From NCBI GenBank assembly GCA_043228905.1, contig JBHGNT010000002.1, positions 15,562,001 to 15,626,000 of the forward strand: a DNA stretch of 64,000 nucleotides, given 5' to 3'. A program made the position numbers and the translations under genes. The first letter of the stretch is position 1. Every line of letters starts with the position of its first letter. The notes below the pieces were generated by a model that had not been told where the DNA came from, ran no database searches, and was given only the letters and a program-made list of their open reading frames with translations. Below are positions 1 to 64,000 of this stretch, piece by piece. Source of the stretch: Azolla caroliniana. Taxonomy: Eukaryota > Plantae > Polypodiophyta.

Positions 1-1270
1 AGTAGAATCAAATGAGGTATGCTACTATAAACTAGAGCACGGAATGGGAAGAGTTGAGCAACCAACCTTTCAAAGAGAAAGCCCGATTAGGCTGATCGCA
101 AAAAATGGCAAGAATATGATTATTGACCCTAAGCCAAGGGAGATCACACCAGCGACAGTGTGTTGGCCTATAGAAGGGCATTTGGATCAGCTATCATGGG
201 ACCCATCGATGTATTTTTGGAGAACTCAAGGACAAACTGATGGGGAAAAGTTGGTTCAATTTTTCAAGTATAACACGAAGATTGGGAGGCAAATTATTCT
301 AGAACAAGTTTGTGGCAAAGAAATTTTGGATAAAGGAGGGCATTAGTGAAATGAGACTAGATAAATTTTGGAAAATGATATGGCATGACAGATATGACCG
401 CAAGATAATGATGTGCTTATGGTTTATTGCAGATAGAGCCTTGCCGGTAGGGATGTGGGGTAAAGGCCCCAATGTAGACCTTAGATGTATTGCATGTGGA
501 CATATAGAAAGCATTTCCCATTGTCTATGGGAATGTCGCGAGGCAGTGGCTGTATGGGGAAGGGCACTATGTTTGCTTTGCCATGCCTATAGTTCGTTCA
601 CCCTCAACTGGGGACATGCTTGCTGGATTTGTCTTGAGGATGATGTGGCGAAATACGATAGCACATGCGATGCTCAGTACAGAGGGGAGAATGGCATTGT
701 TCGGCTGATCACTGACAATAGGGTACCTACAGCTTGTGCACAGAATAAAAAACTTGGAGATCTTTGGACGTTGCTTGCCCCCATTACTATATGGTGTATA
801 TGGACAACCAGGTGTACCAGGGTATTTTCAGCACACAAATGCCCTCCAGCTGAATCGGTTAAGCTTATCTGGCACACATTAATAACTACACTAAGAGCTC
901 AATATGAGCGAATTGATGGTACTGATGATGCTGCAAAACTAATGAGGCTGAATTTTCGAAAGCGATGGTGTACTACACCGATGGCCGCAACAAATGGAAT
1001 GGATATACTATGGAAATATGAAGTACCAAGATGGTTGTTCCCCCCTCCCATTGGTTGAACGAGGGGCGTGAAAGACATGGCATGTGGGATAGTGAATGTA
1101 GGTGAAGTGTATGAAAGGATGGCTAGAGACATATGTGAAAGTGTAAGATAAATAAGCGAGATCTCTTATGTAGGATATGATAGTCTTGGCACGGCCTACT
1201 CGTGAAAGGGATCGAGTTTGTGTATATTTTAACTAATGGAGTATATTCTTTTTTGGAAAATAAATAAATT
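1..1270 (+). mobile_element. 3' fragment of an L1/Tx1-type LINE (ORF2 C-terminus with zf-RVT zinc finger, then 3' UTR and A-rich end)
   Basis: ORF 312-1058 has the zf-RVT-type motif CIACGHIESISHCLWEC...W and the LINE C-terminal pattern IWCIWTTRC.RVF. ORF 44-346 is its frameshifted upstream part. A-rich tract at about 1255-1285. Confidence 0.8.
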
Positions 1271-1470
1271 CTTCTTAAGTAAAAACGTGTTGCCTCACTA
1301 TTCAGTCACAAAATGCCAATATTAAGATGCGAAATTATAACATTCAAGAATATAGATTTCATATTATTATTATTTATAATTATGTGACACTGTACACAAT
1401 GGATGATCGACAAATTGCATCCATGCATGTACACCAAGTGGAACATAACATATATGCCAAATGGCGATTA

Positions 1471-1749
1471 TGTGTGATCCCATGCATGTTATATAAGTGG
1501 AAGATCTGCTTAATGTTGAACCATTCCGGTTCAACGTCAATCTTCAACACCATTGATATCTTCGTCTTCGGGTAATACAAATTCTTGTCTTCTTGTTCTG
1601 TTATTTCCTTCTTGCTTTGTAATTATCTTCTTGTCTTCGAAATCAACATCGACTTCGAAGCTTTAGTCGAGACAATTTGAACCGGAAATATGCTAATTTT
1701 TTATCCACGTATCTAGCCGATTCTTCTATTAGAGCTTGACCTCCTAACA
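1471..1749 (+). mobile_element. LTR-like fragment (TATA, GTTGAACC-N5-GGTTCAAC hairpin, ends ...CCTAACA)
   Basis: TATATAA at about 1490, palindrome at about 1515-1535, LTR-like 3' end. First ~55 bp are homologous in inverted orientation to about 2523-2580. No TSD found and the true 5' end is uncertain. Confidence 0.4.
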
Positions 1750-2079
1750 ACAAATTTTGTCACATTGGAGCAAGAGAATCAAAACTTTGTAGCAAGTGAG
1801 TGTTCAAAAGGCACAACAACATGACAAATTCTCTAAACAAGTCCAAAAGCTTGAAGCAATTGTATTATCTCTTTGATGACAGGTCCTATGTGAAGAACCA
1901 TCCATCTCTTGCTCCTTTCGGATATTGAGTTTCTACATTAGTCTATCCCCGGTATATCTGTAAACAAGATGCCTCAATCTCATTAATGTATACCATTTTC
2001 CAATATATGCATTATTAAAAAAGATTATGAACGAAAGTAGTTAATATAATAAAGCTTACAATAAGAAATGGTAGACTAA

Positions 2080-2580
2080 TGTTATTGAATGGAACCTGCA
2101 AGCGTAATAAATCAACAAAAATTCTATAAGTAATTTCATAACCAGTAATAGCATGATTTTAGACATGAAAACAAAGAAATAGAAGAAGAAAGATGAACCC
2201 TGCAACATTCTTACAAGGAATAAGAATATGATAAGGAATCATATAAAAAATTCATAGACAAGAAAACCATGATTTCATATGTGAAAATGATAAAAAGGAA
2301 GAAGAAAGATGAACATGCAAAAAATCTACATGAGAATATGGGAAGAAGATGAACATGAGGAATAAGCTCCCCTATTTATGAACCGTTTACGATTCATAAA
2401 AGAAGCTTTAAATCCCAAATAAGAGGACTTGTGTTGGAAGAAGCTTCAAATCTAAGGTAGGAGAATTCGTGCTAGCTGAAGATTCAAATATGAGTTAGAA
2501 CACAATAAATATGGTGTTTAATTGGAATGGTTGAATGTTATGCAGATCTTCCACTTATATATCATACACGAGATCACACA
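2080..2580 (-). mobile_element. LTR-like segment (TG...CA), related to 1471-1749
   Basis: Minus strand reads TGTGTGATCTCG...TATATAAGTGGAAGATCTGC...CAATAACA. It abuts and truncates the chromodomain end of the gypsy element at 2581. No TSD found. Confidence 0.45.
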
Positions 2581-5500
2581 TGAGGGTATCGTTGATGAAA
2601 AGCGTGAATTGCCTCTGTGTAACTAGTTCCCATGTGGCATCTAAAAGAGGGTAACCTTTCCATAATACCAAGTATTGAAGTCTTCGTCGACGCCGGCGGG
2701 AGTCGAGGATCCAGTCAACCTCGTACTCCTGACCTATCGATAATTCCATGGGCGGCGGCGGCGGCGGAGGTTGTCGTCCAGGAATGCGAGAAGGATGGTA
2801 GAGTTCGAGGAGAGAGACGTGGAAAACATTGTGAAGCTGAAATGTGGGGGGAAGCGCTAACCGGAAGGCGACTAGCATTATCCGAAAGAGGGTAACCTTT
2901 CCATAAGACCAAGTATTGTAGTCTTCATCGATACCAGCGAGAGTCAAGGATCTAGTCAACCTCGTACTCCTCACCTGTCGATAATTCCACAGGCGACGAC
3001 AGCGGAGGTTGTCGTTCCGGAATGCGAGAAAGATGGTAGAGTTTGAGGAGAGAGACGTGGAAAACATTGTGAAGCCGAAATGTGGGGGGAAGCGCTAATC
3101 GGAAGGCGACTAGGTTAACACGCTCGAGGATATGGAAGGAGCGTAGCTTTTCGTAGTCGAGCTTCGCACACAGACTGGTGGTTGCGATGTGGCGATGTAG
3201 CAACCAAATCATGTCACCGACTGCGAAGGTCGGCGCAACCAAGCGATGTCAGTCAGCGTGAGCTTTATACTATTTGCCATGGGCATGAAGCTTGAGGGAG
3301 AGGTCACGATGAACATCTTGTAAGGTGTGGGCACACCTCTCGGCCGACGGATTGACGGAAATCTCTGGAATGGAAATGTTGAAACGAAGGTGGGAACTGT
3401 AGTTTGCAAAGAATGGGGAAACCTTAGTTGAGGCATGGATACTATTATTGTAGGCAAATTCCGCCATGGGAAGTCCACCCAATCGTGTTGTTGGTAGCTG
3501 ACTGTACACCGGAGGTATTGTTCGAGGATTTGGTTGACTCTATTGGTTGGCCATCAGTTTGAGGGTGGTGTGTTGTTGACAAGTTCACAGAAGTCCCGAA
3601 TGTCTGTAGAAGTCGGCGCCAGAAGTGGGAGATAAATTGAGGACCTCGATAAGGAGTGACATGCTCAGAGAAGCCGTGTAATCGGATGACATTTTTTAGA
3701 AAAAGGTCAGTCATCTCCTCCCCTAAAATGGTTTTCGAACATGGGACAAAGTGAGCCATCTTCAAAAACCGATCGACGACCACTAGTACCGTGTCATGGT
3801 CACCGACTCGAGGAAGGTCGGTGATAAAGTCGATGGAGAGAGATGCCCAAGGTCGACTAGGAATTGGAAGTGGATGTAGAAGGCCGTATGGACAATGGTA
3901 AGCCGCTTTGGAGTGAGCACAGACTTCACAAGTTTTGATAAATTCTTTGACCAATTTCCAAGGTTGGGGCCACCAAAACCCTAAGACAGCAATGCAAATG
4001 TTTTCACGACCCCAAAGTGTCTGACAAGAGGATCATCGTGGCTAGTTTGTAGTACTCAGATGCAACATGTGGCAACTGGTACATAAAGGAGGTGATTACG
4101 ATAGAGTAGCCCATCATGAGTTGTAAAGTGACTGAGATCCAAGCTTTGCATTTCTTGGGATGGGTTGTTGAGACGCGCCATGATGTCAATCGCGAATGGG
4201 TCCGACGTGGTTGCTTGGGCTACCTCGTTGAGCAAGGAATCATCATGCAACATATAGGTTGCGAACATGCAGAGTTGATCGGGCCACAATAAACAATGCG
4301 ATTACTGAGAATATGCGTTTTCACCTGGGCGTAGTGCAAAGTCGGGTCACCGAGAGAGAACATCCGCTTTCCCATGTTGAACGCCGGGTCGGAACAAGAT
4401 TTTGAAGTCGTAGTCGGCGAGAAAAGATGACTAGCAAGCCTGCCACCGATTCAAAGTATGAGTGATGGTGAAGTAGATGAGATTCTTGTGGTCGGTCAGC
4501 ACCTGAATACAATGTTGGGCCCTAGCCAGATAGGGTCTCCATTTAGCGAAGGCCGAGATGACAGCTGCAAACTCCTTGTCGTAGACCGGATAATTGATTT
4601 TCGGGGCTGTAAACTTCTGAGAGTAGAAGGCGATCAGATGGAGGGTGCCATCATCGTAGGGCGGAGACAAGACCACACCTATGGCAAAGTTAGAGGCGTC
4701 GGTTTCAACCTGGAAAGGGCGGGCAGGGTCGGGGTGGACCAACACGGGGGCGGAGAGAAAAACTGTTTTGAGGGCATTAAAAGCATTGTGTGCCGCGGGG
4801 GTCCAAAGAAATGAAGTATCTTTCTGGGTAAGCTGGATGAGAGGTTGGACTAGGGAAGAGAACCCGTCTATAAATAGTCTATAAATATTTGCAAAACCAA
4901 GAAACAATTGTATCTCTTTTAGCCGAGTCGGGAGAGGCCAATCAGTGATTGCCGTTACCTTGCATTCATCCATTGTGATCTCGGTAGGTGAGATCATTAA
5001 CCCAAGAATTCGACAAAGGTACGATCGAATTTGCATTTCTCACTTTTGGCGAAGTGCCCATATTCCCGGAGTTTGGTGAGAACTAGCCAGACATGATGTG
5101 TGTGGTCCTCTCAGTTGGAAGAAAAAGCAAGGATGTCGTCAAGGTAGATGACCACCAAATGATCAAGATACTCTCGAAAAATCTTGTTCATCATGTGTTG
5201 AAGACAGCTGGAGTGTTGGTAAGACCGAATGGCATCACTTTGTACTTGAAATGTCCATAGCGCGTCCGAAAAGCCGTTTTCCATTCGTTCCCAGGCTTGA
5301 TGCGCACCAAGTTGTAGGCGTCCCGAAGGTCGATTTTGGAGAAGATATGCCTAGTTCAGAGTCGATCGAGGAGCGTTGAAATTAAGGGCAGGGGGTAACG
5401 ATTACGCACCGTAACTTTGTTGAGACCCCGATAATCCACACATAAGCGTAAGGAGTTTTCCTTCTTTTTGACAAATAAGATTGGTGCCCCGAATGGTGAT

Positions 5501-5770
5501 TTGGAGGGTTGAATGAAGCCCTTTGCGAGATTCTTAGCTAGATATGTGCGGAGAGCCTCAAGTTCGGGTTCAAAAAACCCATACATAGGACCAAATGGGG
5601 GTTGCTCGCCAGCTTGGAGTTCGATTGGGCAATCATAAGGGCGATGAGTAGGTAACCGATTGGCATTCCGCTTTTCGAAGATGTCGAAAAGTCGCTATAT
5701 CAGACGGGTAAATTGTTGATAGGAACGGTGACGTCCCTCGACACAACGGCTAGTGTAGCGACCAAACAGG
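2581..5770 (-). pseudogene. Family A pol (RT-RNase H-integrase-chromodomain), many stops and frameshifts
   Basis: ORF fragments 5356-5586, 4431-5036, 4056-4289, 3445-3954, 3270-3509, 2952-3242 and 2555-3067 carry consecutive pol motifs. Confidence 0.9.
2636..3113. repeat. ~240 bp diverged tandem duplication of the GPY/F-chromodomain coding region
   Basis: Units at about 2636-2875 and 2876-3113 both contain AAAGAGGGTAACCTTTCCATAA...GGAAGGCGACTAG and both encode VAFRLALPPTF.LHNVFHVSLL...EYEVD. Confidence 0.9.
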
Positions 5771-8700
5771 TGTCGTGAAAATCTGCTAGCTATCACGGAT
5801 CTTGAGGCGAAACTACCGGGGTTCTGGACTAGAAGGATTTAGGGCTAAATGATTTATGCACTTTAAGTTTTAAGACGACATATTTCTCTTGAATAAGAGT
5901 AAAATAGTATAAGAGAATGATTGATACTTAATTATACATAGGTACAAGAAAATCTTCGAGTAGGAGAGTATGTGAGATCAAATAATATTTAATTATGCTT
6001 ATGAGTAAACAAAGCTTAGAGTAAGAGAGTATGAATAACATTAAAGTATACTTATACATAAGCAAAACTTAAATTAAGAGAGTATGAGAGAGGAAACATG
6101 GAAAGTTTTTTATTACTAGATCATCAATCTGATGGACTTATTTTGTTTCATAATTTATTTGTTTCTATCTCCCCTTTTAGGGTATAAGAGTATGAGAGAG
6201 GAAACATAAATCTTTTCTTCTTCAAATCCCCATCCATCTCTCTTTCTTCTTAAGAATAACTCTTATTTATAGGTTTTCTATGGTTTGCTTTGTTTTTTTT
6301 CACCTAAAAGAAGCTTTGTTTATATGAGTCACGGTTTATTTCTATTACGATTTCTCTTTTGTAAGCCCAAATATATATGTAAAATACTATTGGAAATCTC
6401 TTGATGTTAGCTTTCTTATGCATCTTTCCTTTTCTAATTTGGACATTGGACGAGGAAATTATGAGCTTTTTCCTTTACCTTGCTCCTCAATTCCACGCCT
6501 TGCGTTTTTTATTATTATTACTTTTTTCTACTTTTCTTAATTTTGGAAAACCACTTCTATCTTTTGATCTTTTCATCATTTATTACAAAAGTTGACTTCG
6601 CAATATTGGTTTATTTGAACTACTATTTTATTCTCTTTTGATGGTGGTTTCACACTATGTGTTGAAAACATCGCGACCTCCACCCCCACCAAACCTGCAC
6701 CTCCTCCGATATGTGCCAAGTGTTGTACTGAGTTGCATCCTCCTAGTTGAAATATTTAATCCTTGTCCTAATATTTTCCTTTCTTCATAACCTAACTATC
6801 TATGATAGACATTGACCTTGAACCATCTCATTTGCTCCTTATCTCTCTTCTTCCAATGCCACCACGGCCATTCTTTCCACCATAGCCATGGAAACCATCC
6901 AAACCACCAAATTCGTTGTTTGAGCTTTGCACCACCGCAGTTGGTTTTCGTGTCTTTTTCTACCTTCACCAAGCATAAGCCTTCATGCACCATGGATATG
7001 TCGCCTTCATTCCGACCATCTCCATGGTCAAGGCACTTCAATCTTCCTTGTTTCGTCAATCCAGGCTTGTCTTCATTAAGCCTCGTCCAAACATCGACTA
7101 TAACTACTCCTTGTAGCCCATGCTCCAAGTACATGCTCACATTTAGGACCTTAGACGACCACATTGCATGTTTTCCGCTTCGTCCTTTTTCTTGGTATGC
7201 TCTTATGTGAGAGTTGACCATCGATTGTTCGATCTTCGTATTAGTGTCCTCTTTTGAGTTGGATACTGTGATCAAATCCCAAGGAATGCCCTTAGAATTC
7301 ACTTGGCTTGCTTGGCCCTCGTCATGCACCATTGGGCTTTGTTTGACCTCTTCATCGTATGCGTCAACTTTGATCTTGACTTCCTCGCTACCAGCTTCCT
7401 TTTCTTGGGTCTTAATTTGGTTCGGATATGTCTCTTCGGTGATGACCCTTTCTCCATCGACCGATATGTTCCCGTCTACCATTGCCCAAATCTCTTGAGA
7501 TAGTGGAGAGGAAGTCTCGACACACTTCTCATCCTCCTTCATTGTGTTGTCCATAGCCACCTCTACCTCTGAGTCTTTATCCGTGGCCATCTCTTCAAAC
7601 TCATGGGCCACATACCATTGACCTTCTCGATCGAGCATGCCTCAATTATGCTTGCCTCTTCATCGTACGCATCAACTTTGACCTTCGCTTCCTTGCCGCC
7701 AGTTTCCTCCTCTTGGGTCTTAATTTGGTTTGGGTATGATTCTTCAGTGATGACCCTTTTTCCACCGACTGATATCTCCCCATCCACCATTTCCCAAATC
7801 TCTTGAAATAGTGGGGAGGAAGTCTCGGCACACTTGCCATCCTCCTTCATTGTGTTGTCCATAGCCACCTTCATCCTGACGTTGTTGTCCTCCATTGATC
7901 TTTCGGTCGGCTCACTCTGCTTTGACATCTCAATTGCTATTGGAGCCTTCCATCTTTGAACTATCGACCCCGCCATGTCTGAATCATCTAGCCATCGACG
8001 ACGTTTGTCGAACCGATCACATGCTCTTCTTACCTCAACCCAATCCATTATGAGACCATTGGGTTGTGTTTCATCCTCTAATAGACTACTGAGTTCTCTT
8101 CTATCTTTCACATCCACCGCCTTTAAGAATTATAGAACCTTACCTCCTTTGAGAAATATTTGGTCGGTGCTTGGGAGACGATTGTATATTTGGTCGAATT
8201 TGTTGTACACCCCCAATGCATTCATGTTCTAAAATCTTTGAGTAAGAGATTATGCGAGATGTGAGATTGAATAATACTTACTTATGCTTATGAGTAAGAA
8301 TGCTTAGACTAAGAGAGTATGAATAACACTTAATTATTATACTTATACATACAAAAGTTAAAGTAAGAGAGTATGAGAGAGGAAACATGGAAAGTATCTT
8401 ATTACTAGATCATCAATTTGATGAACTTATTTTGTTACATAATTTATCTTTTTCTATCTCCCCTTGTAGGGTATAAGAGTATGAGAAATGAAACATAAAT
8501 ATTTTCTTCTTCAAATCCCCATCCCTCTCTCTTTCTTCTTAAGAATAGCTCTTATTTATAGGTTTTCTATGACTTGCTTTTTTTTTTCTCGTAAAAAAAG
8601 CTTTATTTATATGAGTTGCGGTTTATTTCTATCACGATTTCCCCTTTGTAAGCCCAAATTATACATGCAAGATATTCTTGGAAAGCTCTTGATGTTATCT

Positions 8701-8967
8701 TTCTTATGCATCTTTCCTTTTCTAATTTGGACATTGGACGCGGAAATTACGAGCTTTTTCCTTTACCTTGCTCCTCAATTCCACGCCTTGCGTTTTATTT
8801 ATTTATTACTTTTTTCTACTTTTCCTACTTTTGGAAAAACCACTTCTATCTTTCGATCTTTTCATCATTTATTACAAATGTTGACTTTGCAATATTGGTT
8901 TATTTGAACTACTATTTTATTCTCTTTTGATGGTGGTTTCGCACTATGTGTTGAAAACATCGCGACA
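5771..8967 (-). mobile_element. Non-autonomous Gag-only Ty3/gypsy element (Phygy/Selgy-like), older and internally deleted
   Basis: LTRs at about 5771-6677 and 8231-8967 (the 5' LTR has lost U5, PBS and the gag N-terminus). Termini TGTCGCG...CACGACA. PPT GGTTTGGTGGGGGTGGAG resembles that of 55547-59050. No pol. Flanks cagg/ccga do not match exactly. Confidence 0.82.
6796..8230 (-). pseudogene. Gag C-terminus + acidic linker + Trp-rich motif; frameshifted homolog of ORF 56314-58320
   Basis: VDVKDRRELSSLLEDETQPNGLIMDWVEVRRACDRFDKR aligns with IDRKERMDIGIELEDDDGANGLTEDWAKVERVCRRHDER. RIWWFGWFPWLWWKEWPWWHWK aligns with RLWWIGCRQWFGWKEWMCSKWR. Internal ~220 bp duplication (about 7348-7562 vs 7656-7870). 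Confidence 0.8.
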
Positions 8968-9794
8968 CCGAACTCGACCGCAATGCAATCAAGAGTGTTG
9001 TGACCGAGCAAGAATTGGCCTTACTGGAAAAGTGATGGAGCAGTTACACCAATCCACCGTCAGATTGTGCGTCTCCAACCAAGATAGCCCCAACAAAATC
9101 GGATGTCGGGGGGTTGCAATGAGGTAGAACGTGAGTTCCTCCTGATGCGCCCCGACTTAAAGTACCAAGGGGATAGTGGCTTCAGTAACCACCCCCGAAG
9201 AGAGAACCCGACTGTCGATCGCTTCAATGGATATGGGTTGTGATGTGCATATCGTGGGGATATTATGTGCATGGACAAACGATTTATCGATAAAGAAAGT
9301 AGATGCTCCGGAGAATTTACTCTCAACGAAAACCCTCCTAATGGTGGAGCAGACTTCTAGGAGCATGGAGAAGGTGAGTAATGGGAAGCGTCCAATGGCA
9401 TGGCTGCTACTGCAGCTGGACTTGGTCGTTTTCCTGTTGTCTGTCAGGAATAGTACTAAAGCAGAGATGGAATTAGTACTAAGAAGAGTAGTACTATTAG
9501 TACTAAGAGGACGGGACTGCGTGAGATTCCCGAGAGAGGAAGTGAGAAGAGGAGAGAGAGAGATAGATGATGACAACAACTCTTATATTATGTGAAAAGA
9601 TAAGTACAAATCGGCTAAGAGGCTTAAGACTGGCGTTGAACCAATTTGGTTCAACATAATGCCTAGTGCCTTCTTTTATAGTGTTGTTAGGAGTAATCTT
9701 GAAACTTCTAGAATGTTCCAGAGAAATCTGGAATATACATTACTTTCTTATAATAAAACATAAATGAAAATAATATCCTATGAATTACAATAGA

Positions 9795-9854
9795 TGGTGT
9801 GATGGTTAAGAGCTCGACCCATATACCATAAGGTCATGGGTTCGAGTCTTGCCA
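9795..9854 (+). promoter_or_regulatory. tRNA-derived A-box/B-box module in the family B LTR, antisense to the element (second copy at 15003-15062)
   Basis: TGGTGTGATGGTTAAG...GGGTTCGAGTCTTGCCA with tRNA-like A-to-B spacing. Confidence 0.7.
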
Positions 9855-9875
9855 TATCATGACACTATCTCCCCC

Positions 9876-12800
9876 TTAAAGACGATGAGTGGAACGAGTC
9901 GGCGCTGACTGCGGACCGGGTTTGTCTGGATACTTTCGGTGAAAATCAGCAAGCAGATCCTGAGCATTGGCAACATGCTCGACGGGTTCCCAAGTGCGTT
10001 CGCTCGGACTATAACCAACCCAATCGACGAAATAATAAAGTTTGTTGCGAATAAGTTTGGAATCGAGGATGGCCGCAACTTCATACTCCGGGCCGGCGTC
10101 CAACTCCAGCGGGGGCGGCGGTGGTGTAACACGATCGGGAATGGTGTTTGCTTTATAAGGTTCAAGAAGCGAACAATGGAAAACCGGATGTATCTGAAGC
10201 TGCGGAGGGAGATCAAGGCGGAATGTGACATCATTAACTTTACCCATAATACGGAAAGGACTGAGTCGTCGATAATCCAACTCTTCGCACGCTCGAGTAG
10301 TCTTGATGTGACGACGTAAGAGCCATACTTGATCTCCGATGGCAAAAGAGGAGGGAAGCCGATGACGATCTGCGTAAGTCTTCTGTGTCTGTTGAGCATG
10401 ACGAAGATGAGTCGAGAGATCTGTCTAGATCTTGTGTAGTCTCTCCAAATGATCCCCGGCACGAGGATTGGTAGGTAGCTCAAGGGTGTCGATCACCGAC
10501 CAACGAGGATGAGAACCGGTATAAGCGTAGAATGGGGAGACTCGAGTCGAGGAGTGAACATCATTATTATACACAAACTCCGCAAAGTGGAGAATCTCGG
10601 CCCAATCGTCCTGTTGATAACTCAGGAAACACCGGAGATATTGCTCCAGCGTTTGGTTTGTTCGTTCTGCCTGCCCATCAGTCTGAGGATGGTAGCCGGA
10701 GGAGAGGTTGCAAGAGACCTTGAGCAACTTGAAGAGATGCTGCCAAAATTTGGAGACAAATTGCGGTCCTCGGTCACTGATGATACTGTCTGGGAGGCCA
10801 TGATGCCGAAATACCTCACACATCACTAGGGCGGCGGTTTCCTCGCTAGTGATAGCCTTAGTACACGGAACAAAATGTGCCATCTTCGTATATCGATCGA
10901 CGACGGTTAAGATAGCATCGAACCCCTGCGAGACCGGCAGATCTGTGATAAAATCAAGACAAATAGACTGCCACGGCTTACTTGGAATCGGTAAGGGTTC
11001 CAACAAGCCATATGGATGGTGTCGTGGCATCTTTGCTCGGCAGCAAGCATCACAGGTCCGAACGTAGTCGTCGACAAAACGGCGCATGTGGGGCCACCAA
11101 AAAGATCGCTGCACTAGCTCCAACGTCTTAGTACTACCGAAATGTCCCGTCGTATGGGTGTCATGACAATGCTGGACGATTTGAAGGTGACAAGAGCAAT
11201 CGGGGACATATACGCGCTTTTTAAAGAATAACAAACCATCATGATATTCGAATTGTTGGTAGTCAATACCTAGTTGTTGAGACTGAGAACAGGATGCCCG
11301 AGAAGTATCAATGTGCGCCAGGATGTCTTGAGCAAAACTATCCGTCTTCAAGTTTGCACGTATGTCATCGGTAATCCGTGAATCCATCGGGGTGTGAAAA
11401 ATCCGCGTTGTGTGCAATCGTGTTAGTCCCAAGATTACTTGCTTTTGATTATCAAATGTTGGATCACCAGGACGAGGTGCCCGATATGAACGCCGTGATA
11501 GTGCATCTACTTTTCCTTGCTGCTTCCCCGGTCGATATGTGATTTTGAAGTCGAAACGTGTGAGGAATTGCGCCCATCGAGCTTGCCGTCGATTTAGTAC
11601 GCGAATGTTCTGGAAATAAGCAAGATTTTTATGATCACTAAAGACAACGACCTGATGTGGAGAGCCCTCTAAGAAATGCCGCCATTGCACAAATGAATCC
11701 ACGATGGCTAATAACTCCTTGTCATGTATTTCGTAGTTGATTTCCGCAACATCGAATTTGCGTGAATGGAAAGCCACCGGATGCAACCTTTCTTTATCTC
11801 CTTGTTGAGAAAGGATGCTACCGAGGGCGAAATCTGAAGCATCGGCCTCCATGATGAATGGTTTGCTAGGATCCACATGAGCTAGAATCGGTGCTGATGT
11901 AAAGGCTTTCTTAAGATGTCGAAAAGCCATATCTGCTTCAATGGACCAAAGAAATGCTTGGCCCTTCTTCGTAAGTTGTGTGAGGGGTAGGATAATCTTC
12001 GAGTAATCCTGTATAAACTTACAATAGAAGTTAGCAAAACCTAGAAAACATTGTACATCTCGTACCGACCGTGGAATTTGCCACTCTAGTACAGTTTGGA
12101 CTTTAGCTGGATCCATGGCGATGCCCTTTGAGGAGATGACGTAGCCTAGAAATTCCACTTGCTTGCAGTCAAAGCTACATTTTTCCAGCTTGGCATAAAG
12201 ACCATTCTCGCGGAGTCGCTTTAGTACTAATAGTACATGAGAATCGTGCTCTTGCTGGGTCTTCGAATAAATCAATAGATCATCAAGATAGATGAACAAA
12301 CAGATATCCAAGAGGTCTCTGAATATATCATTTGCCATATGTTGGAAGACTGCGGGTGCATTGTTTAGGCCGAACGGCATAACAGTATACTTGAAATGCC
12401 CATACCGCGTGCGAAAGGCGGTCTTCCATTCATCTCCCGGTCGGATCCGCACGAGGTTATACGCTCCTCGTAGATCGATTTTGGTAAAAAACTTGGCACC
12501 ATTAAGTCGCTCTAAAAGACTTGATATAAGAGGAAGTGCATACCTATTCCGGATGGTGACCTTATTCAATCCGTGGTAATCAACGACGAGACGAAGTGAG
12601 CCATCTTTCTTCTTGACAAAGAAGATGGGTGCACTGGCCGGAGATTTCGAATGACGGATGAACCCGCTTGTCAAGCTCTCCTCTATGTAGGCTCGAAGGA
12701 CTTCTAACTCGGTGGGTGACAAGTTGTAAATTGGTCCCCATGGTGGCTCGGTTCCTGGCTGTAAATCGATGGGACAGTCATAGGGACGGTGATGAGGAAG

Positions 12801-13443
12801 GGTACCGGCTTTTACCTTGTCAAATACATCGGCATAAGGATGATATTTTGCCGGAAGTTGTACTGAGGAGTCCTTAATAGTGCTGGAAGGATGTACTGAT
12901 ATTGCAAATAGGAACATTGCCTCCTTGTGTCCTTCTTCGCGTAATTGATGGAGTGAGATGGTCGAAACTCGGTGAGTAGGTTCTTGGGGTGGTCGATATC
13001 GGACTTCTCTTGTTCTCCAATCTATGGTTGGATTATGTAATTCAAACCAAGGTAATCCTAGGACAATGGGATGCTCTTGACTACTAATTATATTAAATGA
13101 TATTACACACACAAAACTACCTAGGACAACTTGAAATGGGTTCTGATTCTTCTACAATATTCCCGGAAGCAATGGGACGACCATCAATGACTACTACAGA
13201 TGCGGGAGAAGGAAGTTTTCTTAGGGATATCTGAGAAGTTTGGGCAAAATTTCGATCCATGAAACAGGAATTAGCTCCGGAATCTAAGAGTGCTAGGACA
13301 GGTACTGGAGTACTTTTAGTACTAACAATGACTTGGGCTAGGAACACATTGCTAACTTGCTTGGAAGGAATGGAACCACTAATGGGCTGTATAGATCTAG
13401 GGCTGCTGTCCAACCAAACGGCTCCTATTTTGGCTGGACTCAA
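9876..13443 (-). pseudogene. Family B pol (PR-RT-RNase H-IN-chromodomain), few disruptions
   Basis: ALLDSGA protease (13117-13443). 895-aa ORF 10425-13112 with YLDD, EADASDFALG and GYHPQTDGQ. Chromodomain EYEVAAILDSK...TWEP in ORF 9876-10280. Confidence 0.93.
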
Positions 13444-13452
13444 TCGTTTAAC
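13397..13452 (-). other. Putative -1 ribosomal frameshift signal (GTTAAAC + pseudoknot) at the gag/pol junction
   Basis: Minus strand: GTTAAAC-gattga-GTCCAGCCAAA-ataggagccg-TTTGGTTGGAC-agcaGCCCTA. 11-bp stem, and the loop TAGG(A)GC can pair with downstream GCCCTA. Confidence 0.7.
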
Positions 13453-14579
13453 TCTTCATCTAATTGACTAAGGATTTCAAATTTGTTTGAGATACTTGGG
13501 CTATTAGTACTATGAATACTATCTGACACCCTATTAGTACTATTAATACTATCAGACACTCCGAAGGGAAGAATTGACTCGGGTTTAGTACAAGCGACGA
13601 TTTGATTTACTTGTCTTCTTGGCCTATGGGGACAATTGATGGCGATATGCCCTGGTAATCGATTTGCACGTCGTCGTTGCTTTTCTTCTTCCGATAACGG
13701 GCCGCGTGGACGCATGGTGTTGATCTCCATTGGTGTTGGAATATTGGCTTGGGGTACATCGCGTGCAAATGGTTCAGCTGTGACTGAGGCATATGTGGGT
13801 TCCGGTCGAGAGCGTGGTATTTGTAACTAACGCTCTGAACGCCGTTCAAAAAGGCGGTTGTCACATCGGACCGCTCGATTGATTGCCTTCGTAAGAGACT
13901 TTGGTTCTTCGGGGAAGGTTAAAAGCAGATCTTTGACATCATTGCGCAAGCTGTAGCGAAACTACTCCATGAGGGCCTGATCATCCTAGGGAATATCTGA
14001 GGCGAGTAGACGGAAATCCGCCGCGTAGGCAGAGGCTGGACGATCGCCTTGACGCAATCTTCGGATCTTGTTGATCGCCGTCTTGATGCTGTCGGTATCT
14101 CCAAAGCAGGCTTTAAACTCACCAATAAAATCTTCAAAGTTATTAAGCAAGGGTGATTGTTTTTCTAGAAGCGGAGCGAACCATGCCAAGACTGAGCCGC
14201 TAAGTAACGTGCCTATTAGGCCGACTCGAGATGCATCAGTGGGATATCGGGAAGGATGCATCTGGATGACTAAGCGTACCTGATTAAGGAATCCCCGGAA
14301 TTGCGATCGCGTTCCATCAAATTTCACAGGAAGTCCAATCTTGGGCTCTTTATGAAATCCTTGGGGACTTGATCCTTGTTGTTGCAACGCTGCTTCGAGT
14401 TGTTGTACCCGTAATGCTAACTCCCCATGTTGTTGTTGCGTTTGTTGTTTTTCGAGAGTGATTTGTTGCAGATCCCCTATCAACCGTTGGTTTTCTTGTT
14501 CCAGGGCAACAAACTTTTCTTTTAGGCACTGTAACTCGGAGAAAATGGATTGATATTCTTGGGCGCTAACAGTAGCCAT
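13440..14579 (-). pseudogene. Family B gag (premature stops, deleted zinc knuckle)
   Basis: MATVSAQEYQ...EPKIGLPVKFDGTRSQFRGFLNQ...LRQGDRPASAYAADF. CCHC is partly deleted relative to copy 2 (CLYCGGPGHIAINC). Confidence 0.9.
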
Positions 14580-16056
14580 AGTATAGGGAAAAGGGTAGGA
14601 GGATGAGGGAGAATGACAAGTAGGCTGGAGGAAAGGAAAAAATTGGTTCAAACTGTCAGGAATAGTACTAAAGCAGAGATGGAATTAGTATTAAGAAGAA
14701 TAGTACTATTATTTCTAAGAGGACGGAACTGCGTGAGATTCCCGAGAGAGGAAGTGAGAAGAGGAGAGAGATAGATGATGACAACAACTCTTATATTATG
14801 TGAAAAGATAAGTACAAATCGGCTAAGAGGCTTAAGACTGGCGTTGAACCAATTTGGTTCAACATAATGCCTAGTGCCTTCTTTTATAGTGTTGTTAGGA
14901 GTAATCCTGAAACTTCTAGACTTTTCCAGAGAAATCTGGAATATACATTACTTTCTTATAATAAAACATAAATGAAAATAATATTCTATGAATTACAATA
15001 GATGGTGTGATGGTTAAGAGCTCGACCCATATACCATAAGGTCATGGGTTCGAGTCTTGCCATATCATGACAGTTGTCGAGGTACCTCCGCAAGATGTGC
15101 ACGATGTAATTGGTGCCGCGGGCCCCACACCAGATAGTGGCGGTTGACAAGGCCGGGGTTGCCACAAAAGAGACAGAGTCCATTGTCCCGACGATGTTGT
15201 TGGGCTTCAGTTAGTGGAACTGAGCGTGGTCGATCTCCATCAGGGTATGGAAATTGACCTCTATCGTGGTATGGGTATCATTGGATGATGGTAAGGTTGG
15301 CGTGGGAGACAAGTAGGGCCTGACGATTGATGCATTTCGGGAAGAAGCCTAAGACCCGCGAGTCCCCCGTTCTTCTTGACGAAGTTCGAAGAGACAATTG
15401 TCACATTGGACAGGTTGGGAGATTACTTGAGACAACGATGAGGGCTCCGGGAAGTTTAAGAGAAGAGTCTTGACCTTATTTTGGAGACCACGACGGAAAT
15501 GGTCACATAGGGCTTGGTCATCCCAACTGCCATCGTAGGCAATCTGATGGAACTTTGAGGCGTAGACCGAGGCTAGATGTGAGCCTTGTTGGAAAGAATA
15601 AAGTTTTGTGAGTGCCATTTGTCGCCGGTCTGTTTTGCCAAATGTCGCTTCAAGCTCCTCAATGAAAGCGGTGAAGTTTTCTAAGAGAGGGGATGAGGTC
15701 TCGATCAAGGGTGCAAACCATGCTTGCGCCGGACCGAAGAGAAGTGTGCCGACAAGCCCAACCCGAGAAAAGTCGCTCGCATACCATTGGGGCTATAACC
15801 GGATGATAAGCCAAATTCGGTTGATGAAGCCGCGAAGATACACCTTCGTGCCATGTTGGGAAATCGGTCTCTTCGGATGGGATCCGTGTTGAATAAAGAG
15901 GACCCGATGAGAACCGGAAGAGAAGACATATCTATAAATATGTTTTGAGTAAGCCTATTGAGGCTATATTTGTAAATAGCCCTAAGTTCATATAAGTATA
16001 AATATGACTTAGGGCAATCACTTTGTAAGGTTGTTGTTATTGTCATATTGTTGTAT

Positions 16057-16097
<41 letters not shown>

Positions 16098-16989
16098 CAG
16101 AGCAATACTCTGTTGTAACCGTCGGTTGGCAAAGATACAGAGCTCGAGGTCGTTGCCTTTGAGGGTATGATTGTACCTTTCTCCTAGAGTGATAGTTGGA
16201 TTCTGTGGGCTCCCGTGGTTTTTCCCATTTAGGGTTTTCCACGTAAACATCCTGTGTATTTCCTTTGTGTATTCTCCACTTCCCATTACTGTGTTTCATT
16301 CTCAAAGAAGTGTTTAAGACTCGGTTGTGGCCGAGCAATATTCCGCGTTATTCTCTTCAATCTGGTATCAGAGAGAACAACATAGGAAATGGAAGAATCA
16401 TTCGACAGCATGTTCAAGCTCATCGGCTCCTACTACTCAATGTGGAACTTGAAGATGAGGGATATGCAGGTGGTTGAAGATCTTTGGTTGCTGGTTCAGT
16501 TCGGGGACAAGAGACCGGATAAGATCGACGCCACAGTGTGGGAGGTGATGCACATGAAGACGGCGGCCTACATTTGGTGCTTCATCGACATGAGCTTGTA
16601 CAACAACTTCAATGAAGAGAGCAAGGCTCATGAACTCTAGAAGAAGATCAACATCATGTTCCAGAACAAGAATGTTGTTAATCGGGTTTCGGTATTCCGG
16701 AAGCTAGTGAGGCTCCAATACCAGGACGACTCCAGTATGGCGGAGCACATGAATTCTTTCCAGGGGCTGATACATCAAGCAACCTCATTGGAAGTACCTC
16801 TCGCCGATGAGGTACTCGCATTGCTCCTGCTCGGTTCCTTCCCAGATAGCTGGGAGACGTTAGTTGTCACATTGGGCAACGCCGGGCCGGAAGGAAAATA
16901 GTTGTCCCTAGCAAGGGTAAAATCAAGCCTTCTAGATGAAGAAGCTCGCCGGAAGGACCGAGAGTTTGGAACCAATCCGAAGGCCTTGC

Positions 16990-19900
16990 TATTAGAGATC
17001 TAAGTACTAAAGTAAGATTAAGATAAGGATAAACAAATGATAGATAGAAAGGAGAAAGAGAAAGAAGGGTGCCGATCCACCCGACCACCCCCGAGCGAAG
17101 GGATCGAGACGGACTCGAGCCTCGATCGGCGTCCCATACCACCGCCGTGGCGTCGAGTCGTACCTGGTGCTGGCGCGCTCGCTACAAGAGTTGACCCACC
17201 ACAAGAGCAGAGTCTCGATGTAGTTAAAAGATCATCAAATGAGGGTAGCTAGGCCTCTTATTTATAGCGATACCCAAGGCCCCCAGGCAAGTTCACACTT
17301 GACCTAATGGGTTGTCTCAATCCCGAGGATTAAAAGTAATCCTCCCCTTCTTTACACTCTCGTTTAACCCTCACACTTATCCACGTGTATAGAATACTAC
17401 GGTAAATTCTTACCACAGGATATTATATGGTCATGCCCGTAACATACTCCCCCTCTTTAAAACATTGCACTCTTGCAATGGAAAGTTAGGGAAGTTAGTT
17501 CTAAAAGTATTTTCGCGTTCCCATGTGGCATCTTTTATTGATTTATCCATCCATTTTATTTTAAATTCTCGGATTTCTTTAGTACGTAATTTTTTTGTTT
17601 TAACATCGAGAATTCTTTCTGGTACATGTGGTTTAGAAGATAATTCTTCAGAAGTAACCAGAGTTTCAGTCGTAACTGTATTGTCGCAAGAACCTAGAAG
17701 TTCTTTTAGACGACTCACATGAAAGACTGGATGAATTCCGACACCATCGGGAAGAGCGAGACGATAGGCTGATGACCCAACACGTTTGAGGACTGTAAAA
17801 GGTCCACAAAACCATGGGGCTAACTTAGCGCACTTACCCGTAAACAATGTCTTAGAATTGTGAGGTACATGTAAAAATACCTTCTGTCCAGGGTTGAATA
17901 CACGAGGTTGCCTATGATGATCGGCATAAAAACGCGCTCTATCTTGAGATGTTTTTATATTATCTCGTGCAATATGCAACATATCTTACATATCCCGAAG
18001 AAAGTTTTGCGTACTTCGCAACTCATCATGATGTATATTAACATCAATCGGGGCTCGTGGCTGAAAACCATACATCAACATAAAAGGACTATATCCCGTC
18101 GACGTATGCTTGGAGCTGTTATAAGCAAACTCCAAAATTAGGAGATAACGTTCCCATTTTGTTGGTTTTGCACCAACGTATGCTCGAAGCATGTCCTCAA
18201 TAATTTGATTTACTCGTTCTGTCTGTCCATCGGATTGAGGATGATCCGTGGAGCTCATGCTCAACGTAGTTTCTAACTTCTTAAAGATTTGTGTCCAGAA
18301 GTCACTAGTAAACTTTGGATCTTGATCACTCACGATATCCATCAGTAACCCATAAAAACGAAACAATTTGTCCACGAATTGGTAAGCCAATTCAGGAGTT
18401 GTTACCGTGGTTTTAGTAGCAATAAATCTGGCCATTTTAGTTAGTCGATCAACGACAACCCAAATGGCATCATGACCTTTTTGGGTGCAAGGAAGGCTAA
18501 CAATAAAATCCATGGATATACTTTCCCACTTATTATTGGGAATGTCCAAGGGATGTAAAAGTCCTGCGGCTTTAAGTCGCTCGGCTTTGTTAACCTGACA
18601 CTGGTGACATTTAGTCACATATCTATGTATGTCAGGACACATCTTAGGCCAATAAAATTGAGTGGAGATGAGAACGAGTGTACGATGTATTCCAGGGTGC
18701 CCTGCTGAGGGTGCATCATGGCATTCAAAAAGAATCCTCTTTTTGACCTCGGGTAAATCTGGAACACAAACCTTCCCATTACGGTAGAGCAAACCGTTAG
18801 CAATGTGGAAGTATTCCTTCAAGGATGTGGTGGTGTCTGTTCCAGACTCAACTCTTGCCCAGTATTTTGCGAAATAACTGTCATCAGGATACTTTCCTCG
18901 AAGGTGATCATAAAGATCTGATGATATTTCAGTGAAGCTAAGCGTGTTAACTTCACGGATGCGACTTAGTGCATCAGCGACAATGTTCATGGAACCTTTA
19001 CGATATCGTATGGAAAAATCAAAGTCCTGGATGAGATCAGCCCATCGTGCCTTATGACCTTTCAGGTCTTGTTGGTCACAAAAATATTTCAAGGACTCGT
19101 GGTCCGTAGTTACCACAAAGTGATTTTCATAAAGATAATGGCGCCATGTTTTGAGCACATGTATAACTGCAAATAATTCCTTTTCTTGAACGGTATACCA
19201 ACATTGAGCAGAATCAAGTTTCTTACTCTCGAACGCTATTGGTTTGCCATCTTGATATAGGACAACACCTATAGCATAATCGCTCGCATCGGTTTCAACC
19301 TCAAAAGGTTTTGAAGGATCAGGTAAAAGAAGTGAAGGAGCCTTGCAAACCAGGTCCTTGAGTTCCTTAAAGGCGAGGTCTAGTGTACTATTCCACACAA
19401 TAGGTTTTGTAGACTTACGCGTTTGACCTTTTCAAAGATCAGTAAACGGCGTCGTCAATTGGGAGTAATTACGAAGAGACTTTCGCAAAAACCCGACAAA
19501 ACCAAGGAATGATCGAACTTCTCGAATATTCCGAAGAGTGGGCCAAAGCTTGATTTTCTCAATGCGAGAAGGATCAATTTCAACTCCTCGTTCGGTTATG
19601 AGATGTCCTAGATAAGTAATTGATTTCTTGAAGAACTCACATTTTGAGATCTTTGCATAAAACTGTTTGTCACCCAATGTTTGTAAAACAAATCGGACAT
19701 GTCTAGCATGTTCTTGTAATGTACAGCTATAAACTAAAATATCATCCAAGAAAATAACGACAAATTTTCCAAGTTGTTCTCGGAAAATGTCATTCATTTC
19801 TTGTTGAAAAGTAGCCGGAGCATTGGTCAAACCAAAAGGCATAACCAAAAACTCGTAATGGCCATAGCGAGTACAAAATGCCGTTTTAGGAACATCGTCC

Positions 19901-22900
19901 TCATTTATTCGTATTTGATGGTAGCAAGTACAAAGATCAAGTTTCGTAAAATACCGAGCTCCTTGGAGATGGTCAATTAGATCGTCAGCCCGGGGCAATG
20001 GGTACGAATTCTTGATCGTCACTTTATTCAAGCGTCGGTAATTAATACACATACGCCATGTGCCGTCTTTCTTTTTAACCAAGAGAACTGGTGCACCCCA
20101 TGGAGATTTACTATAACGTATATAACCCATTCGTAAATAGTCCTTGAGTTGCTTAGATACCTCATCTTCTTCGGATCGACTTAAGCGATACGGAGGTATA
20201 CTTATTGGTGCAACACCAGGTACAATATCTATACGATGGTCTATATTACGTTTAGGAGGTAACCCATCAGGTAGTTCACTTGGAAAAACATCATGAAAAT
20301 CATTTAAGATTTCATCAAGTTGTTGTTGGTCAAAATATGATAATTGAACCGGGACATTATCGATATTGTAAACGTGAATGTCCGGATCAAGTACACAATA
20401 AAATAACGTAGAACAAGACAACTCGGATATTGATGGACACGAGGAAACAATCGAGAGGGATTGTTTTTTTACACATTGAATAAATTGCGTACAATCGTTC
20501 AGTACAAAAGAAATGGAATGGCGAACCCAATCAATAAATAAAGAAGAGTTTTTATTATAAAACCAGGGATAACCCAGTATTACATCGGTGGTACAAAGAT
20601 TCATTACATGGAAGTCTACTTCCTCTATATAAGTATCAATAGAAATTCCTAATGAATGAATCGCCCCGTTGATGTATTGTACTCTTCCATCAGCCAAGTG
20701 CACCGTGTAGGTGTGATCACTTACGGTGGGTTGGATTCCCCATATCTGAACCAAACAATCATTCACAAAATTGTGTGAGCTTCCCGAATCAAATAAAAAT
20801 TGTACGGGAGATCCATTGATATACCTGTTTGCACGTAGTAAATCATTGGGACCCAATACATAGTGAGGGAAAGAACATTGACAATTACTTAAATGATGTG
20901 TATAGACCTGAAGGACATTAGGAATTTGACCTTTATGGTCTGCAGCTTTAGCTTTGTTGTCGTGCTCTTTCCATTGGAGCTTTCGACATTGATCTTTTGT
21001 ATGACCCTTCTTTTTGCAGAATACACAAAAAGGATGTTGTCGCTTACAATCGCGATCCAGGAATTCGTTGGGTGTCTTGCGTTTCCCAACAAATTGCGAC
21101 TGCTTAGTCCCGGGCGCTTCGTTGGGTTTGTTATGGTCCTTCTTCGAAGCGCGTTGATAGCGAAGAACTATTTCAACGGCCTCTTCGAAGGATTTTGGAT
21201 CCTTATCGTGCACTATCCAGTGATAGTCCGAATTGGGGATGCCATTGACAAAACAATCTATCAACCAATTGTCCCCTTCTAGACCCGATTTTTGGATTTG
21301 GGTTCTAGCATGGTGAACATAGTCTTCTAGCGAGGAAAATTTCCTACTAGAGAGGTTCATTAAGGCTTGTGCTGCCTCGGTTCGAGAGGGAGGTTGCAGA
21401 AATTGGCCCTTAAAAACCGTGACAAAATATGTCCAGGTATCGGGCAATTTCCCCATAGTACGGAGCCCACGCCACCAGGCGGCGGCCTTACCCCCGAGTT
21501 CTCGGCCGACATATGCAATCTTCGTACTATCTAGTGTGGGATAGAGCTCAAAATGAGACTCCCATCGTCCCAACCATGTGCAGATTGCTTCTTCGGTTCT
21601 TTCCTTTTTGTCTCCCGTAAATAGCTTAACGACAAATGATGGTTCACCTTGTCGCTCATCAGGTCTATTAGTCTCACGTTGTAGACTAATGGCACGTGCC
21701 TCAAGAGCACTCTGAGATTGCCGAAGTTCGGTCATCTGTTGAGCAGTGAAACTAAGGTATTGGGTTATTTGTGCCAAATACATCTCAGTGAACATTTGTC
21801 CAGGAGGATTCCCTTGAGTTCCTTCCGCTTGAGCGGATGACATGGGGTCATTAATTTGAGCCATTAAAGATTATTTCTGGAAAAGAAATAGGACAAGGTC
21901 AGAGATATAGTCATAACATCATGTCGTGATGTAAACATATCATGGGTGAGCATTAATCGATATCATTATCTCACGTAAATACCCCTCTAGACGTATGAGA
22001 TGAGGTTCAAGATCAGGTTACTATGGTAACACAAAGGTGTTTTAAAAACCATGGGGGTGACAAATAAATGTCTTTCCCTAATCTCTATATCGATTTTTTC
22101 ATGGTGGCTCCCCGAGGCTCAACCATGTATGTTCGCGTCATGAATTGTTTATACACGAAAAAAATGTTAATAATAAACTATGTTTCGGTGCCGACATATG
22201 TGGTTTCGTCTCTTTAAGTCCTATTACGAGGACCCCGAGGTGCACTTAGACCTTAAGTCTAAACATGTGTTATAGTCATATGTATCAAGGATGTTGTATG
22301 GTCTTGGTCATATTTGAACTCGAGACCTCGATAACAAATACATTAAACATTTGAGGCAACCAAGTAAGTTGCTCTTCTCGAATGCTTAATGTTTGATGCG
22401 TATAAGAGATATGCGAGGCAGTTGATCATATATGTTTTTTTTTTAAAAGAACATATATGTCAAGGGTCCTTATTTCGCCCTCATTTACCAAAACTATGTT
22501 GGTACGTTACCTAACCTCAAGTCTCGTAATTACGATGGCGTACTCCAAAGTGCAACCTAATGGTCAAGCCAAATGAGCCCTTGTTTCGTAGTAGGCTCAC
22601 GTGGGCCATCACATGGTCACATCATTACGAATGCCTCTCGTAAGAACGAGCTCATGGTGGCATCGTATCCATGTAACGAGGGAGGGATGTTGGATACGTG
22701 CGTCATTGGAGCGACCTCACTTGAAGTGGGTCAAGCCCTACGTACTCAACATCATTTTGGCTATTGGCGTTTCTTTACGTAACGAAATCGAGGTCGTCAA
22801 CGGGGTTATCAACAATAAAAGAATGTTGAAAAAGGGATGGTGACAACGCCATTCTCACAAAAATGTGAGGACGGCCACCAACATCCTTTTCCCGACAAGG

Positions 22901-24004
22901 ACAACTTTCGATATAATCACGTAATAACGAATATACACATATGTTTACTTATCACATATATACGATCAAATACGTATATATGTGACCACATATGCCTATA
23001 TTAAACATATCGTTATATTAAATAGCCACAAATGATGTGATTGAGATACGTAATCGAGGTATATACCTCTACGCACACGAAACATCCACAAATAAGAGAT
23101 CATCGTAATACGCAATTGAGGTATTGACCTCTTACGCATAGGAGACCAACCGCATATCGTTTACAACAAATCAACAACTCATACGCAAACGTAACATATG
23201 TTCGTGAACGTAATACGTAATTGAGGTATTAACCTCGTATGCATACGACACTCATCACATATTATTAATATGTCAAACGAGGTATTGACCTCGTGCACAT
23301 ATGTAAACGTTTTAGATAATCAATTAAAGACCACTACAACATCATTGACTTAATGAAAAAAATTACATATAAACTAAACACATGATTAGATGGGAGAAGA
23401 GAGAATAGAAAGAAAAATTATGGAAAGAGTTACCGAAGTTCTTTGTTGATCGTTGTCTGGATCAAGGCCAACCGCACATTGATCGATCAACATCAATCAA
23501 AAGACAAATGAAAAACAAAGAAACATTAGTACGTAAATCTGATACCAAATATTAGAGATCTAAGTACTAAAGTAAGCTTAAGATAAGGATAAACAAATGA
23601 TAGATAGAAAGGAGAAAGAGAAAGAAGGGTGCCGATCCACCCGACCACCCCCGAGCGAAGGGATCGAGACGGACTCGAGCCTCGATTGGCGTCCCATACC
23701 ACCGCCGTGGCGTCGAGTCGTACCTGGTGTTGGCGCGCTCGCTACAAGAGTTGACCCACCACAAGAGCAGAGTCTCGATGTAGTCAAAAGATCATCAAAT
23801 GAGGGTAGCTAGGCCTCTTATTTATAGCGATACCCAAGGCCCCCAGGCAAGTTCACACTTGACCTAATGGGTTGTCTCAATCCGGAGGATTAAAAGTAAT
23901 CCTCCCCTTCTTTACACTCTCGTTTAACCGTCACACTTATCCACATGTATAGAATACTACGGTAAATTCTTACCACGGGATATTATATGGTCATGCCCGT
24001 AACA
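16990..24004 (-). mobile_element. Full-length tRNA-iMet-primed chromovirus (family C, Reina-like, copy 1) with TG...TA LTRs
   Basis: 455-bp LTRs at 16990-17444 and 23550-24004. TSD CTTGC (16985-16989 and 24005-24009). PBS TGGTATCAGA 23538-23547. PPT AAAGAGGGGGAGTA next to 17444. Confidence 0.96.
17431..21864 (-). pseudogene. Family C single gag-pol polyprotein, split into three ORFs by mutations
   Basis: 810-aa ORF (gag, [14 protein letters not shown] knuckle, LFDSGS protease, FLDD RT), 470-aa ORF (RH ETDASDYAIG, IN HPQSDGQ), 183-aa ORF (GPF motif, chromodomain PERILD...KW...DATWE). Confidence 0.93.
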
Positions 24005-27000
24005 CTTGCTCATGGAAGATGACCACAACCGGGGAAGAGGCCAATATCGGAGTCCCCAAAACTGGGACAAGTCGGGGAAGAGGTTGAAGTCAAGGGGGAG
24101 GCCTACTTGCTTCTATTGTGGGAAGCCAAGGCACTTCCAGAAGAACTGTCGGCATTTTCGGAAAGAGAAAGAAACCGGCACCACGAATTCGAAGAAGAGT
24201 TCGGACCGGAGAGGCCCGGATCGGAAGGGAACGTCAGCGATCGTGACAAGTGAAGAAGAACTGATGCTCATTACCGAAGAGAATGAGTTAAACCTTGTCA
24301 GCGACAAGACAACATGGGTTGTCAATTCCCGAGCGTCGTTCCACCTGACACCGAATTGGAAATGCTTCTCATCCTACATAGCCGGTGATCATGGTTGTGT
24401 CCGGATGGGTAATGAAGGTACATGCCGAATTATCGGCATAGGAGATGTGTTGTTGATGATATCAACCAGATGCAAATTGCTGTTGAAGGATGTCTAACAC
24501 GTTTCAGAGGTTCGGCTGAGCCTGATATCAGCCGGTCGGCTAGATGATGAGGGCTACATGGGTAGCATCTGAAACGGAGTTATGAAGTTTAGCAAGGGAA
24601 GCTTGATAGTGGCTCGAGCTCGGAAGCTTAACACATTGTACTTTATGAATGCCCTGATATGCCGGGAAGAAGTGAATGTAGCATCCGACACTACCGGTGA
24701 GTTGTGGCACAAAAGATTGTGTCACATGAGTGAGAAGGGGATGAAGAGGCTTGGCGAAGACAACCTCATTCCGGTGAAGGACGTGCAACTTGTGAAGTGC
24801 ACGGATTGCTTGGCCGGCAAGCAAAACCGAACCTCCTTCCTGTCAAGACCACCGATGAGACGGAATGCACCACTAGAGTTGGTGCATACCGGTGTTTGTC
24901 AAGTGGACATGAAGTCACATGCCGGATCGCAGTACTTCGTGACGTTCATAGATGACCACAACTGGAAGTTGTGGGTCTCACCACTGAATATGAAGGATCA
25001 GGTGCTATCCATCTTCAAGGAGCTCCACGCGAGAGTGAAAAGAGAAACCGGCTGGAATGTGAAAGCGGTTTGAGTAGATAACGGAGGAGAATACCGGGGG
25101 CAGTTCGAGGAGTATTGCCGTTCGAAGGGAATCCAGCTCAAGTTTACTGTGTCGAAGACGCCGGAACTAAACCGGCTGACCGAAAGGATGAACCAGACCA
25201 TAATGGAGAGATTCCTGAGCATGCTAGCACATGCAAAGTTACCCAAGACGTTTTGGGCTGAGGCGCTGACGATGGCGACCTATGTGCTAAATAGATCACC
25301 CTTAGCACCCTTGGAAGGATACTCACCTCAAAATGTATGAACCGGTAAAGATGTATCTTACCGGCATCTGAAGGTGTTCGGGTGTCTCGCATATGTGCAT
25401 GTTGCAAAGGATAAGAGAGCAAAGCTGGATCCGAATTCTAGGCCATGCGTATTCCTTGGATACGGCGATGATGAGTTCGGTTACCGGGTGTGGGACTTGA
25501 TCGACAAGAAGGTGTTCCAGAGTTGGGACATAGTCTTCATGGAAGACAGGACCATTGCCGACTGGGAGTCGGAGAAGAAGGTGATGAACTCAGGATCATT
25601 CAATGAAAACCGGCTTGAGGACACAAGGACTTACCCGGTTGAAAACCGGATGCTAGCCGGTAATTGGATGACACTCGACGAACCGACCGGATATGGACAA
25701 GAAACCAAACCAACCGAAGAAGAAGAAGAAGAAGAAGAAGGAGAAGGAGAAACAGGAACCGTACAAGATCCCGAATCCGATTCGGATTCGGAACAAACGA
25801 AGGAACTAGTAGTCAGAAATCAAGGATGGAGATATCCTCTCCAGGAGAGAAGAGCCCCCTAGAGATTTCCGGATGTAGAGCATGTGTTGCTAACCGATGA
25901 GGGGGAGCCGGAAAGCTTTGAAGAAGCGAAGGCAGACACCCACAACCGCAAGTGGCTGAGTGCCAGGCAGGATGAGATGGATTCCCTGCATGAGAACCAC
26001 ACATACGAATTGGTGGAGTTGCCGAAAGGAAAGAGGGCACTTCGAAACAAGTGGGTGTACAAGCTGAAACCGGGAGACGCCAGAAATCCACCAAGGTATA
26101 AGGCCCGAATCATGGTGAAGGGCTTCCAGCAGAAGAAAGGAGTGAACTTCAATGAGATCTTTGCCCCGGTAGTAAAGATGACATCCATCCAGACGGTATT
26201 GGGCATAACGGCAAGCATGGACCTCGAGGTAGAGCAACTAGATGTGAAGACGGCGTTCCTCCATGGGGACCTCAAAGAAGAGATCTACATGCATCAACCG
26301 GAACAATTTGAGAAGAAAGGGAAGGAGTACCTGGTGTGCTGGTTGAAGAAGATCCTATACGGACTGAAGCAAGTTCCCCGGCAATGGTACCGGAAGTTCG
26401 ACTCCTTCTTGAACTACCAAGGATACCACAAGACGTAGGCCGATCATTGCGTGTTTATGAGGAAATTTGATGGAGGAGATTTCTTGATACTCCTATATGT
26501 GGATGATATGCTGATCGTTGGACGAGACCAAGGCAAGATTTGGATGTTGAAGAAGGTTCTGAACTGGACCTTCTCAATGAAAGACTTGGGGCCGGCAAGA
26601 CAGATATTGGGAATGCATATCATCCGGGACCGGTCGAAGAAGTTGTTGTGGTTGTCACAGGAGAAGTATGTGACAAAGATGCTTCAACGGTTCAACATGT
26701 TGGAGGCGAAACCGGTCGGATCGACATGTCCAGCAAACTGCAAGCTATCCGGGAAACAAAGCCAAGGACAAAGGCGGAGAAGACGGATATAATGAAGATA
26801 CCATATGCCTCTGCTGTCGGGAGCTTGATGTACGCGATGGTATGTACCCGACCGGATATTGGATATACAGTCGGAGTGGTGAGCCGGTTCATGAGCAATC
26901 CCCGAATAGAGCATTGGATACTCCAATATCTAAAAGGCCCCTCGAGTATGTGCCTCTAGTTTTGGCTCCGGAAAACCCCAACTCAATGTTTTCACGGATT

Positions 27001-27372
27001 CGAATATGTCGGCGGATGCAGATACTAGCCGGTCGACATACGTATATGGCATGACTTATGCAAGGGGACCTATTTCATGGCAATCGAGGCTGCAGAAGAC
27101 AGTTGCATTGTCAACCACGGACGCGGAGTACATGGCAGCTGTAGAAGCTGGCAAAGAGATACTCTGGATGAAGGAATTCATCGGAGAGCTAGGTATCCAA
27201 CAGAAGGAATACCGGCTCTATTGCGACAGTCAAAGTGCCATCCACCTTGCAAAGAACACAACCTACCATTCCTAGACGAAACATTTCCAGCGGAGGTACC
27301 ACTGGATCCGGGAGAGAGTAGAAGTTCAAGAGTTCGTGCTGACAAAGATCCACACGGAGGAGTGTCATGATA

Positions 27373-27431
27373 TGGCAAGACTCGAACCCATGACCTTATG
27401 CTACATGGGTCGAGCTCTTACCATTAGACTA
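27373..27431 (-). promoter_or_regulatory. tRNA-derived A-box/B-box module in the family B LTR (also 32059-32117, where the B-box is mutated)
   Basis: Minus strand: TAGTCTAATGGTAAGAGCTCGACCCATGTAGCATAAGGTCATGGGTTCGAGTCTTGCCA. A-box TAGTCTAATGG, B-box GGTTCGAGTC. Confidence 0.75.
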
Positions 27432-27788
27432 TGAATTGTAATACGTATGATATTATTTTCATTTATGTTTTATCATAGAAAATTGATGTATATTCCAGAT
27501 CTCTCTGGAACATTCTAGAAGCTTCAGGATTATTCCTGAGAACACTATAAAAGAGGGCACTAGGCATTATGTTGAACCAAATTGGTTCAACACCAGTCTT
27601 AAGCCTCTTAGCCGATTTGTACTTATCTTTCATATAATATAAGAGCTGTTGTCATCATCCTATCTCTCTCTCTCCTCTTCTCACTTCCTCTCTCTCGGGA
27701 ATGTTACGCAGTCCCGTCCTCTTAGTACTAATAGTACTACTCTTCTTAGTACTAATTCCATCTTTGCTTTAGTACTATTCCTGACAGT

Positions 27789-27800
27789 TTGAACCAATTT
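27789..27800 (+). other. Self-priming PBS (Tf1-type), complementary to the LTR just downstream of the TATA box
   Basis: TTGAACCAATTT is the reverse complement of AAATTGGTTCAA at 27579-27590, 33 nt after TATAAAA (27546). No TGG-starting tRNA PBS is present. Confidence 0.8.
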
Positions 27801-30800
27801 TCCTCTTTCCTCCAGCCTACTTGTCGTTCTCCCTCATCCTCCTACCCTTTTCCCTCTACTATGGCTACTGTTAGCGCCCAAGAATATCAATCCATTTTCT
27901 CTGAGTTACAGTGCCTAAAAGAAAAATTTGTTGCCCTGGAACAAGAAAACCAACGGCTGATAGGGGATCTGCAACAAATCGCTCTAGAAAAGCAACAAAT
28001 GCAGCAACAACATGGGGAGTTAGCGTTACGGGTGCAACAACTCGAAGCGGCATTGCAACAACAAGGATCAAGTCCCCAAGGATTTCATAAAGAGCCGAAG
28101 ATTGGACTTCCTGTGAAATTTGATGGAACACGATCGCAATTCAGGGCATTCCTTAATCAGGTACGATTAGTCCTCCAAATGCATCCTTCCCGATACCCCA
28201 CTGATGCATCCCGAGTCGGCTTAATAGGCATATTGCTTAGCGGCTCAGCCTTACCATGGTTTGCTCCGCTTCTAGAAAAACAATCGCCCTTGCTTAATAA
28301 CTTTGAAGATTTTATTAGTGAGTTCAAAGCCTGCTTTGGAGACACCGACAGCATCAGGACGGCGATCAACAAGATCCGGCGATTGCGTCAAGGCGATCGT
28401 CCAGCCTTTGCCTACGCGGCGGATTTCCGCCTACTCGCTTCCGACATACCCTGGGATGATCAAGCACTAATGTAGCAGTTTCGCTATGGCCTGCGAAATG
28501 ATGTCAAAGATCTACTTCTAACCTTCCCCGAAGAACCAAAGTCTCTTACGGAGGCAATCAGTCGAGCGGTCCGATGTGACAACCGCCTCTTCGAACGGCG
28601 TTCGGAACGTCAATTACATATACCACGTGCTAGGCCGGAGCCCACTTACGCCGCAGATGCGGCTAGACCGTTTGCATGAGACATACCTCAAGCAAATACT
28701 TCGACACTGATGGAGATCGATACCATGCGTCGACGCGGCCCGTTATTGGAAGAAGAAAAGCAACGACGACGTGCAAATCGATTATGTCTTTATTGCGGTG
28801 GACCAGGGCATATCGCAATCAATTGTCCCCATAGGCCAAGAAGACAGGTAAATCAAATTGTAGCCTGTACTAAACCCGAGTCAATTCTTCAGATTGGAGA
28901 ACAAGAGCAGTCCGATATCAACCACCCCAAGAATCAACTCACCAAGTTTCGACCATTTCACTCCATCAACTACGCGAAGAAGGACCCAAGGAGGCAATGT
29001 TCCTATTTGCAATATCAGTACATCCTTCCAGCACTATTAAGGACTCCTCAGTACAACTTCCAACAAAATATCATCCTTATGCCGATGTATTTGACAAGGT
29101 AAAAGCCGGTACCCTTCCTCATCACCGTCCCTATGACTGTCCCATTGATTTACAACCAGGAACCGAGCCACCATGGGGACCAATTTACAACTTGTCACCC
29201 ACCGAGTTAGAAGTCCTTCGAGCGTACATAGAGGAGAACTTGGCAAGCGGGTTCATCCGCCATTCGAAATCTCCGGCCGGTGCACCCATCTTCTTTGTCA
29301 AGAAGAAAGATGGCTCACTTCGTCTTGTCGTTGATTACCGTGGATTGAATAAAGTCACCATCTGGAATAGGTATGCACTTCCTCTTATATCAAGTCTTTT
29401 AGAGCGAGTTAATGGTGCCAAGTCTTTTACTAAAATCGACCTACGAGGAGCGTATAACCTCGTGCGGATCCGACCGGGAGATGAGTGGAAGACCGCCTTT
29501 CGCACGCGGTATGGGAATTTCGAGTATATTGTTATGCCGTTAGGCCTAACCAATTCACCCGCAGTCTTCCAACACATGGCAAATGATATATTCAGAGACC
29601 TCTTGGATAATTTCTTGATCATTTATCTGGATGATCTATTGATCTATTCGAAGACCCAGGAAGACCACGATTCTCATGTACTATTAGTACTAAAGCGACT
29701 CCGCGAGAATGGTCTTTATGCCAAGCTAGAAAAATGTAGCTTTGACTGCAAGCAAGTGGAATTTCTAGGCTACGTCATCTCCTCAAAGGGCATCGCCATG
29801 GATCCAGCTAAAATCCAAACTATACTAGAGTGGTAAATTCCACGATCGGTACGAGATGTACAATGTTTTCTAGGTTTTGCTAACTTCCACCGTAAGTTTA
29901 TACAGGATTACTCGAAGATTATTTTACCTCTCACACAACTTACGAAGAAGGGCCAAGCATTTCTTTGGTCCATAGAAGCAGATATGGCTTTTCGACATCT
30001 TAAGAAAGCCTTTACATCAGCACCGATTCTAGCTCATGTGGATACAAGCAAACCATTCATCATGGAGGCCGACGCATCAGATTTCGCCCTTGGTAGCATC
30101 CTTTCTCAACAAGGCGATAAAGAAGAGTTGCATCCGGTGGCTTTCCATTCGCGCAAATTCGATGTCGCAGAAATCAACTACGAAATACATGACAATGAGT
30201 TATTAGCCATCATGGATTCATTTGTACAATGGCGGCATTTCTTAGAGGGCTCTCCACATCAGGTCATTGTCTTTAGCGATCATAAAAATCTTGCTTATTT
30301 CCAGAACGCTCGCGTACTAAATCGACGGCAAGCTCGGTGGGCGCAATTCCTCACGCGTTTCGACTTAAAATCACATATCGACCGGGGAAGCAGCAAGGAA
30401 AAGCAGATGCACTATCACGGCGTTCATATCTTGCACCTCGGCCTGGTGACACAACATTTGATAATCAAAAGCAAGTAATCTTGGGACCAACACGATTGCA
30501 CATGACGTGGATTTTTCACACCCCGATGGATTCACGGATTACCGATGACATACGTGCAACCTTGAAGACGGATAGTTTTGCTCAAGACATCCTGGCGCAC
30601 ATTGATACTTCTCGGGCATCCTGTTCTCAATCTCAACAACCAAGTATTGACTACCGACAATTCGAATATCATGATGGTTTGTTATTCTTTAAAAAGCGCG
30701 TATATGTCCCCGATTGCTCCTGTCGCCTTCAAATCGTCCAACATTGTCACGACACCCATACGGTGGGACATTTCGGTAGTACTAAGACGTTGGAGCTAGT

Positions 30801-32640
30801 GCAACGATCTTTTTGGTGGCCCCACATGCGTCGTTTTGTCGACGACTACGTTCGGACCTGTGATGCTTGCTACCGAGCAAAGATTCCACGACACCATCCA
30901 TATGGCTTGTTGGAACCCTTACCGATTCCAAGTAAGCCGTGGTAGTCTATTTGTCTTGATTTTATCACAGATCTGTCGGTCTCGAAGGAGTTCGATGCTA
31001 TCCTAACCGTCGTCGATCGATATACGAAGATGGCACATTTTGTGCCGTGTACTAAAGGCATCACTAGCGAGGAAACCGCCGCTCTTGTTATGCGTGAGGT
31101 ATTTCGGCATCATGGCCTCCCAGACAGTATTATCAGTGACCAAGGCCCGCAATTTGTCTCCAAATTTTGGCAGCATCTCTTCAAGATGCTCAAGGTCTCC
31201 TGCAACCTCTCCTCCGACTACCATCCTCAAACCGACGGGCAGGCGGAACGAACAAACCAAACGCTAGAGCAATATCTCCGGTGTTTCCTGAGTTATCAAC
31301 AGGACGATTGGGCCGAGATTTTCCACTTTGCGGAGTTTGCGTATAATAATGCTATTCACTCCTCGACTCGGGTCTCCCCATTTTTCGCTTATACCGGTTT
31401 CCATCCTCGCTGGTCGGTGATCGACACTCCGGAGCTACCTACCAACCCTCATGCCGAGGATCATTTGGAGAGGCTACGCAAGATCCAGATGGATCTCTCT
31501 ACTCACCTTCGTCATGCTCAACACACACAGAAGACTTATGCGGATCGTCATCGGATTCCCTCCTCTTTTGCCATCGGAGATCGAGTATGGCTCTTACGTC
31601 GTCACATCAAGACTACTCGATCGTGCAACAAGTTGGATTATCGACGACTCGGTCCCTTCCGTATTATGGGTAAGATTAATGATGTCACCTTCCGCCTTGA
31701 TCTCCCTCCGCAGCTTCAAATACATCCGGTTTTCCATTGTTCTCTTCTTGAACCTTATAAAGCAAACACCATTTCTGATCATGTGACACCACCGCCGCCC
31801 CCGCTGGAGTTGGACGCCGGCCCAGAGTATGAAGTTGCTGCCATCCTCGATTCCAAACTTGTTCGCAACAAACTTTATTATTTGGTCGATTGGCTCGGTT
31901 ATAGTCCAAGCGAACGTACTTGGGAACCCGTCGAGCATGTTGCCAATGCTCAGGATCTTCTTGCTGATTTCCACCGAAAGTATCAGGACAAACCCGGTCC
32001 GCAATCAGCACCGACTCGTTCCACTCGTCATCTTTAAGGGGGAGATAGTGTCATGATATGGCAAGACTCAAACCCATAACCTTATGCTACATGGGTCGAG
32101 CTCTTACCATTAGACTATGAATTGTAATACGTACGATATTATTTTCATTTATGCTTTATCATAGAAAATTGATGTATATTCCAGATCTCTCTGGAACATT
32201 CTAGAAGCTTCAGGATTATTCTTGAGAACACTATAAAAGAGGGCACTAGGCATTATGTTGAACCAAATTGGTTCAACACCAATCTTAAGCCTCTTAGCCG
32301 ATTTGTACTTATCTTTCATATAATATAAGAGCTGTTGTCATCATCCTATCTCTCTCTCTCCTCTTCTCACTTCCTCTCTCTCGGGAATGTTACGCAGTCC
32401 TGTCCTCTTAGTACTAATAGTACTACTCTTCTTAGTACTAATTCCATCTCTGCTTTAGTACTATTCCTGACAAGGAGAACGGGTCGGACATGCTAACCAA
32501 GGTCCTGACAACCGACAAGCTGGACACGTGCCGAAAGAGGATTAGGCTGACAAGATATCCCATGCCGGAGTGAAGGGGGAGATTGTTGGGAAATCGGTCT
32601 CTTCGGATGGGATCCGGTCATATTGGTGTATAGTGAGAGC

Positions 32641-32683
<43 letters not shown>

Positions 32684-33185
32684 AGAGCGATACTCTGTTG
32701 TAATCGCCGGTTGGTGAAGATACAGAGCTCGAGGTCGTTGCCTCCGAGGCTCTGATTGTACCATTCTCCTAGAGTGATAGTTGGATTTTGTGGGCTCTTG
32801 TGGTTTTTCCCATTTAGGGTTTTCCACGTAAACATCCTGTGTATTTCCTTTGTGTACTCTCCACTTCCCATTATTGTGTTTCATTCTCAGAGAAGTGTTC
32901 AAGACTCGGTTGTGGCCGAGCAATATTCCTCGTTATTCTCTTCATGCCGTTGAATTTGTATGGTAGGCTGATGGTTGGTTCGAGGACATATGGATGGGAA
33001 GAGGACGTAGTCGGGCTAGGTACCAACAATGGTTGCGACCCGGCGGGTGGTGGATTCCTGAAAGATTTCATTCTCTAGCTGAAGTTGTTGCAAGGCTACC
33101 ATGACTTGGTTTAGGTAGTGGACGAAGCCAAAGATGATAGCAAGAATAGGGGAAGGTGAACAAACTGTCACAGACAAGTATAATA

Positions 33186-34586
33186 TGTTGGCAAATAGGT
33201 CCCTTCGGATGGGAAAAACTGAAATCAAAATCGAAACCGAAACCGAAATCGAAACTGAAACCGAAACCGATTCAGAAGACTATAATTGTAAATAGTCTAA
33301 AATGCCAGAAAATTGTTTTTGTTTATAAGCAACTAGGGAAAACTTTAGTAAACTGTAGTTGATCATTACTGTAAAGTGAGAACCAGGTAGTTGCGTCTGT
33401 AACCGTGAGTGAGAGAGTGAGAGTGTAACTCTGTAGCTGTCTGTCAAACGAAGGAGAACTCGAGGTCGTTGCCTCCAAGTTCCATATTTGTACTTCCTCT
33501 CTACTATAGTGATATGTTTTCTCGGGGTTTGTAGACCCCCGTGGTTTTTTCCCATTTCGGGTTTTTCCACGTAAAATATCGGTGTCTCTGTCTTCACATT
33601 TTTCCTGTCTGTGTGCTAGTTCTTGGTTTCTGCAAACGAATACGAACGTGTAACCGGTTGTGGCCGGTCGATTCCTAACAAAGTGGTATCAGATGGATGG
33701 AAGATTCGTTCGGCGGCATGTTTAAGCTAACCGGCTCCAACTACTCATTGTGGTAGTTGAAGATGAGAGACATGCTCATGTGCAAAGACCTCTAGTTGCC
33801 GGTACAGTTCAAAGATAAAAGACCAAACAAGATCGATGCAGGGACTTGGGAAGTGTTGCATCCGAAGGCAGCTGCATATATAAGGTGTTTTATAGACATG
33901 AGTCTATACAACAACTTCGGCGAAGAAACAGAAGCAGACGTCCTATGGAAGAAGCTCGGCATCATGTTCGAAAACAAGAACGCCGTGAACCGAGTCTCAG
34001 TATTTTGAAAAATCGTGAGGCTCCGGTATAAGGATGGCTCCAATGTGGCAGAGCACATCAATGCCTTCCAAGGATTGATGAACCAAACCACCTCTCTAGA
34101 AGTACCTCCGACTGACGAGGTATTAGCATTGTTGTTGCTGGGATCCCTTCTGGACAGTTGGGAAATGTTGGTTGTCACGCTGGGCAACGCGGGACCGGAA
34201 GGGAAACACCTATCCCTAGAGTAGGTGAAGTTGAGCTTGTTGAATGAAGAAGCTTGCTGGAAGGATCGAGAGTCCAACACCGACCAGAAGGCCTTACTAA
34301 CGAAGGTGACACGATTCGGGGAAGAAGCCGAAATCGAAGTCCCTAGAACCGAGATAAGTCAAGGACCAGGTCGAAGTCGGGGGGGAGACCCACGTGCTTC
34401 TCATGTGGGAAGCCGGGGCACTTCTAGAAAAACTGATGACACTTTCAAAAGGAGAAAGGGGGAGCTGATAGTGTAGAGCCAAAGAAAATCACAAACAAAA
34501 AGAACACCTCATCAATCGCCGTGAGTGAGGAGTTGTTGCTCATCATTGAGCAAAACGAAGTTAATCTCGCCGGTGAAGAATCGACA
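33186..34586 (+). mobile_element. 5' fragment of a Tnt1-like copia (LTR, PBS, degenerate gag)
   Basis: LTR 33186-33680 (TGTTGG...CCTAACA), PBS TGGTATCAGA 33684-33693, gag MEDSFGGMFKL..., truncated just before the protease motif and fused to LINE ORF1. Confidence 0.9.
33215..33270 (+). repeat. Hexamer array (GAAACC/GAAATC/GAAACT), about 9 units, in copia U3
   Basis: aaaact gaaatc aaaatc gaaacc gaaacc gaaatc gaaact gaaacc gaaacc. Confidence 0.85.
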
Positions 34587-35316
34587 CGAATGCTACAAAT
34601 AAGTGCAAATTTTGTGTGTTATGGGATACAAATCGTAAGAGGCCAGGATGGGTGCATATGAAAACACCTGGAATGAAAAGACTTTGTTTTAAATTGAAGT
34701 GGGAGACATTTGCAGGTCACTGTTTTGGATGTGGTGAATGGGGTCGCTTTATGGCAAAATGCCATCGTCATTGTCCTTCAACTATAGAGGTTCCTAATGA
34801 AGGGAATGGTAAGGAAGGATTTGGGAGAGATGTTGGTGTGTCAGATATGGTGGTTGTTATGGATGAAGGAACATCATCTACAGCAGGTTATAAAGAGGTT
34901 TCACTTCAAGCTTTGGGCCCTAAGAATAAGGGAACTCAATCTATGGATATGGAAAAACAAAATTTGGTGGTTATAGATAAGGGGAAAAAACCGTTGGATA
35001 GAACTAGTAATGATGTTTTCGTTGAGAAGGATTGGCATCAGGTTAAGGGCAAGTCGAAGGGCAAATCAATGAGTATGCAACGTAATAGTTTGCCCACTAC
35101 TCGTGAGACTACTCGGAAAAGTAATTCAGGAACAAGGGAGGGTCCTCAAAAAGTTCCTTGGCAAAGAAAATTTAGGGATAAGGGATTACCCCTTCTCCTT
35201 CAATTTGATTCATTGGGACGAGATGTAAACTCATCGATTTCTCAAGGTTTTCGTCAAGCGGGAGAACCTAAACAAAAGAGTTCGATAGACAACTCTAAGG
35301 ATGTGGTGCATGAAAA

Positions 35317-38300
35317 TGTCAGGAGTATGCGGAATATTGCTCGGCCACAACCGAGTCTTAGGATCAACCACAGAAAGATGGGAATAAGAAGAAATGCACG
35401 TATACACACAAACAGTAGGGCAAGAGAAAGTACACTGGATGTTTACGTGGAAAACCCTGAACGGGAAAAACCACGGGAGCCCACTACCTCCAAACTATCA
35501 GTATGTCTAAAAGAATACAACAGGAGGAGCACAGAGGCAACGACCTCGTGCTCTCAATCTTCGCCAACAGGCGGTTACAATAGAGACTGTTCAGGTTTCT
35601 CTCTCTCTGTTACGCTCTGTACAGTAGTTACACCAATAACTCTATGCATAAAAAAATAATGACAACACATTGATGCTTTACAAAACATGTTTGCCCTAAG
35701 TCATATTTATACTGATATGACTTTAGGACTATTTACATATATAGCCCCAATGGGCTCTCAGAACATAATTACATATATGTCACTTCATCCGGTGAGAGGC
35801 TCTCACCGGGCCTGCATCATCCGGTTCTCACCGGTTCTTCCTTGCCGGGTACACATAATTCGGTTCTGACCGGGCCTTCATCATCCCATCTGGAGGGACC
35901 AAAATCCTAACAAACTCCCCCTTCACTCTGACATGGGATGTTTGGTTAGTCCAATTCACTTCCGGCATGCGTCCAGCTTGTTAGGTGTCAGCACTTTGGT
36001 CAGCATATCTGACCTGTTCTCCTCCGTGTGGATTTTCGTCAACACGAACTCCCGATCTTCTACTTGCTCCCGGATCCAGTGGTACCTACGCTAGATGTGC
36101 TTTGTCCTGGAATGATAGGCGACGTTCTTTGCAAGATGGATGGCACTCTGACTGTCGCAATAGAGCCGGTATTCCTCTTGCCGGATTCCTAGCTCTCCGA
36201 TGAAGTCCTTCATCCACAATATTTCCTTGCCGGCTTCCACAGCTGCCATGTACTCCGCTTCCATGGTTGACAACGCAACCGTCTTCTGCAGCCTCGACTG
36301 CCACGAAATAGCTCCCCCCGCATATGTCATGACATATCCGGATGTTGATCGGCTGGTATCCGCATCAGTGGACATGTCTGAATCCGTGAATCTGTCGAGT
36401 TGGGGTTTACCTGAGCAGAATCGGAGGCACATACTCGAAGTGCCCTTCAAATACCAGAGTATCGATTTTACTGCATTCTAGTGCTCCTTGCCGGGATTGC
36501 TCATAAACCGACTCACCACACCGACTACATATCCGATATCTAGCCAGGTACACACCATTGCGTACATTAAGCTCTCGATGGAAGGCATATGGTACCTTCG
36601 TCTTCGGGCATTGCTTACCGGATAACCTGCAGTTTGTCGGAGTGTCGATCCGACCTTTGTCACGTACTTCTCCTATGACAGCCACAATTGCTTCTTCGAC
36701 CGGTCCCGGATGATATGCATACCCAGTATCTGTCTTGCCGGACCCAAGTCTTTCATTGAGAAGGTCCGTTTAAGGGCCTTCTTCAGCATCCGAATCTTCA
36801 CTTGGTCCTGTCCGACGATCAACATGTCGTCCATGTACAGGAGGAGTATCAGGAAGTCTCCACCTTCAAACTTCTTCACAAACACGCACTGATTGGCCTA
36901 CGTCTTGTGGTATCCTTGATCCGTCATGAAGGAGTCGAACTTCTGGTACCATTGCCGGGGAGCCTGCTTCAAATGGTAGAGGCTTTTCTACAATCGGCAA
37001 ACCAGGTGCTCCTTCCCTTTCTTCACAAATCCCTCCGGTTGCTGCATGTAGATCTCCTCTTTGAGGTCGCCGTGGAGGAATGCCGTCTTCACGTCTAATT
37101 GCTCTACCTTGAGGTCCATGCTTGCCGCTATGCTCAACACCGTCAGGATGGAAGTCATCTTTACTACTGGGGCAAATATCTCGTTGAAGTCCACGCCCTT
37201 CTTCTGTTGGAACCCCTTCACCACGATCTTGGCTTTGTATCTCAGGGGGTTGCCGTCATCTCCCGGTTTCAGCTTGAACACCCACTTGTTTTGAAGTGAC
37301 CTCTTTCCTTTCGGCAACTCCACCAATTCGTACGTGTGGTTCTCATGCAGGGAATCCATCTTGTCCTACATGGCACTTAACCACTAGTGGTTATGGGTGT
37401 CATCCTTCGCTTCTTTGAAGCTTTCCGGCTCCCCCTCATCGGTTAGCAACACATGCTCTGCAACCGGAAATCTCCGGGGGACTCTTCTCTCTCTGAGAGG
37501 ATATCTCCGACTTCGGTATTCGGTAACCGGCTCCTGCGTCTGTTCTTCATCCGAATCCGATTCGGGATCTTGGCCGGTTTCGGTTACACCTTCATCTTCT
37601 TCTTCTTCCGCCTGTTCGGTATCCTCACCGTAACCGGCTGGTTCTTCGAGTGTCAACCGGCTCTTAGTCGGGTAGGTCTGTATCTCATCGAACCGATCCT
37701 TACCGGTCGACTCGGAGTTCATTATCTTCTTCTCCGACTCCCAGTCGGCAAGGGTCTTGTCCTCCATGAAGACTATGTCCCAACTCCGGAACACCTTCTT
37801 GTCGATCAAGTCCCACACCCGGTAACCGAACTCATCATCGCCGTATCCAAGGAATACGCATGGCCTAGAATTCGGATCCAGCTTTGCTCTCTTATCCTTT
37901 GCAACATGCACATATGCGAGACACCCGAACACCTTCAGATGCCGGTAAGACACTTCCTTACCGGTCCACACTCTCTACAGCGTGTCTCCATCCAAGGGCA
38001 CTGAGGGTGATCTGTTTATCATGTACATCGTTGTCGCCAGCGCCTCAGTCCAAAACGTCTTGGGTAACCTTGCATGTGCTAGCATACTCCGGACCCTCTC
38101 CATTATGGTCTGGTTCATCCTCTCAGCCAGCCCGTTTAGTTCTGGCATCTTCGGCACGGTAAATTCAAGCCAGATTCCCTTCGAGTGGCAGTACTCCTCA
38201 AACTGCACCCGGTATTCTCCTCCGTTATCTGCTCAAACCGCCTTCAACTTCCAGCTGGTTTCTCTTTCCTCTCTTGTGTGGAGCTCCTTGAAGACGGATA

Positions 38301-40522
38301 ACACCTGATCCTTCGTCTTCAACGGTGTGGCCCACAACTTCTGGCTATGGTCATCTATGAACGTCACGAAGTACTGTGATCCGGCATGTGACTTCGTGTC
38401 CACTTGACACACATCAGTATGCACCAGCTCCAATGGTGCCTTACGTCTCATCGATGGCCTTGAGCAGAAGGAGGTCCAGTTTTGCTTGCCGGCCAGGTAG
38501 TCGGTGCACTTCTCAAGATGCACGTCTTTCACCGGAATGAGGTTGTCATCTGCAAGCTTCCTCATCCCCTTCTCCCTCATGTGACAAAGTCTCTTGTGCC
38601 ACAACTCACTGGCAATGTTGGATGCAACGTTCACTTCTTCCGGACATAACCGGGCATTCATTAGGTACAATGTGTTGACCTTCCATGCCCGAGCCACTAT
38701 CAGGCTCCCCTTGCTGAACTTCATGACACCATTCTGGATGCTACCCGTGTAGCCTTCATCATCTAGCCGGCCGGCTGATATCAGGTTCAGTTGAACCTCC
38801 GGAATGTGTCAGACATCCTTCAGCAGCAACTTGCATCCGGATGGTGTTGTCAGCCACACGTCTCCTATGCCGACAATTTGGCATGTACCTTCATTTCCCA
38901 TCCAGACACAACCGTGGTCACCGGCTGTGTAGGATGAGAAGCATTTCCGGTCCGGGGTCGGATGGAACGACACTCCGGAATCGACAACCCATGTTGTCTC
39001 GTCGCCGGCAAGGTTCAACTCACTCTCCTTGGTGATGAGCATCAACTCTTCTTCACTTGCCACGATTGCCATCGTTCCCTTCAAGTACGGTCCTCTCTGG
39101 TCTTTGCCGTTCCGGTCCGGTGATTGCTTCGAATCTGTATTGTTGGTTTCCTTGTCTTTCCGGAAATGCCAACAGTTCTTCTGGAAGTGCCCCGACTTCC
39201 CACAGTAGAAGCAAGTGGTCCTTCCTCTTGACTTTGACCGTGTCCCCGACTTTTCCCGGTTCTGGGGACTCCGGTTCCTTTGTCTTCCGCGTTCTGATTC
39301 GGTAAGAAGCGCTTTGGAGTCAGAGCTCGTATCCATGTCTTTCCGACACGCCTCCTCATCTAGCAAGCTCGACTTGACTCTTCCTAGGGATAATTGTTTT
39401 CCTTCCGGCCCGACGTTGCCCAAAGTGACAACTAACGTCTCCTAGCTATCTGGGAGGGAACCGAGTAGGAGTAATGCTAGTACCTCATTGGCGAGAGGTA
39501 CTTCCAACGATGTTGCCTGGTGAATCAGCCTCTAGAAGGCATTCATGTGCTACGCCATGTTGGAGGCATCTTGGTACCGGAGTCTTACTAGCTTCTGGAA
39601 AACTGAACAACATTTTTGTTCTGAAACATAATGTTGATCTTCTCCCAGAGCTCATGAGCCTTGCTCTCTTCATTGAAGTTGTTGTACAGGCTTATGTCGA
39701 TGAAGCACCATATGTACGCCGTTGTCTTCATGTGCATCACCTCCCATATCGTGGCATTGATCTTGTCCGGTCTCTTGTCCCTGAACTGAACCGGCAACCA
39801 AAGATCTTTAACCACGAGAATGTCCCTCATCTTCGACTTCCACACTGAGTAGTTAGAGCCGGTGAGCTTGAACATGCCGCCAAATGAATCTTCCATTTTC
39901 TGTGTTGTTTCGCTCTGATACCAGTTTGTCAGGAGTATGCGGAATATTGCTCGGCCACAACCGAGTCTTAGGATCAATCACAGAAAGATGGGAATAAGAA
40001 GAAATGCACATATACACACAAACAGTAGGGCAAGAGAAAGTACACTGGATGTTTACGTGGAAAACCCTGAACGGGAAAAACCACGGGAGCCCACTACCTC
40101 CAAACTATCAGTATGTCTAGAAGAATACAATAGGAGGAGCACAGAGGCAACGAACTCGCGCTCTCAATCTTCGCCAACAGGTGGTTACAACAGAGATTGT
40201 TCAGGTTTCTCTCTCTCTGTTACGCTCTGTACAGTAGTTGCACCGATAACTCTATGCATAAAAAATAATGACAACACATTGATGCTTTACAAAACATGTT
40301 TGCCCTAAGTCATATTTATACTGATATGACTTTAGGACTATTTACAGATATAGCCCCAATGGGCTCTCAGAAACATAATTACATATATGTCACTTCATCC
40401 GGTGAGAGGCTCTCACCGGGCCTGCATCATCCGATTCTCACCGGTTCCTCCTTGCCAGGTACACATCATTCGGTTCTCACCGGGCCTTCATCATCCCATC
40501 CGGAGGGACCGAAATCCTAACA
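35317..40522 (-). mobile_element. Full-length degenerate Tnt1-like copia
   Basis: 596-bp LTRs 35317-35912 and 39927-40522. TSD GAAAA. PBS TGGTATCAGAGC 39912-39923. PPT next to 35913. gag-PR(WVVDSG)-IN-RT-RH fragments homologous to 15854-32944. Confidence 0.96.
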
Positions 40523-40615
40523 GAAAATCCATATGAGCATTGGAGCATGCTTTGACTAGTTTCATGACATCGGTTGCTCTAAAGGAGCAAGTGCACCCAT
40601 AACATTGTTGACTGA

Positions 40616-43600
40616 ATGAAAGTGGTAACATGGAATGTGAGAGGGGCATGTTCTCCTCATAAGAAGTATATATTATGGCAAACTTTATTAAGTAAAAAAT
40701 GGGATATACTAGGTGCAGTTGAGCATAAGTGTCATGAGTTACCAAGATCCACAGTTCATTTGCGTGGATATTCAGGTGTGGTATTAATCGTGTGGGATAA
40801 GTATTTTTCTTAGGTGGTGCATAATGATCCTTATGGTTGGTTTTTGGTTCTAGAAATCACTTTTTTTGGCAAGGTTGTGTGGGTGGTTGGGATTTATGCC
40901 CCTAACCAAGCCACTCAACGTATTGCATTATGAGGCTCACTTCGTCAAACCCTATGTGTGGGCCATCCAAGATTACTTATGGGTGATTTTAACATGTGTG
41001 TTGATGCATCTCAATCTACGTCTGAACATTCAATCATGGATGATCCTGAGCAACTTGTTTAGGATTCATTGGCTATGGAGGTTTTGAAGTTGGATGTTTG
41101 GACATGGTTGCATGGGAATGATCTAGGTTTTACTTTCCAATCCGCTCAAAATAGACAAACATGGAGTCGGTTAGATAGAATGTATGTGATGCACAATGAT
41201 TCTCTTTTACCGACATCACTTCGTATGGCAATTTTACAAGATGTAGGAACTTCAGATCACTTTCCTATTTGTTTGGAGATTTGTGGTCATGCAATTGACA
41301 TGTATAAATCCTTACTTGGAAAGCCTCCATTACGCTTTAACTCTTCTCTTTTGCTTCAACCTCACTTCGATTCTCTCATGGAGCAAATTTTGGTAAATTT
41401 TTCACAAGAAGTGAATCTTAAAGGAGTTAAAGCATGGGATATCACATTACGAAATATTAAGATCATTCATCGTATGTATGGAGTAACTAATGCTCAATGA
41501 AGAAGAGGTCTTCTTCTAAAATTCTCACAAGTTCTCTCTAGGTGTAATGCAATATTGATACGTGCACCTTTAGATGAGGAGCTTTTGGATATCCAAAGTC
41601 AATTGTATGTTATTATTTCTCAGTTGCAATGCCAAAGTTATCGTTATGCGCAGATGCGACAATTGAGGGATGGGCTCATAGATAATCAATGTCAATCCCA
41701 TTTGTTTTTCCAAGCATTACATCCTACTTATACTCGATCTAATGTGGTACATGTGAAGCAAGGTGATGAATGGATAGTGGATCTTACTAAAATAATTGAC
41801 GTATGTGTTCATTACTTTAAGGAGTTGATTGGTCCACAATTGTTAATGAAAAATGAGGTGAGTAGAGCACGCCATGAGTTTTATGATGTGGTTGGATGTA
41901 TTGTGCATGACCTCATTAGTCATGAATTGGATGCGGATTTCACTAAGGATGAGGTGGACACAGTTTTAAGGCATCTTCCTAGTGGTAAGAGCCCTGGTTG
42001 GGATGGCTTGACAAATGAATTTTTTAAGAGATATTCACACATTTTAAAGGGGCCCTTAACTTTGATGTTTCAACATTCTTGGTATTTTGGTCGTATGCCT
42101 CAAGCTTGGAAGGTTGGTCTAATTAAATTAGTTCCAAAGGTGGCATCTCCAGAGTCATTTCATCAATGGAGACCTATTTCTTTGATGGGGGTGTTATATA
42201 AGATATTTACAAAGGTCTTCGCAAATAGATTACAAAAGTATTTGCCAAAGTTGATACATCCCACCCAATATGGTTTTATTGCGAGTAGGAATATATTGCA
42301 TAATGTGTTGAATGTTCAAATGGCCATGGATTATGCTCGAAACACTCATCAAGAATTGATTATGGTGCAATTAGATTTGGAGAAAGCTTATGATCATGTT
42401 AATTGGTCCTTTGTTTCTGGGTTAATGTATACAATGGGCTTTGGACCTCATATGTCTCGCCTCATATTTTTATTAGGTCAAGATGCGGTGTCTCGAGTCA
42501 TGCTTAATGGAGGAGTTACATCAGATATTGCCCTTACAAGATTTGTTCGTCAAGGATGCCCTATTAGTCCGTTGTTGTTTGCTAGTGTTACTCATCCCTT
42601 GTTAGTGATGTTATCAAGGCTTGCAACAAATGGTGATATTGTGGGTCTACACCTTCCGTCTGGAGGTCAACTAGTTGCACAAGCTTTGGCTGATGATTCT
42701 TTCATGTTTCTACAAGCCTCACGACATAATCTTGAGAAGGGGATGCTTGTATGGAACCAATTTGCATTGACTTCCGGATTACATATTAATTGGAGGAAGT
42801 CTAGTCTCATATCATGTACTAAAAGGGATTTGGAATGTTTAGGATGGCAAGGATCAGTGGTGAAGAAAGGCTCTATTTTTCGACACTTGGGCTATCCATT
42901 AGGAATGAATGTTACAAATGGTCAATTGATTGAATGAATGTCTAGTAAGTTGAGGGATAAGTTCATGTATTGGAAATCACAATTGTGGCCATTTCATGTA
43001 CGTTTTAAGGTTGTACAATGTATTATGGAACCTATGATATTATATTATTTGCCATTGCTACCATGGACAAAGAAGGCTTTGCATTCTATTTTGCAACCTC
43101 TTCGATATTTGTTGTGGAAGAAAAGGGATAATATGGGAATCACTTGGGTTGCATGGAATCATCTAGCAACTCCTAAGCGCTTCGGGGGAGCTAGAGTATT
43201 GAACTTATCCAAGCATATGATGGCTCATATATTTTCATTATTACAAGACGTGTTAAAACTCACAACCATGGATATCTATTGTTCAATATTTCGTTGAGAA
43301 CAAGGGTTTAACACATGGGAGGACAACAATTAAGGCTTCATGGTGGCAATTACTAAATGGATGTATTTCACTTAGGATTCTGGGCCCTACATGTGTTCAA
43401 CACTTGGTTACCTCATGGCAAGAAGCACTCTTGTTATGTGTATGGAAACCATCATCTAGTAGAGAGCATTGTAATTCTTTGCAAAAAGAGTTACTTGTGT
43501 CTTCTCAGTTATTATATTGGCCAGGATAGGAGAGATTACGCTCTCAATTTAATTGTTTGTTTCGTTTGGGGGTCAAAGAGGTGGGAGATATAGTTGAGGC

Positions 43601-44351
43601 TCCATCTCAAAGAATTTTGGAGTTTGTTGAAGCACGACAATTATTACGCATTCCGCCTAATTATGGGTTTATTTGGCAACAACTACGAAATATTCCATTG
43701 ATGCAAGGTCCCTTACCTCTTCAAACAGGAGAACAACCATGGATTGATTGGTGTTTAAAGGGTCAAACATCGTTGTTACAAGTGACTACTAATCTTTTGT
43801 ATCATTGCTGTCATGAACACATGCTTGGTTCTGACAATTGCTCTGTTGAGTCTCTTGGATGGTTATCATCTAAGGCTGAAGAAGAATGGAGATTACACAA
43901 ATCTGATCATGGGTGGTGGCAAATCTTACAACGTAGTTGGCATTCTAAATTGCCACTTGTACCAAAGGTCTTCATTTGGAGAATTTTGATTGGAGGATTG
44001 CCTTTGGGATTAGCTCTAAAGCGTCGTGGACTAGTAATGGGTAATTGCTTTTTTTGCACTATTCAAATGGAAGATAGTACTCATCGATTTATACAATGCC
44101 CGATTGCTTCTCAGGTTTGGAGTTACACTTCTCAAATTTCGCAAGTTTTATCACAGTGTTATTTGACACCTAGACAGTGGGTGTTTGCACAATTTACACA
44201 AGTGGACCCAAAGTCACAGATGGAGATTGTTTTTCTATTTTCGAGATATTGGGGATTGCGTCATAATTGGAATATGCGCAACGCTTTTGTATTCGATGGT
44301 AACCATGGAGTGAAAGCATATCTACGAAAGTTGAACGGAGTACTAATGTGA
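40616..44351 (+). pseudogene. LINE ORF2 (APE-RT-zf-RVT), multiple stops and frameshifts
   Basis: ORF fragments 40616-40813, 41069-41500, 41555-42937, 42938-43297 and 43557-44351. Confidence 0.92.
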
Positions 44352-44539
44352 CAATTTTCCTTATTGGAGCAAGTGCAAATCCTTTCCTCGGTGGAATGTT
44401 CATCTTGCCTATTAGCAATTCAACATGTTCCATTACCCATGTAGTGTAGTGTAGTTAGTGGGTGACCATACTTCATGGTCACACCCATTGTAAGTAGTGT
44501 TTTGTACACATATTTATTATAATAATTGTGTGTTTTCAC

Positions 44540-44542
<3 letters not shown>

Positions 44543-44587
<45 letters not shown>
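44543..44587. repeat. (AG)n microsatellite, about 22 units
   Basis: Pure AG run lying between the 3' ends of two oppositely oriented LINEs. Confidence 0.97.
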
Positions 44588-44591
<4 letters not shown>

Positions 44592-45845
44592 ATTATCATC
44601 TTCGGAGGTCAAATATGACCAATGAGACCAAAAATATTACATTTCACGTGATACGTTGTCGTGAAGAAAACCAGCCATAGGCAGAATCGGAGAGAAAGCG
44701 CGTAAACCGGCCCCTACACGGATGGACGCGTGACTGGATACTTTGTACGCGAACCGGTGGATGTGACTACTAAGCCACATGCATTTATTAGAGGGGATTG
44801 TGCATATCCCAAAGGGGGACAGGGGATAAAAGGCAAGAGGAGAAAGAAAAGAGGGATATCGCACGCGAGGGAGAAGAAAAAGGGCTGCTGCAGAAGGGAA
44901 ACCGAGCTCTCTCTCTACTCCTCGAGCCGTTGTTCACTGTGGGTCCGTCGCCGCCTGTGGGAGTGCACGGCCTCTGCTTCGTGGACAACCCGTGTGCTTC
45001 CAGCAGAGTCGCTCCCTTTTCCCTTTGTTTCTTGGAGTCGGGTGACTGTCATCGCTGTGCGTGAGTAGGGTCCCCGTGTCGGGTCCGTCGCCACCACGTC
45101 GGTTGTAACTGTCAAGGATTGTAATCTGTTGTCATTATAACTAAGTGTTATGATTCTATCTCTTTCCTTCTCGCTTTTCGTGTCGGTGAATCTCTCTCTG
45201 TCTCTCTCTCTTTCTCGCTCCTCGGTCCAAGACCCCCGTGGTCCCGCCCCTTTCCACACGTACGCACGTAATAACGCGACAATGTGTGAAGGTGAGTAGC
45301 GACTCTCGATGTTCAAGAACTTTACCAATGAATCTTGCAATCGAGAGTGCATATCGTGGTTGTGAGAGAAATTCGTGCAAGGATTGGGCTTGATCGAAGA
45401 GATGTGGAAAGCATGGTCGAATATGATCAAAGGTAGAGCATTGTATCAAAGTGTGATACTCAGACTCTCGAACTTGTTTAGGGCAAAGTCTGCATAGTCG
45501 GCCACTCTCATCACTTGTGCCCCAACGCCCTGTCTCACATCTCAATGCATGCGAGCTAAGTTGCATGGAAGCAATGGTTCGAATGGCAAATATCAGGATG
45601 GGCTCTAACATGTATCGATGTGTACGACTTCCCCGATCTACGAAGAATATAGTTTTGTAGTTAGGTGCAACATTTGTAGTATAATGTGTGACGCATGAGC
45701 CACCACATTTGTCCCATGTCATGATACATTGGCGTTGCAAAAAGGCCTCATTTACAGAGGAATCTAGTGACGCATCATGAAGCAAGTGTCTTGCATCCCA
45801 TCTACCAAACCAATTTTCTAAATCTTGCATCCAACTGGAACACAA
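44588..45845 (-). mobile_element. 3' fragment of an RTEX/CR1-like LINE, interrupted by a solo LTR and ending at (TC)n
   Basis: QLSSHALRCETGRW...RLCRLCPKQVRESEYHTLIQC is a typical non-LTR C-terminal motif. The ORF resumes and stops just past the solo LTR, followed by a short 3' UTR and the microsatellite. Confidence 0.72.
44657..45281. mobile_element. Solo LTR (625 bp) with TGTCGTG...CGCGACA termini
   Basis: Terminal inverted TGTCG/CGACA as in the Gag-only family. 4-bp flanks ACGT/ATGT. It interrupts the LINE ORF. Confidence 0.72.
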
Positions 45846-45907
45846 AATTTCACTTTTATGTGTATTTTAGATATTTTTGCTTGCTTCCCATGCAATTCTA
45901 GGAAGTC

Positions 45908-46490
45908 TGTTGAGCGGCAAGCTCAACCGGAGCCGGATCGGCTGAATAAGCCGGAGCCGGTAAGCGAGACGAATCGGGCGAAACGGATCGGTATGACGGT
46001 GAGCAACCGAACCGGCAAGTAGTGGAGGCCGGGTGCAATCCGTAACCGGCAGTCCAATCGGAAGCCTAGAATAGGATAGACTACTAGGTATCTATAGTCT
46101 CGTAGTAAGTGTCAGATGCTCGTGTGAGCATTGAAGTACATGGTACTTCTGTCAGTCCCAAGAGGACTTGTATAAATAGTGCTACTTAGCACAATGTGTA
46201 TATGCAGAGTCATGATATAATTTTGAAATTACGTTCTGCTCTCTCTCTCTGTCTCTATCTCTCTCTCTCTCTCTCTCTCTGTGTTGTTCTCTGTTTTACG
46301 CTTCCGCAAACACTTACGTTCACATGGTATCAGAGCGCGAGGGTTGAGAACCTCTACTGCAGACATTTACTCTTGAGAAGAAAACCCTAACAGGTCGAAA
46401 ACAGACACAGTAGAAGACATGGATAGAGGCATGGCTACGTCGCTCCCGGTGGAGAAGCTCGACAGGAGCAACTACGCATCCTGGTCTTAA
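45908..46490 (+). mobile_element. Copia 5' LTR + PBS + first gag codons (second copia type), truncated
   Basis: LTR TGTTGAGCGGCAAGCTCAAC...TTCACA (45908-46324), PBS TGGTATCAGAGC 46325-46336, gag MDRGMATSLPVEKLDRSNYASWS from 46419. Confidence 0.85.
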
Positions 46491-47589
46491 CATATGTCAA
46501 CACGAAAACTCTCGCCCTATTCCTTCTTTCCATAGAAACGTCAAAAATTCGTCGAAGTACTCCTTGCCTCCATCCGACCGAAGACATCGTACGTGTCGGC
46601 CCGTGGCTTTCTCGACTTCATTCTTAAATTTTTGGAAGTGTCCAAACACTTCACTCTTTTGTCGCATGGGGTAGATCCAGGTGTGCTTGGAGAAGTCATC
46701 AATGAAGGCCACATAGTATTGGCATCCACCGAATGTAGCCGTCTGAGCCGGACCCCATACATCGAAATGAATTACGTCGAGTACGCCTTTGCTCACGTTC
46801 TGCTCCTTCGGAAATGGGTGTCGATGTTGCTTGCCGAATTGGCAAGCAGCACACACGCCTTCAATCTCTTTCTCCGTGAATGTCGGGAGCCCGATGACGA
46901 CTCCCTTCGATTGCATTGCCTTGAGCTTTTGGAGGTTTATGTGGCCAATCTGCTTGTGCCATAACTCTATGTCGGAATCGGCTTTCATGCCCTTTGTGAA
47001 CATGGCTGATTTCATCTCATGTGAGTTGAGAATGAACATTCGGCCCTCTCTTCGTCCGCGAGCGATGAGTCGGCCCTCTTTTTCAATGAACTAACCGCCT
47101 TGATTAAATCGTACTTGCATTCCTTGCTCTACAATTTGGCCGACGGAGACCAAATTCTTCATGATAGTTGGTACATTCAAGACATTTTTAATATAAGTTT
47201 TCTTACCTTCTTCTCCGAACAGAACATTGCCGATGTACCGAATCGGGTGCGTAGTGTTGTCTTCGGTTTCGACATAGCCGGGTCGGTTCAGCTCTTGAAG
47301 TTCTCAGAACCATTCTTGATGCGACGTCATATGGTTCGAGGCACCGGAATCGACGAACCATACATCTTCCGGACCGGAGGCATTAGTAGAAGTAGAGGCC
47401 GACATAGAATTCGCTATATGTCTCATCACGAACATTCCACCGTGATTATTATAGATCTTGATACTAACGTAAGCTTAAGATAAGGATAATGAAAAGATAG
47501 ATAGAAAGGAGAAAGAGAAAGAAGGGTGCCGATCCACCCGACCACCCCCGAGCAAAGGGATCGAGACGGACTCGAGCCTCGATCGGCGT

Positions 47590-48630
47590 CATGACCATTT
47601 AATATCCCGTGGTAAGAATTTACCGTAGTATTCTATACACGTGGATAAGTGTGAGGGTTAAACGAGAGTGTAAAGGAGGGGAGGATTACTTTTAATCCTC
47701 GGGATTGAGACAACCCATTAGGTCAAGTGTGAACTTGCCTGGGGGCCTTGGGTATCGCTATAAATAAGAGGCCTAGCTACCCTCATTTGATCATCTTTTG
47801 ACTACATCGAGACTCTGCTCGTGGGGTGGGTCAACTTTTGTAGCGAGCGCTCCAGCACCAGGTACGACTCGACGCCACGGCGGTGGTATGGGACGCCGAT
47901 CGAGGCTCGAGTCCGTCTCGATCCCTTCGCTCGGGGGTGGTCGGGTGGATCGGCACCCTTCTTTCTCTTTCTCCTTTCTATCTTTCAATTCTTTATCCTT
48001 ATCTTAAGCTTACATTAGTGCTATGATCTATAATATTTGGTATCAGATATGGGGAATCCAACCCACCGTAAGTGATCACACCTACACGGTGCACTTGGCT
48101 GATGGAAGAGTACAATACATCAACGGGGCGATTCATTCATTAGGAATTTCTATTGATACTTATATAGAGGAAGTAGACTTCCATGTAATGAATCTTTGTA
48201 CCACCGATGTAATACTGGGTTATCCCTGGTTTTATAATAAAAACTCTTCTTTATTTATTGATTGGGTTCGTCATTCCATTTCTTTTGTATTGAACGATTG
48301 TACGCATTTTATTCAATGTGTAAAAAAACAATCCCTCTCGATTGTTTCCTCGTGTCCATCAATATCCGAGTTGTCTTGTTCTACGTTATTTTATTGTGTA
48401 CTTGATCCGGACATTCACGTTTACAATATCGATAATGTCCCGATTCAATTAACATATTTTGAACAACAACAACTTGATGAAATCTTAAATGATTTTCATG
48501 ATGTTTTTCCAAGTGAACTACCTGATGGGTTACCTCCTAAACGTAATATAGACCATCGTATAGATATTGTACCTGGTGTTGCACCAATAAGTATACCTCC
48601 GTATCGCTTAAGTCGATCCGAAGAAGATGA
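47590..48630 (+). mobile_element. Inverted family C fragment (LTR + PBS fused to a PR/RT segment) inside the 3' LTR
   Basis: Reverse-oriented LTR 47590-48035, PBS 48038-48047, then directly [12 protein letters not shown]...[12 protein letters not shown] sequence resumes at about 48632. Confidence 0.9.
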
Positions 48631-49042
48631 AAAGATAAGGATAATGAAAAGATAGATAGAAAGGAGAAAGAGAAAGAAGGGTGCCGATCCACCCGACCAC
48701 CCCCGAGCAAAGGGATCGAGACGGACTCGAGCCTCGATCGGCGTCCCATACCACCGCCGTGGCGTCGAGTCGTACCTGGTGCTGGCGCGCTCGCTACAAG
48801 AGTTGACCCACCACACGAGCAGAGTCTCGATGTAGTCAAAAGATGATCAAATGAGGGTAGCTAGGCCTCTTATTTATAGCGATACCCAAGGCCCCCAGGC
48901 AAGTTCACACTTGACCTAATGGGTTGTCTCAATCCCGAGGATTAAAAGTAATCCTCCCCTTCTTTACACTCTCGTTTAACCCTCACACTTATCCACGTGT
49001 ATAGAATACTACGGTAAATTCTTACCACGGGATATTATATGG

Positions 49043-52000
49043 TCATGCACGTAACATACTCCCCCTCTTTAAAACATTGCACTCTTGCAATGGAAAGTTA
49101 GGGAAGTTAGTTCTAAGAGTAGTTTCGCGTTCCCATGTGGCATCTTTTATTGATTTATCCAGCCATTTTATTTTAAATTCTCGGATTTCTTTAGTACGTA
49201 ATTTTTTTGTTTTAACATCGAGAATTCTTTCTGGTACATGTGGTTTAGAAGATAATTCTTCAGAAGTAACCAGAGTTTCAGTCGTAACTGTATTGTCGCC
49301 AGAACCTAGAAGTTCTTTTAGACGACTCACATGAAAGACTGGATGAATTCCGACACCATCGGGAAGAGCGAGACGATAGGCTGATGACCCAATGCGTTTG
49401 AGGACTGTAAAAGGTCCACAAAACCGTGGGGCTAACTTAGCGCACTTACCCGTAGACAGTGTCTTAGAATTGTGAGGTACACGTAAAAATACCTTTTGTC
49501 CAGGGTTGAATACACGAGGTTGCCTATGATGATCGGCATAAAAACGCGCTCTATCTTGAGCTGTTTTTATATTATCTCGTGCAATATGCAACATATCTTG
49601 CATATCCCGAAGAAAGTTTTGCGTACTTCGCAACTCATCATGATGTATAGTAACATCAATCGGGGCTCGTGGCTGAAAACCATACATCAACATAAAAGGA
49701 CTATATCCCGTCGACGTATGCTTGGAGCTGTTATAAGCAAACTCCAAAATTGGGAGATAACGTTCCCATTTTGTTGGTTTTGCACCAACGTATGCTCGAA
49801 GCATGTCCTCAATAATTTGATTTACTCGTTCTGTCTGTCCATCGGATTGAGGATGATCCATGGAGCTCATGCTCAACGTAGTTTCTAACTTCTTAAAGAC
49901 TTGTGTCCAGAAGTCACTAGTAAACTTTGGATCTCGATCACTCACGATATCCATCGGTAACCCATAAAAACGAAACAATTCGTCAACGAATTGGTAAGCC
50001 AATTCAAGAGCTGTTACCGTGGTTTTAGTAGCAATAAATCTGGCCATTTTAGTTAGTCGATCAACGACAACCCAGATGGCATCATGACCTTTTTGGGTGC
50101 GAGGAAGGCTAACAATAAAATCCATGGATATACTTTCCCACTTATTATTAGGAATGTCCAAGGGATGTAAAAGTCCTGCGGCTTTAAGTCGCTCGGCTTT
50201 GTTAACCTGACACTGGTGACATTTAGTCACATAGCTATGTATGTCATGGCGCATCTTAGGCCAATAAAATTGAGTGGAGATAAGAACGAGTGTACGATGT
50301 ATTCCAGGGTGCCCTGCTGAGGGTGCATCATGGCATTCAAAAAGAATCCTCTTTTTGACCTCGGGTAAATGTGGAACACAAACCTTCCCATTACGGTAGA
50401 GCAAACCGTTAGCAATGTGGAAGTATTACTTCGAGGATGTGGTGGTGTCTGTTCCAGACTCAACTCTTGCCCAGTATTTTGCGAAATAACTGTCATCAGG
50501 ATACTTTCCTCGAAGGTGATCATAAAGATCTGATGATATTTCAGTGAAGCTAAGTGTGTTAACTTCACGGATGCGACTTAGTGCATCAGCGACAATGTTC
50601 ATGGAACCTTTACGATATCGTATGGAAAAATCAAAGTCCTGGAAGAGATCAGCCCATCGTGCCTTACGACCTTTCAGGTCTTGTTGGTCACAAAAATATT
50701 TCAAGGACTCGTGGTCCGTAGTTACCACAAAGTGATTTCCATAAAGATAATGGCGCCATGTTTTGAGCGCATGTATAACTGCAAATAATTCCTTTTCTTG
50801 AACGGTATACCGACATTGAGCAGAATCAAGTTTCTTACTCTCGAATGCTATTGGTTTACCATCTTGATACAAGACAGCACCTATAGCATAATCGCTTGCA
50901 TCGGTTTCAACCTCAAAAGGTTTTGAAGGATCAGGTAAAAGAAGTGAAGGAGCCTTGCAAACTAGGTCCTTGAGTTCCTTAAATGCAAGGTCTAGTGTAG
51001 CATTCCACACAATAGGTTTTGTAGACTTACGCGTTTGACCTTTTAAAAGATCAGTAAACGGCATCGTCAATTGGGAGTAATTACGAAGAGACTTTCGCAA
51101 AAACCCGACAAAACCAAGGAATGATCGAACTTCTCGAATATTCCGAAGAGTGGGCCAAAGCTTGATTTTCTCAATGCGAGAAGGATCAATTTCAACTCCT
51201 CGTTCGGTTATGAGATGTCCTAGATAAGTAATTGATTTCTTGAAGAACTCACATTTTGAGATCTTCGCATAAAACTGTTTGTCACGCAATGTTTATAAAA
51301 CAAAGCGGACATGTCTAGCATGTTCTTGTAATGTACGGCTATAAACTAAAATATCATCCAAGAAAATAACGACAAATTTTCCAAGTTGTTCTCGGAAAAT
51401 GTCATTCATTTCTTGTTGAAAAGTAGCCGGAGCATTGGTCAAACCAAAAGGCATAACCAAAAACTCGTAATGGCCATAGCGCGTACGAAATGCCGTTTTA
51501 GGAACATCGTCCTCACTTATTCGTATTTGATGGTAGCCAGTACGGAGATCAAGTTTCGTAAAATACCTAGCTCCCTGGAGACGGTCAATTAGATCATCAG
51601 CCCGGGGCAATGGATACGAATTCTTGATCGTCACTTTATTCAAGCGTCGGTAATTAATACACATACGCCATGTGCCGTCTTTCTTTTTAACCAAGAGAAC
51701 TGGTGCACCCCATGGAGATTTACTATAACGTATATAACCCATTCGTAAATAGTCCTTGAGTTGCTTAGATACCTCATCTTCTTCGGATCGACTTAAGCGA
51801 TACGGAGGTATACTTATTGGTGCAACACCAGGTACAATATCTATACGATGGTCTATATTACGTTTAGGAGGTAACCCATCAGGTAGTTCACTTGGAAAAA
51901 CATCATGAAAATCATTTAAGATTTCATCAAGTTGTTGTTGTTCAAAATATGTTAATTGAATCGGGACATTATCGATATTGTAAACGTGAATGTCCAGATC

Positions 52001-53476
52001 AAGTACACAATAAAATAACGTAGAACAAGACAACTCGGATATTGATGGACACGAGGAAACAATCGAGAGGGATTGTTTTTTTACACATTGAATAAAATGC
52101 GTACAATCGTTCCGTACAAAAGAAATGGAATGATGAACCCAATCAATAAATAAAGAAGAGTTTTTATTATAAAACCAGGGATAACCCAGTATTACATCGG
52201 TGGTACAAAGATTCATTACATGGAAGTCTACTTCCTCTATATAAGTATCAATAGAAATTCCTAATGAATGAATCGCCCCATTGATGTATTGTACTCTTCC
52301 ATCAGCCAAGTGCACCGTGTAGGTGTGATCACTTACGGTGGGTTGGATTCCCCATATCTGAACCAAACGATCATTCACAAAATTGTGTGAGCTTCCCGAA
52401 TCAAATCAAAATTGTACGGGAGATCCATTGATATACCCGTTTGCACGTAGTAAATCATTGGGACCCAATACATAGTGAGGGAAAGAACATTGACAATTAC
52501 TTGAATGATGTGTATAGACCTGAAGGACATTAGGAATCTGACCTTTATGGTCTGCAGCTTTAGCTTTGTTGTCGTGCTCTTTCCGTTGGAGCTTTCGACA
52601 TTGATCTTTTGTATGACCCTTCTTTTTGCAGAATACACAAAAAGGATGTTGTCGCTTACAATCGCGATCCAGGAATTCGTTGGGTGTCTTGCGTTTCCCA
52701 ACAAATTGCGACTGCTTAGTCCCGGGCGCTTCGTTGGGTTTGTTATGGTCCTTCTTCGAAGTGCGTTGATAGCGAAGAACTATTTCAACGGCCTCTTCGA
52801 AGGATTTTGGATCCTTATCATGCACTATCCAGTGATAGTCCGAATTGGGGATGCCATTGACAAAACAAGCTATCAACCAATTGTCCCCTTCTAGACCCGA
52901 TTTTTGGATTTGGGTTCTAGCATGGTGAACATAGTCTTCTAGCGAGGAAAATTTCCTGCTAGAGAGGTTCATTAAAGCTTGTGCTGCCTCGGTTCGAGAG
53001 GGAGGTTGCAGAAATTGGCCCTTAAAAACCGTGACAAAATCTGTCCAGGTATCGGGCAATTTCCCCATAGTACGGAGGCCACGCCACCAGGCGGCGGCCT
53101 TACCCCCGAGTTCTCGACCGACATATGCAATCTTCGTACTATCTGGCGTGGGATAGAGCTCAAAATGAGACTCCCATCGTCCCAGCCATGTGCAGATTGC
53201 TTCTTCGGTTCTTTCCTTTTTGTCTCCCGTAAATGGCTTAACGACAAATGATGGTTCACCTTGTCGCTCATCAGGTCGATTAGTCTCACGTTGTAGACTA
53301 ATGACACGTGCCTCAAGAGCACTCTGAGATTGCCGAAGTTCGGTCATCTGTTGAGCAGTGAAACTAAGGTATTGGGTTATTTGTGCCAAATACATCTCAG
53401 TGGACATTTGTCCAGGAGGATTCCCATGAGTTCCTTCCGCTTGAGCGGATGACATCGGGTCGTTAATTTGAGCCAT
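49043..53476 (-). pseudogene. Family C gag-pol, broken by a few stops and a frameshift
   Basis: ORFs 52406-53476 (gag), 51293-52378 (PR/RT), 50426-51289 (RT/RH) and 49043-50404 (IN/chromodomain). Confidence 0.93.
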
Positions 53477-55651
53477 TAAAGATTATTTCTGGAAAAGAAA
53501 TAGGATAAGGTCAGAGATATAGTCATAACATCATGTCGTGATGTAAACATATCATGGGCGAGCATTAATCGATATCATTATCTCACGTCAATACCCCTCT
53601 AGACGTATGAGATGAGGTTCAAGATCAGGTTACTATGGTAACACAAAGGTGTTTTAAAAACCATGGGGGTGACAAATAAATGTCTTTCCCTGATCTCTAT
53701 ATCGATTTTTTCATGGTGGCTCCCCGAGGCTCAACCATGTATGTTCGCGTCATGAATAGTTTATACACGAAAAAAAATGTTAACAATAAACTATGTTTCG
53801 GTGCCCACATATGTGGTTTCGGCTCTTTAAGTCCTATTACGAGGACCCCGAGGTGCACTTAGACCTTAAGTCTAAACATGTGTTATAGTCATATGTATCA
53901 AGGATGTTGTATGGTCTTGATCATATTTGAACTCGAGACCTCGAGAACAAATACATTAAACACTTGAGCCAACCAAGTAAGTTGCTCTTCTCGAATGCTT
54001 AATGTTTGATGCGTATAAGAGATATGCGAGGCAATTTATCATATATGTTTTTTTTTAAAAGAACATATATGTCAAGGTCCTTATTTCGCCCTCATTTACC
54101 AAAACTATGTTGGTACGTTACCTAACCTCAAGTCTCGTAATTACGATGGCATATGCCAAAGGGCAACCTAATGGTCAAGCCAAATGAGCCCTCGTTTCGT
54201 AGTAGGCTCACGTGGGCCATCACATGGTCACGTCATTACGAATGCCTCTCGTAAGAACGAGCTCATGGTGGCATCGTATCCATGTAACGAGGGAGGGATG
54301 TTGGATACGTGCGTCATTGGAGCGACCTCACTTGAAGTGGGTCAAGCCCTACGTACTCAACATCATTTTGGCTATTCGCGTTTCTTTACGTAACGAAATC
54401 GAGGTCGTCAACGGGGTTATCAACAATAAAAAAAATGTTGAAAAAGGGATGGTGACAACGCCATTCTCACAAAAATGTGAGGACGGCCACCAACATCCTT
54501 TTCCCGACAAGGACAACTTTCGAGATAATCACGTAATAACGAATATACACATATGTTTACTTATCACATATATACGATCAAATACGTATATATGTGACCA
54601 CATATGCCTATATTAAACATATCGTTATAGTAAATAGCCACAAATGATGTGATCGAGATACGTAATCGAGGTATATACCTCTACGCACACGAAACATCCA
54701 CAAATAAGAGATCATCGTAATACGCAATGGAGGTATTGACCTCTTACACATACGAGACCAAACGCATATCGTTTACAACAAATCAAGGTATTAAACTCAT
54801 ACGCAAACGTAACATATGTTCGTGAACGTAATACGTAATACGCATACGACACTCATCACATATTATTAATATGTCAAACGAGGTATTGACCTCGTGCACA
54901 TATGTAAACGTTTTAGATAATCAATTAAAGACCAATACAACATCATTGACTTAATGAAAAAAATGACATATAAACTAAACACATGATTAGATGGGAGAAA
55001 AGAGAATAGAAAAAAAAATATGGAAAGAGTTACCGAAGTTCTTTGTTGATCGTTGTCTGGATCAAGGCCAACCGCACAACGATCGATCAGCATCAATCAA
55101 AAGACAAATGAAAAACAAAGAAACATTAGTAAAAAAATCTGATACCAAATATTATAGATCTTGGTACTAACGTAAGCTTAAGATAAGGATAATGAAAAGA
55201 TAGATAGAAAGGAGAAAGAGAAAGAAGGGTGCCGATCCACCCGACCACCCCCGAGCAAAGGGATCGAGACGGACTCGAGCCTCGATCGGCGTCCCATACC
55301 ACCGCCGTGGCGTCGAGTCGTACCTGGTGCTGGCGCGCTCGCTACAAGAGTTGACCCACCACACGAGCAGAGTCTTGATGTAGTCAAAAGATGATCAAAT
55401 GAGGGTAGCTAGGCCTCTTATTTATAGCGATACCCAAGGCCCCCAGGCAAGTTCACACTTGACCTAATGGGTTGTCTCAATCTCGAGGATTAAAAGTAAT
55501 CCTCCCCTTCTTTACACTCTCGTTTAACCCTCACACTTATCCACGTTGTCGTAGTGTATTTTGTACACTACGTGAAAAACGTATATAGTATTAGATTCAA
55601 TAAAAAATGAAGAAATAGAAGAAAATAGCAAAATAAATGGAACATGCATAG

Positions 55652-55709
55652 GGCAAGATTCGAACCTTGCACCTCCATGTTAATAATGTAATGTCTTACC
55701 ATTACACTA
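55652..55709 (-). promoter_or_regulatory. tRNA-derived A-box/B-box module in the Gag-only element LTR (second copy 58427-58484)
   Basis: Minus strand: TAGTGTAATGGTAAGACATTACATTATTAACATGGAGGTGCAAGGTTCGAATCTTGCC, with a GCAAG/CTTGC T-arm-like hairpin, followed by T-runs. Confidence 0.75.
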
Positions 55710-56279
55710 GCATTTCATTAGTGTTAAAGCATAGATGTCCCACATAGAAACCTAAATTCACGCTAGGATAAACATTAGAAAAACGCATAACAAAAGAAAA
55801 AGCTACACATACACATCTAGCATGCATGATAAAAAACGCACAAGTTAGAAAAAAAGCATGATCACTTTAGATAAAGCATATAGTCTATCTATAGGAAAAG
55901 CATGGGGTCTATAGTTAGAGAAAAAGCATGGATTACTAAGACTTCCTCATCACTACATAAGGATGGGAAGCACAATGTAATTGTGTGTGAAAAATATTTG
56001 GAAACTAGATATGTTTCTAAAAAACACCAATTAATAAACTATACTCGTGGGATTCACGAGAATTCTATATCATTCTCTTTCAACCGAAGTTTATATTCTT
56101 ATATTCATATTGATTAATCTAATACAATACACTCGTGGGATTCACGAGTTTGCTATAACTCTTTCTTACAACATATTTATATTCTTATTAGCCTTAAAAC
56201 TCTCTTCTTCCTAGTCCAAAACCCCAGCGGTTCCCACCCGACTCACGCAACGATCTGGAGCCGAAAGGCACGACACAGT

Positions 56280-56297
56280 TGGTGAACCCGACGTGAA
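56280..56297 (+). other. Primer binding site complementary to the 3' end of tRNA-Trp
   Basis: TGGTGAACCCGACGTGAA is the reverse complement of the plant cytosolic tRNA-Trp 3' end (...TTCACGTCGGGTTCACCA, recalled), 4 nt after the LTR. Confidence 0.85.
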
Positions 56298-56313
56298 GGC
56301 GGGTGGCAAGGAG

Positions 56314-58320
56314 ATGGAGAATCAACAAGAGGCGATGAACATGATGATAATAATGTTTGAGCGGATGCAACAAGAACAACGTGCGATGTCGGAGATGAAG
56401 GCGGCAGTAGAGCGGCTTCTGCGACGAAACGGGGAATTCAACGGTAAGGGTGTGTCACGCTACCTACGTGAATATAAGGCGGAGATGATGCAATATCGGA
56501 TACCGGAAGGATTGCAAGTGATATCCTTTAGTCGGGTGGCCTCGGACGAACTACAAGAGAGAATCCACAAGATACAACAACAAAACTCGACATGGGAGTC
56601 CTTTGAAGAAGCTTTACGGGAGGCATATGACTATGAGAGATGGACGGGACGAGATCGACGAGAATTCGACGAATGGGTGGCGTCGGAGAAGACTCACCGA
56701 AGTGCAACGCAAGCGTTCCTAGAGTTCGAGCATCGTTTTGCTCGACTCTCGGAGCGGGAACGAAGATTGGTGGGAGGAGATAAAGTCTTAATGTTCGTAA
56801 GATCGATCGATCGGAAAGAAAGGATGGACATTGGGATCGAACTCGAAGATGATGACGGTGCGAACGGTCTTACCGAGGATTGGGCCAAAGTCGAAAGGGT
56901 ATGCCGAAGACATGATGAAAGGAAGCTGAGAATCTCGTCAACAACGACATGGCCCATGAAGGATGGTCGATTGAGGAAAAACGATGAAGCCAATATGAAG
57001 GCCGAAATACAACAGGATGGTGCGACGGAAGAGGGTGTAAAACAAGCTACCCTCTTGTCTTGCGAAAGAACAACGACAAAGGATAAGGCCGATAACCCAA
57101 GTGTAGAAGAAGATTTCAGAATACAAGTGTCCGAAACATCGGGTGAAAAAGGGGTAAGCATAATTGATGCAGTGAAAGAGAGCAAGGAGGACTTGATTGA
57201 GGAGGTCACCACGAAAGATGACATCGAATTGAAGGTGGCTATGGACGAATCAACGACGGATGGCCATATCGAGACTTCCCCACCACTGATTTCAGAGACT
57301 CCGGCGGTTGCGATCGAAAGGCAACGTGAGACCGAAGAGACGGAAGGTGGCGGAGAGAAAACGAATGTCGAAGCCGACGAATACGATGAAGAGATAGCCG
57401 AGAAGAATGCTAAGGGTGAAACTATGAAAGAAGGTAATACCGAGGATTCATGCCAACAATATCTAGAGACTTCGACGGTTGTGTCCGAGAACCAACGTGA
57501 GACCGGAGAGACGGGAGATGGCGGCGAGGAAGGTAAAGTCGGAAGTCGGTTCGGATGGAAAATGATCCATCCGAAATTCCAATCTAAAAGAAAGTGCGAC
57601 AATGCGGAGGTCGGGTCTACGACGGGAGAAGCGCGTAATACAGAACACGCTCTACGGCGAATAAAGAAACGCGTGTTATGGCGAATAAAGAAGCACGCGC
57701 TACGGCGAGAAAAGAAGCATGCATTACAACCACACGAGGACCGAACAACGAGCACATATCGGAGGACCTACGTAGCGAACAACGGAAAGAAGTGCCGAAA
57801 GTCGAACCGGACAAGGCAGGTGAAAACGAAGAAAAGAAAGCAAATCCGGACGAAAAGAAAAGAAAAGAAACCGACCCGAAAGAGCACTGAATCGGTAAAA
57901 ACCGATCAACCGAGTCCGGATCGACCGAATACAAATCGGAAAGGAAGCCGAACTAAACGAAAGACGATCCGACGAGACCGAATCGGAAGTAAGCTAATCC
58001 GACTAAACCGAAAATCCGAAAAGAAGTCGAGATTGATGAAGAAAAGAAAGAGGGCAAGAAAAGATACTACCGCGGATGACAAGGATCAAGCGGGCCATGC
58101 AAAAAGCGAACGAAGACTATGGTGGATCGGATGTCGACAATGGTTCGGGTGGAAAGAATGGATGTGCTCCAAATGGAGAGACAAAGTCAACATAACAAGA
58201 GAAGTCGAGGGTACTACGAGCCGGCAACGAAACCAATCGGGTAGAGACCGGACGGAGGAGACTAACAAACACCAACAACTTCGGCACATACCGGAGGATG
58301 TGCGGGTTTGGAGGGGGTGA
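56314..58320 (+). CDS. Intact ~668-aa Gag-like protein with acidic linker, K/R-rich region and C-terminal Trp-rich motif
   Basis: Open frame from ATG 56314 (the ORF track starts at GTG 56293) to TGA inside the PPT. N-terminal gag-like FNGKGVSRYLREYKAEM...TWESFEEALREAY. Homolog at 6796-8230. Confidence 0.85.
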   Translation: MENQQEAMNMMIIMFERMQQEQRAMSEMKAAVERLLRRNGEFNGKGVSRYLREYKAEMMQYRIPEGLQVISFSRVASDELQERIHKIQQQNSTWESFEEALREAYDYERWTGRDRREFDEWVASEKTHRSATQAFLEFEHRFARLSERERRLVGGDKVLMFVRSIDRKERMDIGIELEDDDGANGLTEDWAKVERVCRRHDERKLRISSTTTWPMKDGRLRKNDEANMKAEIQQDGATEEGVKQATLLSCERTTTKDKADNPSVEEDFRIQVSETSGEKGVSIIDAVKESKEDLIEEVTTKDDIELKVAMDESTTDGHIETSPPLISETPAVAIERQRETEETEGGGEKTNVEADEYDEEIAEKNAKGETMKEGNTEDSCQQYLETSTVVSENQRETGETGDGGEEGKVGSRFGWKMIHPKFQSKRKCDNAEVGSTTGEARNTEHALRRIKKRVLWRIKKHALRREKKHALQPHEDRTTSTYRRTYVANNGKKCRKSNRTRQVKTKKRKQIRTKRKEKKPTRKSTESVKTDQPSPDRPNTNRKGSRTKRKTIRRDRIGSKLIRLNRKSEKKSRLMKKRKRARKDTTADDKDQAGHAKSERRLWWIGCRQWFGWKEWMCSKWRDKVNITREVEGTTSRQRNQSGRDRTEETNKHQQLRHIPEDVRVWRG

Positions 58321-61298
58321 GTGTCGTAGTGTATTTTGTACACTACGTGAAAAACGTATATAGTATTAGATTCAATAAAAAATGAAGAAATAGAAGAAAA
58401 TAGCAAAATAAATGGAACATGCATAGGGCAAGATTCGAACCTTGCACCTCCATGTTAATAATGTAATGTCTTACCATTACACTAGCATTTCATTAGTGTT
58501 AAAGCATAGATGTCCCACATAGAAACCTAAATTCACGCTAGGATAAACATTAGAAAAACGCATAACAAAAGAAAAAGCTACACATACACATCTAGCATGC
58601 ATGATAAAAAACGCACAAGTTAGAAAAAAAGCATGATCACTTTAGATAAAGCATATAGTCTATCTATAGGAAAAGCATGGGGTCTATAGTTAGAGAAAAA
58701 GCATGGATTACTAAGACTTCCTCATCACTACATAAGGATGGGAAGCACAATGTAATTGTGTGTGAAAAATATTTGGAAACTAGATATGTTTCTAAAAAAC
58801 ACCAATTAATAAACTATACTCGTGGGATTCACGAGAATTCTATATCATTCTCTTTCAACCGAAGTTTATATTCTTATATTCATATTGATTAATCTAATAC
58901 AATACACTCGTGGGATTCACGAGTTTGCTATAACTCTTTCTTACAACATATTTATATTCTTATTAGCCTTAAAACTCTCTTCTTCCTAGTCCAAAACCCC
59001 AGCGGTTCCCACCCGACTCACGCAACGATCTGGAGCCGAAAGGCACGACAACGTGTATAGAATACTACAGTAAATTCTTACCACGGGATATTATATGGTC
59101 ATGCACGTAACAGTGATCGTCACAGTCGGAGTTGATGGCGTAGTTGGTGAGTTGTCGGCTAGTGGAAGCCGACTCGCATATCTTCTTACGAAATTCTTCT
59201 TCGTGGTGACCGATTTTTCCGCAATGTCCGCATTCGACCGAGCTTTGTCGGTTCGGACTAGAATGGAAGCTCCCCCTTCTTCCGAAGGTTCCTCGATGGC
59301 TTCTGTCTTGATGCCGAAATTGCGAGTTGTTTTCGTAAGTCAGGCCTCGTCCGCCTCGTTCGTCTCATCCTTGGCCGAATCGGCCTCTTCTTGCACGGTC
59401 GCGTCCTCTTCCTCCATCTGAATGCATGTAGAGCATGTGACCTTCCGAGGCGTTGCTCCTCGTTCGAACATGGTTTTCTTCGACCAACAACATAGATTGA
59501 AGATCAAAGAAGGAGAGTGGATTCTCCTGTGTTAGTACGGCGGTCCGCATCGCGCCAAATCGTGGTGCAAGGCCGCCGAGGCATATTTGCACCATCTCAT
59601 CATCGTCCACATTGATGCTTATTGAGCCAAGCGAGTTGCAAAGCTCCTTGATCTTCAAGGTGTAGCTTGTGATGGACATATCCCTTTGTTGAATGTTGTT
59701 CAATTCTTTGTGGAGTTTAATCTTTCTCGCGGTAGTGTTGGCGGCGAAAATTCTTCAGCGTCTCGGCTTCTCGAATGTACCCAAGCATGTGGTCGTGAAC
59801 ACATGTCGCCAAGCAATACATCACTCGGCTTGCCGCTTGCTCCCACGTTGCATAGTCGGCATCTTCTTGGTTGGTTCTTGTGCTTCCTTTATGTAACCCC
59901 AATAGCCTTGGCCAACAAGGTATTGGTGCATCTTGTACTCCCAAGATGTGAAGTTGTTTATGGCCAACTTCTCACTAGGGAGAGCGCTCCCCATTTGAGT
60001 ATTCATTGTCGATGAAGCTTCCTTTCTTCTTTTCCTTCTCTCTCGAACACGAGCTATGTAGTGGTACTACGACAACGATGAACCGGTTCTTCTTGAATGT
60101 CGGCGTAGAGCACAACACATGATCACGATGAGGCGAGTGGGCTAGATCGATCTACCAAATCGCTCTAATACCATGTAAAGAATCGATGGGGATTCTTGTG
60201 TAGCGGAAGAGATGTGTGTTATGTGTATGTGTGAGAGGAATTAGAGGAGAGATGAGAGAACACAAGATAGATAGAAAAAGAAATACTTAAGAAGAAGAAG
60301 ATGTATATTTCACAAGTAGAATGGATATACAAAATTGTAGCATTACAAGGAGTCACAACCGACTTAGTATAAAGTATGAGGAGGGTGCTTTATATAGAGT
60401 CACCCTCTCTCTTCATTAACTTTACAACAACCACTCTCTCTCTTGGGGAATGTGAAGACTCATAGTCATGGGGAATATGTAACTCATTAGTTATGTGTCA
60501 TAGAATATGATTCTGTGACACATAATTAATGTATAGAGAGTAGTGGTATGACTCTTGACCTTTGTGTAATCATGGATTCTCAAAAGGTGTGTTTACACAT
60601 TGCACTATGTTGAGCTTGATTCTCAACACCTTTCAATCAGCTCAATATAAGGATACTTGGAGTAGGTTGGATTGAATGTATGTAATGCATACCAAAGGAT
60701 TTTTACCAGAGATTTTGGATATTTCAGTGTCTAATGGGTCAATTATATTAGATCATTTCCCATTAATTTTTGAATTCACTCACCACTCAATTATAGCTTT
60801 TCATGAGTTTTTTGGAAAACCGTCGTTGACTTTTAATTCATCATTTTTGGATCATGAGGTCTTCCATGCCTATATGTTTCAATCGATTGATACATTTGCC
60901 TATCGTGTTCAAATTGATGGGTATGAAGCATGGGAAGTATTTGTTGCAAATGTTTAGAGGTTAACTAGGTATTATGGAGTTCACCATGCTTTTAAATGCA
61001 GAAAGAAATTAAGTTCCTAGTTAATTTGCTTGATAAATGCAACTCATTGTTAACTTATTAGCCAACAGATGTAGAGTTGATGGGATATCAAGAGGTATTA
61101 ATTTCTACGATGCATGATCTTACGACAAAAAATTATCAACATGCTAAACTACATCGTCTAAGACAAGAAGTGGAGGATGCTAATTGTCAATCACATAAGT
61201 TTTTTCATGACCTTCATGAATCACATGTATGACATAATGTGGTAAGGTTAGAGGAATATGGTATCATGTGTTCCGATCCTCAAAAAATTGTGAAGAAA

Positions 61299-61415
61299 TA
61301 CATCTTTATCCTTTTTAACATTATCATCGATACATGCATTAATTTAAAATAGTATACAAAATTATTGGATGTATAAGTGTGTATCGATGATAATGTTAAA
61401 AAGGATAGAGATGTA
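61299..61415. repeat. 36-bp inverted duplication (hairpin) within the LINE
   Basis: TACATCTTTATCCTTTTTAACATTATCATCGATACA (61299-61334) is the reverse complement of 61380-61415 with one mismatch. Confidence 0.88.
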
Positions 61416-61607
61416 CTTTTTAATGGAGTAAAAAATCATGTGTCGTATGTGGCACAATCATTAGATGTTAATATTTCAGAGGATGAGGTGGAACATGTCA
61501 TGTCACATCTTGCTAATGATAAGAGTCCTTAGTAGGATGGATTAACACATGAACTCTTTAAAAAATATGTGATTAAGTTAAACGGGCCTTTTACGGTTTT
61601 ATTTCAG

Positions 61608-62411
61608 AAGGTGTGGACATCAGGGGAAATGCCTCATTCTTGGAAGATTGGTTTGATAAAGCTTTTGCCGAAGGTTGCCTTCTCCATCTTCCTTTGCTCA
61701 ATGGAGGCCTATTTCATTGATGGGGGGAATGTACAAGATTTTTGCAAAAGTGATGGTCAATAGGTTGCATAAGGTTTTACCTTCTATTATTCATAATGCT
61801 TAATATGGGTTCTTAGCAAAAAGAGACATTTTACATAATATTGTAAATGTTCAAATCGCAATTGACTATGCAAAAGGAGTCTAAACAAGAATTAGTGTTG
61901 CTACAATTGGATATCGAGAAAGCCTATGATAATGCGGATTGGCCATTTATAAATCAGTTGAAGTCTCATATGGGTTTTGGTGATCGTATGTCTAAATTGA
62001 TATACACATTAAAAGGTGTGGACATCAAGGGAAATGCCTCATTCTTGGAAGATTGGTTTGATAAAGCTTTTGCCGAAAGTGCCTTCTCCATCTTCATTTG
62101 CTCAATGGAGGCCTATTTCATTGATGGGGGGAATGTACAAGATTTTTGCAAAAGTGATGGCTAATAGGTGCATAAGGTTTTACTCTTCTATTATTCATAA
62201 TGCTCAATATGTGTTCTTAGCAAAAAGGGACATTTTACATAATATTTTAAATGTTCAAATGGCAATTGACTACGCAAAGGAGTCTAAACAAGAATTAGTG
62301 TTGCTACAATTAGATATCGAGAAAGCCTATGATAATGTGGATTGGCCATTTATAAATCAATTGATGTCTCATATGGGTTTTGGTGATCGTATGTCTAAAT
62401 TGATATACACA
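61608..62411 (+). repeat. ~400-bp tandem duplication of the LINE RT N-terminal region
   Basis: Units 61608-62008 and 62013-62411 both run from AAGGTGTGGACATCA to TCTAAATTGATATACACA. Confidence 0.92.
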
Positions 62412-64000
62412 GTAGGGGAGGGTTCAGTTTCAGATGTGATGTTTAATGGAGGAGTAACACAACCGGTTTCTATTCGGAGATCAGTTAGACAAGGATGTCT
62501 GGTCAGTCCTTTACTCTTCACTATTGTGACACATCCTATTCTTGGTAAGTTACACAATATGGCTATGGAGGAAGAATTTCTTGGCCTAAGGTTGCCATCA
62601 GGGAAGCCATGTATTGTTGAAGCTCTCGCAGATGATGATATTATGTTTTTGGCACCTAATCGGGAAAATATTAGAAAGACAAGAGCTATGTGGGAATTGT
62701 TTTCAAATGCTTCAGGGTTGAGAATTAATATGCGTAAATCTGTCCTCATTTCATTTACAAAACAAGATGTGTTAGGGTTGGGGTGGTCAGGAAGGATAGT
62801 GCATTGTGGTATGATTTGTCGTCACCTTGGATATCAAATTGGGGTGGAATTTTCTTATGTGAAACTTATGAGTGGGTATCCAAAAGGTTGGAGGATAAGT
62901 TTATGTATCGGGGGTCTCAATTTTCATCTTTTCATGTACGACTTAAGGTGGTCCAATCGATTATGGTCTCTATGGTATCTTATTTTCTTCCTTTGCTCCC
63001 ATGGTCAAAGAAAGCTCTTGAAATGTTGTCACAATCAATGTGAATGTTGTTATGGAAAAGAAAAGGGGAAAATGTCTTATCGTGGTTGGCATGGGATCGT
63101 GTTTGTACTCCGAAGTGTCTTGGTGGGGCATCAATATTGAATCTATATGAGCATATGGTGGCTCATCAATTTACTTTCATGCGATTTATGTTTGAAGGTG
63201 TACAACCTTGGACAGAAATGGTGGCAAAATTTATAGAGAAGAATGGAATTAAACTTGGAAACGTGAAGGTTGAAGCTAATTGGTGGAATGTAATTAATTC
63301 TGACAGGGATGTCAAATGTGTAGGGTCTATGATAGTTAATCATTTGTTGACATTGTGGCAAAGTATGTTGGATTTTGTGGAATGGCATCCTCCACAAGAA
63401 AGGGGATGTGTCAATTCATTACAAATGGAGGTTTTGGCGACATCAAGGTTGTTGAGGTGGGAAGGTAAACAAATTCTTAACCTTCAATTTAATCAGATGG
63501 CTAGATTGGGTTTGGTAATAGTTAAGGATGTTATGTTGTGTCACAAAGAAGATTAATGGCCCTTCAAACAATAAGATCAACATTTCGTATTCCAAAAGGT
63601 TATACCTTTATTTGGGATAAGCTTTAATAAATACTATCTTCGTATGAGCCAATTCCTAATTTAGATGGGTGATCTCAAGAGCTTGATTGGAGGTTTGTTT
63701 GAGATAAGAGATTGACTATGATCTCAACAAATGTTTCTTATCGCAAGTTGATTGACAAACATAAGTTGTTGGAAGAAAGGGCTATAAAGATATGGGGTTT
63801 TCATAAGCCCATTACTTGGTGGCTCCATGTGATCAAGGCAGGTTGGTGTTCTCGATAGATGCTACAAGCCAAGATATTTATTTGGAGAATTATGGTTGGA
63901 GCTTTACAATTGGGGGATGCCTTAAAAAAAAGAAACATTACTCTAGGATCGTGATTTGTGTTTCTTTTCTTCGGTGGAATTAGAACATAGTAGGCGTCAA

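What the first reader, a model, noticed from the sequence alone, without database searches (positions are those of the whole stretch)
55547..59050. Very young Gag-only LTR element encoding a novel Gag-acidic-basic-Trp-rich protein
Seen: apparently identical 729-bp LTRs, perfect TSD, intact PBS and PPT, and one open ~668-codon ORF filling the whole interior, with no PR, RT, RH or IN. After the gag-like ~215 aa come an E/D-rich linker, a K/R-rich tract (with 24-bp HALRRIKK-like repeats at about 57645-57725), and a Trp cluster. No CCHC knuckle is visible. Known: Gag-only non-autonomous LTR elements (TR-GAG) exist in angiosperms. Inference: this is a recently mobilised parasite of an autonomous gypsy partner that keeps its own modified Gag. 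The basic tract may replace nucleocapsid. Caveat: an alternate frame (57678-57890) reads acidic, so the basic tract may reflect compensating frameshifts.
Basis: partly seen in the sequence, partly recalled or inferred. Interest (0 to 1): 0.75.

Follow-up and report, generated by a model that had tools for sequence, protein, structure and literature searches.

The report
Parasite retrotransposon with borrowed half-capsid
This is a freshly inserted copy of a several-hundred-copy plant jumping gene that encodes only a capsid protein with a long tail and likely hitchhikes on a full-length partner element, from which it has taken its ends and the front half of its capsid gene.

Summary
Observation confirmed: identical 729-bp LTRs, a 4-bp ACGT target duplication, a tRNA-Trp primer site, a PPT and one 668-codon ORF without PR, RT, RH, IN or CCHC. 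It is not a one-off deletion: an 18-mer of its gag occurs 450 times in the genome, and most sampled copies are young, 1.8-2.2 kb inside, with NCGN duplications (Phygy hallmarks). A young autonomous Ty3/gypsy family shares its LTR ends, primer site and PPT. The Gag is a chimera: codons 1-95 group with that partner, codons 96-215 with an older Gag-only lineage whose other families match a different autonomous family. Six of 100 copies carry fresh partner tracts. The capsid half and a Trp motif are under purifying selection. The acidic and basic spacers keep frame but are weakly constrained, and the tail after the Trp motif is not conserved. The basic frame is not a recent frameshift product, but extreme basicity is family-specific, so nucleocapsid replacement is plausible and untested. 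Verdict: a variant of known Gag-only (TR-GAG, RLG_Quinta-like) elements with a clear helper switch. Expression not shown. Interest 0.5.

The parts
55543..55546 (.). left copy of 4-bp target site duplication (ACGT, NCGN type)
   Evidence: NCGN in 60 of 60 perfect TSDs among 69 measurable copies
55547..56275 (+). 5' LTR, 729 bp; termini and 3' ~155 bp shared with the autonomous partner
56280..56297 (+). primer-binding site complementary to tRNA-Trp(CCA)
56314..58320 (+). single 668-aa ORF: capsid, acidic spacer, basic spacer, Trp motif, read-through tail; no CCHC, PR, RT, RH or IN
56314..56598 (+). codons 1-95: N-terminal helix and most of the predicted capsid N-lobe, derived from the autonomous partner lineage (68% aa to partner, 25-31% to the five sister Gag-Trp proteins that have this part)
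56599..56958 (+). codons 96-215: end of N-lobe and predicted capsid C-lobe, from the older Gag-only lineage (66-72% aa to sisters, 35-37% to partner); pN/pS 0.14-0.38; DNA junction 56601-56616
56959..57543 (+). acidic low-complexity spacer, in place of the partner's CCHC/protease region; weakly constrained (pN/pS 0.36-0.82)
57646..58110 (+). K/R-rich spacer with 24-bp repeats (57637-57719); one of three versions in the family; frame conserved, residues weakly constrained
58111..58185 (+). Trp motif (Trp about every third residue), conserved in frame across several distant families; pN/pS 0.24-0.54
58186..58320 (+). unconserved read-through tail; its last codons overlap the pre-PPT sequence shared with the partner (58273-58353, 91% over 81 nt)
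   Evidence: motif-to-LTR distance 172, 134 or 132 nt
58310..58321 (+). polypurine tract
58322..59050 (+). 3' LTR, identical to 5' LTR
59051..59054 (.). right copy of target site duplication
5949..8966 (-). older, broken relative of a sister family in the same window (gag remnant, acidic region, non-basic spacer, Trp motif; LTR pair 670 of 743 columns identical)

Best explanation
This is a young copy of a Gag-only Ty3/gypsy retrotransposon family of the Phygy type that likely moves by using the reverse transcriptase and integrase of a specific full-length partner family while its own Gag likely favours the RNA that encodes it. Shown: structure, copy number, a partner with the same LTR ends, primer site, PPT and NCGN target preference, a chimeric capsid gene, recent partner-derived tracts in some copies, and purifying selection on the capsid half that the partner did not supply and on the Trp motif. 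Inferred: an older Gag-only lineage, whose other families match a different autonomous Phygy family, switched helper by recombination, taking the LTR ends, primer site and codons 1-95. This would give the RNA the partner's 5' priming and packaging signals and give the protein a partner-type N-lobe that could co-assemble with the partner's Gag and Gag-Pol. Template switching in co-packaged RNAs would explain the fresh tracts. The tail likely acts as a disordered acidic-then-basic linker whose basic part binds RNA non-specifically in place of the lost zinc knuckle (about 0.4), ending in a Trp motif that likely serves as a hydrophobic contact site. Its partner is unknown.
For: 450 exact hits of a family 18-mer and 216 of a partner RT 20-mer, controls 0. 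None of 150 best gag hits has a frame over 790 aa. 57 of 69 measurable copies have <=4 LTR mismatches and 60 of 69 a perfect NCGN TSD. Partner: 12 of 16 fetched loci have a 5667-bp interior with gag-PR and RT-RH-IN frames, mostly 0-5 LTR mismatches, and the same ends. Phygy is defined by 4-bp NCGN TSDs and tRNA-Trp in 81% (PMC6317226, passage and supplementary row). Capsid fold: pLDDT 94, top matches dArc1, Arc, PNMA, Ty3 and Copia capsids, best Z 9.8, rmsd 8.1 over 160; Arc N-lobe Z 8.8, rmsd 2.4 over 72. Chimera: partner-type diagnostic residues dominate positions 5-95 and lineage-type residues 96-217; the two halves give different trees; DNA homology to the partner ends at 56616 and to a sister family begins at 56601. 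Six of 100 copies carry 98-100% partner tracts. Selection: premature stops are 17 of 159 private changes against 1 of 67 shared ones (p=0.016); gag codons 96-215 p=5e-5; 25 distinct in-frame ATG-to-motif lengths in 63 copies against 8 out-of-frame lengths in 9. Precedent for basic clusters without a knuckle: Ty1 Gag (PMC4974528, passages).
Against: No transcript or protein is shown. Fold matches are individually weak (no Foldseek E<=0.001; Z under the tool's caution level for helical proteins). All six partner tracts end at the same place (internal nt 283-294), so they may go back to one capture, and DNA-level gene conversion is not excluded. The N-half tree joins this family and the partner clade with only 62% support. 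The basic spacer shows no significant purifying signal within the main subfamily (p=0.37; shared changes 13 non-synonymous or stop to 3 synonymous), and is near neutral in charge in P0010 and weakly basic in P0009. One frameshift that cuts off the Trp motif is shared by two copies (L056, L070), and sister families L136/L140 lack the motif, so it is dispensable in some settings. In-frame lengths partly follow automatically from 3n repeat units. Copies were taken from ranked hit lists, not at random.
Confidence: 0.78

Rival explanations
1. Only the capsid matters. The tail is kept open merely so that translation ends near the 3' LTR and the RNA escapes nonsense-mediated decay; basic and acidic stretches are by-products of purine-rich filler, and the captured 5' block matters as RNA signal only.
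For: Spacers vary in length and origin, with pN/pS 0.6-0.8 in most comparisons. Alternate frames are also K/R-rich (51 and 48 against 67). The tail after the motif changes frame freely. In Ty1 the packaging signals lie in the first ~380-580 nt including gag codons (PMC4974528, passages). Long-3'UTR decay in plants is recalled, not tested.
Against: The Trp motif is conserved at protein level between distant families (16 of 34 third-position against 7 and 7 first- and second-position changes versus the P0005 family). K+R exceeds base-composition shuffles by about 4 SD. The order acidic, net-basic, Trp recurs in most sister proteins.
Confidence: 0.3
2. A mutualist or general Gag donor, as proposed for RLG_Quinta: the protein supplies extra capsid in trans to both families, with no preference for its own RNA.
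For: Partner-type N-lobe and similar youth of both families; the model is proposed in PMC11302176 (section 5 read).
Against: Stops are almost never shared between copies, which a purely trans-acting protein would not predict, unless few intact source copies produced most insertions.
Confidence: 0.15
3. A simple internal-deletion derivative of the partner with neutral filler.
For: Shares ends and 5' gag with the partner.
Against: Codons 96-215 are 35-37% identical to the partner but 66-72% to other Gag-only families; the interior has no partner homology between 56616 and 58273; selection is frame-specific.
Confidence: 0.02

Closest known systems
TR-GAG elements (Chaparro et al. 2015, PMC4350172; passages read)
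   Same: LTR element under 4 kb with PBS, PPT, TSD and one ORF encoding Gag, no RT/RH/IN, signs of recent activity.
   Different: TSD is 4 bp NCGN, not 5 bp. No Pfam Gag hit, so the paper's HMM screen would likely miss it. No zinc knuckle (TR-GAG1 has one). Long acidic-basic-Trp tail. Identified partner and chimeric capsid.
RLG_Quinta with RLG_Cereba in wheat (PMC11302176; section 5 and passages read)
   Same: Gag plus a domain of unknown function; shares LTR termini, PBS, PPT and 3' part of the LTR with one autonomous gypsy partner; recombination involving gag reported.
   Different: Quinta is described as derived from its partner by loss of RT/IN and is centromeric; here the body comes from another lineage and only the ends and half of the capsid come from the partner. 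DUF1 was not compared.
Semi-autonomous RLG_Sabrina/RLG_WHAM and host switches of RLC_Angela (PMC9744471; passages read)
   Same: Long-lived Gag-encoding non-autonomous lineages; switch to a new autonomous partner by transfer of LTR sequence is proposed there.
   Different: Those keep a protease and the switch concerns LTRs; here the switch extends into the capsid gene and ends near the boundary of the two lobes.
Phygy lineage of Ty3/gypsy (Neumann et al. 2019, PMC6317226; passages and one supplementary row read)
   Same: 4-bp NCGN TSD, tRNA-Trp PBS, no chromodomain in the partner.
   Different: Described members are 7.7-10 kb autonomous elements; this one is 3.5 kb and the partner about 7.3 kb. 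No RT tree against REXdb was possible.

Membership tests
TR-GAG | LTR retrotransposon under 4 kb with LTRs, PBS, PPT, TSD | tested here: met
   3504 bp
TR-GAG | single ORF encoding Gag | tested here: met
   No Pfam hit, but 51% identity over 203 aa to the partner's gag and capsid fold
TR-GAG | no RT, RH or IN | tested here: met
TR-GAG | 5-bp TSD as reported for the coffee elements | tested here: not met
   4 bp in 60 of 69 copies, none extending to 5; TSD length follows the helper integrase, so this lowers 'is a TR-GAG in the strict sense', not 'works like one'
TR-GAG | transcribed | tested here: inconclusive
Phygy (REXdb) | 4-bp NCGN TSD | tested here: met
Phygy (REXdb) | tRNA-Trp PBS | tested here: met
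Phygy (REXdb) | RT/RH/INT phylogenetic placement in the Phygy clade | not testable with these tools
   The element has no pol; no REXdb reference set was available to place the partner's RT
autonomous/non-autonomous pair (criteria in PMC11302176) | identical PBS and LTR termini, conserved 3' part of LTR | tested here: met
   Same spacer and PBS, first 12 and last 16 LTR bases identical, 77% over the last ~155 bp and 5' gag
autonomous/non-autonomous pair (criteria in PMC11302176) | only one autonomous family shares these features | tested here: inconclusive
   True among 8 autonomous-type loci of three families compared; not a genome-wide survey
Ty1-type basic nucleic-acid chaperone domain | RNA binding and annealing by basic clusters without zinc knuckle | not testable with these tools
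   Composition fits; activity needs a bench assay

The most novel reading that the evidence does not exclude
An old Gag-only lineage switches helpers by swapping the capsid N-lobe, so that its chimeric Gag co-assembles with the new helper's particles and draws in its own RNA through a basic tail, while the conserved Trp motif is a new functional module (a membrane or condensate anchor, or a Gly-Trp Argonaute hook that blunts silencing).
Probability: 0.2. Interest if true: 0.8.

Novelty: new variant of a known kind. Interest (0 to 1): 0.5.

Why it matters
Helper switches of non-autonomous retrotransposons have been proposed from LTR trees. Here one is written into the capsid gene, with a junction near the lobe boundary, both parent lineages present in the genome and recent recombinants visible. 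It offers a natural system to ask whether partner choice is set by 5' RNA signals or by capsid compatibility, and why a Gag-only element keeps its protein under selection. Because the Gag has no Pfam hit, hundreds of such copies would be filed as non-coding by standard annotation.

Tried and rejected
Pfam on the ORF: no family. PDB sequence search with the gag profile: no match at E<=1. Search for longer (gag-pol) homologues in the protein collection: none, weak evidence by the tool's own note. Atlas feature search with sister protein P0011 gave Retrotrans_gag clusters at 0.90, a lead only, and nothing on the tail; the window's own Trp region could not be searched there. Sequencing runs: no RNA holder listed; four runs laid were contigs of guessed type with partial cover, uninformative on expression. 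Idea that the basic spacer is a frameshifted copy of the acidic region: no protein or DNA similarity above shuffles, and in-frame alignment to other subfamilies (69-88 of ~86 aligned nt in most well-scoring comparisons of 57763-57890, all of them for 57892-58060); rejected for this family. Protein-guided dN/dS was set aside for low-identity regions because it biases the ratio down; DNA-guided values are quoted. Literature searches for a description of this family or motif found none: (open-licence library only). PMC7466625 (part 2 of 6 and passages) has no occurrence of 'gag' or 'non-autonomous'. Repbase and the P. patens genome paper's supplements could not be checked. Earlier scan notes: nothing by sequence or words; the 8 shown of 38 by place concern other elements. 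No complex prediction was run, and the tail was not folded.
Full report
Observation. The element spans 55547-59050 with two identical 729-bp LTRs, a 4-bp ACGT duplication, a PBS at 56280 and a PPT before the 3' LTR. The PBS matches tRNA-Trp(CCA) genes of this genome. One ORF of 668 codons fills the interior; it has no Pfam hit and no CCHC pattern. With the moss rate of 9e-9 quoted in PMC7466625 (an assumption for this genome), zero mismatches in 729 bp suggests an age under about 0.23 million years. It is nested in the LTR of a chromodomain gypsy element whose own LTRs differ at 3 of about 425 sites. A 4-bp NCGN duplication with tRNA-Trp priming is the signature of the Phygy lineage described from a moss (PMC6317226), so the host is probably a moss; I did not identify it.

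Family. A DNA search gave 40 scored full-length hits of 3711 candidates; 23 of the 30 fetched have an open ORF. Because that set is chosen for likeness along the whole interior, I also selected on gag alone: 150 scored hits of 10910 candidates, none with a frame over 790 aa. I fetched 80 of the 125 not already held, from the ranked list and not at random. Of 69 measurable (11 dropped for cut or unrecognised ends), 60 have a perfect 4-bp TSD, all NCGN; the median LTR mismatch is 1. Of 73 with a located PPT (7 dropped), 72 have a locatable Trp motif, 63 in frame with the ATG and 48 fully open to it. The in-frame copies show 25 different lengths; the 9 out-of-frame copies show 8, one shared by two copies. 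After the motif the distance to the LTR is 172, 134 or 132 nt, so the last ~45 residues are not conserved. An 18-mer present in 98 of 100 sampled copies occurs 450 times in the genome.

Partner. The protein search returned 9 relatives, one with a CCHC knuckle and protease-like region (P0007). It led to an autonomous family: 12 of 16 fetched loci have a 5667-bp interior, 11 of these with both long frames open and 11 with 0-5 LTR mismatches; RT, RNase H and integrase domains are confirmed, the protease hit is below cut-off. It shares the first 12 and last 16 LTR bases, the PBS with its spacer, and the PPT region (91% over 81 nt). A partner RT 20-mer occurs 216 times.

Chimera and helper switch. 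A 73-sequence alignment gave a confident model (pLDDT 94) whose best matches are Arc, PNMA, Ty3 and Copia capsids, with the N-lobe at about 32-107 and C-lobe at 111-206 (individually weak, but consistent). Codons 25-95 are 68% identical to the partner and 25-31% to the five sister Gag-Trp proteins that have this part; codons 100-200 are 37% and 66-72%. Diagnostic residues switch at 95/96 and DNA homology switches at 56601-56616. Sister Gag-only families (P0005 family, 65 hits, young; L136/L140) instead resemble another autonomous Phygy family at their LTR ends, clearly for L136/L140 and more weakly for the P0005 family. Six of 100 copies carry tracts 98-100% identical to the partner, with different left ends but one common right end, so the number of independent events may be as low as one. 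Some copies also carry more partner-like LTRs, up to 92%.

Selection. In 48 gap-free copies of the main subfamily (3 of 51 dropped), private changes look near neutral while shared ones are depleted of amino-acid changes in codons 96-215 (p=5e-5) and of stops overall (1 of 67 against 17 of 159, p=0.016); the acidic (p=0.11) and basic (p=0.37) regions show no significant signal. DNA-guided comparisons between subfamilies and families give pN/pS 0.14-0.38 for the capsid C-half, 0.36-0.82 acidic, 0.63-0.71 for the alignable basic part and 0.24-0.54 for the Trp motif; for the capsid half the effect is confined to the annotated frame. The Trp motif ends the ORF in P0004, P0005, P0008, P0009, P0010 and P0011 and in the older element at 5949-8966 of this window, but was not found in L136/L140.

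The basic tract. It exists in three versions, and the version here is a mosaic of the other two, aligned in frame. Alternate frames hold 9 and 6 stops and do not resemble acidic regions. K+R in the 150 residues before the motif is 40% here, 20-30% in most relatives and 16-17% in the P0009 family and P0010. All of these proteins lack CCHC while P0007 has it. Ty1 Gag uses basic clusters instead of a knuckle (PMC4974528, passages), so replacement is plausible, but it is not tested and cannot be a strict requirement of the lineage.

Mechanism. Most likely: LTR-driven RNA is translated, the chimeric Gag favours its own RNA and joins particles containing partner Gag-Pol, tRNA-Trp primes, and partner integrase inserts at NCGN. 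Structure, partner, chimera and selection are shown; transcription, co-packaging, cis preference and tail functions are inferred. The main rival keeps all this but treats the tail as an open spacer that protects the RNA from decay.

Novelty. Gag-only elements (PMC4350172), Gag-plus-unknown-domain partners (PMC11302176) and host switches (PMC9744471) are in print; PMC13570524 (passages) treats such elements as a continuum. I found no description of this family, of a half-capsid capture or of the Trp motif in five searches, which do not cover Repbase or subscription papers. Verdict: real, a new variant of a known kind, interest 0.5.

Noticed in passing
window 5949-8966 (-): Older broken member of a sister Gag-only family with a non-basic spacer and a longer Trp motif; LTR pair about 90% identical.
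   Followed up: partly
G000 C18:6.696-6.710 Mb, C17:11.94-11.95 Mb, C12:3.269-3.278 Mb, C16:15.409-15.417 Mb: Evenly spaced runs of 6, 4, 4 and 3 copies; the C16 run shares LTRs between units.
   Followed up: no
These families also start about 100 codons into the capsid.
   Followed up: partly
L129, L133, L136, L140: Further Gag-only elements of the same capsid lineage (acidic region seen in L133, L136, L140), L136 and L140 without the Trp motif and with ends like a second autonomous Phygy family; four of the 20 PBS-selected loci from the first 10 Mb of C1.
   Followed up: partly
window 56215-56313: The gag frame is open 33 codons upstream of the ATG into the LTR, also in the partner, and P0007 is annotated from an upstream start; the true start codon is unverified.
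   Followed up: no
window 9556-54400: The window is a nest of young LTR elements (several chromovirus-type gypsy, a copia) and LINE-like RT fragments; the frame at 34577-35656, apparently inside an LTR pair, has no Pfam hit.
   Followed up: no
G000 C8:17.80-17.82 Mb and C16:4.99-5.11 Mb: Dense clusters of matches to the tRNA-Trp 3' pattern, some evenly spaced at about 1.2 kb; not checked as genes.
   Followed up: no
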